Shown piece after piece: positions 1-64,000 of a stretch of DNA of 64,000 nucleotides; positions within the stretch are counted from its first letter, which is position 1; each line of letters opens with the position of its first letter. The DNA lies in contig OZ024748.1 of assembly GCA_964016885.1 (NCBI GenBank), forward strand, positions 52,638,001-52,702,000, written 5' to 3'. The notes under the pieces are model-generated. The model had not been told where the DNA came from and did not search any database. It was given only the letters and a program-made list of their open reading frames with translations. Origin of the DNA: Eledone cirrhosa. Lineage: Eukaryota. The position numbers and the translations under genes are program-made.

Positions 1-1461
1 CATGTTTAGTGAAACCTTTATTTATCTCATTTTGTTTTCTTCAAGTTTCCATCTTTGGGGCAACTATTTCTACCTGACACCACCACTTAAACCTGACATC
101 AGGTATTGTTTTCATTTTTTTTTTGTCTGTCTTTCCTTCCATTTTATGTCTAATTACATAGCAACCTGCAGCCATGACAAAATTTATCTCACTACTACCC
201 TTCTACCTTCTCTCCTTCTCCATCTCGGAAATTTAAGAGAATTTTGTTATTGGTAGCTTTCATTAAGTTCCTGCTTTGTTAGTCTGTTTGCTTTTTATTT
301 GTTTTTTGGTTTGCATTTTTTTTACTTCCTCACTCTACTAATAAATTTTCTTTTACAATTCTAGTAGGGGACCTCCCTGATCGTTCACACCTGCCAATAA
401 TTAAGGAAATAAATATATAAAATAATAAATAAATATACATACAAGCCTATGCTTTCTATTAAAGCATAGCTTGGGATACAAGATATTAGTTGATGTCTAG
501 ACAATACTTTGGAAATTTTCAGTAATGTCAAAACCAATAACAGAAGGACACAAACAAAACTAGATTTGTCACAAGAATCACTTGGACGCTTTTGTTCTCA
601 ATCTATGTAGGTAAAATAGATGGAAGTAAAAACAGAAACAAAAAATAGTCCTGTTAGAAAATTTCTGATTTTGATGGTATGGTAAATGACATTTATTTAG
701 CTTTAAGAACATTAGCTTCCAAATTTCCACCACCATCTCTTTAAGCTGTCATCTCAAGTACTTGGTTCACAAGCTCCAAGTTCTTTTGCTAATAATCTCA
801 ACACTGATGTCAGTGAGACACAACCAAAATTCTAACAGAATAATATTCTATTAGGCCAGACAGTATTTTACTTTTCTAATGTTTTACTAAGTCCAATTTA
901 AGGGCCATCACTAATTCCTCAACTGGCGGTTTTTCTACAATAGTTTCTTAGAACACAACTGAAGACAGGTAAGTACTTAGTAAAACATTTACTGTTGAAG
1001 ACATAAAAAGAAATATATCTAAATTTTATATCTACTTTAAAAAGAAATTAAATTTGATAATATAAAATATAAGAGACATTTAATTATTCATTATTAATCT
1101 ATAAATTAGAGCAGTGGATTGGCAGTATGAGTAGAGTGTTAAACAAGATGTTTTGTGGCATAGAGTTACAGCCCTTTATGCTCTGAGTTCAAATCTTGTG
1201 CTAAAGAAGATCCATACATCAGTACAAGCACAACAATGTGATCATAAACACTAAAAAAATATGAAGGCTATGATTTACTCTTCTATGATCTAGCTACCAT
1301 ACCTACTATATATTTCTGATTGAGTAATAGGGAAAAGAAGGGCATCTGATTGGTCCATATCTATCTCCCTTCACCATTTTACATTACCTACCATCACCAT
1401 CATTATCATTCTTATTAACACTATCATTCTCTCTCTTTCTCTCTAGATATATATATATATT

Positions 1462-1799
1462 GGAGGCACATGGCTTAGTGGTTAGAGCATTGGCCTTGCA
1501 ATCGAAAGGTTGTGAGTTCAATTCTCAGACCGGGTGATGTGTTGTTTCCTTGAGCAAGACACTTTATTTCACATTGCTCCAGTTTACTCACTGTAGAAAT
1601 GAGATGATAGGGACTGGGTTCCCTATCATTCCACTGAAAAGTGGTCGTGGAGGTGCCACGGCAAAAAAGCACGCAGCACTCACTCTAAATGAGGTTGGTG
1701 TTAGGAAGGGCATCCAGCTGTAGAAATCAAGCCAGAATCAGTTCCCGTCCCACCCTTGCAAGCACGGAAAAGCAGACGTAAAATGATGATGATGATGAT
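1462..1799 (+). mobile_element. tRNA-derived CORE-type SINE (family 1) with RTE-like 3' tail
   Basis: tRNA-like head with A box (TGGCTTAGTGG) and B box (GAGTTCAATTC); CORE-like CCTTGAGCAAGACACTTTA...CAGTTTACTCACTGTAGAAATG; tail GGTTGGTGTTAGGAAGGGCATCCAG shared with the RTE 3'UTR; ends in (GAT)n; several near-identical copies in the window. Confidence 0.9.
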
Positions 1800-1805
1800 T
1801 TATAT

Positions 1806-2510
1806 ATGCTCCGCTGGATGTGTAATAGTAATATACGTGAACAGCAAAGCATAAATGAACTATGTGAGAAATTAGGAATAAGAGGGATCAGATGCCGTTT
1901 ACTTGAGAGAAGACTATGTTAGTATGGTCACGTGACATGCAGGAAAGATGACAGCTATATATAAAAAGTGCAGGGCGATCAAAATTGATGCAAGTAGGCA
2001 GACCCAGAAAAACCTGGGACGATTTGATAAATTCTGACCTTATACACTTACACCTCTCTAAGACAATGTCACTGGACCGAGATCTTTGGCACTATGCAGT
2101 AATACAGAAGACCTGCCTTGCCTAAGTACAAAGCGAAACCTACAGTCAGTAGGCACCTCTTAATCAAATATACACCCCCATCCCACTACCCCAACTCCCA
2201 TCAACACCACGCCTTTCTCTGTAAAGTTATGTTGGTACCACAACGTCCAGTCCTAAATAAATGAGGTCGTGTATGTGTCACGGCAAAAAAACACACAGTC
2301 CATGCTGTAATGTGGCCGTGTAGGTAACACGGTAAAAACCTCTCAGTCCACACTGTAAATGTGGTTGGTGTTAGGAAGGGCATCCAGCCGTAGAAAACCT
2401 GCCAGACAGTCCTATACGAGCGAGATGACCAATCTTGCCTCAAGTGGGACAATTCCCGTCTAAACCCATGCTAGCATGGAAGATAGATGTTAAACGATGA
2501 TGATGATGAT
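1806..2510 (+). mobile_element. RTE-clade LINE, 5'-truncated 3' fragment
   Basis: Homologous to 56651-57360 (MLRWMCNSNIRE...RLCWYGHV...GRPRKTW, 3'UTR, (GAT)n tail); contains stops and deletions. Confidence 0.9.
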
Positions 2511-2520
2511 ATATATATAT

Positions 2521-2910
2521 AAAAAAAATTAACGAAGATCGCTGGTATTAATTCAATAGTCTCCAGCTAGCGTCTAGCTCACTCAATGAATTTACTGAAT
2601 TGCAGTCATGGAGTTGCAATCAGCCATTCAGAGTGCACACATTTAGTTTTAGCAGATGCGGTGGCAGTGTTCAGGTAGAGAGAAAGGTGAAATTCTCGTC
2701 CCTTGGACGATATCGTTTCTGTGCAACATATCTTCACAAATGCACGATGAACGAGTGATGTTAGAGCAGCGAAATCTTGCATGCAATAATTTCAACTCTT
2801 CTTACTAATAACTGCATTGTTTCTTTCCAGAGATTCTGTTGAAAAATAAACCTCATTTGGTCATTCCATGAGAGTATCTTGGTCAGCCTATGAAGTTTTC
2901 ATCTGGCCTT
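2521..2910 (-). mobile_element. Degenerate hammerhead-bearing Penelope-like remnant
   Basis: Minus strand reads TTTG-TGAAGA-TATG-TTG-CACA-GAAAC-GATATC-GTC-CAAGGG (about 2698-2741): the first core C is missing, stem III ACGATATCGT is palindromic; bounded by TA-rich tracts. Confidence 0.4.
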
Positions 2911-3189
2911 TGTATGTATGCATGCATGGATGGATGGATGGATGCATGGATGGATTCATGCATGCATGCATGTATGTATATGTATATATATATATATATG
3001 TATGTATGCATGTATATATGTATGGGTGGATGTGTGAATGTATGTATATATATATATATGTGTATGTATCACACTTATCTAACAAAATAACACACAAGTA
3101 TGTTGCTATACAGCTTTTCTTTTCTTTTGTTATGTTTGTTGTTTATTTTTGCTTTTTATGACAGTTTCCAATTATGGAATAACAACAAC

Positions 3190-3422
3190 ATTATCCTGCC
3201 AAATCCACCTTGTATGGAATATTCCAAAGTAAAAGAGAGAAAAGGTTAACAGGAGAAAATAGCATCAAACAATGGACTGACATGGAATTTTCTAACCCAA
3301 AGTATATCAGAAAACTGAAGAACACTGAATTCTAGTCTAATTGTATTCAGTGGTGCTCCAATGGTCGTCTTCTTCTACTTCTAGGCTATGGGACAGATGA
3401 TGACGATGATGATGATGATGAC
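3190..3422 (+). mobile_element. Degenerate RTE/RTEX-type LINE 3' end
   Basis: Decayed coding-like stretch (PAKSTLYG...NSIKQWT) followed by TGGTGCTCCAATGG...CTATGGGACAGATGATGA and a (GAT)n tail. Confidence 0.55.
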
Positions 3423-3526
3423 AAAAATGTGATTATGAAAATGGTGGTATATACAGTTCTAGAAAATTGATTTATGTTAATAGCTGATTAACATTGCTGT
3501 CTGATAACTACTTAGTTAATATGAGC

Positions 3527-3561
<35 letters not shown>

Positions 3562-3570
3562 TAATAGTGA

Positions 3571-3611
<41 letters not shown>

Positions 3612-3620
3612 TAATAGTGA

Positions 3621-3659
<39 letters not shown>

Positions 3660-6370
3660 TAATAGTGTGTATGATATGGATTATTTAAAAGGCTGCACAA
3701 TTGATCAAAACTTCTACCACATAAATTATATTGTACCCTTAGGAAAGATATTTTACTTATTCCAAGCAACCTAATTGAAAATTAGACACCCTCCCTCTCA
3801 TGTCACGGTCGAGAAATTGGCCATCCAGCTGTAAAATACTTCTTCAGGAACAATTCATTACATATAACCAAATTCTAAGAGCCATTCTTCTCAAACTCAA
3901 AAGAAAAAAAAAACAGATACACAAGCATTAATAGAAAAATATACAAACACACACACACACGCATATACATATATATATATACTTACAAAGATGTGTGCTC
4001 ACATACATATGCAACATATTTTGAAATCTCTGTAAGGCCAAAATGTTTAAGATTCTTAAAACAGCCTTTGTTCTTTTGAACTGGCTATATTCAAGCAATA
4101 TTTTATCAGATTTACTAACTCATAAATTCCTTCATTGCATGAAAAATAAATCAATAAACAGATAGCTAGCTAGATTGGTAGATAGATAGATAGGTAGACT
4201 ATGAGATAACATATACATGGATAGATCATATACATACATACATATATCCATGCATACATACATACATACATATATATACAGATATATACATATATATACA
4301 TACATACATACACACATATATACGTACATACACACAGATATACATATATACATACATATATCCATACATACATACAGACACATACATATATACATATATA
4401 TACATACACACTCATACATACACATATTCATACATATGTACATAGATATATAGATATTTGATAAAATGGTGGGAAATTGATAATGAAGAAAATCTTTAAT
4501 GAAAAATATATTAAAACTAACTCCCTTTAGGCATGAAAAAAAAAGGCTGCATATAAAGAATATGTTGCCTCTGGAGAATGCAACATATGACTTTGAGACA
4601 AGATATTAAAAGTTTATGAGATATAGAATTTGGTTCATCGAAAAGAAAAACAAAACTGCTTGAGTACTTTGCAAAAGTTTAACAAATGAAGTATTTTACT
4701 TCTCAAAATCTTCAGTATTTTACTTCTCAAAATCTTCAGAAGATTTTATAACAATAAAATATGAATTTATGATAAGAAATGTTGTATGTAGTGTGTATTG
4801 GTTTTTAGATTTTCCTGTTGGAATCATTATTATTATACATATTGAAACTAATAAGAATAAATTCAATCTGCTAATGTGATAGAGACAATTGCTTCGTGCT
4901 TTATAATCAAGAGTTAAAATCAAAGAATGAACAGTTCTATTGACTTCTGCTGGATGGAAAAATTAGATTTGTAAAACTTGTGTTTTCCCAAGGGTAGACG
5001 CTGCTAAATGAAGGGAAATAACCATGAATAAGTATTAAAACCGTTTTGGCAATCTCATGTTGTTAGGAACTTACCTATAACATAAGAAAGAATGTTTGTC
5101 ATTCAACTAATTGAAAACCAAAACTGGAAGCAGAAAACTAAAAGTTTGCTTTTCATTGAAATAATAGATACAAAATGGATAACTAGCATAAAATAGAACG
5201 AGGAAGAGAGATGAAAATGTGAGAAAATAAGAGATGGAGAAAAAATGCAGGAGGATAAGGAAAGATTAAGAAGAAACATAGGAAAATCTATTCAAAGAGA
5301 TAGAGAGAAGTAGAGAAGTATGTAGAGAAAGATATCAGAATATGTGTCAGTCATTTAGTAAAATGTTCTCTGTGAATCTGACAGTGAGGAAGAATAAAAA
5401 CGAGCATAACTTGTGATAACCTTTCTCCATTATCTTTGTTAATAATGAATGTAATTACTACATTCTCATTAGAACGGTCAATGGAATTAGAATCAAGTGA
5501 CAAAGTGTTCCATACGGACTGTTTGTGTAGTGGCTACCAAACTAATGGCTATTTAGGAACGGGGATAAGTGTTTTGCCTGTTTGCTATCTAAACACCTCA
5601 TACTTTGAAGACACTTGTGAATAGATTGTAAAATTGATTGTTTAAGAGATTATCAGCATTTCTCATTAGGATGAAACACACAAGAACTAATATTTCTTTC
5701 CATTAGACAGAAATGAGAGAAAAGACAATAATGAGAGATGGAATTTTAATCTAAACCTTTCACAAACTTTAGAAATATAACAAAATACTTTAACCAAAAT
5801 ACTACCAATATTTGGTTGAGATGATTGGGGAGGGACTCCTTTGCTTTCATCTTTTTGTCATGTATATTTTTTTGTGTGGGTGTATTTCAGCAGAAAAAAC
5901 AAAAGACTTGCTTTTATCATACAATGTTTAATTACAAGAAGGCCTAGAAGAGATTAATAGATGTGATAGAGAGTAATACAAGAGAAATTAATCCTAAGGT
6001 GTTGACTTCAAAAACAAGATGATGTTAATAATGAATGATTTCTAACAATTTTTTGGGAAGGGGAAAGTCGATTAAATCAACCCCAGTTCATTACTGGTAC
6101 ATTTTTTTTATCGATCCTATAAGAATGACACGCGTGTTGTTTGTTTTGTTGTTTCCATTTACTTCATTCTTATACAGGTTCACAATCTTTTAGCCGAAAT
6201 TCGTTTCTATTTTTTAAGTATGTATTTTATAGACTGGAATGGAGATGAAGAAGAAAAAAATGTCAATGTGTGGAAAGATAAAAAAAACTTTAAAATCTAT
6301 GCTAAAAATCTTCCATTGTGAAATCCAAAAAGTGTCTGGTCCCAAGGTTTTTGGATAAGAGGTTATGAAC

Positions 6371-6414
<44 letters not shown>

Positions 6415-6418
<4 letters not shown>

Positions 6419-6560
6419 GTTTCTACTATTGGCACAAGGCCAGAAATTACCCAGTACATTACTGGTACTTTATTTTATCGACCCCGTAAGGATGAAAGGC
6501 AAAGTTAACCTCGGCGGGATTTGAACTTAGAATGGCAAGGGCCGTAACTCTATGCGTCAA
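6415..6560 (-). mobile_element. SINE family 2 (GCCTTTCATCCTTACGGGGTCGATAAAATAAAGTACCAG core), partial
   Basis: Reverse complement of the 49870-50056 family. Confidence 0.85.
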
Positions 6561-7178
6561 ACCATATATTATATATATATATATAATACAATGCAAGAGA
6601 ACTCCTCACTGTAACTGATCAGATTGCAAGGATATTCTACAGAAATACTAAAGTTTTACAGTAATGTTCAATGTTTCCACAGTGAAACTATCAGTATAGA
6701 CAGAAAGAGATAATTTAAGCCAGAGAACAAAAGGAGAAAGACTGAAGTTGGTGTCTTTCTGAATATAATAATAGAATAAGTATTAAATTCACATCAAACT
6801 ACTGCACCAATTTATGAACATGCAGCAGTACTTTATAAATGGTATATACATATATATGTATGTATATATTATATGTATGTATATATTATATGTATGTATG
6901 TGTATATTATATGTATGTATATATTATATGTATGTATGTATGTATATATATATTATATGTATATATTATATGTATATATTATATGTATATATTATATGTA
7001 TATATTATATGTATATATTATATGTATATTATATGGATGTATATATTATATGTATATATGTATATATGTATATATGTATATATTATATGTATGCATGTAT
7101 GTATGTATGTATGTATGTATGTATGTGTGTGTGTGTCTATCTATCTATTGATATATACATATGTGTGTCTATCTCTCG

Positions 7179-7217
<39 letters not shown>

Positions 7218-8303
7218 TACATATGTGTGTGTATGTATATATGTATAGTTCAAGGAAACAATAGAGGTACAAAAAGTCTTATTATATATATATTGTGTGT
7301 GTGTATATGTTTATATACACACACACATTAGCAATTTGGTAAACCTGACTATTGTACCCAAATGCAAATAAATAAATGCTTTAATATATTAATATACTCC
7401 ATATTATTCAGATAATTGCAATTTATAAGGTAAGCTTTCACATATAACTAAATAGCTATTTGCATGTGTGCATTTAAAAGTATGTGTGTGGATGGGCATA
7501 CACAGACACATACATACATACATACACACACACTCACAGATGCATACACAGACATTACAACAATCACCATTATTAGAATATTCCTGAAATCTATCATTCA
7601 CACATATGGCAGTTATCTCACAACAAAGCTAACAGATGCCCCCATTCCTCACAAAAATATAATGGCAATCTAATGAGGATTCCTCTAACTGATCAAGGCT
7701 TTATTCTATCTCTTAACTGAGAATGAACTCAGTTAATTAATATTGTCTATGCTTGATCCCTTTCAAAGCCTTGATACACTAATTAGATCTTCATTCCATG
7801 CTGATATATCAATCTAACATCTCTTTCCTCACTTCATTTTCTAGCCAGTTTATACACATATTATGCTGCTTTCATTTTCGTCCATGCAATGATATTGTTT
7901 AACAGAACAAATGCAAAATTGCAGCCACTTTATTAATTTGTAGATTAGTGGTAGTATGTAACAATCTATTTGAAGCAGTTTTACAATGATTCACTATGAA
8001 TGTATGTGTGTCAGGCTCTACACGAACATGGATGAAATGATGTATGAAGCATGAATGTATAACACTAACTCAGTGATCAGTTGTGTATTCTGTATCAACT
8101 GCATTTTGAGCTGGAGGTTTAATTCAACAAGCCACATCCAAGTGAGCTGTGATGTATAAAACTACCGGAGCTCCCTAAAAATGTTATCTGTGCTAAACTG
8201 GTCTCTTATTCAACTGAGCATTACTTTCACTCTCTAGCCACCATCATTTTGAAACCGTATATGTAATGTGTGTATTGACACAGGCATAGCTGGAGGCATT
8301 GAT

Positions 8304-8641
8304 GGAGGCACATGGCTTAGTGGTTAGAGCATTGGCCTTGCAATCGAAAGGTTGTGAGTTCAATTCTCAGACTGGGCGATGTGTTGTTTCCTTGAGCAAG
8401 ACACTTTATTTCACATTGTTCCAGTTTACTCAGCTGTAGAAATGAGATGCTAGGGACTGGGGTCCCTATCATTCCACTGCAAAGTGGTCGTGGAGGTGCC
8501 ATGGCAAAAAAGCACCCAGTACTCACTGTAAATGAGGTTGGTGTTAAGAAGGGCATCCAGCTGTAGAAATCAAGCCAGAATCAGTTCCTGTCCCACCCTT
8601 GCAAGCAGGGAAAAAGTGGACGTAAAATGAAATGATGATGA
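8304..8641 (+). mobile_element. CORE-type SINE family 1
   Basis: Full-length match to 1462-1799. Confidence 0.9.
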
Positions 8642-9005
8642 TAGCCACCTTGCCAATTACACTATAATACCCACATACACCCTCACACAACAAAATAGGG
8701 CCAATGCTTATATATGCACTCATCTTCCCACAAACTACAACAAAATTATATTTTTTTGTCACAGCACCAGTCTGAAGAGCAGCTCAGTAATGGAGCCAGG
8801 TCCATAACTCTTATGGGTAACCTTGAGCCAATCCTCTGCTAAATGTGCATAACAGGTCAATACACAATAAATGCCTTTTACATGTAAATGAAACTTCAAT
8901 TTTTTCTAATATATACACTCAGCCTGTGCATTGAGTGCTTGCTTTGGTACCAACACCAGTAATTAACTGAAACACTTACACTATATATGTATGTATGTAT
9001 GTGTG

Positions 9006-9621
9006 TTGGGTCACTCTTGAGTGTTACTGGTAAGATGTAACCCAGTACAACCTGTCGCACGGTCGGGTCATCGGTGACGAAACCGGCAACCCCACCAGGT
9101 TTACTTGGTGAAGAGGGTGATTTTGAACACCCTGAAGGACAAAAAACAAAACCTGACAAAGGGCGGAAGAACTCATAAGAGTCAACGACCATCCAAAAGT
9201 ATGTAAATATATATATACACATGTATATATGTATATGTGTATATACATGGGTGCATGTGTATCTATATGCGCGGGAACATAGAAATAGTTGGGCTGGACA
9301 TCCAATCGTGCGGTTAAACCACTGGGAGTGAAGGGCCCCTAGCCTTTGTCAGGGCATTCTTCTAGGAGAAGGCAACTCAGGGAACTGGGATAACTCCGAT
9401 ATAAAACCTGTGGCTCAGTAGTTAACAATGATGTTGGTGTTTTCTTCTTTTCGGGTTATATCTACTGTCGCTTAGAGAGTGGGATTGGCTCAGTGCACAG
9501 TCTTTCCTCACTTCAAAAAATATCTTCACGCACCGGCATTGCATGATAGAATTAATTAATAATTATTAATAATGTTATATCGTGCAATGGCCATACTCGA
9601 TAACGAGGGGGCAGCCATCAT
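9006..9621 (+). mobile_element. Non-autonomous RTE-derived element (5'UTR joined to 3' end)
   Basis: RTE-like 5'UTR motif CTAGGAGAAGGCAACTC...TATAAAACC; 3' end TGGCCATACTCGATAACGAGGGGGCAGCCATCA; homologous to 41838-42334 and 42335-42948 on the minus strand. Confidence 0.7.
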
Positions 9622-9874
9622 GTAGGTATGTATGTAAACAATATTTCAAATTTGTGGTTGACAAAAGTACCAGTCAAGTACTGGGGTTTATTCTTGCTCT
9701 ATACCTCTCTCTAACACCCATTCTCTCATCTTCTATATTTCTTTAGATTAAATTTGCTGTATTCAGACCTGCAGAGGACATGGGTTCTATCAGGTTTTAA
9801 AATACCCAAGAAATGTTGTACATCAATGTAACACCCCCATGACTCCCTCGACAGTTACAGGACCATACTTACAT

Positions 9875-10037
9875 ATCATCATCATCATCATTGATTAACG
9901 TCTATCTTCCATGCTAGCATGGGTCAGACGGGTCCCATTTAGAGGCAAGTTGGGTCAAATGACCGTGTCTTGCTCATATAGGAGTGTTTCTAGCTGGTTT
10001 TCTACGGCAGGATGCCCTTTCTAACACCAACCACATT
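9875..10037 (-). mobile_element. RTE/SINE 3' tail fragment
   Basis: (CAT)n then CTTCCATGCTAGCATGGG...GGATGCCCTTTCTAACACCAACC, the reverse complement of the RTE 3'UTR end. Confidence 0.75.
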
Positions 10038-10718
10038 GACATACATTATTAATATTAAAAATATCATGTCGCAACAGACCGACACTTTGTATTTCTAGTG
10101 CCACATTGAGGGCAAAACCAATTATCAATTCCTACATCAAGCTCTCATTTAACAACAGGCAAGGCCATATAGAGATAAAAACAAAAGCATTATCAGCGAG
10201 AAGTGTCAACCCACTCAACAAGCAATATACTTGCAGGTACTTCTCTTTACCTCTGGTTGTTGCTGGAGTTGCTGCTGCTGTTGTTGTAGCTGCTACAATT
10301 GCCTTTATTCTATAACAAATCATCATCTAGGCGGTTTGGTTCAATGAATATATGTGCAGCAGGTGTTGTTGTTGGTGCAGCTGAGATTACACTTGTTCAA
10401 GCAGATGTTTTTTTGCTGCTATTTTAGTTTAATTGTTGCCTCATTTTCTGCAGTTTCTGCTGCTACAGCTGCAATTGTTATTGCAATGATTTTCTTTTGT
10501 TGCTGTTAATAAGAGTTATTGTTATTGTAATGTCATAATAATCACCATTTCTTTACACAAAGCTTTTTTTCCTATTAAGAGTAACAAAGTTTCTAGATAG
10601 AATCAAAAAACAACAGAAAAAAAAAAAATAATAATAATAACAACAATAACATTATATTGTTTAGGGGATGGAATGACACATAACAAAACAATTCTATATG
10701 TCTAGAAAGATAGACATA

Positions 10719-10815
10719 CAAGGTGTCCCGCAAAAAATGTACACACACTTCAAAAGCATTCTAATAAATATTACCGTATAGATAATCAAAATTGTGTATA
10801 CATTTTTTGGAACAT
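10719..10815. mobile_element. Tc1/mariner-type MITE, degenerate
   Basis: CAAGGTGTCCCGCAAAAAATGTACACACA ... TGTGTATACATTTTTTGGAACA imperfect TIRs in a TA context. Confidence 0.5.
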
Positions 10816-11072
10816 ATATTTTGGTATATATATATATATATATGTTGACAATATTTTCAAAAGATAATGTGGCAAAGCAAAAGAGATGTTACATAAGACT
10901 AAGGAGCATTACATTCAAGGGAGATAATTTCTCGACGTTAATTATCTTTGTAAATTCAAGTATAGATAACAAGCATAGTTTTGTTGTGATAACCAGTTCC
11001 TGGTTGGAACTGGTTAAACTAGAGTTAAACACCTCCACAACATGTGTACCTGTCTCTACCACACCAATTCGG

Positions 11073-11127
11073 ACTGCCTGAAGAGGTCACAGCCAAGGAT
11101 GGCTGTCACTGAAATATATATAGCAAT
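11073..11127 (+). ncRNA. Minimal type I hammerhead ribozyme in a PLE-like element (about 10843-11277)
   Basis: ACTGC-CTGAAGA-GGTCACAGCC(AAGGAT)GGCTGTCACT-GAAA-TATATA-TA-GCAAT; palindromic stem III; the element is flanked by (TA)n and its tail contains GAGTGC. Confidence 0.75.
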
Positions 11128-11367
11128 ACACCTTTAATAAACAAAGCCAGATTTTAAATATTTGACTTACTTTATTTTACATTACTCTGGAGTAACCAAA
11201 CCAACCTGCGTACTTCGTCGAGTGCTCCAATCTGCATACTGAGGTGTCGGTAAACAACCAACATATACTCAAAATTTATATATATATATATATATATATA
11301 CATACATACATATATATATATACATACATATATATTTATATATACATACATATATATGCCTCTTTAC

Positions 11368-12270
11368 ATTCATCATCATCACCGTTTTATGTCCATTCTT
11401 CCATACTAGCATGGGTTGGCTGAGTTATCCTGTTGTGGACAATGCCAGGTCGGGTGATCATGTCTTGCTCCTACAGAACTGATTCTGGCTTGATTTCTAC
11501 ATCTGGGTGCCCTTCCTAACACCAACCTCATTTACAGTGTGTACGGCATGCTTTTTTACTGTGGCGCCTACACAACCACTTCGGTGTGGGCTGGGTACTT
11601 TTTTTGTTGTGACACCTACACAACTACTTTACAGTGGGAGTGGGCATACTGACTATATGCTTCAGCTTCGGCTTGTACCTGTGGGAAGTTGGGTCTTCTG
11701 TATTACTACATAACACCAGAGGTCTCGGTCCTGTGTCATTGCCTTTGAGAGGTGCAATTGGGCAAGGTCAGCTTTTATCACCTCATCCCAGGTCTTCTTG
11801 GGTCTCCCCACTCCAAGGCTTCCATTGACTTTTAGTGCTCTGCACCTTTTTATGCAACAGTCATCCTTCATACTCATCACATGTCCATACCAATGCAATC
11901 TCCTCTCCAGAACACAACATTTGATACCTCTTATGCTTAGTCTCTCTCAATTCGTTTATGCTTTGCTGTTTGTATATATTACTATTACACACCCATCGGA
12001 GCATGCAAGCTTCATTTCCTTCTAATCTACGCCTGTCTTCTTCACACAATCATGTAACATTGATGTTCATATGCACGCATCATACAGTCTGCCTTTCATT
12101 TTGAGGGAAACGCCTTTTGCAGCTAGCAGTGATAGTAGCTCCCTGAAATTCTTCCATCCCGTTCTTATCCTGGTTACTGTACTTTCAGAACACCCACCTT
12201 TGCTGCTAATTTGGTCACTTAGGTAGCAGAACCTGTCTACTGTTTCTACAGAGCCCTCCCAGAATTTGGA
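11368..12270 (-). mobile_element. RTE-clade LINE 3' fragment (related subfamily)
   Basis: ORF track WYGHVMSMKDDCCIKRCRALKVNGSLGVGRPKKTW; upstream FCYLSDQISSKGGCSESTVTRIRTGWK; (CAT)n tail at the left end. Confidence 0.9.
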
Positions 12271-12314
12271 AGATCCAAGACGTCATTCACTTACTGAGTG
12301 AGCTGAAATTCATC

Positions 12315-12450
12315 CAATGTTTCCATTGGTATTTCCATTGCTGGTACTACTTATCAGTTGCAACTCCTGGTAGAAGGAATAATGTGAAATAACAAGTGTT
12401 GCTCAGCCTGGGAATTGAACTTGCACCTTCATCATTGTGAATCTAATTAT
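12315..12450 (-). mobile_element. SINE family 3 (CORE head, different tail), degenerate
   Basis: Similar to 50057-50270 and 63460-63665 (TGTTTCCATTGG...GTTGCAACTCCTGGTAGAAG...AATGTGAAATAA). Confidence 0.6.
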
Positions 12451-12543
12451 CTTGTCAGAAATATGGTCACAAAAGGATTAACAGGATAATAAGTCTTCAT
12501 TAAAAGCATTAGTTGCATATACTCTGCCCAGAGTAAGTCAGCT

Positions 12544-12664
12544 CACCAAAGACCTTTCTTGTTTGACAAAACCTGGGGTCAAATATGCTTCACATAACAT
12601 TTCACCAAAGACCTTTCTTGTTTGACAAAACCTGGAGTCAAATATGCTTCACATAACATTTCAC
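12544..12664. repeat. 59-bp tandem duplication
   Basis: CACCAAAGACCTTTCTTGTTTGACAAAACCTGG(G/A)GTCAAATATGCTTCACATAACATTT twice. Confidence 0.9.
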
Positions 12665-13013
12665 AGGGAACAATAAATAAATAAACAAACAAATAAATAA
12701 ATAAATAAATAAATAAAATAAATTAACAAATAAATAAAACAGTCACACTAAACAATGTCACAGTTGAATAAATTGAAAACACAGATAAAACTGAACGTTT
12801 TATTCTGTTTCAAATGCATTAACAATTTTACACAAGTTGAGTTGTTTTAGTGGGAACGTGAGTGTGTATAAAATTACACACCCATTATTATTGTGTGTGT
12901 GTATATAATTATATATATATATCTATCTATGCATATATATATGTATATATATATATATATGTATGCATATATATATGTATATATGTATATATGTATGCAT
13001 ATATATATATGTA

Positions 13014-13087
<74 letters not shown>

Positions 13088-13143
13088 CATGTATATATAT
13101 GTATATATACCTATATATGAATATATACATATATGTGTGTGTG

Positions 13144-13209
<66 letters not shown>

Positions 13210-13213
13210 CCTA

Positions 13214-13245
<32 letters not shown>

Positions 13246-13279
13246 CCTATATATGTGTGTGTATATATACCTATATATA

Positions 13280-13357
<78 letters not shown>

Positions 13358-13619
13358 TTTGAGTGCCAAAATATTTATGTCCTGTGAGATAGTTTAAACC
13401 CACACAGTCATGAAGGAACATAATATCGCTTTATGGAGAATAATTCCTCAGTGGAATTATTCCAAAATTTCTTAAACAAAACTAATGTTCTTTAATAATA
13501 ATATCACCCCACAATAAATACTAAATCCTGAAACCAGACACAAATTGATTCCAGCTTTGCTACTCTCTGACCTATGAAGAATTTTCATCCTACTGAAATA
13601 CAGCAACGCACTAGGAATG

Positions 13620-13830
13620 ATAATTGTTTTTGATTTAGAAACGAGGCCAACAATTTGGAGGAGAAGAAAGTCAATCAACTCGACCCCAGTGTGAAACTGG
13701 TACTTTATTTTATTGAGCTTGTAAAGATGAAAAGCAAAGTTAGCCACAGAGGGATTTGAACTCAGAACGTAAAGGGCCGTAACTCTATGCTACATAGCTT
13801 TCTGTCCGGTGCTCTACCGATACTGCTAAA
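13620..13830 (-). mobile_element. SINE family 2 variant
   Basis: CTGGTACTTTATTTTATTGAG...GGATTTGAACTCAGAACGTAAAGGGCCGTAACTCTATGC. Confidence 0.75.
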
Positions 13831-14722
13831 TAATCAAAGATTGAAAGAATGCTAAACAGAGAAAGAGAACAAAGAATATTATGGTATGGTATAGGGAGAG
13901 AAAAAAGAGAAAAATGGTTGATTGTTAAAGGATAGAAGAGTGGAATGTGTATAAGAAAAGAGGGAAAAGGGGGCAGCAGGAGAATGGTCAATGAGTTGGG
14001 TGGAAGATTTGGATATCACAAACAGAATCATTCAGGTAGAAAAAAGAAAGAGGAAATGGTGTGGTATGGGGTGGGGGTTAAGGGATGGCTACCTCTCAAC
14101 ACAAGTATTCTCATTAGGAAACAAGCCTGACTATGATCTGACTTAGAGAGGAAGGAAATGAAGCTAATAGTAGGTAAGTAGATAAATAGACGGGAAAAAT
14201 TAATTGAATAAATGGGTGCATGTAATTCTGGTGAGCTGATTAGACATTTCAGGTAATTACTGTCTTATTAGCAGTGCCAATTTCTTGGATTTCATCAATG
14301 AATATCTCCTGCAGGCTGATGCAGTCATTTTCATGTCATAGTCATTGTAATGAGTTGACTGACTTGGCATTGGTTAATGAAATAAGTTTGAGTCCAAATG
14401 TACAACAATGATTCCTGTACAGTTTCTACAATATTTGCAGAGCTACATGCAAATGTTAAATCAACATATGAAATAGAAACTAATCATTTAATTCTATTAT
14501 AGCTGAATTACACAGCACCAATGACATTCTGATTAATGATTTCATGTTTCACAATTCTTAGTGACACCAATTTCAAAGGCTTATGATTTGAATTAAGGAT
14601 GCTTCGTGAATATATTGTCATAGGTTTATATTCTTCTACAACTTTTACATTACATTCATTTTCTTCATTAGACTAAGAAGGACGATACCCACAGATTTTC
14701 AAAGGTTTATGATTTTAATTAA

Positions 14723-14937
14723 CCCTTTAGCATTTAAGCTGGCCATATCTGGCCAAAATTCTCTCCCCTTTGTCTCTTGAAACTGGCCATAACCAGCGAC
14801 TTATAATGGTGTTAAAATACCATTCTCAAAATAAACAATAACACCATCAAAATCTTGGTAGATTTGAGATTATGTGAGATAAAGCCTTTACACTGAAAGT
14901 ACAATAGTAAATATAGTGTAATGTAAATACTAAAGGG
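14723..14937. mobile_element. piggyBac-type MITE with TTAA target duplication
   Basis: TTAA|CCCTTTAGCATTTA ... TAAATACTAAAGGG|TTAA; second copy at 50451-50668. Confidence 0.85.
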
Positions 14938-16269
14938 TTAATGGTGCTTAGTGGATATATTCTTAAAGGTTTATATTCTACTACAAGTTTTACACTATTT
15001 TCTTTTTCTTCATTTGTCTAAGAAAGATGATACCCACAGATTTCTGAAGCCTCCACTGACATGGTAGAAATGCTATAAATAATTGAATAAAGTTTGAGTA
15101 ATTAATGTTGAATTTTAATTGTTACAAGTTAGTATGTAAGGAGAAAGCGAGTTTCAGATGTTTGCAGTTCTAAAGGAAAATAATTGGATCAAGTGCTTAG
15201 TATGAGTGTTAAGGTATATTAGAGACCCTCAACAGTAGATGGGAGTTGTGAATAGCTTTAAGTGAAAGCAGCACAGATTTATATGTTTAAAAATGTGAAG
15301 GATATAGAGAGAGGATAATTCAGTTATGGGTCAATCGTAGAGAGTATACGTGAACAAGGAAATTGGATTTCATAGAACCATAGTTGTCATCATCATCATC
15401 AGTGTTTTAATGTCCACTTTCCCTGCTAGCAAGGGATGGACAAGTCTACATAGACCAAGTCAGTACTGTAGTGGGGCTACAGATCTCCCAGACAGACCAG
15501 GAATCTGTGTTCTGTTTATGTACACTCTCAGGTTCTACCGAATGCACAGGAGAGGTTGTCATGTCTTTAACATAAACTGAAGGGTCCTCACAATTCTTTG
15601 TTTGGCAAGTTTTCTATGGCTGGATGCCATTCCTATCACCAACCTCGAAACTGAGAATTTATCTCTCTACAAAATACAGCCACTGCCGACTGTAGTAAAA
15701 TTCATTCAGTTATTTGTTTGCTGTTATGATAAATCAGACAAAACAATAATTTACTAATAAAGGTTTCTAAACTGATAACTGTTTTTTCCGTTTAGAAATT
15801 AAAATATTTTCACATATGTTATGAATACATCGTATTTGATTTTAGATTTTGAATGTGAGAATGTATTGTTAGGCACTGGACATTAAGATATATGCATAGA
15901 TCATTAGAGTCTCTTTACAAATTATCACTTATACTAATGCAAATTACTCAGTGATTAAATGAATACAGGTGTTAATACTTTTCAATTAACCTTTTCGTGA
16001 CCATATTTCTAGTGGAATTCATTCTATTTCAATTAATTAATGAAGAATTTAGAGGGATTTACTAAAGTTATTCATAATTTAATTACTAATGTATGGTTCT
16101 TATATAAAATTATGTTGGAAGATTTTAATTTAAATAAGGAACCTTTAAATTCATAGAACAAAAGGTAGTTTTGGAGTGGGTTGATAAGGAATATACTGTC
16201 TTACATAAGAGAGTTGAGAAATACTTTAGACAAATCAATTAAGCTAGCAGCACTTAATTAACTAGCATC

Positions 16270-17192
16270 ACTCCATCACTCACTCAGCTATTATTATCTA
16301 GAGAGTTACATTTACTCCATCACTCAGCTATTGTCTAGAGAGTTACAGTTACTCCATCTCTCACTCAGCTATTATTGTCTAGAGAGTTACAGTTACTCCA
16401 TCTCTCACTCAGCTATTATTATCTAGAGAGTTACAGTTACTCCATCACTCAGCTATTGTCTAGAGAGTTACAGTTACTCCATCTCTCACTCAGCTATTAT
16501 TATCTAGAGAGTTACATTTACTCCATCACTCAGCTATTGTCTAGAGAGTTACAGTTACTCCATCTCTCACTCAGCTATTATTGTCTAGAGAGTTACAGTT
16601 ACTCCATCTCTCATTCAGCTATTATTGTCTAGAGAGTTACAGTTACTCCATCTCTCACTCAGCTATTATTGTCCAGAGAGTTACAGTTACTCCATCTCTC
16701 ACTCAGCTATTATTGTCCAGAGAGTTACAGTTACTCCATCACTCACTCAACTACTGTTGTCCAGAGAGTTACAGTTACTCCATCACTAAGCTATTATTGT
16801 CCAGAGAGTTACAGTTACTCCATCTCTCACTCAACTACTGTTGTCCAGAGAGTTACAGTTACTCCATCACTCAGCTATTATTATCCAGAGAGTTACAGTC
16901 ACTCCATCTCTCACTCAGCTATTATTGTCTAGAGAGTTACAGTTACTGTATCACTCAACTATTGTTTTCTAGAGAGTTACAGTTACTCCATCACTCAACT
17001 ATTATTATCCAGAAAGTTACAGTTACTCCATCTCTCACTCAGCTATTATTGTCTAAAGAGTTACAGTTACTCCATCTCTCACTCAGCTATTATTGTCTAA
17101 AGAGTTACAGTTACTCCATCTCTCACTCAGCTATTATTGTCTAAAGAGTTACAGTTACTCCATCTCTCACTCAGCTATTATCTAGAGAGTTA
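16270..17192. repeat. Minisatellite, about 38-45-bp unit
   Basis: CTAGAGAGTTACAGTTACTCCATCTCTCACTCAGCTATTATTGT repeated about 20 times. Confidence 0.95.
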
Positions 17193-18389
17193 TTACATAC
17201 ATTGCTATGAAATATCATTGTTCTAATGAAAGAGGCAAAAGTAAACTGAATATTGGTGAGTGGTTTACTGCTCATTAGCAGGATGGCATTATGATAGAGC
17301 TTTGAAGAGAAAAAAAGATGGAAGGATTTGGCAAAGATAAAAGTTATCCCTGGAGTAAAATGTTTGAATGTAATGAAAAAAAACACTATTGTGAATAGTT
17401 GCCTTGTCTGATTGACATGGATATAACTTACAGCTTCAACATACTGTATATGTGACCTCTGTGACTTTTCAACATTCCATCATGTGATGTCTAGGTGTTT
17501 GGAGATTTTTGGCACTCAGTGTAATTTCACTTTTGCTATCCTGTTTTTGCTATTATTATTCAAATTTTCTATGTGAATATTCAAATGTAAAAAGATGTGC
17601 TACCTAGTAGAATAAGAGAATGCTTATAAGAAGCTATAAATCATAAACCTTTTAGCTTTCAAAACCATGGAAACCCAGCTGCCATGTTGGCAGAGCTAAT
17701 TCTTAAAATTGACTATAGAGTTTACACATTAATTTTGAGGAAATTGTGTCCAGTATAAGTTGTATGCCATCTAGAACAGTTTAATGACAGCTAAACAAGA
17801 TATTTGACAGCTACACTACAACAAAATAACTGTTTATCCAAATGATAAGTAGCTTACTAAATTACTAAATCTATCCACCTTACAATAAGATTCTAAGTTG
17901 AGCACAAAAACCTGAGTTACTTACTTTTGTCAGGATTTCTGTAAGTGGGATCAGTTTACAATTATACCTTCGTTCAAGAGAAGATAAAGAAGGGAAAGGA
18001 AACCTCTTTTTTCTGGTAAGATTCTGGATTCAGAAGAGGAAGATCGATAGTTTGTTCTTTCATTGAATTACCATTGAGGAAGCATCAATCACAGAACTAG
18101 ATATTATAGTGTAAAACTCAGAAATGTGAGGCACTGAACTATGTAACCTTAGGCATTTCTGTTACTGTGCTAGCCTTACATCAACCCAACTACAGCCAAT
18201 GAAGAAGAATTACATTCATAATAATGATGATTTTATCCCTTACTCCCTTGCACAATTTCCCTATTATTGTCCACTGGGTTATTATATACATTGGTGTGGA
18301 ATACCATGAAGCTGAATAATATACACACATATATACATACATATATATATACATATACAAATCTTTCTCTCTCTCTATATATATATACA

Positions 18390-18569
18390 TATTTATTCAC
18401 CTTCCAAGTGTATGTATGTGTGTGTATATATATATATATTTACTCACCTTCCAAGTGTATGTATGTGTGTGTATATATATATATATATATATTTATTCAC
18501 CTTCCAAGTGTATGTATGTGTGTGTATATATATATATATATATATTTATTCACCTTCCAAGTGTATGTA

Positions 18570-18602
<33 letters not shown>

Positions 18603-18680
18603 TTATTCACCTTCCAAGTGTATGTATGTGTATATATATATATATATATGAATATATGTGTTTATTCACCTTCCAAATAT
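18390..18680. repeat. Compound minisatellite TTATTCACCTTCCAAGTG + (TG/TA)n
   Basis: Six motif copies separated by variable-length dinucleotide tracts. Confidence 0.9.
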
Positions 18681-19121
18681 CCAAAATACAGCATATGCTT
18701 CGTGGATATTGAGGGAAAATCAGGGTCAGAATAACAGCCAACAGAATGAAAGAGGAATGCAGGTAAAGAGATAACTATAAAAGACAGACAGACAAAAAGC
18801 TAGATAAACAGACTTGAGAGAGAGAGAGAAGGAGAGAAGGAGAGAGAGGGATGCATCGAGAGAGAGAGAGAGAGATGCATCGAGAAGGAGAAAGAGAGAG
18901 ATGCATCGAGGGAGGGGGAGAAATAGATAGATGCACTGAGAGAGAGAAAGATGCATCGAGAGAAAGAGAGAGAGAGAAATATGTATAGAGAGAGAGAGAA
19001 TAAAAACTGAAGATAGAGTATATGTTAGTAAAAAAGAGAGAGACATAAAGACATGTATAAATAGGAAAATAAATTCACAACATGAGGGAGAGAGAAAGAT
19101 GCATCGAGAGAGAGAAATAGA

Positions 19122-19154
<33 letters not shown>

Positions 19155-19821
19155 CTGCATCGAGAGAGGGAGTGAGAAAGATGCATCAAGAGAGGGAGAG
19201 AGAGAGAAAGAGAGAGAGAGGGGGGATAGAAAGAGAAAGTGACGACGGAGGGAGGGAGAGAGAGAGGGAGAGAAACAGAGAGAGAGAGAGACAATTACAG
19301 ACAAACAGAAAGTGTGAGAAAACATTGCTATAATAACAATAACAAAACATTGTATGGAACAAACAAAACAAAAAAAGTAAATCAGAAATAATAGATTTGT
19401 CTATGGTAGTAGCTCCCTCTTAGCTAGAAAGATCCATTCTCTCTAAAAAAGAACAATTATCTATTTTTCTGGTATTAATATCAATTATATATCCATCATC
19501 AATTTTCCTCTTTCTTTTCATTTATTATTTTTGTTACCATTGTTGTACGTTGTTGGTTTTGTGCTTCTGTAGAAATATCTTGCGGGTATTGATAACTTAA
19601 CAATGCCTCAATGTAATCCACTTTTGATTTCAGATAGCGCAATCTATGAAATCAGATTTCAGATTCTAGAGCAGCCATTGTTGCTGTTGGCATCGACTCC
19701 AGTTTCATTAGTGGAGATGGCCCAAACAAAAACAAGACAAAAACAAAAACACAACAAAAACAACAATAATAAAAAGAAACAAAATAACAACAAACAAAAA
19801 AAAAAAAAAGAAAAGAAAATC

Positions 19822-19862
<41 letters not shown>

Positions 19863-20269
19863 AATATCTACTTTTTTATTGTCTCCTACTCCATAACATG
19901 ATGGTTATTTGATACAAAAACATTGGTGATGGTTTCAAAATGCAATACATACGATTATTTCGTTTTGCTAATGAAAGAAGGAAAAAAAAAATTGTATTGT
20001 TTCTTATTTGTTGCCACTCTTTGTTGTTGCTGTTGTTGCACTTATTCTTGTTGCTGCTACAGCAGTGCCATCTATAATTGGTCATTGCTGTTATTATTGT
20101 CATTATAGACTTTCTCTGCAATCGTCAATACCACTACAGTGATTATCATCATCAATGTCATCGTTTTCATTGTTATCGTTGGAAATGTATGTACACAAAT
20201 AGATTAATGAAAAAAAACAGATATACGTAAATATCATACCTAATTTCTTACATATACCACCATTACCAC

Positions 20270-20387
20270 TCCCGTCATCATCATCATCATCATCAAGTAG
20301 TTAGCAACAGAATTATAAATATCATTCCTATTATCTTATTCATCATCACCATCATCATCATCATCACCATCATCATCATCACCATCG

Positions 20388-20418
<31 letters not shown>

Positions 20419-21318
20419 CACCATCATCGTCATCATCATTTCCATCATCATGACCATCATCATCATCTTCGGCACCACCTCCTCCACCATCACCACCTCC
20501 ACCACCATCACCAACACCATCACCATCATCATCTTCGGCACCACCTCCTCCACCATCACCACCTCCATCACCAACATCACCAACACCATCACCATCATCA
20601 CCAACACCATCGCCACCATCACCATCATCTTCATCATCATCAACATCGCCACCATCACCATCATCATCACCATCACCATCATCATCATCACCATCATCAT
20701 CATCACCATCATCGTCATCATCATTTCCATCATCATGACCATCATCATCATCTTCGACACCACCTCCTCCACCATCACCACCTCCACCACCATCACCAAC
20801 ACCATCACCATCATCACCAACACCATCATCACCATCACCATCATCTTCATCATCATCAACATCGCCACCATCATCATCATCATCATCATCACCATCATCA
20901 TCATCACCATCGTCATCATCATTTCCATCATCATGACCATCATCATCATCTTCGTCACCACCTCCTCCACCATCACCACCTCCACCACCATCACCAACAC
21001 CATCACCATCATCACCAACACCATCATCACCATCACCATCATCTTCATCATCATCAACATCGCCACCATCATCATCATCATCATCATCACCATCATCATC
21101 ATCACCATCGTCATCATCATTTCCATCATCATGACCATCATCATCATCTTCGTCACCACCTCCTCCACCATCACCACCTCCACCACCATCACCAACACCA
21201 TCACCATCATCACCAACACCATCATCACCAACACCATCATCTTCATCATCATCTTCATCGCCACCATCACCATCATCATCACCATCACCATCATCATCAT
21301 CACCATCATCATCATCAT
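20270..21318. repeat. (CAT/CAC)n triplet repeat with higher-order units
   Basis: Recurrent CATTTCCATCATCATGACC blocks; explains the Met/Val and Thr/Ile ORFs. Confidence 0.95.
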
Positions 21319-21374
21319 TAGCGACACTATTCCTATCAGTTAACAGCAGCTACGCAGTGTCATTATTACACGTG

Positions 21375-21510
21375 CTTTCAGTATCGGTAGAGGGTCGGAT
21401 ACCATGCTTTGCAGAATAGAGTTGCGCCCCTTTACGGTCTCAGTTCAAATCCCGCCGAGGTTAACTTTGCCTTTCATCCTTACGGCGTCGATAAAATAAA
21501 GTACCAGTAA
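21375..21510 (+). mobile_element. SINE family 2, 3'-truncated
   Basis: CAGTATCGGTAGAGGGTCGGA...GTTCAAATCCCGCCGAGGTTAACTTTGCCTTTCATCC. Confidence 0.85.
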
Positions 21511-21863
21511 AGCATAAGAAATGCGCAACCGGTAAAAAACTTTGAATACTAATTAATACTTATTACTAATTTATACTTATTCCTAATTAAACTATTTTTC
21601 ACTGGGAAAAATTTGTCAGCATTTTCTTTTCCTTTTTACTAATATATCACAACTCATGTGTCACACCTCTATTTTTTTTAAATATATATATATATATATA
21701 TATAATCTGCTTGGTTCTGTGTTATTTATTTGCAAGATATTAAAAATGTTCAATCCATCATATCAACTATTATAAGTCAGCTCTGTTTTTTGGTATTTAC
21801 ATGCCAAATTTACATTGAGCAGTTATGGTACAGTAAGTCAATATTTTGTATATTAATCTAAAT

Positions 21864-21925
<62 letters not shown>

Positions 21926-22159
21926 TATATATGTGTTATGATTTAAGTCATCTTAATTAGCTTACGGCTAAAAACTTTTGGACTGTTATACTCTTAGCTT
22001 ATTATTATTATATTATATCATTATTTTACTATACATCATTATTTTATAACTGTAATATAATATAATCCAACAGCTCCCCATGTTGTAGAAATGAAGAATG
22101 CCTCTAGATATAGAGCTTAACTGCAAATATACAGAATAAGCAGTGCCAGACAAAATAGT

Positions 22160-23560
22160 CATATATTATCAAAAAGTGCACCTTAGTAAAAATAGTGCAA
22201 ATATCAAAAAGTGCATCGTAGTAAATTAAATAGTATGTATATTATCAGAAAGTGCACCATAATAAAATGGCATGTATATTATCAGAAAGTGCACCATAAT
22301 AAAATGGCATGTATATTATCAGAAAGTGCACCATAATAAAATAGCATGTATATTATCTGAACTAAGGGAAAAATTAGAAATAAGAGGGATCAGATGTTGT
22401 TTACTCGAGAGAAGGCTACGTTGGTATGGTCACGTGATGCGCATGAAAGACGACAGCTGTATAAAAAAGTGCAGGTCAATAAAAATAGACGGTAGCCATG
22501 GAGTAGGCAGACCCAGAAAAACCTGGGACGACTTGATAAATTCTGACCTCACACACTTACACCTCTCCAAGACAATGTCACTGGACCAAGATCTTTGGCA
22601 CTACACAGTAATAGAGAAGACCCGCCTTACCTAAGTACAAAGTGAAACCTACTATAGTCAGTAGGCACCTCTAACAAAATACACCCCCGTCCCACTACCC
22701 CCACCCCATCCACACCACCCCTTTCAATGTAAAGTTATATTGGTACCACAACATCCAGCCCGAAACAAATGAGGTCGTGTAGGTGTCACGACAAAAAAAC
22801 ACACAGTCCATGCTGTAATGTGGCCGTGTAGGTAACACGGTAAAAACCTCCCAGTTCCATACTGTAAATGTGGTTGGTGTTAGGAAGGGCATCCAGCCGT
22901 AGAAAACCCGCCAGGCAGTCCTATGCGAGCAAGACAACCACTCTTGCCTCAAGTGGGAAAACTCCCATCCAAACCCATGCAAGCATGGAATATGGACGTT
23001 AAACGATGATGATGATGATGATGATTATCAGAAAGTGCACCATAATAAAATAGCATGTATATTATCAGAAAGTGCACCATAATAAAATAGCATGTATATT
23101 ATCAGAAAGTGCACCATAATAAAATAGCATGTATATTATCAGAAAGTGCACCATAATAAAATAGCATGTATATTATCAGAAAATGCACCATAATAAAATA
23201 GCATGTATATTATCAGAAAGTGCACCATAATAAAATAGCATATATATTATCCGAAAATGCACCATAATAAAATAGTATGTATATTATTAAAAAGTGCACC
23301 ATAATAAAACAGTATGTCCACAGTATGCACCATACAGTATGCACCATAATAAAACAGTATATCAAAAAGTGCACCAAAGTAAATAAAATAATTTGTATAT
23401 TCTCAAAAAAGTGCATCATAATAAAGATGAAATAGTTTGTAAAAATGTGCACCATAGTAAATAATTTGTATATTTTCAAAAGGTGCACCAAAGTAAATAG
23501 TCATATCACGTAAAGGTGCATGAAATAAATAGTTTGTATATTGTCAAAAAGTGCACCAAA
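22160..23560. repeat. About 37-bp minisatellite interrupted by an RTE fragment
   Basis: TATATTATCAGAAAGTGCACCATAATAAAATAGCATG units on both sides of the insertion. Confidence 0.9.
22358..23023 (+). mobile_element. RTE-clade LINE 3' fragment with candidate ATTATC target duplication
   Basis: ELREKLEIRGIRCCLLERRLRWYGHVMRMKDD...GRPRKTW...; 3'UTR; (GAT)n; ATTATC at 22352-22357 and 23024-23029. Confidence 0.92.
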
Positions 23561-23879
23561 GTAATTAGACATCAATTAAATCTACAGAATAGCTGCTGTT
23601 GCTGTTTACCAACTTAAAAACTAGTTAGTGAGTGACTAACAAAGTGTAGTGGCTGAGACAAGGTATGAACTAGTATCTTTATTAATGGTGATCTGAAAAT
23701 CAATTGACTTGGACATTTATTTAATTTGTTTTGTATGCAAAATATGATTTGTGATTTAGGCCCAAGGCCAACAATTTTGGGGAAAGGGGAAAGTCAATTA
23801 AATTGATACCAGTGAGTTACTGGTACTTATCATCGTTTAACATCCATTTTCCACACTAGCATATATTATAATAATAATA

Positions 23880-24272
23880 GTTGTTTTACCTTTGGCACAA
23901 GGCCAGCAATTATCCAACTGCATTACTGGTACTTTATTTTATCGACCCCGGATGAAAGACAAAATTAACCTCGGCAGGATTTTAACTCGGACCGAAAAGG
24001 GACATAACTCTACGCTGCAAAGCATGACACCCAACTCTCTACCAATGCTGCCAATCCATCAACCTTTTATTATTATAGTAATAATTGTTTCTACTTTTGG
24101 CACAAGGCCAGCAATTACCCCAGGTACACCACTGGTACTTTACTTTATCGACCCTGTAAGGATGAAAGGGAAAGTTAACTTCGGCGGGATTTGAACTCAG
24201 ATCATAAAGGGACGTAACTACGCTGGAAAGCATGGCATCCGACCCCCTACCGATACTGCCAATTCACCGTCC
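23880..24272 (-). mobile_element. Two tandem SINE family 2 copies
   Basis: About 23880-24065 and 24082-24272, both reverse complements of the family 2 consensus. Confidence 0.85.
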
Positions 24273-24689
24273 TTATTATTATAGTAGAAAGTATTGCAGT
24301 AGAAAGTGTGGATATAATAGTATATATATGTCCACAATTACAAATATACTCATATATGTAAGCAGAAATTTGAATAGCTGTGAGAATGTATATATATTTA
24401 TGGTTATATATTCATAGCTACATCAAATTAACTATATATGACTGGATGTGTTTGTGAGTACAATATTGCCAATGTAACAGTAAATATGTGATTAGTATGC
24501 TACAGTATATATGAATGTAAATGACAGAGGGTACACTTGCTAGTCAGTAGTTTATTTCTTAAGTAAAGAAAACAATTTCTTAAGTAAAGAAAACAATTTC
24601 TTAAGTAAAGAAAACAAAATTCTGTTCTGTTGAGTAGGAATCACTATATACTGTGCCCACCTGACCACAAACACACCTGGTACACCCAC

Positions 24690-24756
24690 CTTTTAACTAA
24701 TGAGATTCACTGCATAGGAGTAGTATCAGCAGGTGTTCTCTAGTCAGATATCCAAT
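24690..24756 (-). other. Candidate non-coding spliced exon (67 nt)
   Basis: Minus strand: CTGAC branch-like motif, pyrimidine tract, CTACAG acceptor, then AAG|GTGGGT donor; stops in all three frames. Confidence 0.3.
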
Positions 24757-25189
24757 CTGTAGACATGATAAGACAACCAAAAGGAAACAGGAAGAGTCAG
24801 GCAGTAAACTAACCAAATTTGAACAACAACAACAACAACAGATACAACAGTCATAACAATAACAACTACTAGTACAATGGTCACAATACAACAACAGCAA
24901 CTACAATAGTACAAAACAACAACAACACCAACAGAACAAAACAACAAGAACAGCAATAACTCCAATAACAACAACTATAACTACAACAACTACAACTATA
25001 ACTACAACAACAACCACAACAGAACAAAACAACTACATGAACAGCAATAACTCCAACAACAACTATAACCACAACAACAACAACTATAACTACAACCACA
25101 GCAGAACAAAACAACAACAACAACCACAAGAGCAACAACAATGACAGCAAAACAATAAAAGCAAGATCTGCAATGAAGATTGCAGTGCA

Positions 25190-25880
25190 GTGCCGTGTGG
25201 TGTGTTGGTGTGTGGAGTGGTGTGGTGTGGTGTGGTGTGGTGGCATGTGGAGTGGTGTGGTGTGGTGTGGTGTGGTGGCATGTGGAGTGGTGAGGTGTGG
25301 AGTGGTGTGGTGGCGTGTGGTGGCATGTGGTGTGGTGTGGTGTGAAGTGGTGTGAAGTGGTGTGGTGGCGTGTGGTGTGGTGCAGTGGTGTGGGGAGTGG
25401 TGTGGTCGCGTGTGGTGTGGAGTGGTGTGGTGGCGTGTGGTGTGTTGGTGTGTGGAGTGGTGTGGTGTGGTGTGGTGTGGTGTGGTGTGGTGTGAAGTGG
25501 TGTGGTGGCGTGTGGTGTGGTGCAGTGGTGTGGGGAGTGGTGTGGTCGCGTGTGGTGTGGAGTGGTGTGGTGGTGTGTGGTGTGTTGGTGTGTGAAGTGG
25601 TGTGGAGTGGTGTGGTGTGGTGGCATGTGGTGTGTTGGTGTGTGGAGTGGTGTGGTGTGGTGGCATGTGGAGTGGTGTGTGGAGTGGTGGCGTGTGGTGT
25701 GGAGTGGTGTGGTGGCGTGTGGTGTGGTGGCGTGTTGAGTGGTGTGTGGTGTGGCGTGTGGTGTGGTGTGGTGCAGTGGTGTGGGGAGTGGTGTGGTCGC
25801 GTGTGGTGTGGAGTGGTGTGGTGGCGTGTGGAGTGGTCGCGTTTAGTGTGGAGTGGTGGCGTGTGGTGTGGTGGCGTGGG
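25190..25880. repeat. (GTGTG)n-based compound satellite
   Basis: Pentamer TGTGG/AGTGG/CGTGG array with higher-order blocks. Confidence 0.95.
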
Positions 25881-25929
25881 AGTTGAGACAGAATGATCTT
25901 AGCATTGACAACAAGTAATTGAAAGTCCA

Positions 25930-28622
25930 TGGCAGTGGTGGTGGTGGTGGTGGTGGTGGCAGTGGTGGCATTGGTGGTGGTGGTGGTGGTGGTGGCATTG
26001 GTGGTGGATGTGATGTGTGTTGGCGGTGGCAGTGGTGGTGGTGGTGGCAGTGGTGGCAGTGGTGGTGGTGGTGGTGGTGGTGGCATTGGTGGTGGATGTG
26101 ATGTGTGTTGGTGGTGGCAGTGGTGGTGTGCTATCTGTGGTGGTGGTGGTGGCAGTAGTGGTGTGCTATGTGTGGTGGTGGTGGCAGTAGTGGCATTGGT
26201 GGTGGATGTGATGTGTGTTGGTGGTGGCAGTGGTGGTGGTGATGGCAGTGGTGGCAGTGGTGGTGGTGGTGGTGGCAGTGGTGGTGGTGGCAGTGGTGGT
26301 GGCAGTAGTGGTGTGCTATGTGTGGTGGTGGTGGCAGTGGTGGTGGTGGCAGTGGTGGTGGCAGTAGTGGTGTGCTATGTGTGGTGGTGGTGGCAGTAGT
26401 GGTGTGCTATGTGTGGTGCTGGTGGTGGCAGTAGTTGTGTGCTATGTGCTGTGGTGGTGGTGGTGGCAGTAGTGGTGTGCTATGTGTGGTGGTGGTGGTG
26501 GCATTAGTGGTGTGCTATGTGTGGTGCTGGTGGTGGCAGTAGTTGTGTGCTATGTGCTGTGGTGGTGGTGGTGGCAGTAGTGGTGTGCTATGTGTGGTGG
26601 TGGTGGCAGTAGTGGTGTGCTATGTGTGGTGGTGGTGGTGGTGGCAGTAGTGGTGTGCTATGTGCTGTGGTGGTGGTGGTGGCAGTAGTGGTGTGCTATG
26701 TGTGGTGGTGGTGGCAGTAGTGGTGTGCTATGTGTGGTGGTGGTGGTGGCAGTAGTGGTGTGCTATTTGCTGTGGTGGTGGTGGTGGCAGTAGTGGTGTG
26801 CTATGTGTGGTGGTGGTGGTGGCAGTAGTGGTGTGCTATGTGTGGTGGTGGTGGTGGCAGTAGTGGTGTGCTATGTGCTGTGGTGGTGGTGGTGGCAGTA
26901 GTGGTGTGCTATGTGTGGTGGTGGTGGTGGTGGCAGTAGTGGTGTGCTATGTGTGGTGGTGGTGTGGCAGTAGTGGTGTGATATGTGCTGTGGTGGAGGT
27001 GGTGGCAGTAGTGGTGTGCTATGTGTGGTGGTGGTGGTGGTGGTGGCAGTAGTGGTGTGCTATGTGTGGTGGTGGTGGTGGCAGTAGTGGTGTGCTATGT
27101 GTGGTGGTGGTGGTGGTGGCAGTAGTGGTGTGCTATGTGTGGTGGTGGTGGTGGTGGCAGTAGTGGTGTGCTATGTGTGGTGGTGGTGGCAGTAGTGGTG
27201 TGCTATGTGTGGTGGTGGTGGTGGCAGTAGTGGTGTGCTATGTGCTGTGGTGGTGGTGGTGGCAGTAGTGGTGTGCTATGTGTGGTGGTGGTGGTGGCAG
27301 TAGTGGTGTGCTATGTGTGGTGGTGGTGGTGGCAGTAGTGGTGTGCTATGTGCTGTGGTGGTGGTGGTGGCAGTAGTGGTGTGCTATGTGTGGTGGTGGT
27401 GGTGGTGGCAGTAGTGGTGTGCTATGTGTGGTGGTGGTGTGGCAGTAGTGGTGTGATATGTGCTGTGGTGGAGGTGGTGGCAGTAGTGGTGTGCTATGTG
27501 TGGTGGTGGTGGTGGTGGTGGCAGTAGTGGTGTGCTATGTGTGGTGGTGGTGGTGGCAGTAGTGGTGTGCTATGTGTGGTGGTGGTGGTGGTGGCAGTAG
27601 TTATGTGTGGTGGTGGTGGTGGCAGTAGTGGTGTGCTATGTGTGGTGGTGGTGGTGGTGGCAGTAGTGGTGTGCTATGTGTGGTGGTGGTGGTGGTGGCA
27701 GTAGTGGTGTGCTATGTGTGGTGGTGGTGGTGGCAGTAGTGGTGTGCTATGTGTGGTGGTGGTGGTGGCAGTAGTGGTGTGCTATGTGCTGTGGTGGTGG
27801 TGGTGGCAGTAGTGGTGTGCTATGTGTGGTGGTGGTGGTGGTGGCAGTAGTGGTGTGCTATGTGTGGTGGTGGTGGTGGCAGTAGTGGTGTGCTATGTGT
27901 GGTGGTGGTGGTGGCAGTAGTGGTGTGCTATGTGCTGTGGTGGTGGTGGTGGCAGTAGTGGTGTGCTATGTGTGGTGGTGGTGGTGGTGGCAGTAGTGGT
28001 GTGCTATGTGTGGTGGTGGTGGTGGTGGTGGCAGTAGTGGTGTGCTATGTGTGGTGGTGGTGGTGGCAGTAGTGGTGTGCTATGTGTGGTGGTGGTGGTG
28101 GCAGTAGTGGTGTGCTATGTGCTGTGGTGGTGGTGGTGGCAGTAGTGGTGTGCTATGTGTGGTGGTGGTGGTGGTGGCAGTAGTGGTGTGCTATGTGTGG
28201 TGGTGGTGGTGGCAGTAGTGGTGTGCTATGTGTGGTGGTGGTGGTGGTGGCAGTAGTGGTGTGCTACATGTGGTGGTGGTGGTGGCAGTAGTGGTGTGCT
28301 ACATGTGGTGGTGGTGGTGGCAGTAGTGGTGTGCTACATGTGGTGGTGGTGTGGCAGTAGTGGTGTGCTACATGTGGTGGTGGTGGTGGCAGTAGTGGTG
28401 TGCTATCTGTGGTGGTGGTGGCAGTAGTGGTGTGCTATGTGTGGTGGTGGTGGCAGTAGTGGTGTGCTATCTGTGGTGGTGGTGGCAGTAGTGGTGTGCT
28501 ATGTGCTGTGGTGGTGGTGGTGGCAGTAGTGGTGTGCTATGTGCTGTGGTGGTGGTGGTGGTGGCAGTAGTGGTGTGCTACATGTGGTGGTGGTGGTGGC
28601 AGTAGTGGTGTGCTACATGTGG
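25930..28622. repeat. G/T-skewed minisatellite GGCAGTAGTGGTGTGCTATGTGT(GGT)n
   Basis: Dozens of units over about 2.3 kb with variable GGT number, preceded by a GGT/GGCAGT tract. Confidence 0.95.
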
Positions 28623-28894
28623 AAAGGAAGCTTCCATCTGTCCAGTAAACAATAGGTGTGTTAGCCCCATATTATACTCCACTACTTTAAGTACTAATCC
28701 TAAGGACAACCAGGTGTGACAAAAACACTTGTAGTTGTGCAATTGTATGTATATGTACGTGTATATATATATATATATCTATATACACACATATGCACAC
28801 ACACACATATATATATATATACACACACACACATATATATACATTTACACACACATGCACACACACATATATATATATACATATACACACACAC

Positions 28895-28941
<47 letters not shown>

Positions 28942-29040
28942 CATATATACACACACATACACACACACATATATATTATATATTTATCTACACACACACA
29001 TATATAGTATATATTGGGGTTTATCAATATGTTCTCTCTC

Positions 29041-29089
<49 letters not shown>

Positions 29090-29119
29090 AGATCAAAAGA
29101 TGGTTAAATGAGTTCCATG

Positions 29120-29190
29120 TATTTTATTATGCGCATTTCAAAAACAAACATCATCATGCAATAATATTTGTGTTTTCATCAGATAAAATA
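29120..29190 (-). ncRNA. Type I hammerhead ribozyme (antisense arm of element A)
   Basis: Reverse complement TATTTTAT-CTGATGA-AAACACAAAT...GTTTTT-GAAA-TGCGCA-TA-ATAAAATA. Confidence 0.8.
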
Positions 29191-29307
29191 GGAAGACATG
29201 ATATGAAGGTTAAAAAACACTTGTGGATAGTGCAGTTTTAAATCAACATATGTTGATTTAAAACTGCACTATCCACAAGTGTGTTTAACCTTCATATCAT
29301 GTCTTCC

Positions 29308-29377
29308 TATTTTATCTGATGAAAACCAAATTTTATTGCATGATGATGTTTGTTTTTGAAATGCGCATAATAAAATA
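29308..29377 (+). ncRNA. Type I hammerhead ribozyme (sense arm of element A)
   Basis: Stem I TATTTTAT/ATAAAATA, CTGATGA 29316-29322, stem II AAAC../..GTTT, GAAA 29358-29361, palindromic ATGCGCAT, predicted AUA cleavage after 29369. Confidence 0.82.
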
Positions 29378-29527
29378 CATGGAACTCATTTAACCATCTT
29401 TTGATCTTATATATTATGTATACTCCAGTCCTACAAACTGTAGAGTCCTTCTTATCCGATATCTGCATTGCTTTATTGTACTTCAATAAAACTCACCTCC
29501 TACATATATATATATATATATATATAT

Positions 29528-29829
29528 TGAAGTTTCCGTTGAAAATTGAAAAAGTCATAGGAGTGAAGAGTGCTCTATGTAAGTTACAGAGCTAAATTTA
29601 ATGTATAATAAACAATAAAATATAATTACCTCATTACCAGAGGTTTCCCAAATAGATGTTTCCAGAAAAATCACCCAAGAAAGGCCTTTCTTGGGGAGAT
29701 TTTTCAAATATTTCACTATGTACTAAATTGCCTTGTCTGACGAACGAATGCGGACGTTTCTTTTATTCGTCTTAGTCGGGAAACCTCTGGTAATGAGGTA
29801 ATTATATTGTATTGTTTATTATACATTAT
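29528..29829 (-). mobile_element. Hammerhead element, family B, with about 50-bp inverted arms
   Basis: Arms 29599-29649 / 29778-29829; plus-strand AATTGCCTTGT-CTGACGA...GAAAC-CTCTG-GTA-ATGAGGTAATT (29726-29803; stem II imperfect); tail on minus strand TAGCTCTGT...AGAGCAC. Confidence 0.7.
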
Positions 29830-29840
29830 ATATATATATA

Positions 29841-30143
29841 GGAAGTATTTCCATAGGAAAGGTAAAGGAAAAGAGAGTGCTCTATGTAGGCTACAGAGCT
29901 TTTTAGTTATGTAATAAACAATACGAGATAATTATTTCATTTACCAATGGTTTCTTGAAGACATATTTATATCTGTCTCCAGTCGTCAGAACGAATAAAT
30001 AATGTGGTGTGTTTATCAAATCCATATTTAATAAACACCTTGTTATTTATTCGTTCTGACGACTGAAGGAAGATATAAATATGTGTCTTCAAGAAACCAC
30101 TGGTAAACGAAATAATTATCCCATGTTGTTTATTACATAACTA
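29841..30143 (-). mobile_element. Palindromic hammerhead element, family C (related to B)
   Basis: About 115-bp arms 29905-30143; hammerhead on + (TTCGTT-CTGACGA...GAAAC-CACTG-GTA-AACGAA, 30050-30111) and on - (29936-29995); tail shares GAGTGCTCTATGTA..TACAGAGCT with B. Confidence 0.8.
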
Positions 30144-30366
30144 TATATATATATACACATATGTATATATATATATACACATGTTTATATATATATTACA
30201 CATATATAGGTGTGTATATGTACATATATTCACATGTGTGTGCATGTAAATGTATATCATCATCATCTCATCATCATCGTTTAACGTCCATCTTCCACGC
30301 TAGCATGGGTTAGACGGGAGTTGTCTCACTTGAGGCAAGGTTGGTCGGGTGACCGTGACTCACTCG

Positions 30367-30398
<32 letters not shown>

Positions 30399-30719
30399 TT
30401 GAAACAAAATGAAAACGAAATTTCATTTCTCACTCTTAGTATGGCACTTACTTAAATGGCACTTACTTAAATGTAAGTATGCATGTATACGTACATACAT
30501 ATATGTATACAGACGTACAGTAGCATGCACATATATATATATATATATACATATATACATACATATGCATACAGGTACACATACATATATGCACGTATCA
30601 GTTTAGCGGCGCTTATTATAACGTCACTTTGTTCGTTTGTAAACAAACTGAACAGCCTGAATTTATGCCATACGGTGTTAAGGCAACCACGTCACCTTTT
30701 TGTTCAACACTGACACAGG

Positions 30720-30764
30720 AACGATGTACTAGTTTCAAGCTTGTTAGCTATCATCAGCACCGTT
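30720..30764 (-). ncRNA. Minimal type I hammerhead ribozyme (45 nt)
   Basis: Reverse complement AACGGTG-CTGATGA-TAGCT(AACA)AGCTT-GAAAC-TA-GTA-CATCGTT; 7-bp stem I, palindromic ACTAGT stem III, GUA site. Confidence 0.85.
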
Positions 30765-30874
30765 TACCCATCTGCCAGACAGTTGAACGTTCGAAAGTAT
30801 ATACATTCCCCATGAAAATCAACGGCTGAGCAGCCTAATTTGCATATTGAGTGAGTTAAATCGGTCATGCATAC

Positions 30875-31573
<699 letters not shown>

Positions 31574-32739
31574 ATGTGTGTGTTTCTGTCTTTAATTCCT
31601 TCTCCATGGTAATGTTCTATGACATTCTTCAAGTCTAACAATGACAGTGTTGGTGGTGCTGGGCTGTCTTGTAATTTAATTAACTTTCTCCATTGTTTAT
31701 TCTAGATTTATCATTACATTTTATTCTTCCATATTTATATATTTATTCATTTTCACCAATCTCTTTTACGTTTGTTTCTACTTTTTTTGTGTTGTTTTGT
31801 TTATATTTTATTTTTGCTTTTTTTTATTTTTATATTATTTTTTTTTTGTTTTGTTTTGATTTTTTTCATATTTTATTTTTGTTGTTTTGTTTTGATTTTT
31901 TTATATTTTATTTTTGTTTTTGTATTGTTTTGACTTTTGTCTTTGTATTGGTGTTTTGTTTTTTCATATTTTGTTTCGAATTTTTTATATTTTACTTGTG
32001 TTCTTGTTTTTTGTTTTTGTTGTTCTCGTGTTTTGATTTTGTGGTATTTTACTTTTGCATCTTGTTAATTATAAATTTTCTTTTTTTTGTTTCTTGTGAA
32101 GAGAATATGGGGTGGGGGGCTACTTTATTTTATGTCCAACTCCAGTTCTTTTATTTTGTTTGCAATTTATTCTTCTTCTCCTTAACAAATAACTTGATTA
32201 GGTTCTACTCGCACACTGACACATACAGAGACATGCACACACATAGACACAGACACACACAGGCATACACACACACACACACACACACACAATTTCAAAC
32301 ATGTTGAACAAGAGATGTTAGACAGATGGATAGAGAAATTCTAAGACAAGGTCAACACCATAAATAACAAGTGGAAATACTAGGATAAAGGGTAGGGTAT
32401 GAGGTAGGGTGGGGTAAGAGTGAGGGGTAGGGTGGGGTGAGAGTGTGAGGTAGGGTGGAGGAGAGTGGGGGTTAGGATGTGGGAGGGGAGGCAGAGTGGG
32501 GCATGTGGTAAGGAGGAGAAGAGAGGGGTTAATAATAGTATGGGAGGGGGAGGGAGGAGAAATAGGAAATAATTATTTCCTTTATTGTTTCTTTCTTTGA
32601 GGTCTATATAGCAAATCCCAATTGATTAATAAAGTTAGGTAGAGTTATATGACTATATGGGGGGGAGGTATAGGGGGATAGGGTGAGGAGGGATACCTAC
32701 TTTTAATGAGAAGGTGAATGTTGATAGAGAACATGAATA

Positions 32740-33310
32740 TAGCAGTGGGAAGGCTGTGGGGAGGCAGTGGTGAGGAAGTTGTGAGGCAGTGGGGAGGCTG
32801 TGGGGAGGCTATGGGAAGGCAGTGGTAAGGCAGTGGTAAGGAAGTTGTGAGGCAGTGGGGAGGCTGTGGGGAGGCTGTCAGAAGGCAGTGGTAAGGAAGT
32901 TGTGAGGCAGTGGGGAGGCTGTGGGGAGGCTGTGGGGAGGCTGTGGGAAGGCAGTGGTAAGGAAGTTGTGAGGCAGTGGGGAGGGTGTGGTGAGGAAGTT
33001 GTGAGTCAGTGGGGAGGCTGTCGTAAGGGAGCAGTGAGGAAGTTGTGAGGCAGTGGGGAGGGTGTGGGGAGGCTGTGAGAAGGTTGTGGGAAGGCAGCAG
33101 TGAGGCAGTGGGAAGGCTGTGGTGAGGAAGTTGTGAGGCAGTGGGGAGGCTGTCGTAAGGCAGCAGTGAGGAAGTGGTGAAGCAGTGGTGAGGAAGTTCT
33201 GAGGCTGTGGGAAGGTTGTGGGAAGGCAGCAGTGAGGCAGTGGGAAGGCTGTGGGAAGGCTGTGGTGAGGAAATTGTGAGGCAGTGGGGAGGAAGTTGTG
33301 AGGCTGTGGA
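32740..33310. repeat. G-rich minisatellite (GAGGCAGTGGGGAGGCTGTGG / GAGGAAGTTGT)
   Basis: About 11-bp subunits in variable order. Confidence 0.9.
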
Positions 33311-33711
33311 GTGTCTACAGGTACAGAAGAAATCAGGAGGCAAAGGGACAATAATGAATGAATGGAGAGAGAGAGGGGAAGAAAAAGAGGGAGTGAGAGA
33401 CCTATGAAGACTAGTGTTTGTAAAGAAATCTACTGGTATGTGTGTGTGTGTATGTGTGAGAATGTGTGTGTGTGTACAGGAACTCACATATATAGACACA
33501 CACAATTCAAGAGAACAAGCCGTAGTACATGTTGAGTAGGGAAAGACAAGTGTGCTTTAAGAGTGACAAAATAAATGACAGGTGCAACAGTAACAACAAC
33601 AGTAACAACAACAATAACTGTTTCTATGTTAGGCACAAGGCCAGCATTAATCCAGTACATTACTGGTACTTTATTTTATCGACCACGTAAGGATGAAAGG
33701 CAAAGTTAACC

Positions 33712-34795
33712 TATAACAACAGTAGCAACTACAACAGTAACAACAACAACTACAGTAACAACAACAACTACAGTAACAACAGCAACTACAGTAACAACAA
33801 CAACAGTAACAACAGCAACTACAGTAACAACAACAACAGTAACAACTACAACAGTAACAACAATAACGGATAAAAGAGAAAACCATGCAATACTATGGTT
33901 AGTTAAGATGATGATAATGACAACAACAACAACTACAACAGCTACAGTAACAACAACAACAACAGCTACAGTAACAACAACAACAACAGCTACAACAACA
34001 ACAACAACAGCTACAGTAACAACAACAACAACAGCTACAACAACAACAATAACAGCTACAGTAACAACAACAACAGCTACAACACCAACAACAGCTACAG
34101 TAACAACAACAACAGCAGCTACAACAACAACAACAACAGCTACAACAACACCAACAACAGCTACAGTAACAACAACAACAACAGCTACAACAACAACAAT
34201 AACAGCTACAGTAACAACAACAACAACAGCTACAACAACACCAACAACAGCTACAGTAACAACAACAACAGCTACAGTAACAACAACAACAACAGCTACA
34301 ACAACAACAACAACAGCTACAGCAACAACAACAACAACAGCTACAGCAACAACAATAACAGCTACAGTAACAACAACAACAACAGCTACAACAACACCAA
34401 CAACAGCTACAGTAACAACAACAACAACAGCTACAACTACAACAACAACAGCTACAGTAACAACAACAACAACAGCTACAACAACACCAACAACAGCTAC
34501 AGTAACAACAACAACAACAGCTACAACAACAACAACAGCTACAACTACAACAACAACAGCTACAGTAACAACAACAACAACATCTACAACAACAACAACA
34601 ACAATAACAACAACAGCTACAACAACAACAATAACAACAACAGCTACAACAACAACAACAACTACTACAACAACAACAACAACAACAGTTACAACAACAA
34701 CAACAGCTACAACAACAACAACAACAACAACAACAGCTACAACAACAACAACAACAACAGCAGCTACAACAACAACAACAACAACAACAACAATT
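33712..34795. repeat. (CAA)n compound repeat with CAGCTACAGTAA interruptions
   Basis: Explains the poly-Thr and poly-Cys ORFs. Confidence 0.95.
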
Positions 34796-35041
34796 GGTTA
34801 AAGCAGCAACAAAAACAATGGAAACCACTAGAGCAAACAGTGGAAAGGATATTGGTAAGCATAATGTAGAGTAGGCAATATAAAATTGATTATGTTACTA
34901 AAACAGGATTAATTAGAACAAACTTGGAAAGAGATTCAGGTGAGTAGTTGTACTTCTCACCCATAACAGAGTGATCTGCTTAGTGGTGCAAACAGAAAAA
35001 TACTTTCACAAAGCAGACGATTGTCATATGAATGTATGTAG

Positions 35042-35078
<37 letters not shown>

Positions 35079-35149
35079 GGTATATATATATATGTAGGTA
35101 TATATATATATATATGTAGATATATATATATGTAGATATATATATGTAG

Positions 35150-35206
<57 letters not shown>

Positions 35207-35425
35207 TATATATATATATGTAGATATATATATATATATGTAGATATATATATGTAGATATATATATATATGTAGATATATATATGTATATATATATATA
35301 TATGTAGATATATATATGTAGATATATATATGTAGATATATATATATATATGTAGATATATATATGTAGATATATATATATATGTAGATATATATATGTA
35401 GATATATATATATACACATATATGT

Positions 35426-35480
<55 letters not shown>

Positions 35481-35486
35481 TGTAGG

Positions 35487-35518
<32 letters not shown>

Positions 35519-35625
35519 CGTAGGTATATATATATATATATATATACATATACGTAGGTATATATATATTCATATACGTAGGTATATATATATACATATA
35601 TATATATATATACATACATATACGT

Positions 35626-35665
<40 letters not shown>

Positions 35666-35770
35666 ATATATATGTGTGTATATATATATATGTGTGTGTA
35701 TATATATATATATATATATACATATGTGTATAAATATATATACATATATATACGTATGTATATACATACA

Positions 35771-35819
<49 letters not shown>

Positions 35820-36105
35820 GTACATATATATATACACATACATATGCACATACATGTATACATACATATATATATATATATAAATATATACGTAGGTAGG
35901 TACAGATGGAGAAACACATGTAATTACTTATTTATCAGAAACTGAGGTCTCTGTGTGTCATGATTCACTTTTCATGTTGACATGAAACTTTCTAAGTAAC
36001 ATGTAATGATGAAATGTGGAGTAATAGACAGATAAAACTTATTTCTAATACTACGCACTCTTCTTCTCCTTACACACCACCTTACTACTGTTTACACACA
36101 TATTT

Positions 36106-36439
36106 TCATTTCATTTCATTTTACGTCTGCTTTTTCCCTGCTTGCAAGGGTGGGATGGGAACTGATACTGGCTTGATTTCTACAGCTGGATGCCCTTCCT
36201 AACACCAACCTCATTTACAGTGAGTACTCGGTGCTTTGTGCTGTGGCACCTCAACGACCACTTTGCAGTGGAATGATAGGCACCCTAGTCCCTAGCATCT
36301 CATTTCTACAGCTGAGTAAACTGGAGCAATGTGAAATAGTGTCTTGCTCAAGGAAACAACACATCACAGAGTCTGAGAATTGAACTCACAACCTTTCGAT
36401 TGCAAGGCCAATGCTCTAACCACTAAGCCATGTGCCTCC
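36106..36439 (-). mobile_element. CORE-type SINE family 1
   Basis: Reverse complement of 1462-1799 with an (AATGA)n tail. Confidence 0.9.
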
Positions 36440-37989
36440 ATATATATATATACACTAATTGGGGGGGTGAGGATGCTTGCCTCAACAACTACTGTGTGTG
36501 TATACCTATATGTGTATGTGTATGTGTGTCCTCTTGTGTGCGTATGTGTGTGTGTGTGTGCATGTGTCGATGCATCTGTGCCTCTGTGTGTAAATGAGCA
36601 TGTGTCTGTGCATCATTCTGTATGTGTGTGTTTGTGCCTGGGCGTGTTTGTGTATGCTTCCGTGTGCATGTGTGTGTGTGCCTCTGTCTGTGTGAGTGTA
36701 TACTTGTGTGTGTGTCTGTGTCTGTGAGTGTGTATGTGCACCTAAGCATGTTTGGGTATGCCGCTCTGTGCATGTGTGTGTGTGCCTCTGTCTGTTCTGA
36801 GTGTGTATGTGTGTTTATGCCTGTGTGTATGTGTGTATGTGCATATTTGTGTGTGTGTGTGTGTGCTTCTGTGTGAGTGTGTACTTGTGTGTGTGTCTCT
36901 GTGTGTGCGTCTGTATGTGTGTGTGTGTGTGCCTCCGTGTGCATGTGTGTGTGTGTGTGCCTGTGTGTGAATGTGTATGTGTGCCTGTGTGTATGTGAGT
37001 GCCCCTGTGTGACAACAGTCAGTTTTTTCCATATATTTATTCATATAATGAATTGGGGAGTTCAAGTCTTTGGTTTTGATTCTCTGCTGGTCAATAACCC
37101 TGACTATAGAAATACGTATGATAGCAACAACAACTTCAACAGGTTGGGGTCAAATAGAAAGTGTAGATATATCAGCTACAACATCAATAGCAAGTAACAA
37201 CAACAGTAATCGCTTCTGATTTAGGTGCAAAGCCAACAATTTCGAGGAAGGGATGAAAGGCAAAGCTAACCTCGGTGGGATTTGAACTCAGAACATAAAG
37301 GGATGTAACTATACTGTAAAGCATATTGTCCGACACTCTACCGATTCTGTCAATCCACCACCTTCGATGGATTGACAACAACAACAACAACAACGATTAT
37401 TTCTTTTATTTTTATTTTTATTTATTTATTGTTTTTTTTTTTTTTATAATAAAGGTTTCTAATTTAGGTACAAGATGAGCAATTATTTAGAAAAAGGGAA
37501 AGTTGATTACACCAAACACAAACCTCGGAAGGGCAAGTGCTAAAGTTGACCTCAACAGGATTTGAATTCAGAAATGTAAAGAACAGATGAACCTGTGGCA
37601 TTGGAGACGTCTGGTGTTCTTGGTCCCTATAACATAACCCTACTCTCTGCTGTAGTAGTGGAATTAGGCCACCTGCAGGAGTGAGCCCTGCTAATTCAAT
37701 GCATCTCCATTGTTAAACTCCAGGGCAAGGCTTTCCACATTTGATCTGCTAGGACCATGAGGCAGCATGTACCTAGGGTTTCACACACTAGATGGTGTTC
37801 TTTCACACAGTTTGAGCTCATTGGAGTAGTAATGATTAAGTATTCTTTTTCATAGTTTTGTTGTACTTAGACTCACTGGTACATACACTAAAATGCTTAC
37901 TTAGGGTTGTACAAAACATAAACTAGCGTCAATGTATTACAAATAAAAGTTTATACAGAAACTTGCCCAAGATAACAACTGCAATTGCT

Positions 37990-38213
37990 TAAAATTTCGT
38001 TTTACAGGACATTGCTGGAGAAGTAAGCAGGAAGTAAAATAGAAGTTACTATTGTTGGAACCAACTGACGGGATGCGTAGTAGAGGAAGACTTGCTCAAA
38101 CCTTCGTCGATCAATTCTTAGTTGATACAAACCTCAGTAAGGAGTAGTTGCCAGGAGAAAATCGGGAATTATGGAGAGACTGTCAGGAATGTTCAGCTGT
38201 GGGTGCCATGATG

Positions 38214-38270
<57 letters not shown>

Positions 38271-38450
38271 CCTATCTATTATGGGGATTGACTCACGGAG
38301 ATGCAGTTAAGGAAGACCTTCTCAAACATTTATTGATGAACTCTCATGTGATGCAAACCGCAGTAAGGATCAGTTGCCAGGGGCAATGGAGAATTGTGAA
38401 ATGTGGAGAGACTTTGTCAAGAATGTTCAGCTGTGGTTACAATGATGAAG
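37990..38450 (+). mobile_element. Degenerate RTE LINE 3' end (different family), partly duplicated
   Basis: FRFTGHCWRSKQEV..KLLLLEPTDGMRSRGRLAQTFVDQFLVDT; the last about 150 bp is repeated at 38280-38450 after (CTAT)n. Confidence 0.65.
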
Positions 38451-39681
38451 TTGTTAGGTAAGATCAAGCATTTAAAGAACAGGAATAAATACCAGAAGGC
38501 ATCTTGTCGGATGCTCTAATGACTGTGATAGCCCTCAATAAACGGTAGTTTGTTGAGGAGGTGGTAGTAGTGCTGGAGATGAAGTAGGAGGTGATGGGGG
38601 TGTTGGTGGGAGTAGTGGGAGTAGTGGTGGTAGTGGTGGTGGTGATGGTGGTGGTGGTGATGGTGGTGATGGTGGCGATGGTGGTAGTAGTGGCAGTACT
38701 GATGGTGGTGGCAGTCCTCCTGATGATGATGGTAGTGGTGGTGGCAGTGCTGGTGATCGTGGTAATGGTATTGGTAGTAGTGGTGGTGGTGGTGGTAGCA
38801 GTGCTGGTGATGTTAGTAGGAGTGTTGGTAGTGATGCTGGTGGTGGTGGTGGTGGCAGTGCTGGTGATGGTGGTAGTGGTATTGGTAGTGGTGGTGGTGG
38901 TGGTGGTGATGGTGGTGGTAGCAGTGCTGTTGATGTTAGTAGGAGTGTTGGTAGTTATGCTGGTGGTGGTGGTGGTGGTGGTGGTGGCAGTGGAAGGGAG
39001 AAAGGAGGTGTGGTTGTGTTGCTGGTGGTGGTGGTGGTGTGGGGGTGGGGGTGGGGATGTGCATCGGGGGAGGGAGAGTTAATAAAAAATATAGTAGTAG
39101 TAGTGTTTGCATCAGAAAATAGAGTAATTAGAAAGGCAAGGGTGATGACAATCTGAGATTAGATATGATGTGATGATGTGATGATGTGATGATGATAACG
39201 ATGATACTGATGTTAATGATGGTAATGATACTGATGTTAATGATGATGATGATACTGATGTTAATGATGATGATGATACTGATGTTAACGATGATAAGGG
39301 TAATGATAAGAATTATCCTGATGATCCGATGATTGAGGATGATCAGAGAAATGATGCTTATTTTGCTTATTTGTATGTAGCTTATTTTGATAATGATCAC
39401 GACAATCAGGAGTAATACAGTATCAGCTATGTGAGGCATGTTGGCAATAGTGATGATAGAAAGGTGGAAGTAACATAGTTGGGATGAAAGAAGAGATGGT
39501 TATGAGAATTGTTATGATGATGATGATGCACTGATATATACATATATACACACACACACATATATCTATATATATATATATATGAGTGTATATATATATA
39601 TATATACACTCATATATAGACATATATACATATATATTTCTTCAAAGATACAAAGATACAATAGAGATTATCTCTCTCTCG

Positions 39682-39715
<34 letters not shown>

Positions 39716-39759
39716 ATACATACACACATATGCATATACACATACATCATCATCATGAA

Positions 39760-39846
<87 letters not shown>

Positions 39847-39909
39847 AAGAGAAAGAGAGAGAGAGAGAGAGAGATGTAAAATCTCGACCACGCCACCAAC
39901 CAATTTTGG

Positions 39910-39950
<41 letters not shown>

Positions 39951-40000
39951 TAAATATATATATACACACATATATATATACATATATGCACATACACATA

Positions 40001-40040
<40 letters not shown>

Positions 40041-40650
40041 GTCATCATCATCATCATCATCATGAATATCATCATTATCCTCACTGTTGTCATCAGAGTT
40101 TTTAATAACCATAAAGATAACAGTTTCCCTGAGAGGAGAGGAGAGGAGAGGAGAGTGGGTGGTATTTCCATTAGTGGTTGCAATAGTGTTGTTGTTGTTG
40201 TTGTTTGTGTAGTGTGAGTTATGGCAGTAGGGGTAGTTGTGGAGACAACAACAACAACAATAATAATAATAATAATAATAATAACAATAACATTAGTAAT
40301 TAATCTGATGGCTTACAACCAATGAATGTTGTGAATGTCAATGATCATTATCATATTATTATTATTATTATCATTATTATTATTATTATTTTATTATTAT
40401 TCCCCCCCACACACACACATAAAAACACACAAAAAAAGAAAATTTAAAGTGCATATAGTTGCTAGTAACAAAATGAAAGACTAAAAAAAAAAAATAAAAA
40501 AAAAAAATCTAAATGAAAAATAACAGAAAAGAAAATGATTAAATAAACTCCTATATTCATACATAAATATAAATAAATACATATTACATTCATACAGACA
40601 TATATATCAAATAGGACAATTGGAAAAATGAGCTACATCTTGAAACTCAC

Positions 40651-40697
40651 TTATGCACTGGGCGTTGACAACAATATTCAACCATAACGAAGTCCAT
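40651..40697 (-). other. Candidate short ATG-initiated exon (MDFVMVEYCCQRPVH) ending at a GTGAGT donor
   Basis: Unique-complexity sequence with a consensus donor; no recognisable homology. Confidence 0.2.
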
Positions 40698-41294
40698 TGC
40701 TATATTAATGACACAAACAGCCGTAGATATAATTTAAGTAAAACTCTAAAAATAAACATTCACTATACTACTGCTACTACTGTTGGAATTGTTGGGGTGG
40801 TTCGGTGGGTGGGTTGGTAAGCAAAGCTACATAGACCTGATAGAAAGGGAAAGCCAATCCAGGAACTGGCCTTGTATTTATGTATTAGCAGATCATAAAA
40901 ACAGAGAACGGTGTCGTCGTGCTGGGAAATAATTGAAATGCAGTAAATTGAAACAAACAATGGTTACTTTAATTCAGTTATTAAAATTACATAGGATGTC
41001 GAGAAAAGTGTTCATCAAATAATAAGAGATGCAATGGAATTTCAATGAAACATGGCTGCTTAATCTTTGATAAAAAGATACTTATAACCAGCAAGCATAA
41101 AAACTACACATATTGAAGTGTGTCCAATAAAGCTACTATGAACTTTAAAATGTCATATAAATTGATGTGACATATAGAAATTTGTTATACATACAAATTA
41201 AGTAAATATGCACACACATAGACACATATGTAGGCGAATATATCTTAGATAATTTACATGTGCATATGTGAATACAGATCTAATCATGATGATC

Positions 41295-41342
<48 letters not shown>

Positions 41343-41837
41343 TTATATATTTATATATATATATATGAATTTTAGATGCTTATATGAGACAAAGATGAAG
41401 GCATAATTCCATATTGTTTCTGAGACCATAGTAATTTTTATGTGAAGAGTATTACATACATATATACACATATATATAATCATTGAGGTTATATATACTC
41501 ATACTTATACACATATATGTAATCATTGAGGTTATATACACTCATACATACATGCATATATGTAATCATTGAGGTTATATACACTCATACATACATGCAT
41601 ATATGTAATCATTGAGGTTATATACACTCATACATACATGCATATATGTAATCATTGAGGTTATATACACTCATACATATACACATATATGTAATCATTG
41701 AGGTTATATACACTTAAACATATATGCATATATGTAATCATTGAGGTTATATACACTCAAACATACATGCATATATGTAATCACTGAGGCTATATACACT
41801 CATACATACATGCATATATGTAATCATTGAGTCTATA

Positions 41838-42334
41838 TGACGGCTGCCCCCTCGTTATAGAGTATGGCCATTGCATGATATACCATTATTAATAATTATT
41901 AACTAATTCTATCGTGCAATGCCTGTGCATGCAGATATATTTTAAAGTGAGGAAAGACTGTGCACTGAGCCAATCCCACTCTCTGAGCGACAGTAGCTAT
42001 AACTCGAAAAGAAGAAAAGATCAACATCATCAGTAACTACTGAGCCGCAGGTTTTATATCGGAGTTATCCCAGTTTCCTGAGTTGCCTTCTCCTAGAAGA
42101 ATGCCCTGACAAAGGCTAGGGGTCCTTCACTCCCAGTGGTTTAACTGCACAGTACAGGTCTATATACATATTTACACATTTTTGGATAGCCGTTGACTCT
42201 TATGAGTTCTTCGGCCCTTGTCAGGTTTTGTTTTTTGTCCTGCAGGGTGTCCAAAATCCCCCTCCTCACCAAGTAAACTTGGTAGGGTTGCCGGTTTAGT
42301 CGCCGACGACCCGACCATGCGACAGGTTGTACCT
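41838..42334 (-). mobile_element. Non-autonomous RTE-derived element (same family as 9006-9621)
   Basis: Reverse-complement match including the internal AT-rich hairpin and 3' end. Confidence 0.75.
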
Positions 42335-42948
42335 ATATGGTGGCTGCCAACTCGTTTACGAGTACGGCCACTACTTTATATCCATGTAGGAGAACCCCTA
42401 CCGATACGCTGAACGAGTGTGACTTTTTAGTCCAGCCAGCGACTTGAAAACTCTGGTACAAACACTACACTTGTGACAATTATTGACACATAGTGCTGGG
42501 CCCATAGTACCATGTGACGACAAGTGCAGAGAGATCTCCAGATATAAAGCAATGCCTGTGCCGTGAAGCTTTTATAGTGAGCAAAGGCATTGCACAAAGC
42601 CAGTCCCACTCTCTTAACCAAGATGATATTTACCAAAAAGAAGAACAAGTCAACATCATTGGATACCATCAGGGTTGCAGGTGTTATATCAGAGTTTTCC
42701 TTCTCCTAGAATTCTGCCTTGACAAAGGCTAAGGGGTCATCTCTCCCGGTGATTTTGGATGGCCATTGACTCTTAAGAGCTCCTTTGCCCTTTGACAGGT
42801 TTTGTTTTTAGTCCTGCAGGATGTTCAAAGTCACTCTCCTCACCAAGAAACCTTGGTGGGGTTGCCAGTTTAGTCGCCAATGACCCGACCATGAGACAGG
42901 TTGTACTGGGATACATGTTACCAGTGGCACCAACTGGTGACCTGACAG
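42335..42948 (-). mobile_element. Internally deleted RTE element retaining 5'UTR, C-terminal zinc finger and 3' end
   Basis: Minus 42475-42398 translates HKCSVCTRVFKSLAGLKSHTRSAYR*; 3' end TGGCCGTACTCGTAAACGAGTTGGCAGCCACCA; 5' part homologous to 9006-9540. Confidence 0.7.
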
Positions 42949-43784
42949 GTACATATATACACTCATACATGCATATATGTAATCATTGAGGCTATGTATA
43001 TACTTATACATATACACATATGTAAACCTTGAGATAATATATACTCATACATACACATATTTGTAATCACTAATATTTATATATAGTCATACATACATAC
43101 ACATATGTAATCACTGATATTTATATATAGTCATACATACATACACATATTTGTAACCACTGATATTTATATATAGTCATACATACATACACATAGGTAA
43201 TCACTGATATTTATATATAGTCATACATACATACACATATGTAATCACTGAGGTTAGATATACTCAGATATACTCATATATGTAATCCTTGAGGCTATAT
43301 ACACTTATACATGTATAATCATTTAGATAATATATACTCATACATATACACATGTCATCATTGAGGTGTATATATACTCATACACACACACACATATGTA
43401 ATCATTGAGGCTATATATACCCATACATATACACATAAGTAACCATTGAGATTATATAGACAAGTCTGAGCAGTTAGCCACGCTGGACCCTGCTCAGATG
43501 GAACTGTATTTTGGCTGGGATTTTTACAGTTCGATACCCTTCCTAACACAACCATGTTTACAGAGTAGAATACCTGCACATATTTAAATATATGAATATA
43601 TTATATATATATGTAAATGAGGTTGGTGTTAGGGAGGACATCCAGCTGTAGAAATCAAGCCAGAATCAGTTCCCGTATGAGCAAGATAAGGTCAGCCGAC
43701 GGACACTGCCCACAACAGGACAACCCATCTAAGCCATGCTAGCGTGGAAGAACGAACTTAAAACAGTGATGATGATGATGATGA

Positions 43785-43855
<71 letters not shown>

Positions 43856-43858
<3 letters not shown>

Positions 43859-43980
43859 GGTGGTCTAAATGTCGCGATACATTAAAAAAATAATTATGTT
43901 TTATAAGAAACAATGTATTCAAAATAAATAAATATGGAAAGTTAAACATTTCCTATGTATTGCAATTTTTGGGCCACCCT
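43856..43980. mobile_element. Tc1/mariner-type MITE
   Basis: GGTGGTCTAAATGTCGCGATACAT ... ATGTATTGCAATTTTTGGGCCACC TIRs; related copy at 52957-53080. Confidence 0.7.
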
Positions 43981-44093
43981 ATCATTGGGAGGACTGCTGG
44001 ATTTTCTAATCTACCAGTCTCTTCTTAGCGCTGAGGGAGACCATCACCATTCTATTAATGTTGATATAATTCTTATATCGATATTATTTGGGC

Positions 44094-44141
44094 ATCCACT
44101 GATGAGTTTATAAGAGCCCGCTTGTGTATAAAACTATGGAT
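44094..44141 (+). ncRNA. Degenerate hammerhead-like motif
   Basis: ATCCA-CTGATGA-...-AAAAC-TA-TGGAT; the GAAA G and part of stem III are lost. Confidence 0.4.
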
Positions 44142-44246
44142 TATATACAAGTTTCTACATAACCTGGAAATTATTTATCCCAAATTATCCCCTGTGATTG
44201 TTTCATGTGTTTATTTTAAATATATATATGTCAATCAATTTCTAGT

Positions 44247-44284
<38 letters not shown>

Positions 44285-44294
<10 letters not shown>

Positions 44295-44472
44295 AGATCA
44301 AAAGATAGTTAAGTATTTTATTATGCGCATTTCAAAAACAAATATCATCATGGGATGATATCTGCGTTCTCATCAGATAAAATAGGGAGACATGATATGA
44401 AGCTTAAAAAACACTTGTGAATAGTGAAGTTTTAAATAAATTGCTTTATTGTGCTACAGTAAAACTCACCTC
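44285..44472. mobile_element. Family A hammerhead element, collapsed to one arm plus the end of the tail
   Basis: Left arm (TATTTTATTATGCGCATTTC...TCATCAGATAAAATA) joined directly to TTGCTTTATTGTGCTACAGTAAAACTCACCTC. Confidence 0.8.
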
Positions 44473-44477
44473 ATTTT

Positions 44478-44722
44478 CATCATCATCATTTCATTTACAG
44501 TGAGTGCTGGGTGCTTTTTTGCCGTGGCACCTACACGACCACTTTGCAGTGGAATGATAGGGACGCTAGTCCCTATCATCTCATTTCTACAGCTGAGTAA
44601 ACTGGAGCAATGTGAAATAAAGTGTCTTGCTCAAGGAAACAACACATCACCCGGTCTGAGAATTGAACTCACAACCTTTCGATTGCAAGGCCAATGCTCT
44701 AACCACTAAGCCATGTGCCTCC
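44478..44722 (-). mobile_element. CORE-type SINE family 1 with shortened tail
   Basis: Reverse complement of the family 1 head and core. Confidence 0.88.
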
Positions 44723-44939
44723 ATCTAGTGTTAAAAACCAAAATGGAACAAATTAACAAGGCATTCTCTCCAACCAAAGGCAGAATAGATAACAGACTTA
44801 AAACAGAGATTGTGGTGGTGAAATTCATACATACAAATAACCTAAATGCATCTATGTATGTATATATATATGTATGTGTGTGTGTGTGTGTATATATATA
44901 TATACTCACATGCACATACATACACACACACATACACAA

Positions 44940-44978
<39 letters not shown>

Positions 44979-45994
44979 CACACACACACATGTATTAAAT
45001 CAAGTCATATTCAGATTTGCTGAAAACTTTTTTGTTTTTAATGCAAATTTTCATTAGAATTTTGTCTGTCCCAATTAAATGTGACCTATGTGATATGTCA
45101 ATACCATAAGTATTGTAAAAATGAAAGACAAATTCTTTTTTTTATTATTTTACTCAACAAATAAAGCAGCTTTATATGATTTATTTCCAAAATATTACTA
45201 AAAACAATTCCAAAAATCTACAAATTTCACAAATCTTTCCGTGTCATCTTCAACATCAATATAGGAAACAAAAGATGTGAAGGTGATAAGGAAATAAACA
45301 GAATGAGATAAGATATATATATATATATATACATACATACACACACTATATATATATATATATATACACACACACAATATATATACATATATAAATACAT
45401 ACACACATACACACATGCACTTTATATATATAGGGATACACACACACATGCATTATATATATATAGGGATACATACATGCATGCACTATATATATGTATA
45501 CATAGATACATACACACACATATATACATATATATATATATATATATCATCATATATATATATATATATATATATATTAGTTATTAAATAAATAAAATGA
45601 GGAACAAAAATAGCAACAAAATTAATAATAAAATGATAATGTCCTCTCTGCTGTTAGTAGAATGAGTCCTACTTCCTGCATGCAATACTTTTTTAACTTA
45701 TGTGTTCCATTAATTTTATTTCACATCATAAGTAAAAGAATTCTTTCAAACTATCAGAAATAATATCACATTTCTCCTCAATTTTTTTCTTATTTTAACA
45801 CCCGTTCTTAGAAGAGGAATATTTTAACAATTGGTTTTTGTGACTTATTTTTTAAATTACTATTATTTTGATTTAATTTTTCATTTTCAGAAAATAATAT
45901 ATAAAGAAGCCAGAAGATTGATGTGGAGATAGCTAAGAATGTGTATTGTTAGTTTGAAAGGCTAATATCTGCTCCACAATCATTAGGTTCTATC

Positions 45995-46800
45995 CAAGGT
46001 TCAATCCAACTTCATAGTATCTTGGGTATGTGTCATTTATCATAGCCTAGGATCAACTTATGTCTTTGGTGTAATGCTGTTGGTTTTGGTGGTAGTATTT
46101 ACATGGTAGATTGTAGTATTAACCTGTAAATAGCAGCAGACAGCAAAGTCAAGCCATATGATGACTAAGATTCTCAACAATATATATCCAAGATTCTACC
46201 AAATACTCATTCCCTCTCATATACACATATATACACCAGGTCAGAATACAAAGGAACCAAACACCCACTGTCACTGTATCTATCTTTCCCGCTGTCTACA
46301 TCTCTCACTATTGTGAGCAAATGAAGACCCAAGCACTGGCCACTTCATGGTCTTGGTGGGCAGAATAGAGAAGCTGTTTCCCCAGAGGATGGTGAAGGAG
46401 ATGGACTGGACGAGCCATTCCAGCTTGTGAGGGTCACACCTGCGGGAAGCCAACTCTGTGCCGATGGTGGTGAACAGGGAGGTGGCCCTAGGGCCAAGGA
46501 CACCAGAAGTCTTCACTGTCACAGGCTCAACCGCAAACCTGTCAGAGAGCAGCCGATATTTGGAGAGTTTACCCTCCATGGCCTGAAGTGCAGCAGAGCT
46601 TTGTGAGTGAAATATGATAGACAGAAACTGTTTGAAAGCCCGTTGGATGGACTGTCTTTTAATTCAAAGAGTCAACCGTGTCACACATTGTTTTATGTCA
46701 GAATTACATTGAAGGTACACGTGTCAGTGAAATGTTCAGCCACTTACACATTGATTGAACAACTGGAACACTCTTCATTGAAACCGATGGAGGACCATTC
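45995..46800 (+). mobile_element. Old SINE split by a nested insertion (halves about 45995-46068 and 46599-46800)
   Basis: B-box GGTTCAATCC, CTTGGGTATGTGTC core...CTTTG | CTTTGTGAGTGAAAT...GACAGAAACTG...AAGGTACACGTGTC. Confidence 0.55.
46069..46598 (-). mobile_element. CRE/RLE-type non-LTR retrotransposon 3' fragment (restriction-like endonuclease C-terminus)
   Basis: ORF 46280-46579: KLSKYRLL...EPVTVKTSGVLGPRA...WLVQSISFTILWGNSFSIL fits the K..KY..L / P...ET.G..G / L.QRIS.A..RGNA pattern. Confidence 0.75.
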
Positions 46801-46979
46801 CACCTGACAATTACATTAAGGGTACATATGTTTATATAATGCTCAGCCAATTTCATGTCAATTTCAGGAAGAGGTGTTGCAGAGATCAAACAACTAGAGG
46901 TCCAATTCTTACAGGAACTGGTCATCAAACTTTCAAGTATGTTTATTGTAAAGATTTGACTGTCATTTAAATAATCCCC

Positions 46980-47224
46980 AAATGTTGGTGACTGTTATAG
47001 TTAATTGTTTCTACTTTTGGCACAAGGCCAGCAAATACCTAGTGCATTACTGGTACTTTATTTTATTGACCCCATAAGGAACAAAGGCAAAGTTAACCTC
47101 AACGGGATTTGCTTTGCCTTTCATCCTTACGGGATCGATAAAATAAAGTACCAGTAATGCAGTGAGTAATTGCTGGCCTTGTGCCAAAAGTAGAAACAAT
47201 TAACTATAACAGCCACCAACATTT
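46980..47224. repeat. Inverted duplication of a SINE family 2 3' half plus flank
   Basis: About 113-bp arms with an about 18-bp spacer; the arms include non-SINE AAATGTTGGTGACTGTTATAG. Confidence 0.9.
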
Positions 47225-47494
47225 ATAGTTAATACCAGTAATACACAAGGGTCTATCCAATCAACTATATCAATTTTGTAAAGCTGTTTTCTCTTGAGTT
47301 GAGAGGATTTACTTTTTCTTACTCTACACTGGAATCATAAGGTGTCAAATTGACAGTCATTAGAACATCAGATAGAATGATTTGCAGTATTTGATCAGGC
47401 TCGCTACAGTTTGAGTTCAAAATTAGCCAAGGTTAACTTTGCCTTTGACAGTCATTAACATATTTGGTATTATTGAAAAAAAAAGAATTGAGTA

Positions 47495-48176
47495 TTATCA
47501 CAAATTGATCCAGTCATGCAGTTTAAAGACGATATACAAACACAAATTGATCCAGTTATGCTGTTTAAAGATGATATACACTAACGAATTGATCCAGTCA
47601 TGCTATTCAAAGACGATATACACACACAAATTGATCCAGTTATGCTGTTTAAAGATGCTATACACAAATAAATTGATCCAGTCTTGCTGTTTAAAGATGA
47701 TATATTCTCACAAATTGATCCAGTCATGCAGTTTAAAGGTGATATACACTCACAAATTGATCCAGTCTTGTAGTTTAGAGACGATATACTTTCACAAATT
47801 GATCCAGTCATGCAGTTTCAAGATAATATACTTTCACAAATTGATCCAGTCATGCAGTTTAAAGGTGATATACACTCACAAATTGATCCAGTCTTGTAGT
47901 TTAGAGACGATATACTTTCACAAATTGATCCAGTCATGCAGTTTCAAGACGATATACTTTCACAAATTGATCCAGTCATGCAGTTTCAAGACGATATACT
48001 TTCACAAATTGATCCAGTCATGCAGTTTCAAGACGATATACTTTCACAAATTGATCCAGTCATGCAGTTTCAAGATAATATACTTTCACAAATTGATCCA
48101 GTCATCCAGTTTCAAGACGATATACTTTCACAAATTGATCCAGTCATGCAGTTTCAAGATGATATACATTCACAAA
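47495..48176. repeat. 39-bp minisatellite
   Basis: CACAAATTGATCCAGTCATGCAGTTTCAAGACGATATAC-type unit repeated about 17 times. Confidence 0.95.
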
Positions 48177-48743
48177 TCTTTAATAAAAAAAACACTTCAT
48201 GTTACATTCTCTTCTATTTTATTCAGTCATTGTCAAGTACAACTAAATAAATTCCATATCTTGATCCAACTTCTTAAATTTCAAGAGATAGAGAGGGACT
48301 GGAGGTCATCCTAGTTGTATGTTTCTCCTAAGATCACGATATCTACCCCTTCTTTCAGATATTGTGGGTGGTATATTATAAGGAGAGCCATCCAAGGTTA
48401 TAAACACTTGATCTGATTAGACATGCTCTAATTATTGAGACTGTTGCCACTGGTTTGTAATTCAGTTGTGGTGTGGTAAAGTGTGGGGTGTTGTAGTGTG
48501 GTGTGGTGTGGTGTGGTGTGGTGTGGTGTGGTGTGGTGTGGTGTGGTGTGGTGTGGTGTGGTGTGGTGTAAGTGGGTGCAGTGTAGTGCTATATGTGGCC
48601 TGGCAGATCTATATATTAAATGCAACGATAGAAAAACAGACATTAAATGATGAATAAAATGACAATCATTTGCTATACATACACACACACACATATATAC
48701 ACACACACACACACATATATACACATTTGTACACACATACACA

Positions 48744-48789
<46 letters not shown>

Positions 48790-48859
48790 AGTATATACAT
48801 ATATTTATATACATAAACATTGTATATATATATATATTCACATATGTATATACATTATG

Positions 48860-48934
48860 TATACAAATTCAGTGATATATATATATATATACACAAATTC
48901 ATTGGTATATATATATATACACACAAATTCAGTG

Positions 48935-48979
<45 letters not shown>

Positions 48980-48991
48980 AATTCAGTGGTG

Positions 48992-49027
<36 letters not shown>

Positions 49028-49119
49028 AATTCAGTGGTGTATATATATATAGACACACACAATTTCGGTGGTGTATATATATATATATATATATATATTC
49101 ACACGCACACAAATTCAGT

Positions 49120-49155
<36 letters not shown>

Positions 49156-49170
49156 CGCACAAATTCAGTG

Positions 49171-49223
<53 letters not shown>

Positions 49224-49280
49224 CACACACACAAATTCAGTGGTATATATATATTTATACGCACAAATTTAGTGGTATAT
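48860..49280. repeat. Compound minisatellite ACAAATTCAGTGGTG + (TA)n
   Basis: About 9 motif copies with variable TA tracts. Confidence 0.9.
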
Positions 49281-49869
49281 ATCATTATGATGAGAGAGAT
49301 TGCTTCAGATTTCAGACAAATCTGATATAAATAAACAGAGAACTATACAAACAAAAGTGAAATAAACATAACACTTTACATATTATTTTTGGAATGAAAA
49401 TCAGAAAATGATCTCTCTGAAAATGTCTGCGACCTTGTAAAGACTGTGGTGTATATAGATAACTGAGTCTCTGTAATTCTGGAACATGTTTTTCAAAGGA
49501 CCTTAACTAAGTGTGTATTTGTAGATAGCGATATAAGCAAAAGATGAAGAAAGGATAAAGTTGGATGCTGAGATTAAATCTTTCAGCAAAGGAAGGGGAG
49601 GAAATTAACTAAACAGTCTGAGTAAATCTAAATAATTCTTAGTACTTTCAGTTTGAAATGAAAATAATCACAAATTTTCAGTGGATACCAAATAGAAATG
49701 TGGACACATATATAATTGTAGATTTGTTACACAACAATGTATAGTTACACATCTATGTAAGTCTATAAGTCTATAATCTTATACATAACCATGCTTTATA
49801 CACATATACAAACAAGATTTCTAATATATATCTGTGTATGTGTATATAAATACATACATATATATAATA

Positions 49870-50056
49870 GGGTGGTGAATTGGTGGTAGAGGGTCGGACG
49901 CCATGCTTTCCAGCATAGTTATGTCCCTTTACGATCTGAGTTCAAATCCCGCCGAGGTTAACATTGCCTTTCATCCTTACGGAGGGGGTCGATAAAATAA
50001 AGTACCAGTAATACACTGGATAATTGCTGGCCTTGTGCCAAAAGTAGAAACAATTA
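49870..50056 (+). mobile_element. SINE family 2, near full-length
   Basis: tRNA-like head, B box GAGTTCAAATCC, core GCCTTTCATCCTTACGG...GTCGATAAAATAAAGTACCAG, end GCCAAAAGTAGAAACAATTA. Confidence 0.88.
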
Positions 50057-50270
50057 GGCGTGTGACTGAGTGGTTAGAGAATTGGATTCACAATCTTGAG
50101 GTTGTGAGTTCGATTCTTGGCCCAGGTAATGCGTTATGTCCTTGAGCAAGACACTTTATTTCACATTGCTCCTTCTACCTGGAGTTGCGACCGATAGATA
50201 GTATTAGCAATTGGAAAGACCAATGGAAACATTGTTTTCTCGGTCCGATTTGACGAAAGTCGATCGTTAT
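50057..50270 (+). mobile_element. SINE family 3 (tRNA head + CORE + distinct tail)
   Basis: GAGTTCGATTC B box, CCTTGAGCAAGACACTTTATTTCACATTGC core, tail GACCAATGGAAACATTG...GGTCCGATTTGAC; copy at 63460-63665. Confidence 0.8.
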
Positions 50271-50450
50271 ATATATACATATATATATATATATTTATAT
50301 ACATTTGTTGTTAATATTTGTGTTTGGAATGAGAAAAAACAGTTGTTAAGGCAATGTACTCAATACAACATGTAGAGTGAATATATTCTCATTTAGTACA
50401 TTAATTACTCTTATATGAATAATTCTTAAAGAGAAAAGGACAAGATTTAA

Positions 50451-50668
50451 CCTTTTAGCATTTAAACCAGCCATATTCATCCAGAATTCTCTCACTTCTT
50501 TCTGTTCAAACCAGCTGTGACCAGCCACTCATACTGATGTTAATGTATTGTCCTCAAAATAAATATCAAAATCTCATAGCTTCAATATTATGTGAGATAA
50601 TTATGTGAAATAACATGTTTACTGTGAAAATACAATAGTAAATATTAAGTAATACAATTGCTAAAGGG
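50451..50668. mobile_element. piggyBac-type MITE with TTAA target duplication
   Basis: TTAA|CCTTTTAGCATT ... ATTGCTAAAGGG|TTAA; homologous to 14723-14937. Confidence 0.85.
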
Positions 50669-51595
50669 TTAAACACCACATCCTTACACTATTTTATTTA
50701 GTCAAAAAGTTACAGCAAAGACTTCTATTTCAATTTTAATATTCAAACTTTACTGGCTACATTCTAAACATACTTCTATAGTAATATATATTTTTTAGTC
50801 ACTATTGTAATTTATTTAAGGGATCTATTAACTCGGTGAAAGTATTACTTGCTGCTAATATCTTCTAATTAAAAGTACACTTAGTACACTTAGGGAAAAC
50901 ATATTGTATGATCAGTATTAAAGAAAAAGTAAATAAATAAATTTCACAAAGTTTAGAGCGAGGACGGGGAAAAGACGGGGAGAGAGGGAGGGAGAGAGAG
51001 AGAGAAATAGGGAGATATACAGGGTGGGCGGAAGAGAGAGAGAGAGGGAGGGAGAGGCGGGGAGAGAGAGGGGAGAAAATGAGAGAGAGAGAGGGGGCGA
51101 AAGGGGAGAGGGAGGAGAAAAGGAGATAGAGAGGGGGGAGAAAAGGAGATAGAGAGGGGGGAAAGGAGGGGAAGGAGAGAGAGGGGGAAGAAAAGGAGAT
51201 AGGGGGAGGGGGAAGGAGAGAGAGAGAGAGAGAAAAAGGTGAAGAAAGATGAGTAAAGATGAAGAAAATATAAATAAATAAATTTCAAAATGTTTAAAGG
51301 GAGAAGAAAAAAAGACAAGGAAAGAAATAGAGAAATAGGCAGATATACAGAGGAGGAGAGGGGGAGAGAGAGTGTGAGAGAGAGAGTGAGAGAAAGAGAG
51401 AAATAGGCAGATATACAAAGAGAGAGAGAGAGAGAGTGAGAGAAATAGGCAGATATACAGAGAGAGAGAGCGAGAGAGAGAGAAATAGGCAGATATACAG
51501 AGAGAGAGAGCAAGAGAGAGAGAGAAATAGGCAGATATACAGAGAGAGAGAGCGAGAGAGAGAAATAGACAGATATAAAAATTACTATTACACAG

Positions 51596-52309
51596 CCGCT
51601 GGATGTGTAATAGTAATATACGTGAACGGCAAAGCATAAACGAACTAAGGGAAAAATTAGAAATAAGAGGGATCAGATGTTGTTTACTCGAGAGAAGGCT
51701 ATGTTGGTATGGTCACGTGATGCGCATGAAAGACAACAGCTGTATAAAAGAGTGCAGGGCAATAAAAATAGACGGTAGCCATGGAGTAGGCAGACCCAGA
51801 AAAACCTGGGACGACTTGATAAATTCCGACCTCACACACTTACACCTCTCCAAGACAATGTCACTGGACCGAGATCTTTGGCGCTACGCAGTAATAGAGA
51901 AGACCCGCCTTACCTAAGTACAAAGTGAAACTTACTACAGTCAGTAGGCACCTCTAACAAAATACACCCCCGTCCCACTACCCCACCCTATCTACACCAC
52001 CCCTTTCAATGTAAAGTTATGTTGGTACCACAACATCCAGCCCGAAACAAATGAGGTCGTGTAGGTGTCACGACAAAAAAACACACAGTCCACGCTGTAA
52101 TGTGGCCGTGAAACTAACACGGTAAAAACCTCCCAGTTCCACACTGTAAATGTGGTTGGTGTTAGGAAGGGCATCCAGCCGTAGAAAACCCGCCAGACAG
52201 TCCTATGCGAGCAAGACAACCACTCTTGCCTCAAGTGGGAAAACTCCCGTCCAAACCCATGCAAGCGTGGAATATGGACGTTAAACGATGATGATGATGA
52301 TGATGATGA
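51596..52309 (+). mobile_element. RTE-clade LINE 3' fragment
   Basis: ORF 51603-51917 is the open C-terminus ...RYAVIEKTRLT*; 3'UTR; (GAT)n. Confidence 0.92.
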
Positions 52310-52956
52310 CAAAGAGAGAGAAAGAGAGAAAGAGAGAAATAGAGAGCCAAATAGAGAGGGAGTGAGAGAAAGTGAGAGGTAAAGATATAGTAAGAAGGGA
52401 GGTACAACAATGGCTTAACTTTCAGCCAGTTTTCTTCACAGTCCAGTTTCAATTTTATTCCATAATTTGAAACCATTTACATTTCATTTTTAATGCTAAA
52501 TTCTCTGATAAAATAAGGCTTCATGCCAAGATAAAGCGAAAGACAGAAGACTGATTCTTGTGTATTATTCTCCACAGCTACACTAAGTATGATATCATGC
52601 TATATATATAAATATAAAGAAATATGTTTTAATTTTAAAATAAGATACAATCAAACATGAGTTCTTTTTTTCAATGAAAGATAAAGAGAAAGGCGAAATA
52701 TAATGGCTGCCAAGAAGTATTACAAGTATTAGTAATACACGTGTTAGAGAGAACATATAATATAATATGAATAATCACAGTTGTAACAGTTATAAAATAC
52801 ATTTGTGTCACAACAGTTCCAACCATTAATGGTGACGGTCACAAACTTATTTGGATATCATATCTACAATGCAGCTAACTATAAATAATAGTTGAACTAT
52901 ATATAGTTATCTGCTTTGTAGCAGTTTAAAACACACACAAAAAAAAAGCATATATA

Positions 52957-53080
52957 CAAGGTGTCCCAAAAGTCACAATACATAAAAAAAATAATTATGT
53001 TTTATAAAAAAACAATTTATTCAAAATAAATAAATATAAAACATAATTATTTTTTTATGTATCGCAACTTTTGGGCCACC
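52957..53080. mobile_element. Tc1/mariner-type MITE
   Basis: GGTGTCCCAAAAGTCACAATACATAAAAAAAATAATTATGTTTTATA ... TATAAAACATAATTATTTTTTTATGTATCGCAACTTTTGGGCCACC. Confidence 0.75.
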
Positions 53081-53100
53081 ATATATATATATATATATAA

Positions 53101-53535
53101 TATATAATATATAAGATTAAAAGATGGTTAAAAGAGCTCCATGTATTTTATTATGCCCATTTCTAAAACAAATATCATCATGCAATAACATTTGCATTTT
53201 CGTCAGATAAAATAGGGAGACATGATATGAAGTTTAAAACACACTTGTGAATAGTGCAGTTTTAAATCAACATATATATGATATGTTGATTTAAAACTGC
53301 ACTATTCACAAGTGTGTTTTAACCTTCATATCATGTCTCCCTATTTTATCTGACGAAAACACAAATGTTATTGCATGATGATATTTGTTTTTGAAATGTG
53401 CATAATAAAATACATGGAACTCTTTTAACCATCTTTTGATCTTATATATTATTTATACTCCAGTCCTACAAACTGTAGAGTGCTACTTATCCGATATCTG
53501 CATTGCTTTATTGTACTACAATAAAACTCACCTCC

Positions 53536-53538
<3 letters not shown>
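53101..53538 (+). mobile_element. Palindromic hammerhead element, family A, second full copy
   Basis: Same arms, centre and tail as 29081-29504; plus-strand hammerhead 53342-53412 (CTGACGA...GAAA-TGTGCA-TA). Confidence 0.85.
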
Positions 53539-53574
<36 letters not shown>

Positions 53575-53581
<7 letters not shown>

Positions 53582-53958
53582 TTCAAAATATTAATAAATA
53601 TAGACATTCATGTGATCAAATATATTTTATTATATATATTTCAGAGGTACTGTGCTGTTTCCTCAGTACGTCCTCATCAGATAAAATAAATTGAAGTGTT
53701 ACATACCTCAACTATGCTCAGCACAGTTGAGGTATGTCAGACATCAATTTATTTTACTGCTGAGGACGTACTGAGGAAACAGCACATATCTCTGAAATAT
53801 ATATAATAAAATATATATTTTGATTATGCAAATATTTTTCATTTTTAACATTTTGAATAATATTAAAAACTCCAGGAAAACTTCACAGTTGAGTGCTTCT
53901 AATCTATTGTTAAATTGCATTCGTTGAGTAATCAACAAACCATACTAATCTTTGGTCA
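53575..53958 (+). mobile_element. Palindromic hammerhead element, family G
   Basis: Arms about 53575-53865; intact hammerhead on - (53623-53688: TATTTTAT-CTGATGA-GGACGTACTG..CAGTACCTCT-GAAA-TATATA-TA-ATAAAATA); the + arm core is mutated to CTGCTGA; tail AACTCCAG...GAGTGC. Confidence 0.8.
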
Positions 53959-53974
53959 TATATATATATATAGG

Positions 53975-54173
53975 TATATAATATTTAATATAGAAATGGC
54001 TTTTACAGGACTAGAACTGTTTCTTTCAAAGGAAATAATCAAGGGCTTTCCTGATGATTTCTTTTGAATGAAACAGTTCTAGTCCTGTAAAAGCTATTTC
54101 TATATTAAATATTGTATATACTCTACTATGTATTGAGTACCTTATTTACTGTGGCTATCCCCGATTAAACCCA

Positions 54174-54176
<3 letters not shown>
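53975..54176 (+). mobile_element. Palindromic hammerhead element, family H
   Basis: About 68-bp arms 53975-54120; CTGATGA 54051-54057, GAAAC 54070-54074, GTC 54082-54084; 5' strand of stem I partly deleted; tail TACTC...GAGTAC. Confidence 0.7.
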
Positions 54177-54213
<37 letters not shown>

Positions 54214-54216
<3 letters not shown>

Positions 54217-54348
54217 GGAGGAGGTATTGTAAGGAACCAGATGGACCATAATGCACCAGAGTACTCAATACTTAGGGTAGTCTAGACTAGTCCAAAAATA
54301 GCCGTCGAAATGGCTTCAGCTCTGCTGTCGGGGTTATATATTTTCCTA
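54214..54348 (-). mobile_element. Truncated hammerhead-element tail
   Basis: Reverse complement begins GAAAATATATAA, contains TACCCTAAGTATTGAGTAC and ends CCTCCTCCA against (TA)n. Confidence 0.45.
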
Positions 54349-54410
54349 TATATATCATCATCATCATCATCAACGTTTAACGTCCGTGTTCCACGCTTGC
54401 ATGGGTTTGG

Positions 54411-54486
<76 letters not shown>

Positions 54487-54809
54487 TGGATGCACTTCTT
54501 AATGGCAACCACATTGACAGTGTGTGGTGGGTGATTTTTGCCGTGTCTTTTACACATCCACTTTACAGTATGGGCTGGGTGCTTTTTGCCGTGTCTTTTA
54601 CACATCCACTTTACAGTGTATATATACACACACACATGCATACATAAAGTATACATACATACATATATATATATACACACACACACATAAATAGTTTCCT
54701 TACAAAAAAATATTTTTCTTTGGCAGCAAGGCTACCCATATGTTTATTGTATATAAACGTATTATATATGTCTTCAAATACACCTCTCTCTTTGTGTGTG
54801 TGTGCATCT

Positions 54810-55230
54810 GTCTTAGAGACTTTATGGAGTTATAAATTAATATTGATTGCTCCATCAGTGTTGAGCTGACTTAGACGGTTTTGGTTGTTGCTTCCAGCAT
54901 CAATGTAAGCATGTCGTATTATCCGAATATGTTAAGTAGGAAATATTCATACAGTAATTCAGCATTGCAACATATGATCTAGCAACGAAATGGTATGCAT
55001 ATATGATACATTTTCAACTTGTCTCCTTATTTCTAAGAATAATTCACCCTGATGAAGGAATTTTAATTCTTCCTATATTAGTTATTTCAATGTCTTGGAA
55101 TTCCTGACGTTGTATCTTGAGTTCAAAAAACCATGGTTGGGATATTATATAAGTTGAAGCCAACCTCTTCTTTTAGCCGATTTGACTTATATCTCCCCAA
55201 AATGGGATTTTGGTTTAAGTTTAATATAAT
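54810..55230 (+). mobile_element. Degenerate Penelope-like (Neptune-type) 3' end
   Basis: 54813-54869 translates LETLWSYKLILIAPSVLS*, resembling the E..WI.KL....P.GLN end of Neptune GIY-YIG; downstream decayed hammerhead CTGATGA-AGGAATT...AATTCCT-GAC (55049-55114). Confidence 0.5.
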
Positions 55231-55240
55231 ATATATATAT

Positions 55241-55525
55241 CCAGGGAGTGTAACATGGAGTTACTGTAGGTTCACCAGGGTGAGCACTCGATGTTTAGGT
55301 TCACTTCAGTGTCCAGGTGTAGAGCTAGACAGAGTGTATTATAGTGAAATAAGATAACAAGGACGATTGGTTATCGATCTGACCCGACTCTGTAATCCGC
55401 GGCTCGCCAGTCGGGTCAGATTGATACAGATTGAAACATGAGCTGATCAGTGGCGAAACACGCATCACCAACCAATAAACATAATGAAGGAGTAACCAAT
55501 CGTCCTTGTTATCGTATTTCACTAT
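55241..55525 (-). mobile_element. Degenerate inverted-arm element related to B/C
   Basis: 34-bp arms TATAGTGAAATAAGATAACAAGGACGATTGGTTA / reverse; internal 17-bp stem; tail TAGCTCT...GAGTGCTC on the minus strand; (TA)n flanks. Confidence 0.55.
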
Positions 55526-55795
55526 ATATATATATATATACACACACACACTCATACATACACACACATATATATAATATAAGCATGTACTGCACCAAGA
55601 AAAATATAGACTTCGGCAAGAAAGGAGATAACCTATATTTAATCTCCGATCTCTCACCACATTTGCATCACATTGTTTGTACTGGAATATAAGCATGTAT
55701 GTATGTATGTTTATATATATATATATCATCATCATCATTTTACGTCCGCTTTTCCCTGCTTGCAAGGGTGATATATATATATATATATATATATC

Positions 55796-57360
55796 TGGTG
55801 GGCTCTTAGAAAACTAGGTGTTGATGAATGGCTTGTGAGAGCTATACAAGCCATGTATAAAGAAACAGTGAGCAAGGTTAGAATTAACAACGAATATAGT
55901 GAAGAGTTTAGTATAAAAGTTGGTGTTCATCAGGGCTCTGTTCTTAGCCCCCTACTATTTATTATTGCCCTCCAGGCTATAACAGTGGAGTTCAAGACCA
56001 GCTGCCCATGGGAACTCCTATACGCAGATGATCTAACGCTCATAGCTGAATCAATGGCCGAGCTAGAGAAGAAATTCCAAACATGGAAGCACGGCCTAGA
56101 ATCAAAAGGCCTTAAAATTAACCTGGCTAAGACTAAAGTTCTAGTTTGTAAGAAAGAAAATAAGGCGGCGGTCCCCTCCGGGAAGTGGCCATGCGCAGAG
56201 TGTAGGAAAGGCGTAGGTAGAAATTCCATTTTGTGTCCCAAATGCAAAGTTTGGGTTCATAAAAGATGTAGTGGGATCACAGGTAAGCTAACTAAGAACA
56301 TAGATTTTACATGTGGCCGGTGTTCTGGGGCAATAAGTAGCAGCAAGTGCCCACAAAATACTAGCTCTTTCAACTGCGCAGAGGGCTCTATAGAAATAGC
56401 GGACAGCTTCTGTTACCTGGGTGACAAAATCAGCAGTGGGGGAGGGTGCTCTGAAAGTACAGTAGCTAGAGTCAGAACTGGGTGGAAAAAGTTCAGAGAG
56501 CTTATACCACTATTAGCCGCTAAAGGGTTCTCCCTAAAAATGAAAGGCAGGTTGTACGATGCCTGCATACGAACAGCAATGTTGCATGGCAGTGAGACCT
56601 GGGCATTGTGTGCAGAGGATATACGCAGACTAGAGAGAAACGAAGCTTGCATGCTCCGCTGGATGTGTAATAGTAATATACGTGAACGACAAAGCATAAA
56701 CGAACTAAGGAAAAAAATTAGAAATAAGAGGGATCAGATGTTGTTTACTCGAGAGAAGGCTACGTTGGTATGGTCACGTGATGCGCATGAAGGACGATAG
56801 CTGTATAACAAAGTGCAGGGCAATAAAGATAGACGGTAGCCACGGAATAGGCAGACCCAGAAAAACCTGGGACGAGCTGATAAACTCCGACCTCACACAC
56901 TTACACCTCACCAAGACAATGTCACTGGACCGAGACCTTTGGCGGTACTCAGTAATAGAGAAGACCCGCCTTACCTAAATACAAAGTAAAACCTACTACA
57001 GTCAGTAGGCATCTCTCACAAAATACACCCCCGTCCCACCACCCCCACCCCATCCACACCGCCCCCTTCTATGTAAAGTTATGTTGGTGCCACACCATCC
57101 AGGCCGAAACAAATGAGATCGTGTAGGTGTCACGACAAAAAAACACACAGTCCACGCTGTAATGTGGCCGTGTAGGCAACACGGTAAAAACCTCCCAGAC
57201 CCACACTGTAAATGTGGTTGGTGTTAGGAAGGGCATCCAACTGTAGAAAACCTGCCAGACAGTCCTATGCGAGCAAGACAATCACTCTTGCCTCAAGTGG
57301 GAAAACCCCCGTCCAAACCCATGCAAGCGTGGAACACGGACGTTAAACGTTGATGATGAT
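55796..57360 (+). mobile_element. RTE-clade LINE, 5'-truncated, with reverse transcriptase C-terminal half
   Basis: GVHQGSVLSPLLF, LLYADDL, GLKINLAKTK, FCYLG, MLHGSETW motifs; 3'UTR and (GAT)n tail. Confidence 0.95.
55835..56978 (+). pseudogene. RTE ORF remnant (RT + PHD-like finger) with +1 frameshift near 56711-56717
   Basis: GG(A)7TT here versus GGG(A)5TT in the 22358 and 51596 copies; the C-terminus resumes in ORF 56778-56978. Confidence 0.9.
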
Positions 57361-57754
57361 ATATATATATTGAAAACAAAGTGGTCTCACATTAAGGTCT
57401 TTATACATTCTGCCATAGAGTGTTGATTTTGGAACCTTCCCCAGTAAAACATGAATCTTACATTTTCCTATGGGAATCACCAATAATTCTGAGGAAAGTT
57501 ATTTCCATAGAGAAAATACTGTGAACTGTAACAGAAAGGTATTTATTTCACTAATTTTATATTTTATTTTCCTTTTTCTTTTGTTATTTGATAATCTACT
57601 CGTTTGCTATGTGACAATATAATTGCTCTTGTTCAAAATCATCATCATCTATAAAGCAAAAGTTTGCCAAAAATTTGTTGCTACTTTCTTCAATCTTTAT
57701 AATTCTGAGGAAAATAACAGCTTTGGCTATATTATATTGAAATTATATAATATA

Positions 57755-57924
57755 CCATATTCCCTGGCGCCGAAGACACTTTGTCCTCGAGGATGCACCC
57801 TAACTTTGAAAACCAAAAATTTGAAAATAAAAATAATAAACAACCTTCAGCCTCCAGGATGCACGGTGGATTTTTGAGACTTATTTTAGGAAAAAAGTAG
57901 CATCTTCGATGCTGGGTAATACGG
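57755..57924. mobile_element. pogo/Tigger-type MITE with TA target
   Basis: TA|CCATATTCCCTGGCGCCGAAGAC ... ATCTTCGATGCTGGGTAATACGG|TA. Confidence 0.7.
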
Positions 57925-58284
57925 TAACAGCAGCAGCTTGATAATGAATGTTGTCTGGTTACATAAGCCGAGTTAAGAGGGAGGGTGATCCGTATTTGAT
58001 TTGCCGAATTTGGAGGGTGAGTAAGGTTTAGTTTGGCAGGAGTCACAAGTACAGGTTGGTGTCTGGCTTATGGTATTTGTTGAGTGCTTGTAGAATAGTA
58101 GTTGATGCAATAACAGTCTATTTATGTTTATATTGATTGATTGACAAGATCCCAGACCTCGCTTACTTACTGTTAAATACAATACAATAAAAAAACAAGA
58201 ACTATCAAATGCTGAACACTTGAAGCCCAATTCAGATGTTGGTCTTTTGGTTTTTTAGTAAAGGGACTGAAAGCAGAGAATGTA

Positions 58285-58652
58285 ATAATTGTTTCTACTT
58301 TAGGCACAAGGCCAGCAATTACCCAGTGCATTACTGGTACTTTTATTTTATCGACCCCGTAAGGATGAAAGGCAAAGTCAACCTCGGCGGGATTTGAACT
58401 CAGATTGTAAAGGGACGTAACTATGCTGGAAAGCATGGCGTCTGACCCTCTACCGATACTGCTAATCCACCACAGAGAATGTAATAATTATTTCTACGTT
58501 AGGCACAAGGCCAGCAATTACCCAGGGCATTACTTTATTTTATCCAGCAATTATCCAGCAATTACCCAGGGCATTACTTTATTTTATCGACCCCGTAAGG
58601 ATGAAAGGCAAAGTTAACCTCGGCGGGATTTGAACTCAGAATGGCAAGGGCC
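58285..58652 (-). mobile_element. Two tandem SINE family 2 copies
   Basis: About 58285-58472 and 58485-58652; the second has internal duplications. Confidence 0.85.
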
Positions 58653-58654
58653 AT

Positions 58655-59270
58655 GCTAGACAGACATGAAGCATCAGAGATGCTCCACTGGATGTGTAAC
58701 ATTTGTGTGCCTAAACAATGAAGCAGAGATGAGTTGAGAACAAAACTGTTTATAAGAAGAATCAAATGTTGTGTACATGAGAGAAGTCTATGGTGGTAAG
58801 AAAGGATCCCTTCAGTCACGAATGATGATGGGATTTGCATCTAGAAAGTTCCTCGCTGAGGCATGAGTCCAGTTAAGGTTGTTTGTGGAAGACCAGCAGT
58901 CGCTCATGCATACCAGTCTCCCCTTCCACGCCACAAATGTCCAAGGAAAAGGCTAAGAAGGCATAGCATCAGTGACATCGCAACTCATTTCTACACCTGA
59001 GTGAACTGCAGCAAAAAGAACTAAAGTTTCTTGCCCAAGAACACAATGCAAATCCTGATCTGAGAATCAAACTCGTAACCTCCCAATTTCAAGCCAGCCT
59101 GACATTCTAACCACTGTGCCATCAGAGAAGTAATACAGCATACAGATGATGACAATTGTGTAATGTAAAGAAGTGCTATGAGTCACAAAAAGACAAAAAC
59201 CATGCGAGAGGAAGACCAAGAAAAACATGGACTAAAGTGGTGGAAAGTGGCAAAATGATGTTTTTGGAGG
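58655..59270 (+). mobile_element. Old RTE 3' fragment interrupted by an antisense CORE-type SINE (about 58800-59120)
   Basis: ATGCTCCACTGGATGTGTAAC...TGGTGGT then GATGACAATTGTG...GGAAGACCAAGAAAAACATGG; the insert has TCTTGCCCAAGAACAC...CTAACCACTG. Confidence 0.6.
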
Positions 59271-60030
59271 GGATCAATCCAAAGGAGGGTAAAGTAAGTG
59301 TAGAAGTGACAATGACGACGATGATGATGATGATGTGAGTAAGGGAGTGTTAGTTTACCTCATGCTGCTTCACATTTTCAAAGCAGTGACATTTGTGTAT
59401 GGCTTGCATAAACAATACATCCTGCAGCCAAGAAGTGAAATAAGCAGTGGATTGGCATCATAAAGGACATCTGAAGCAAAGCTGCCACAAGATGTCTCAT
59501 CCGACACATGCTAACAACAAGAAGTGGGTATATAAAGGGTAATTAAGGTGGGTATGTGTGTGTTTGTACCTTCGTGAGTGTGTGTGTGTATGTGAATTTG
59601 TGCCTTTGCGTGTGTGTGTATTTGAGCCTTTCTGTGTGTGTGTGTGTGGGAATTTGTGCCTTTGTGTTTATGTGCGCGCACATGTGTGTGAATGTGTGCA
59701 TGTGTGGGTGTGTGTGTGTATGTGTGTGTGTGTGCTTGGCATGTGTGTGTGCCTGTGTGCATGTGTGTGTGCCTGTGTTTGCATGTATATGTGTATGTGT
59801 GTGTGTGTAGGCATATAACAAGCTACTACAGAGTTTCCAGCTACCCAATACCCTCACAAACCCCAGGTCACCTCAAAGCTACAGACACTTGCCCAGAGTC
59901 CCAAATACTAGAATTGAACCTAGTAATACAGGATTACAATGTAAACTTTTAAACCACACAGCTAAAACTGTCTGTGTGTAGACAGACAGACAGAAATACA
60001 TACACATAAATGCACACAAACACTAACACG

Positions 60031-60436
60031 TCATCATCATCATCTTCGTTTAATGTCTATCTTCCACGCTAGCATGGGTTAGATGGGAGTTGTCCCACTT
60101 GAGGCAAGGTAGGTCGGGTGACCATGTCTCGCTCATATAGGACTATCTGGCAGGTTTTCTACGGCTGGATGCCCTTCCTAACACCAACCACATTTACAGT
60201 GTGGAACTGGGAACTTTTTACCGTGTTACCTACACGGCCACATTACAGCGTGGACTGTGTGTTTTTTTGTTCTTGTGACACCTACACGATCTCAATCTCA
60301 TTATCTCATTTATTTTGACTGGATGTTGTGGTACCAACTTTACAGAGAAAGGGAGGTGTTGGTGGGAGTGGGAGGATAGGGTAGGGGTAGTGGATTGGGG
60401 TGTATATTTGGATACGAGGTGCTTACTGACTGTAAA
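60031..60436 (-). mobile_element. RTE 3'UTR fragment
   Basis: Reverse complement of about 2140-2510. Confidence 0.88.
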
Positions 60437-60964
60437 ACACAAATGCACACACACATGCATACTTACAGGCACACACAACACAAACACACATGTGCACACA
60501 ATATACATGTACACAAGAGACACGCGCGCACACACACACACATACAAACGCCCCTACACACACACAACCGCACCCCCACATCACACAAACGTCCACACAC
60601 ACACATGCACCCCACACCACACACACACATACCCCCACCCCTCACAACCGTATACCCCACCCCCCACACCTCCACACATAAAACCATAGCCACATATGTT
60701 TGGCTATAAAGCTCATGTCTTCACAATAAGTCTCCCCAAAGGGTTCAGCATTACTATTCAGTGTGCAAGAGAAGAAGTCCCTCCTTTAATATGTGATACC
60801 CTTATATGAAGTCTACCCTTTATTTCAGTGATCCATCTTGTGGACACTTGGGTATCAAAGGGAAGACAAATCTAGCAAATCATTTTTCCTGGTCCTTCAT
60901 CTCTAAGCCTGCTTTTCTCTTTTGCCTTCTATATCTATGTAAGTAAATACGTGTATCACTACTT

Positions 60965-62160
<1,196 letters not shown>

Positions 62161-63459
62161 GTATGTTTCTTTTTAACCTGCAAATTCAACATTGTTTTTC
62201 TTAGTGTTTTCCTTCTTGTGGGTTTTAGTTTTATCTCAAATCTGAAATATGGTATTTCAATATAAAGTGCGTTGACAGCCTCTTGAGTTCTTTAACAGTC
62301 AAACATATATTTATAACTGTGTGTGTGTGTACATGTGTGTGTACATGTGTGTGTACATGTGTGTGTATGGTTGTGTGTGTGTATTTGTGTGTATTTGTGT
62401 GTGTTTGTGTGTGTATGGTTGTGTGTGTGTGTGTATGGTTGTGCGTGTGTATATTTGTGTGTGTTTGTGTGTGTATGCTTGTGTGTGTATATGTGTGTGT
62501 GTGTGTATATTTGTGTGTGTGTATATGTGTGTGTTAGTGTGTGTGTTTGTGTGTGTATGGTTGTGTGTGTATATTTGTGTGTGTTTGTGCATGAATGTTT
62601 GTGTATGTATGTTGATGTTTGTACGGTTGTATGTGTACATGTATATGTACATGTATGTGCGTGTACATGTGTGTTTGTGTATGTACATGTGTCTGTACGA
62701 TTGTGTGTACTTGTGTGTGTGTATGTACAGTTTGTGTATGTGTGTCCGTTCCTGTATACATTTCTGTGGGAGTGTATGTTTGTTTATGTACATGTGTGTG
62801 TACAGTTGAGTGTGTACATGTGTATGTTTGTATATGTACAAGTTTGTGTATGTGTGTCCATTCCTGTATACATTTTTCTGTGTGTGCATGTGTGTGTCTA
62901 TGTACATGTGTGTATGTGGTTGTGTGTGTACATGTATGTACGTTTGTGTATGTGTGTCCGTTTGTATATACATTTCTGTGTGTATGTTTGTGTATGCATA
63001 TATGTATGTACATTTGTGTGTATCACTTGTGTGTGTATCGTTTGTGTATGTTTGTGTGTGTGAGGTTTTAAGCAAATCAGACCTTAACCATAGAAATTCA
63101 GTAAAATATATTAAATAAATGTTTACTTAAGATTGTATATGTGTACACACACTTACACACACTTCACATACACACACACATTAGTGTATGTGTGTATATG
63201 TTGTGCATATTAGTAGAAACAAGATTGGGGTAAATAAACACCAGTACAGTCACTTGCTAAAGAATTAATCTTAAAGTGTTAAATGGCTAAAACAGGAATG
63301 GCATTGGAAGGCTTTAATTGATACAGCTACACATGTTAGAGAGGAAAAAAAGAATCCAGTATATTCCATATTTCATAATCTCAGACATTCTGTTGAGTGT
63401 CGCAGCAAAGAACTTGACTATTTACATTTTATTCATCATTAGTATCCACAGTTGATTCA

Positions 63460-63665
63460 CTTTTGTCAAATCGGACCAAGGAAACAGTGTTTCCATTGGT
63501 TTTCCCAGTTGCTAATACTATCTATCGGTTGCAAATCCTGGTAGAAGCAGCAATGTGAAATAAAATGTCTTGCTCAAGGTCATAACACATCACCTGGTCC
63601 GGGAATCAAACTCACAACCTCACGATTCTGAATCCAATTTTCTAACCACACAACCTTGCACCTTC
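63460..63665 (-). mobile_element. SINE family 3
   Basis: Reverse complement of 50057-50270. Confidence 0.8.
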
Positions 63666-64000
63666 ACAAATCCATCACTATTCAATGTCTATTTTCTATA
63701 TTTGCATGGGTTAGTTAGACAGGATGTCATGTTTATTAGGCCAAATATCTCAGGTGACCACATCTTGGTCGTACGCTCCATTTTTTTTCAGCTTGGATTT
63801 CTGCAGCTGGATGCCCTTCGTAACACTAACCACCTTAGGTGTTGTAGGCAAAAAAACCTGAACACCCTCGCATAACTAAAAGTGGACTAGGCGAAATGTC
63901 TAATTAATAACTGAAGTGAACTGTCACACTGTGTACATAGATTCTCATTGGAATGATCTTGTTGCTAGTTCGAAATTACACCTGGTGAATATTTTAGTTT

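What the first reader, a model, noticed from the sequence alone, without database searches (positions are those of the whole stretch)
29081..30143. Fold-back, double-hammerhead non-coding elements stacked in a (TA)n tract
Seen: three consecutive elements separated only by (TA)n. Each is an inverted repeat (about 168, 50 and 115-bp arms) carrying a type I hammerhead core (CTGAnGA...GAAA, closable stem I). In A and C an intact ribozyme lies on both strands. Each has an unpaired 65-90-bp tail on one side and no ORF. Established: minimal type I hammerheads with palindromic stem III occur in the pseudo-LTRs of Penelope-like elements, which often carry an inverted pLTR. Inference: these are non-autonomous, microsatellite-targeting 'hairpin ribozyme' retroelements whose transcript from either strand is a rod-like RNA with one sense ribozyme masked by its antisense arm. 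I do not know of this palindromic form being described as a family system in cephalopods, but cannot check.
Basis: partly seen in the sequence, partly recalled or inferred. Interest (0 to 1): 0.9.

Follow-up and report, generated by a model that had tools for sequence, protein, structure and literature searches.

The report
Mirror-image stumps of Penelope retrotransposons
The three hairpin-shaped elements are the cut-short ends of three protein-coding Penelope-type jumping genes that insert into TA repeats, and their mirror-image halves were likely built during each insertion, likely by copying the RNA twice, once from each broken DNA strand.

Summary
The sequence observation holds: three inverted repeats with type I hammerhead motifs, one-sided tails and (TA)n spacers. 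The reading as a non-autonomous 'hairpin ribozyme' family does not. Each element is the 3' end (pseudo-LTR + tail) of a different autonomous RT + GIY-YIG Penelope-like element with Hydra-clade motifs (A: at least 9,135 tails genome-wide), plus an inverted tail-less pLTR, the published PLE architecture. Fold points vary; the arms of one copy share private alleles (A 151/180, shuffled 0.21); short and long copies have the same haplotypes. So the palindrome is made per insertion, not inherited.

Beyond the known: arm ends are fixed at both edges of the tail, arms truncate independently and sometimes do not overlap, and family A has a sharp 5' stop with an excess extra G. This fits two first-strand cDNAs, primed from both target strands and joined end to end (about 60%), rather than the published self-priming idea. 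Against: 0/30 tandem pLTRs stop there, B and C show no sharp stop, and no RNA data were found. No excess of ends at the ribozyme cut site. The scan reported similar PLE stumps in another genome (e1-7858806).

The parts
29081..29251 (-). Family A inverted, tail-less pLTR copy (element positions -170 to 0), with hammerhead motif (core 29182, cut after 29128); merges into (TA)n on the left
29248..29417 (+). Family A pLTR arm from the -170 stop to the pLTR/tail junction; hammerhead motif 29308-29377, cut after 29369; central ATAT (29248-29251) shared with the other arm
   Evidence: 905 identical centres genome-wide
29418..29505 (+). Family A tail, 88 nt; in tandem copies it runs on into the 5' UTR and ORF
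29506..29524 (.). (TA)n between the A tail and the B tail
29525..29598 (-). Family B tail, about 75 nt, starting with a hairpin shared with family C
29599..29683 (-). Family B tail-side pLTR arm (-55 to 0) plus filler and a remnant of the centre; 5' half of the hammerhead missing
   Evidence: remnant read
29684..29828 (+). Family B inverted tail-less pLTR copy (-144 to 0), hammerhead motif 29728-29801, cut after 29792
29829..29841 (.). short (TA)n between B and the C tail
29842..29903 (-). Family C tail, about 62 nt
29904..30021 (-). Family C tail-side pLTR arm (-115 to 0), hammerhead core 29989, cut after 29942
30010..30143 (+). Family C inverted tail-less pLTR copy (-130 to 0), hammerhead core 30056, cut after 30105; then (TA)n

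Best explanation
A, B and C are short, 5'-truncated insertions of three autonomous Penelope-like retrotransposon families with Hydra-clade motifs, each made of a pseudo-LTR plus tail and an inverted tail-less copy that was likely built during insertion, likely by two reverse transcriptions primed from the two cut strands of a (TA)n target. Shown: family identity, fixed 3' ends at the two edges of the tail, variable 5' ends, same-source arms. Inferred (about 60%): the GIY-YIG endonuclease nicks both strands of (TA)n. One 3' end primes RT at the end of the tail; the other primes at the TA-like pLTR/tail junction. Both cDNAs run towards the RNA 5' end and stop independently, and their 3' ends are joined by short self-complementary overlaps or filler. 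In family A both often run off at -170, likely a capped RNA 5' end, which gives the perfect palindrome in the window. Each insertion leaves (TA)n on both sides, so families stack. The hammerheads are passengers of the pLTR; two per element follows from the duplication. The confidence figure is for identity plus per-insertion origin.
For: Long copies: L123 holds inverted 5' copy + partial tandem pLTR/tail + ORF + pLTR/tail. B copies carry RT/EN upstream or on the inverted arm (L128, L130, L131, L132). Six C-selected loci (L170, L176, L178, L181, L186, L187) share one RT-EN family at 84-91% DNA identity. Hydra motifs SDKT, RRLRW, CxCX5C, CxxC, CxH. Position-ordered A sample, first 70 of 9,135: tail end fixed in 70/70; (TA)n after the tail in 66/66 non-tandem copies; tail-less inverted arm found in 49/70 (34/40 where up to 4 kb upstream was held), ending at the junction in 48/49; B 11/30 and C 15/30 with only 1.5 kb held. 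Arms share minor alleles: A 151/180 vs 0.21 shuffled (0/2000); C 21/47 (1/2000); B 6/17 (44/2000). Of 33 abutting A pairs the inverted arm is longer in 11, the tail arm in 5, equal in 17; L202, L208 and L218 have non-overlapping arms. Arm length classes agree within a copy, 13/0/4/32, p=9e-9. The 21-mer just 3' of -170 occurs 12,076 times, the one just 5' of it 2,367 times. 4,231 arms have a non-templated base at -171; first 100 listed: G45, T45, A10 (hand count). Junctions such as CATATC|GATATG occur, and contigs of three public runs from one sample show C, CT, CA or CATA after the -170 end. In vitro, an anole PLE cuts and extends both strands and starts RT at two sites bounding the tail (PMC11167929).
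Against: 0 of 30 tandem 5' pLTRs stop at -170, which a single capped full-length template would predict; a second, read-through or circular template must be assumed. B shows no sharp stop (24/30 arms run past -277). C shows only a broad cluster (15/30 at -89 to -100, in a region where subfamilies differ). Later deletions can mimic asymmetry, and window B probably shows one. Gene conversion between arms could add to allele sharing. T is as common as G at -171. Pfam found no family in the five A and B fragments among 8 proteins scanned; no C-family fragment was scanned, so domain calls rest on motifs. No phylogeny was run, and no RNA evidence was found.
Confidence: 0.85

Rival explanations
1. 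Same PLE families, but the inverted arm arises by self-priming: one cDNA folds back on itself (or an antisense RNA self-primes), and the endonuclease trims the hairpin at the TA-like junction.
For: The published interpretation of head-to-head PLE palindromes is self-priming on an antisense template (PMC3846280); Craig et al. ascribe tail and inversions to EN cleavage (PMC8557442). 17/33 abutting pairs are symmetric and 905 centres are perfect. It explains allele sharing directly.
Against: Fold-back cannot give an inverted arm longer than, or not overlapping, the tail arm (11/33; L202, L208, L218) without later deletion. It does not explain junctions in which both arms end at -170 with their own extra base.
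Confidence: 0.3
2. Short A copies are semi-independent: solo pLTRs are transcribed from -170 and re-inserted in trans as single-arm RNAs, the palindrome being rebuilt each time.
For: Would explain why -170 stops are common in solo copies but absent from 30 tandem pLTRs. pLTRs are reported to act in cis for trans-mobilisation (PMC3846280).
Against: No haplotype is confined to short copies; allele frequencies match across subfamilies in 38 vs 38 copies.
Confidence: 0.12
3. One reading: a non-autonomous family whose whole palindrome is transcribed as a rod-like RNA with a masked ribozyme and propagates as such.
For: Recurrent centre in A (905 exact); any read-through transcript would fold as a rod.
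Against: Variable centres in all three families; arms track each other copy by copy; no left/right diagnostic alleles; long ORF-bearing parents exist.
Confidence: 0.03

Closest known systems
Hydra clade of C-terminal EN+ Penelope-like elements (Craig et al. 2021, PMC8557442), incl. Hydra-1_Obim of Octopus bimaculoides
   Same: RT then GIY-YIG, DKT, CxCX5C linker, CxxC/CxH, no CCHH, hammerhead near the 3' end, (TA)n targets; B and C RT stretches resemble Hydra-1_Obim by eye
   Different: A unit is 3.6 kb (Hydra generally <3 kb); RWK reads RWI in A; the hammerhead shown for Hydra-1_Obim differs in sequence from A, B, C; thousands of copies
Typical PLE insertion: partial tandem pLTR, inverted 5'-truncated copy, one-sided tail (PMC3846280, PMC8557442)
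   Same: Identical architecture; L123 is a full example
   Different: Tails are 62-88 nt rather than 30-40; many copies are reduced to the pLTR alone; A has a sharp 5' stop
Minimal type I hammerheads of metazoan PLEs (Cervera and de la Pena 2014, PMC4209133)
   Same: Core, long stem II, short stem III (palindromic in A); opposite-strand pairs already noted there
   Different: No G10.1-C11.1 pair; longer stem I in A and B; 3-bp stem III in B and C
L1 twin priming (recalled, no call)
   Same: Second target strand primes internally on the RNA; inverted 5' segment joined by microhomology
   Different: Here both start sites are fixed and the arms usually overlap in sequence, giving palindromes; the inverted form is the rule
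Non-LTR retrozymes (bioRxiv 10.64898/2026.07.22.740005)
   Same: PLE pLTR-derived, type I hammerhead, non-coding
   Different: Retrozymes are head-to-tail tandems; these are head-to-head, single, and not a separate lineage

Membership tests
EN+ Penelope-like element | Single ORF with RT and C-terminal GIY-YIG upstream of the pLTR | tested here: met
   A: 637-aa open frame in L255, layout in L123; B and C as broken frames. By motif only: Pfam silent on the A and B pieces, C not scanned
EN+ Penelope-like element | Partial tandem forming a pLTR | tested here: met
   A: 213 exact tail-to-5'UTR read-throughs, L123; not shown for B or C
EN+ Penelope-like element | Inverted 5'-truncated copy and one-sided tail | tested here: met
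   A 49/70, B 11/30, C 15/30, lower bounds; tails longer than published
EN+ Penelope-like element | Target-site duplication | not testable with these tools
   Insertions lie within (TA)n
Hydra clade | CxCX5C linker; CCHH absent; CxxC and CxH near the C-terminus | tested here: met
   A CNCPAKNKC, B CSCRVKSEC, C CNCRKPEEC; CxxC and CxH in all three (vs 76)
Hydra clade | DKT and RWK motifs | tested here: inconclusive
   A has SDKT and RRLRWI; N-termini of B and C not recovered
Hydra clade | Insertion into (TA)n | tested here: met
   A 66/66, B 27/30, C 26/30
Hydra clade | Generally shorter than 3 kb | tested here: not met
   A unit 3.6 kb, with a long 3' UTR; a tendency in the paper, not a strict criterion
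Hydra clade | RT phylogeny groups with Hydra references | not tested
   Reference proteins were seen only as supplement excerpts
Metazoan minimal hammerhead | CUGANGA / GAAA / UH core with stems I and II | tested here: met
   Descriptor hits in all three families, 0 in 30 shuffles; core kept across 10 motif clusters
Metazoan minimal hammerhead | G10.1-C11.1 pair | tested here: not met
   A-U, A.G, C.A in the commonest copies of A, B, C
Metazoan minimal hammerhead | Self-cleavage | not testable with these tools
   No genomic excess of 5' ends at the cut site
Non-LTR retrozyme | Head-to-tail tandem non-coding monomers | tested here: not met
   Head-to-head single copies of ORF-bearing families
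Non-autonomous fold-back family or MITE | Fixed centre and its own lineage, or a transposase partner | tested here: not met
   Variable centres, shared haplotypes, RT partners

The most novel reading that the evidence does not exclude
These thousands of stumps record how Penelope-like elements make their inverted pLTR and tail: obligate twin priming, in which both cut target strands start first-strand synthesis at two fixed RNA sites bounding the tail and the two cDNAs are joined 3'-to-3'. Short copies come from an uncleaved capped RNA (extra G at -171) and tandem copies from a separate read-through or circular RNA.
Probability: 0.55. Interest if true: 0.65.

Novelty: new member of a known kind. 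Interest (0 to 1): 0.42.

Why it matters
As elements they are ordinary: new families of a described clade in a described layout, which repeat annotators could mislabel as MITEs or miRNA-like hairpins (one search shows such sub-threshold hits). Their value is mechanistic. How PLEs form tandem/inverted ends is stated to be unresolved (PMC8557442; PMC11167929), and the junction statistics link the in vitro two-strand, two-start result to the genomic inversion. They predict an exact RNA start (-170) and two RT start sites, and suggest that ribozyme-cut RNA is not a main template. All of this can be tested.

Tried and rejected
Rfam: only sub-threshold miRNA/hairpin hits, no hammerhead. Pfam: 0 families for 6 of 8 proteins; the two with hits belong to neighbouring elements. 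RNA runs: no RNA holder listed, which says nothing on expression; three contig runs of unknown kind from one sample were laid instead and cannot show starts or strands. Ribozyme footprint: 86 non-read-through matches at the cut site (-47), 16 of the first 30 being true 5' ends, against 14 at -54 and 168 at -37: no hot spot. 5' stop in B and C: no sharp one. Neptune assignment (my first guess) dropped after reading the Hydra criteria. Identity-ranked samples are biased by the query, so counts come from position-ordered samples. Apparent ends at -443, -454, -530 and -582 are subfamily divergence from the reference and were counted as 'long'. No protein alignment or tree was obtained (one search failed). 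Searches showed no paper proposing two-strand priming for PLE inversions. Searches found no paper for the cap-G signature, which is recalled. [quoted passage not shown]

Full report
Observation. The three inverted repeats, their one-sided tails and the (TA)n spacers are in the sequence. My hammerhead descriptor hits A-, C+ and C- (6 hits in the window, 0 in 30 shuffles). A+ and B+ have the core and stem I but mutated stem II. Rfam has no hammerhead hit, and none of the three families has the G10.1-C11.1 pair that PMC4209133 calls highly conserved (parts 1-2 of 4 read). Positions below count from the pLTR/tail junction (0).

What the elements are. The window lies in a 3.0-Gb genome; the species was not established. 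Exact tail words occur 9,135 (A), 1,084 (B) and 539 (C) times. Many A copies run upstream into a 3' UTR and a GIY-YIG-type domain. L123 is complete: (TA)n, inverted tail-less copy, partial tandem pLTR with tail, ORF, pLTR, tail, (TA)n. The tail is simply the sequence that follows the pLTR in a tandem: 213 exact read-throughs into the 5' UTR. B copies carry RT and EN. Six loci chosen only by the C upstream region share one RT-EN family at 84-91% identity, about 69% to B's. The proteins have SDKT and RRLRW (A), CxCX5C, CxxC and CxH (A, B, C) and no CCHH. These are the Hydra criteria (PMC8557442: section 11 whole, passages, supplement excerpts), and that paper lists a (TA)n-targeting Hydra-1_Obim from Octopus bimaculoides. 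Pfam recognised none of the five A and B fragments; C was not scanned, and no tree was run.

The palindrome is made per insertion. I sampled by genome position: the first 70 of 9,135 A tails, 30 of 1,084 B, 30 of 539 C. The tail end is fixed (A 70/70) and followed by (TA)n (A 66/66 non-tandem, B 27/30, C 26/30). A tail-less inverted arm was found in 49/70, 11/30 and 15/30 (lower bounds, since 1.5 kb upstream was held for most; 34/40 where up to 4 kb was held). It ends at the junction (A 48/49). 5' ends vary from inside the tail to kilobases away. The arms of one copy share minor alleles: A 151/180 against 0.21 for shuffled partners, C 21/47 against 0.16, B 6/17 against 0.09 (weak: 44/2000). 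The ranked set gave the same result, with no left- or right-specific allele. 38 short and 38 long A copies (ranked and unranked pooled) show the same haplotypes. A self-propagating hairpin family would give the opposite.

How it likely forms. Shown: among 33 abutting A pairs the inverted arm is longer in 11, shorter in 5, equal in 17, and three copies have arms that do not overlap. A folded-back cDNA cannot copy sequence it does not contain, so these need a second primed cDNA or later deletion. Both fixed ends have 2-4 nt of TA microhomology to the target. Family A has a sharp boundary at -170: 12,076 exact words just 3' of it, 2,367 just 5'. 4,231 arms have a non-templated base at -171, G in 45, T in 45 and A in 10 of the first 100 listed (hand count). 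Junctions read as two ends each with an added C, or overlapping by ATAT (905 exact), and contigs from one public sample show the added C too. An extra G is the recalled mark of RT copying a cap. Inferred: both nicked strands prime first-strand synthesis, at +88 and at 0, and the cDNA ends are joined. This matches the in vitro finding that a PLE protein cuts and extends both strands from two RNA sites bounding the tail; passages found there do not link this to inversions (PMC11167929: parts 1-2 of 4 and passages). The published account is self-priming on an antisense template (PMC3846280: parts 1-4 of 5).

Against, and unexplained. None of 30 tandem 5' pLTRs stops at -170, and arms are either both within 200 nt or the inverted one is long (13/0/4/32). 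This needs two template classes: a capped RNA primed near its 5' end, and a read-through or circular RNA as proposed in PMC4209133. B shows no sharp stop and C only a broad cluster. Window B itself probably lost part of one arm after insertion, so some asymmetry is secondary. Gene conversion could add to allele sharing. No RNA holder was listed.

The ribozymes. The core is kept across ten motif clusters with unrelated stems, which points to selection in source elements. Two per element follows from the pLTR duplication, and opposite-strand pairs were already linked to truncated PLEs. 5' ends are not enriched at the cut site (86 matches, 16 of 30 checked being true ends; controls 14 and 168), in line with uncleaved RNA being the main substrate in vitro. 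A read-through transcript of A would fold as a rod, but nothing here shows it is made or used.

Stacking. Each insertion leaves (TA)n on both sides; 9 of 130 sampled loci had another family's hammerhead motif within 600 bp, and the window has another stack at 53100-53800.

Other papers: bioRxiv 10.64898/2026.07.22.740005, part 1 of 5 (supplements not asked for); PMC13282606 and PMC12910113, passages only, with nothing on this structure. L1 twin priming and the cap-G mark are recalled.

Verdict. Interest 0.42, carried by the testable mechanism.

Noticed in passing
window 53100-53540: Second family A palindrome, both arms ending at -170 with filler ending in G
   Followed up: partly
window 44280-44472: Family A copy with an inverted arm (-165 to 0) joined to the last part of the tail; the arms do not overlap
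   Followed up: partly
window 53580-53800: Palindromic pLTR of another hammerhead-bearing family, stacked on the A tail's (TA)n
   Followed up: no
all loci: Ten clusters of type I hammerhead motifs with unrelated stems; three carry a G-C pair closing stem II. Another family's motif lay within 600 bp in 9 of 130 position-ordered loci, with short downstream flanks in 40 of them
   Followed up: partly
L123 7300-7590; L255: Asparagine-rich stretch between RT and the CxCX5C linker in family A, recalling the N-rich inserts described in PMC3846280
   Followed up: no
window 29478-29505: Family A tail contains AATAAA about 18 nt before its end: a possible polyadenylation signal near the RT start
   Followed up: no
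L054, L055, L171, L186: 3' UTRs of B and C contain internal (TA)n/(TG)n that attract further insertions, so long copies are heavily interrupted
   Followed up: partly
L128 3-836; L131 1679-3151: Other PLE-like ORFs nearby, with Pfam GIY-YIG or weak RVT_1 hits
   Followed up: no
L345: One tandem copy whose 5' pLTR begins exactly at the hammerhead cut site (1 of 30)
   Followed up: partly

Follow-up and report, generated by a model that had tools for sequence, protein, structure and literature searches.

In the genome of Eledone cirrhosa, the family A palindromes are read here as insertions of the pseudo-LTR (pLTR) of a Penelope-like element (PLE), in which both strands of a cut (TA)n tract would have started reverse transcription from two internal positions of what was probably a single sense RNA, and the two cDNAs would have run to its likely capped 5' end and been joined head to head. 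This reading, drawn from the arrangement of the sequences, is likely on balance. The analysis started from a window of 64,000 nucleotides (contig OZ024748.1 of assembly GCA_964016885.1, positions 52,638,001 to 52,702,000, forward strand), in which a sequence-only reading had noted that the two arms of each family A palindrome share alleles and turn at a common point, and had proposed either fold-back synthesis at each insertion or homogenisation of the arms by conversion. The observation as a whole is confirmed in part, and its interpretation is partly supported.

Two copies of the window, at 29081 and 53105 (the latter placed at 53101 by the sequence-only reading), show the same layout: (TA)n, an inverted arm of ~170 nt, a direct arm, a tail of ~85 nt and (TA)n. 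Their palindromes span 29081-29416 and 53105-53451 in the sequence alignment, and the family A unit is asymmetric, with the ~85-nt tail on the right arm and absent from the left arm. In the 53105 copy, the left (TA)n target tract, read from the sequence, occupies 53081..53104 and is followed by the inverted arm (53105..53275, minus strand, by alignment), which contains the pLTR from +1 to ~+172 without the tail and would be the cDNA primed by the top target strand. The junction (53276..53280) contains four inserted bases, ATAT, and a non-genomic, cap-like G immediately 5' of the direct-arm +1; the extra TA-rich bases that had been noted here are thus present as ATAT, and the G is a correction to that description. 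The direct arm (53281..53451, plus strand) also contains the pLTR from +1 to ~+172, +1 being the putative transcription start. At its end, a TA-rich sequence (53450..53457, plus strand) is the putative inner priming site, the point at which most copies have the inverted arm joined to (TA)n. Loose ends at 53457 were found in 44 and 47 contigs in two runs on contigs of unrecorded kind from one sample, which are possibly the assembly's own source and so give no independent support. The tail (~85 nt, 53452..53539, plus strand) is located between the inner and outer priming sites, runs on into the ORF leader in full-length copies, and is followed here by the right (TA)n target tract (53540..53578, from the sequence). 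The second copy shows an inverted arm at 29081..29251 (minus strand) and a direct arm plus tail at 29248..29504 (plus strand), and its arms overlap on ATAT, forming a loop-less palindrome. The claim that both copies invert at the same element position holds, with +1 at 29248 and 53281. A third, older copy (44290..44472) has an inverted arm (44290-44440) joined to just the last ~35 nt of the tail, and its arms do not overlap.

Other palindromes and repeats are found near these copies. A second hammerhead palindrome family is present at 53575-53950, right after the (TA)n of the 53105 copy, with its motif on the minus strand (53623-53688) and its own one-sided tail, and a short palindrome with a tail at 53975-54190 turns inside a hammerhead-like motif. 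Beside the 29081 copy there are two related hammerhead palindromes of a third family (29593-29834 and 29904-30143), with tails on the left, so that elements stack in the same (TA)n tracts. The palindrome at 46980-47224 belongs to another family, in which the descriptor finds no hammerhead, and the same family interrupts a family A arm in locus L138. An isolated compact type I hammerhead motif is located on the minus strand at 30720-30764. Minisatellite arrays, with periods of 5-15, 35-38, 11 and 3-12 nt, occupy 25100-28000 and 32600-34300, and the repeat search of the window was dominated by microsatellites.

By descriptor scan, each arm of the 53105 and 29081 copies has a type I hammerhead motif, at 53144..53214 (minus strand) and 53342..53412 (plus strand) in the former and at 29120-29190 and 29308-29377 in the inverted and direct arms of the latter. 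The CUGANGA / GAAA / NUH core is present with three stems, and the 53342..53412 motif shows an 8-bp stem I, CUGACGA, stem II, GAAA and a short palindromic stem III, with a predicted cut after 53404. Such a short palindromic stem III is typical of PLE hammerheads according to the accessible text of PMC4209133. The core is variable at 0.6% of sites, versus 2.9% in stem I and 4.6-7.1% in other arm regions, and self-cleavage of the family A hammerhead is predicted. No hammerhead was found among the Rfam matches listed (150 of 291), which were just matches to miRNA models, all below gathering scores, and the MFE fold of the hammerhead region was not significant.

The family A unit is almost certainly the pLTR (type I hammerhead plus ~85-nt tail) of a Hydra-clade PLE, judging from its place in a longer element. 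In the 3.0 Gb of genome searched, the tail-end motif has 14,464 occurrences, almost always in (TA)n, and a control motif has 0; family A thus has at least 14,464 copies. The direct arm extends upstream into a common longer element in eight of 30 loci, where it ends an ORF (tail-only search), and pLTR and tail also precede the ORF start, with locus L178 beginning exactly at +1. Since the unit is found both at the 3' end of the ORF and ahead of its start, it is identified as a pseudo-LTR. The element measures ~3.9 kb and encodes an RT-endonuclease; family A provides both its 3' end and its 5' leader, and pLTRs at both ends of the ORF form a partial tandem, as in EN+ Penelope-like elements. A 728-aa frame of one copy, P0001, shows DKT, a YRDD RT motif, a CxCX5C linker and an IYEC..YFG endonuclease start, and C-terminal CxxC and CxH (CNLC, CLH) are seen in other copies. 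The EN+/Hydra assignment was made by eye, from motifs compared with the available definition in PMC8557442 (DKT, CxCX5C linker, CCHH absent, CxxC plus CxH, (TA)n insertion) and with published Hydra-set proteins. Of these traits the family shows SDKT, CNCP....C, CNLC and CLH, and CCHH is absent, with a single Cys between the GIY and YIG equivalents. The N-terminal RWK position reads RLRWI in P0001 and RWR or RWE in relatives. A homolog search gave four proteins, 31-42% identical, and Pfam gave no match on the frames of the element or on the four relatives. P0001 aligns by eye with the motifs of Hydra-1_Obim and the hammerhead differs, which makes the family distinct from Hydra-1_Obim; the element family appears new, within a known clade. 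A MITE or foldback DNA transposon was ruled out by the asymmetric tail, the graded 5' truncation and the linked RT ORF.

Several further features of the element were seen. An Asn-rich stretch between RT and endonuclease (P0001 residues ~570-650) recalls the N-rich inserts of rotifer Penelope elements described in the accessible part of PMC3846280. The inverted arms of L183 and L191 cover the whole unit (~3.5 kb) into the upstream pLTR, and the inverted arm of L183 holds the 728-aa open frame; a second, diverged Hydra-like ORF family is found ~4 kb from the family A insertion in L183, in frames near the far end of that stretch. A tandem array of internal ORF fragments of the element, with a period of ~1.7 kb, occupies G000:C2:47112088-47124160 (L168-L173).

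Arm ends were studied in 90 loci taken from 100 listed tail-motif matches on contig C1 (the first 30, then 60), leaving out three matches within ~2 kb of another and the last seven; 20 of the 90 were extended further. The ends were coded by hand from BLAST maps, with coordinates that are rough in the repetitive 3' UTR. At the 3' end, 87 of the 90 loci enter TA/CA repeats, two continue into the ORF leader and one shows another sequence; a target-site duplication was not discernible within (TA)n. Five loci were dropped, L082 and L100 (which run into the ORF), L099 (cut off), L114 (a local duplicate) and L131 (unmappable), leaving 85, of which 74 carry an inverted arm, mostly ending near +175 and with a one-sided tail; these 74 are the denominator of the arm-end counts.

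On the strand that begins in the (TA)n next to it, each arm is complementary to the RNA, which is the polarity of two target-primed cDNAs. The outer ends are fixed, at ~+172 for the inverted arm and ~+256 for the direct arm, and the inner ends accumulate at +1, where they carry an extra base. Of 38 parsed loci, 27 have an inverted arm that departs from the template at the TA-rich site, in phase with (TA)n, which suggests priming by microhomology. The arms do not overlap in 14 of the 74 loci, where the direct arm starts beyond +175, 3' of the outer end of the inverted arm. The inverted arm reaches further 5' in 43 loci and the direct arm in nine (two of them by >1.5 kb), so that the inverted arm reaches as far or further in 65. 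Fold-back on a single cDNA requires one arm to lie inside the other, and it is contradicted in its simple form by the tail, which is usually on the direct arm only, by the 14 loci with non-overlapping arms and by the nine with a further-reaching direct arm. As a general route, the proposed fold-back or hairpin-primed synthesis is not supported: neither arm is a subset of the other, ~900 palindromes are loop-less, and in at least 101 loci an extra base is present on each of the two arms. Some of the loci could still owe their origin to snap-back. That the family A palindromes consist of two target-primed cDNAs is very probable, given this geometry. Concerning the number of templates, the end classes are +1/+1 in 21 loci and upstream/upstream in 19, with 0 and 0 in the mixed classes (Fisher p 8e-12). 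Direct-arm ends fall at +155-230 in 20 of 74 loci, compared with 4 of 74 in the corresponding initial part of the inverted arm (p 6e-4), and four of 19 long arm pairs end within 45 nt of each other (p 0.002, with a threshold chosen after seeing the data). The lack of mixed classes, the 43:9 asymmetry, the end cluster at +155-230 and the near-coincident long ends suggest one template, and a single RNA read for both arms has about an even chance of being correct.

The turn position is the 5' end of the element (+1). As a shared fold-back point it is preferred rather than universal: 21 of the 74 loci have both arms ending at +1, the inverted arm ends there in 29 and the direct arm in 24, and the remaining ends are found anywhere up to 3.8 kb upstream or inside the pLTR. 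In the genome as a whole, 6,363 arms continue past +1 into the 3' UTR that lies upstream, and +1 is therefore no intrinsic stop; what had been called a sequence-defined turn point is better read as the 5' end of an RNA. Past +1, the cDNA strand shows C in 2,602 matches versus A or T in 2,855 (48%, with ~20% expected from composition), and in the direct arms that read through (23 of 23) the genomic base 5' of +1 is C, which would give G on the cDNA strand. The extra base is present on both arms, within 3 nt, in at least 101 loci, and among the 50 loci listed the spacer between the two extra bases is AT in 32 and absent in two; AT is the spacer that two cDNAs would leave if each finished with C and a single added A. 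The loop-less junction has 1,791 matches, corresponding to ~900 loci that are perfect palindromes. Part of the extra C's could stem from microhomology with the direct arm (L071, L127, L128). The +1 site resembles an initiator. An internal promoter is described in the pLTR of Penelope (PMC2377424, available text), and an extra G marks capped full-length L1 ends (PMC11702581, available text). Taken together, +1 is with good probability the start of a capped RNA, the extra base resembling the copy of an mRNA cap. No AG precedes +1, which rules out a splice acceptor there. Hammerhead cleavage was rejected as the origin of the fixed end, the cut being predicted at ~+123 and not at +1; ends do not pile up at the cut site (226 pattern matches, versus 269 at a control site, mostly point mutants). 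A non-LTR retrozyme, with tandem units bounded by hammerhead cleavage, was likewise rejected, since the ends pile up at +1.

The co-variation of the arms was analysed in 70 loci: 40 with at least 60 nt of overlap, 29 picked by similarity and L139, a set which includes L114 and the probable duplicates L015 and L019. The five alleles named by the sequence-only reading do occur on both arms of each copy; they are not private to the copy, being subfamily alleles that occur in many loci. One of them, CTGACGA, is found in seven of the 29 similarity-picked direct arms and in one of 90 unbiased direct arms. Discordance in the genome sample amounts to 1/57, 2/24, 2/44, 0/57 and 1/33 loci at the five sites. 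The arms differ at 2 of 166 sites in the 29081 copy and at 8 of 177 in the 53101 copy, whose right arm differs from each arm of the 29081 copy at 8 of 170 sites, as many as from its own left arm. Across the 70 loci, 1913 polymorphic sites are concordant between arms versus 51 discordant, and random pairing gives 28% discordant. The mean distance is 0.020 within a locus versus 0.075 between loci for any side combination (40 loci, overlap of at least 60 nt), and 0 of 300 permutations gave a within-locus distance as low. In a tree of 108 arms, a check which had been proposed from the sequence, the arms do not group by side (36 changes, versus a shuffled mean of 32). The nearest neighbour of an arm is its partner in just 25 of 40 loci, 15 of them ties, because subfamily siblings are near-identical. 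Six of the 70 loci have 3-5 discordant sites, and L007, L008 and L021 look chimeric; such discordance points to two RNAs or to later ectopic conversion, and some of the six are probably true chimeras. Nineteen parsed +1/+1 loci show 13 junction types, a diversity which indicates that junctions are formed anew. The proposal that each insertion copies its two arms from a common template is upheld by the allele concordance, by the class concordance (21/0/0/19) and by these 13 junction types.

The two alternatives that would place the agreement between arms in common descent or in later repair are both extremely improbable. In the former, whole units would be copied from palindromic masters, and centre and alleles would be common by descent. 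L119 and L139, the remaining two of the 21 +1/+1 loci, fit this, as they show an identical 50-nt templated junction and three common arm-specific differences between unrelated flanks, one of them with a tail on both arms, and whole palindromes thus appear to be sometimes re-copied. The 13 junction types speak against it as the rule, and just three of 2,415 locus pairs have three or more arm differences in common: L119/L139, L113/L114, which is a local duplication, and L015/L019, which probably is likewise. In the latter, gene conversion or hairpin repair would homogenise the arms after insertion, as had been proposed; four locus-private alleles are on both arms, and the divergence of arms and tail is not significantly correlated (rho 0.21, p 0.18, n=40), which also suits this alternative. 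It can be no more than a minor process, as 41 private alleles are on a single arm, the arms have 0.0043 and 0.0030 private alleles per site versus 0.0037 in the unpaired tail, and the alleles common to both arms are subfamily alleles. Self-priming on an antisense template, which is the published reading of junction palindromes in the accessible part of PMC3846280, is very improbable for family A: it accounts for the head-to-head polarity, and palindromic loci are transcribable both ways, but it does not explain why both arms carry a cap-like base at the sense 5' end, why the arms fail to overlap in 14/74 or why there are two fixed outer ends.

The remaining alternatives retain target priming. 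In a hybrid snap-back, the inverted-arm cDNA would reach the RNA end, fold and copy itself as the overlapping direct arm, and the second primer would give the tail only. This explains the allele identity, the class concordance and the inverted arms that reach as far or further in 65/74, some junctions show microhomology to the end of the inverted arm, and a partial snap-back is also compatible with the 43:9 asymmetry. It is improbable nonetheless, because it cannot yield the nine further-reaching direct arms, the ~900 loop-less palindromes, or the pairs of arms that both end in the extra base, separated by 0-2 nt. Twin priming on two separate RNAs, brought together by a protein dimer and mostly derived from one source locus, is unlikely, though the least so of these alternatives: it works without strand displacement, a PLE dimer is predicted (PMC11167929, available text), 3-6 of 70 loci look chimeric, all junction data are equally compatible with it, and one dominant source would also yield class concordance. 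Against it, 0 of 40 loci are mixed +1/upstream though the same haplotypes occur in both classes, several subfamilies with near-identical arms coexist and chimeras are still rare, and the 43:9 asymmetry together with the stalling near the other primer suggests interference on one molecule.

In the favoured reading, double priming on one sense RNA, the endonuclease of the element would cut both strands of (TA)n; one target 3' end would prime at +256 and the other would pair with the TA-rich sequence at +172-180. Short cDNAs that run off at +1, with the cap copied as C and an A often added, would come from priming in the 5' pLTR of the mRNA or on a transcript of a solo pLTR, and priming in the 3' pLTR would give long, randomly truncated arms. 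The upstream cDNA would usually extend further, and the downstream cDNA would often stall near the other primer. The two cDNA 3' ends may then be joined through annealing of the self-complementary ATAT, through microhomology or with short insertions. The arms would co-vary because the template is common to both, and the turn position would be common to the copies because it is the end of the RNA; reading one RNA twice would require strand displacement by the PLE RT. A wider proposal is that PLE integration relies on a programmed double priming of one capped mRNA, with a built-in TA-rich site capturing the second target strand and the two cDNAs copying one RNA stretch as far as the cap, from which the inverted pLTR, the tail and thousands of mini-palindromes (as 5'-pLTR strong-stop products) would follow, in place of antisense self-priming; this is possible, with doubt somewhat outweighing belief.

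The origin of tandem and inverted PLE structures is named as unresolved in the available text of PMC8557442, and the later steps of the PLE cycle as yet to be validated in that of PMC11167929. If both cut ends copy the same RNA, a long-puzzling feature of the PLE class would be explained. The family offers more than 14,000 natural insertion products with readable ends, in which three features distinguish between the published and rival models and give exact predictions for an existing in vitro system: the cap-like base carried by the two arms, the strict concordance of end classes and the arms that do not overlap. Palindromes of this kind would be retroelement products, and not MITEs or miRNA hairpins, and the divergence between arms can date each insertion, as LTR pairs do. 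A literature search limited to papers outside subscription found none that proposes twin priming or a cap signature for PLEs.

The following comparisons refer to the accessible text of each source. The inverted-pLTR structure itself is already published. The EN+ PLEs Pen2a_Av (PMC3846280) and PAc (PMC11167929) share with family A the inverted pLTR and tail, with a head-to-head inverted pLTR without tail, a palindromic junction and two internal initiation sites; their published reading is antisense self-priming, whereas the junctions of family A point to two cDNAs on a sense, capped RNA. In vitro, the Anolis PLE cuts and extends both strands, uses two internal start sites and uncleaved RNA, and is predicted to form a dimer (PMC11167929), and the two-cDNA model agrees with this work and conflicts with antisense self-priming (PMC3846280). 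The Hydra-clade PLEs Hydra-1_Obim and Penelope-13_HM (PMC8557442) show, like family A, a C-terminal endonuclease, DKT, CxCX5C, no CCHH, CxxC plus CxH, a sense hammerhead near the 3' end and a (TA)n target; the entry for Penelope-13_HM includes an inverted copy with 5' truncation, as in family A. Hydra-1_Obim, unlike family A, has an entry reading 'no pLTR' and a different hammerhead (PMC8557442). Compared with the Hydra clade of the same source, family A has a ~3.9 kb unit with a ~1.2-kb 3' UTR, versus <3 kb, a tail of ~85 nt versus the usual 30-40, RWI in place of RWK, and at least 14,464 copies. Non-LTR retrozymes (bioRxiv 10.64898/2026.07.22.740005) are, like family A, short non-coding derivatives of PLE pLTRs with a type I hammerhead, but family A forms no tandem arrays and its ends are set by +1 and the priming sites, not by ribozyme cleavage. 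Twin priming of L1 (PMC11702581) resembles family A in that the second target strand primes internally by microhomology, and in the 5' inversion, the end joining and the extra G at the ends of full-length copies; the two cDNAs of L1 have hardly any overlap and their second site is variable, whereas in family A the site is fixed, its use is nearly obligatory (74/85) and the cDNAs often lie on the same RNA stretch.

Follow-up and report, generated by a model that had tools for sequence, protein, structure and literature searches.

We analysed a window of 64,000 nt from Eledone cirrhosa (assembly GCA_964016885.1, contig OZ024748.1, positions 52,638,001-52,702,000; all coordinates below are positions in this stretch), which contains series of short inverted elements set between runs of (TA)n. 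The original prediction had seen here five hammerhead/hairpin elements, G to K, forming with a copy of family A one cluster of about 2.4 kb. Four of the five (G, H, I and K) are real, as is A, and J is unconfirmed. The features of this region and of two other places in the window are the following.

53100-53537, + strand: element A, with a tail-less arm (53100-53275, - strand), a tailed arm (53281-53456, + strand) and a tail (53457-53537)
53350 (+ strand) and 53206 (- strand): complete type I hammerheads of A, from the descriptor search
53457-53483: tail stem of A
53543-53578: (TA)n spacer between A and G, 36 nt
about 53579-53957, + strand: element G, a head-to-head fold-back with a one-sided tail ending at 53957
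53619-53692, - strand: type I hammerhead of G, intact core 53680-53674, cleavage predicted after 53631 (descriptor)
53869-53896, + strand: tail stem of G, ACUC-CAG..CAG-UU-GAGU-GC
53958-53972: (TA)n spacer between G and H, 15 nt
53975-54175, + strand: element H, with fold-back 53975-54041/54052-54118, tail stem 54120-54140 and tail ending at 54175
54176-54214: (TA)n spacer between H and I, 39 nt
54215-54281, - strand: tail piece of element I, cut off inside the tail stem, with UU-GAGUAC at 54268-54261
54282-54346, + strand: tail-less arm of I, of the same family as the tail piece, with a head-to-head joint without overlap
54355-54411 and 54484-54618 (region 54347-54618), - strand: SINE/LINE-tail fragments outside the element set, separated by a 73-nt TA tract
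54810-55230, + strand: J, of unconfirmed element status, with a lone CUGAUGA at 55049-55055
55241-55526, - strand: element K, with tail 55241-55340 (- strand), tail stem 55335-55284, short tailed arm 55341-55373 and inner hairpin 55374-55426
29083-30141: second array, A29 (29083-29503), C (29528-29826) and B (29841-30141), with TA-only spacers
44290-44478, - strand: A44, a family A copy in which the tail keeps only its last ~35 nt, joined to a tail-less arm with a hammerhead

A, G, H and I are contiguous (53100-54346) and separated by TA alone. K stands apart from them, beyond some 890 nt that comprise SINE/LINE-tail fragments, microsatellite and J, and the presumed single cluster falls into two parts. 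A MITE-like element and SINE tails adjoin the same TA tract as the array elements. BLAST identifies relatives of A at 29083-29503 and 44290-44478, and the second array has five hammerhead descriptor matches and tail stems with GCUC/GAGC. Each of the ten first-tier elements has a TA tract no more than 15 nt away, and every junction in both arrays is TA, none falling inside element sequence. Two of the original observations hold: (TA)n flanks G, H, I and K, and the elements have little primary sequence in common, with no cross-match among the six in BLAST searches against the window and a sole cross-family match, 20 nt long, of G to the A copy at 44.4 kb (E 0.006).

The elements are head-to-head inverted copies with variable inversion centres, as seen by sequence in A, G, H and K and by opposite-strand joints in I. 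Substitutions separate the arms of G (about 53575-53718 and 53722-53866) at 12.9% and those of H at 7.5%, and the differences within A (8/176) and G (18/139) are unequal (Fisher P 0.012). Arm divergence is also unequal within each array as a whole (chi-square P 0.025 for A, G and H; 0.020 for A29, B and C), and in the two full copies of A the arms group by element at five sites and by side at none. Gene conversion could instead account for arm identity, and the arms of G may come from two subfamilies. The inverted arms of K span only 33 nt (55341-55373/55493-55526; fold z = -6.9), its longer tail-less arm reaching 55526 on the + strand. The arms of I are joined without overlap, which explains why it has neither hairpin nor hammerhead core (fold z = 0.04). 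The lack of overlap between the arms of I, and likewise in A44, is better explained by two cDNAs primed independently than by fold-back self-priming.

A descriptor requiring the hammerhead core and helices I, II and III had 11 matches in the window, against a mean of 0.9 and a maximum of 4 in 40 local shuffles. Complete hammerheads are present in A, G, B, C, A44 and D30, and they point outward in both arms. The presence of a hammerhead in each of G to K is not upheld: the motif is complete only in G, whose copy in the + arm at 53757 carries A6C; H has a core (CUGAUGA..GAAA..GUC, at 54051-54057 with GAAA at 54070-54073) without helix I; K has a broken core (CUGAUCA, G8C, at 55443-55449), also without helix I; and I and J have none. 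J has only its lone CUGAUGA, for which the chance is about 0.2 in 421 nt; it lacks inverted arms, a tail element and a GAAA following helix II, its fold z is -1.7, and it is at best a decayed relic. Judging from their sequence, the hammerheads of A and G are predicted self-cleaving ribozymes of type I; that of G, folded alone, is not the lowest-energy fold. Helix III is a 4-bp palindrome in A, B, C and H, as in Hydra-clade hammerheads, and the canonical hammerheads of A, G, B and C agree with the published Hydra ones (compared by eye). The Rfam hammerhead families had no match at gathering score in the window and none at E<=10 in 52900-58200. At gathering score the whole window gave only the tRNA-like head of a SINE at 8308, and 64 weak Rfam matches in 52.9-58.2 kb were discarded as generic hairpins, none of them a ribozyme. 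Among metagenomes, the H pattern had no match, and the three loci matching the A/G pattern were one sequence inside a 742-aa bacterial-type frame, unlike the window, which we attribute to chance.

The rod-like fold and the hammerhead on each strand in A, G and B might suggest that the elements were copied into the genome from rod RNAs of retrozyme or viroid type, carrying hammerheads on both polarities, and animal retrozymes do derive from the pLTRs of Penelope-like elements (PLEs), according to a preprint (bioRxiv 10.64898/2026.07.22.740005). This origin is very improbable here. The two hammerheads are the same sequence inverted, the window has no head-to-tail tandem units, many copies lack one or both cores, and the elements end at the tail stem and the tail end, not at cleavage sites.

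All fold-backs have one-sided tails of 56-95 nt, and a tail on one end only is found in A, G, H, I, K, B and C. The first feature of every tail is a bulged stem, RCUC-helix-UN-GAGYRC, which follows the inverted arm at a distance of 0-10 nt and lies 69-112 nt from the hammerhead core. A stem start within 10 nt of the arm end is seen in six of the six tailed fold-backs (A at 53 kb, G, H, K, C and B), compared with 0.11% of all positions. The inner helix was no part of the pattern first searched for. Over nine elements it is paired in 25 of 27 cells, against 3-15 of 27 when slid and a mean of 16.4 after column shuffling (0 of 100,000 shuffles reached 25); in the other four pattern matches, 4 of 12 cells are paired. 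Pairs were counted at fixed offsets, and MAFFT alignments of the tails misplace the stem. The single mismatch in the stem of G, at 53887 (A>T), is T in most reads of the family, which restores the helix. The first, loose pattern was not above chance (13 matches; shuffle mean 6.6, maximum 14), and the refined one has 9 matches against 0.44 by shuffle (maximum 3 in 200), with the caveats that it was derived from the elements on which it was scored and that the stems of B and C are nearly identical, so that rows are not independent. Plain minimum-free-energy folding recovers the outer stem in only 6 of 11 tails. GAG and the last C are invariant in nine of nine elements; we rejected GAGYRC as a coding motif (I/V-E-C/Y/H), its frames being closed. 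Compared by eye, the stem is complete in three of six published Hydra consensus sequences (coral, sea cucumber) and nearly so in a fourth. Hydra-1_Amil matches it only partly, the published Octopus Hydra consensus ends before the tail, and a comparable fold lies about 430 nt from the end of one bivalve Naiad. The published 3' ends of Octopus Naiads look unrelated to our elements, again by eye.

These tails bear on another reading, in which we would have DNA transposons of MITE-like or fold-back type, inserting into TA microsatellites in the manner of SaTar and MuTAnT in plants, with incidental hammerhead matches. Long inverted arms, the lack of a coding frame, TA flanks and unnested arrays like those of SaTar all fit it. 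We nevertheless find it hardly credible, because the tails are one-sided, the centres vary, the arms group by element (5:0), I and A44 are non-overlapping, hammerheads are far above chance, and the tail stem is shared with some published PLEs.

We consider it highly probable that G, H, I, K and A are short 5'-truncated 3' ends (pLTR and tail) of different PLE families, the Hydra clade being the likeliest, or else non-autonomous derivatives of such families, inserted by head-to-head joining of two cDNAs in TA. The elements as such, the hammerheads, the inversions and the TA preference are known PLE traits. An inverted 5'-truncated copy, a one-sided tail and a hammerhead in the pLTR belong to the published PLE anatomy (PMC8557442; PMC3846280), and dual PLE hammerheads lie 100-700 bp apart on opposite strands (PMC4209133). 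Craig et al. 2021 list (TA)n for 26 of 27 families of the Hydra clade, including one from Octopus bimaculoides (PMC8557442). Insertion in (TA)n is not specific to this clade and also occurs in many Naiads. [quoted passage not shown] We found no PLE RT or endonuclease in the elements or in the 12 of 145 window frames scanned, where only the LINE RT at 55772-56797 scored, and the probable clade assignment therefore rests on RNA features. The missing frame is expected in 5'-truncated copies. No open frame crosses hammerhead and tail in the 11 stretches translated.

Insertion would start with a GIY-YIG endonuclease cutting both strands of a (TA)n tract, as published PLE work suggests, and RT would then prime on each target end. 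In the PLE studied in vitro, two internal RT start sites bracket the tail and both target strands are extended (PMC11167929). Here, two positions visible in the elements, the tail end and the point 0-10 nt upstream of the bulged stem, would serve as starts inside the RNA, and the stem itself is a candidate for the signal that makes reverse transcription start internally. The structures suggest that both cDNAs stop early and join head to head, overlapping cDNAs giving the fold-backs (A, G, H) and partly or non-overlapping ones the inversions (K, C, I, A44). With a target that is always TA and never element sequence, later arrivals would stack beside earlier ones, unnested, as in A-G-H-I and A29-C-B, and unequal arm divergence suggests that the members of an array arrived at different times.

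The reads show that A, G, H and I, which lie in the stretch covered by read depth (J and K fall outside it), are separate, dispersed, high-copy families with other flanks elsewhere, and that depth is single-copy over the flank and over G's inner right arm. Summed depth in G is high on the left arm and tail and near single-copy at 53759-53819. Other family A copies end in (TA)n exactly at 53457 (56 contigs), and the H segment 54048-54104 is also abundant in contigs of two other organisms. Behind 54281 of I, 8953 reads continue unlike the window, and the opposite-strand joints 54281->54334 and 54281->54349 occur in two of four runs. The A44-type joint (53270-53273 -> 53501-53502) is found in the X1 contigs, X1 being maybe the source sample and not independent support. 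Some joints of this type are at depth 91-171, against 15 for a single copy, for which reason some inverted units may have been recopied whole. No empty site was seen: runs X7, X8 and X10 have no depth over 52722-52843 and thus showed no orthologous or allelic locus. The joints 52629->52954 and 53980->54347 were dismissed as empty-site signs, since their support is some 20 letters of TA. A target-site duplication would be masked by the (TA)n.

No single read or contig runs across the A-G-H-I array, and its neighbours A, G and H have the same orientation, as might follow from a single event or artefact, whether serial template switching at one break, segmental duplication or mis-assembly across TA tracts. 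We regard this as quite unlikely, given the unequal arm divergence in both arrays, the single-copy depth at the flank and inside G, the TA boundaries proper to each element, and a second array with different members. A single segmental duplication, named in the original prediction as what would refute it, is contradicted by the separate high-copy families seen in reads. Independent repeated insertion into the same (TA)n tract is supported by these families with other flanks, the single-copy flank, the unequal arm divergence, the second array and the clumping of elements.

The two arrays, of four and three members, hold 7 of 10-12 elements over 28-48 TA loci (the counts leave out J and the stretch 43979-44219, and W8 has no TA locus). 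Such clumping exceeds a per-locus null (P 1.5e-5 to 2.7e-3), and against a length-weighted null the excess is marginal by the pair statistic (P 0.013-0.13) and clearer by the G statistic (P 0.0007-0.02), all tests being post hoc, on 10-12 elements of one window. The claim of repeated insertion into hotspots holds for separate insertions into the same (TA)n; a hotspot mechanism is not established.

If the elements are PLE ends, the stacking may simply reflect fixed differences between tracts, an explanation to which we give even chances: old, pure tracts of ~100 nt in tolerant regions would collect insertions, and very long tracts, young or interrupted, would have had little time or be poor substrates. 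With the elements excised, the two array loci have 115-190 nt of TA, in the upper-middle of the window. The long tracts at 12.9-13.3, 35.0-35.9 and 61 kb have, as noted originally, no hammerhead or tail-element match, and two of these empty tracts are impure (77% matches at 35.0 kb, 81% at 12.9 kb). The marginal pair test, and the MITE-like element and SINE tails beside the same tract, point the same way. However, the G test rejects pure length weighting, and a near-pure 300-nt tract at 30.9 kb has only one neighbour. Positive feedback, a stronger form of the original idea, would work through added TA edges or through a palindrome beside (TA)n that forms a cruciform or loosens chromatin and so attracts a further endonuclease cut; it is a serious possibility that we would sooner doubt than accept. 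It fits the concentration of elements in two arrays, a fitted reinforcement of 3-13 targets per insertion (interval above 1 in three of four settings), the emptiness of the 4-5 longest loci (P 0.0007-0.006 under length weighting) and the ability of Poseidon from Anolis (PAc) to cut its own pLTR (PMC11167929). Yet the self-reinforcement first envisaged, in which each insertion adds one target, under-predicts clumping in three of four settings (P 0.003, 0.015 and 0.021; 0.076 in the fourth), all array junctions are in TA and none in element sequence, and fixed tract differences give the same overdispersion, with small numbers and post hoc tests. Fixed differences in age, purity or chromatin are at least as likely as feedback.

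[quoted passage not shown] A joint reading of our results, possible but rather doubtful as a whole, is that the bulged stem is bound by a Hydra-type PLE RT to set internal start sites and was kept from cnidarians to molluscs and echinoderms while the rest of the pLTR diverged. Since the stem is common to many families, one enzyme could move them in trans; each insertion would comprise two separately primed cDNAs, and palindromes in (TA)n would improve the target and yield multi-family arrays. In function the stem would then parallel the positioning elements found in telomerase RNA. With compensatory changes at the presumed inner start site, across divergent families and phyla, it is a concrete target for mutagenesis. 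It also provides a search pattern for Hydra-type ends missed by Rfam, which repeat pipelines may file as MITEs or unknowns. In I and A44 the genome itself offers cases by which two-ended priming can be told apart from fold-back self-priming. The main text of Craig et al. 2021, figures aside, mentions neither the tail stem nor multi-family arrays (0 matches for stem-loop, hairpin or nested; PMC8557442), and the stem appears new in print, outside subscription papers, figures, Repbase/Dfam entries and bioRxiv supplements.

Among known systems, the Hydra clade, as described in Craig et al. 2021 (PMC8557442), shares the (TA)n target, the near-3' hammerhead with a 4-bp palindromic helix III, the inverted 5'-truncated copies, the tail stem in published consensus sequences and a presence in Octopus bimaculoides. 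Features of its protein are RWK and DKT motifs and a CxCX5C linker, with no CCHH. The clade differs in that here there are only non-coding ends of 130-440 nt; these represent six or more families that, judged by eye, do not resemble the one published Octopus consensus, and published PLE tails measure 30-40 bp, against 56-95 nt here. PAc (Frangieh et al. 2024, PMC11167929) also has two internal RT starts bracketing the tail, with a start in a stem-loop ~110 nt after the hammerhead core, to be compared with the 69-112 nt between core and stem in our elements. This stem-loop is AC-rich. PAc DNA targets are AT-rich and cut on both strands, and its hammerhead is dispensable for insertion; unlike our elements, which have no open frame, its ORF starts inside the hammerhead (PMC11167929). 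In the Penelope/Poseidon clade, pLTR and tail carry the first ORF codons, a feature absent here, and the Naiad clade lacks the canonical hammerheads present here.

Metazoan PLEs carry minimal type I hammerheads (Cervera and De la Pena 2014, PMC4209133) that similarly have a palindromic helix III, sequences variable within one genome and opposite-strand pairs from truncated PLEs, but helix I is of 8-12 bp in A and G, where an A-U or G-U pair replaces the usual G10.1-C11.1. Non-LTR retrozymes (bioRxiv 10.64898/2026.07.22.740005) are likewise non-coding, hammerhead-bearing and PLE-derived, but form head-to-tail tandem repeats instead of single head-to-head insertions. Finally, the plant SaTar arrays (Valdes Franco et al. 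2018, PMC5907723) are unnested linear arrays of unrelated small elements, each flanked by microsatellites, often (TA)n. SaTars are Mutator-like DNA transposons, whereas ours are retroelement ends in an animal, and the SaTar/MITE unit, of fixed form with terminal inverted repeats at both ends, is absent here. The likeness lies in array architecture alone, and the arrays described here extend that plant pattern to an animal retroelement.

The right-hand array and its surroundings, all positions in window coordinates, are laid out as follows:

52957-53082, inverted-repeat element of 125 nt, second copy at 43856-43978
53100-53537, element A, long fold-back, tail (one-sided extension past the inverted arms) at right
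53579-53957, element G, long fold-back, tail at right
53975-54175, element H, long fold-back, tail at right
54215-54346, element I, right-hand end of the A-G-H-I run
right of I, two SINE/LINE-tail fragments with a 73-nt TA tract between them, then J
55241-55526, element K, 33-nt arms, tail at left

The spacers A/G, G/H and H/I are TA tracts alone (36, 15 and 39 nt). As originally noted, primary sequence is hardly shared: comparison within the window gave no alignable pair among A, G, H, I, J and K. In the SINE/LINE-tail copy at 54355-54618, some 70 nt of the central part have given way to the 73-nt TA tract, almost equal in length, and 54364-54411 is an inverted, identical 48-nt copy of a LINE end (57312-57359). 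This LINE (55795-57359) is 5'-truncated, contains a reverse transcriptase (RT) and a PHD finger, is inserted at a TA tract, and has at least five related 3' ends within the window. The 125-nt element, which resembles a Tc1/mariner-type MITE, has ends like GGTGTCCCAAAA/TTTTGGGCCACC and TA flanks; its two copies are 82% alike, lack hammerhead and tail, and adjoin a family A copy or sit at most ~310 nt from one. Between the second copy and the family A copy at 44290-44478 (A44), 43979-44219 holds a lone CUGAUGA (44099) and small hairpins. Other fold-backs without hammerhead or tail lie at 46980-47224 (built from a dispersed SINE-like repeat), 9537-9589 and 41718-41821.

A descriptor requiring the hammerhead core and helices I, II and III found 11 matches in the window, where 40 local shuffles averaged 0.9; canonical cores with a helix I score of at least 6 numbered 9, against 0.05. 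No Rfam hammerhead family matched in the window. All 11 matches face outward: two each in A and G, one in A44, one at 30757, and five in a second array at 29083-30141, formed by a family A copy (A29, two), C (one) and B (two). Of the five hammerhead elements originally proposed (G to K), only G meets this descriptor. H has both core boxes and lacks helix I; K also lacks helix I, and its core carries G8C, a change that kills cleavage in PAc (Poseidon from Anolis; text of PMC11167929). I showed neither hammerhead core nor hairpin, and J is not upheld as an element, having one core heptamer (chance expectation P ~0.2) and none of the other traits. The complete hammerhead at 30757 (stretch 30570-30881, reverse strand) adjoins a 300-nt TA tract, lacks the tail stem described below, and belongs perhaps to another clade of Penelope-like retroelements (PLEs). 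Three CUGAGGA heptamers in alike ATAATT contexts (57489 and 57705, forward; 13451, reverse) all fail the descriptor.

Every tail starts with the same bulged stem: RCUC, an inner helix (loop 3-34 nt), a 2-nt bulge starting with U, GAGY and RC. The outer stem ACUC/GAGU is replaced by GCUC/GAGC in B and C. A loose pattern, of which the inner helix is not part, is not above chance (13 matches versus 6.6). The inner helix is paired in 25 of 27 cells across nine elements, with several pair types, against 3-15 when slid one or two places, 16.4 on average in column shuffles, and 4 of 12 cells in the four other loose matches. The refined pattern, defined post hoc and counting the related B and C, has 9 matches versus 0.44 by chance. 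Family reads repair the one stem mismatch of G (53887 A>T) and keep a pair of H as G-U (54125 A>G). The stem starts 0-10 nt past the end of the tail-less arm in all six tailed fold-backs, versus 0.11% of window positions. Further tails occur singly:

8917, tail with bulged stem
11184, tail with bulged stem
50378, reverse strand, tail with bulged stem

The second lies in 10844-11276, between two TA tracts, and carries a hammerhead-like core without helix I at 11078, the stem following 106 nt later.

The elements add new members to a class already known: the texts of PMC8557442, PMC3846280 and PMC4209133 describe PLE insertions with this anatomy, an inverted 5'-truncated copy that has a hammerhead and a tail on one side. 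They likely belong to the Hydra clade, which falls short of proof because no PLE RT was found in the translated elements or in the 12 of 145 window frames scanned. The supplement of PMC8557442 lists (TA)n for 26 of 27 Hydra families, one from Octopus bimaculoides, and the hammerheads of these families share the 4-bp palindromic helix III of ours. By eye, three of the six Hydra consensus sequences there show the tail stem in full (at the 3' end of Hydra-2_Amil and of Hydra-2_Ajap, among the first bases of Hydra-1_Ajap). Hydra-1_Crog has a near-complete stem and Hydra-1_Amil a partial one at most, and Hydra-1_Obim, whose consensus ends ~45 nt past the hammerhead, has none. In the sequences available, six 9-letter probes gave a single hit in the Naiad file, located ~430 nt short of a bivalve element's end, and four in the Chlamys file, all at inner positions. 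Recent PLE activity is reported for Octopus vulgaris (text of PMC13282606).

We compared 52600-54410 (A, G, H and I; J and K lie outside) with 4 of 12 listed sequencing runs at 85% likeness; one run, X1, may itself be the source sample. In X1 the unique flank has a depth of 15-18, with 408 letters free of any difference, and 53759-53819 within G only 22. Summed depth over A, G, H and I is 1e4 to 2e6, which is not a copy number and lies far above single copy. They are thus separate high-copy families in a block that is not itself multi-copy, which argues against a single segmental duplication found elsewhere. Two other organisms are also rich in the hammerhead part of H (54048-54104). Since 56 contigs depart from A at 53457 into TA, other family A copies stop there tail-less. 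All three family A copies switch orientation or end at a near-identical place (53268-53288, 29241-29256, 44440), ~175 nt ahead of the tail stem and at an ATAT palindrome; this could mark where the RNA, or else the PLE terminal repeat (pLTR), has its 5' end. Behind 54281 in I, 8953 reads continue unlike the window, and two runs contain opposite-strand joints from 54281 to 54334 and to 54349. Element I combines a tail piece with a tail-less arm from its own family, joined head to head without overlap; A44 is constructed likewise. In the four runs, no read or contig bridges the whole A-G-H-I array, nor did an empty site appear over 52600-54410.

Each insertion has two kinds of outer end, the inner one beside the conserved stem. 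According to the text of PMC11167929, PAc cuts AT-rich DNA and extends on both strands, two internal RT starts bracket its tail, synthesis starts in a stem-loop, and the hammerhead is dispensable. In our elements, the tail stem would position the RT. Fold-back self-priming, proposed earlier for PLE palindromes (text of PMC3846280), predicts a tail-less arm that is a subset of the tailed one. The tail-less arms of I, A44, K and C, however, have sequence missing from the tailed arm, and a second, separately primed cDNA is therefore needed. Private changes common to both arms group by element at five sites and by side at none (both arms differ from the family at 53240/53316 and 54003/54090), so both arms go back to a single source transcript or underwent conversion later. 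C (29665-29705) and K (55374-55426) each have a separate perfect hairpin where the arms meet, resembling the 5' palindromes described for rotifer pLTRs (text of PMC3846280).

Clustering was assessed post hoc in this one window, with elements excised and 10 (or 12) of them distributed over 28-48 TA loci. Occupied loci hold 4, 3, 1, 1 and 1 elements; the widest merge of loci gives 4, 4. A model in which every locus is equally likely is rejected (P 1.5e-5 to 2.7e-3); weighting by TA length leaves a marginal excess by pair count (P 0.013-0.13) and P 0.0007-0.02 by the G measure, and one extra target per insertion gives P 0.003-0.076. Stacking in this window is real. Arm divergence is unequal within both arrays (P 0.025 and 0.020), which suggests that the elements arrived at different times, unless the arms stem from different subfamilies. 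The repeated insertion envisaged originally thus gains support, but its self-reinforcement by new TA tracts cannot, with post hoc tests, be told apart from fixed differences among tracts.

Overall, the original observation is confirmed in part and its interpretation partly supported. What appears to be new is a multi-family retroelement array and a cross-phylum tail stem: published text, figures, Repbase, Dfam and bioRxiv supplements aside, yielded no report of non-nested PLE arrays in microsatellites and (the PAc GenBank file also aside) no description of the stem. Together they allow the start of PLE reverse transcription to be tested directly. Non-nested arrays in microsatellites have been described for the plant Mutator-like SaTar elements (text of PMC5907723).
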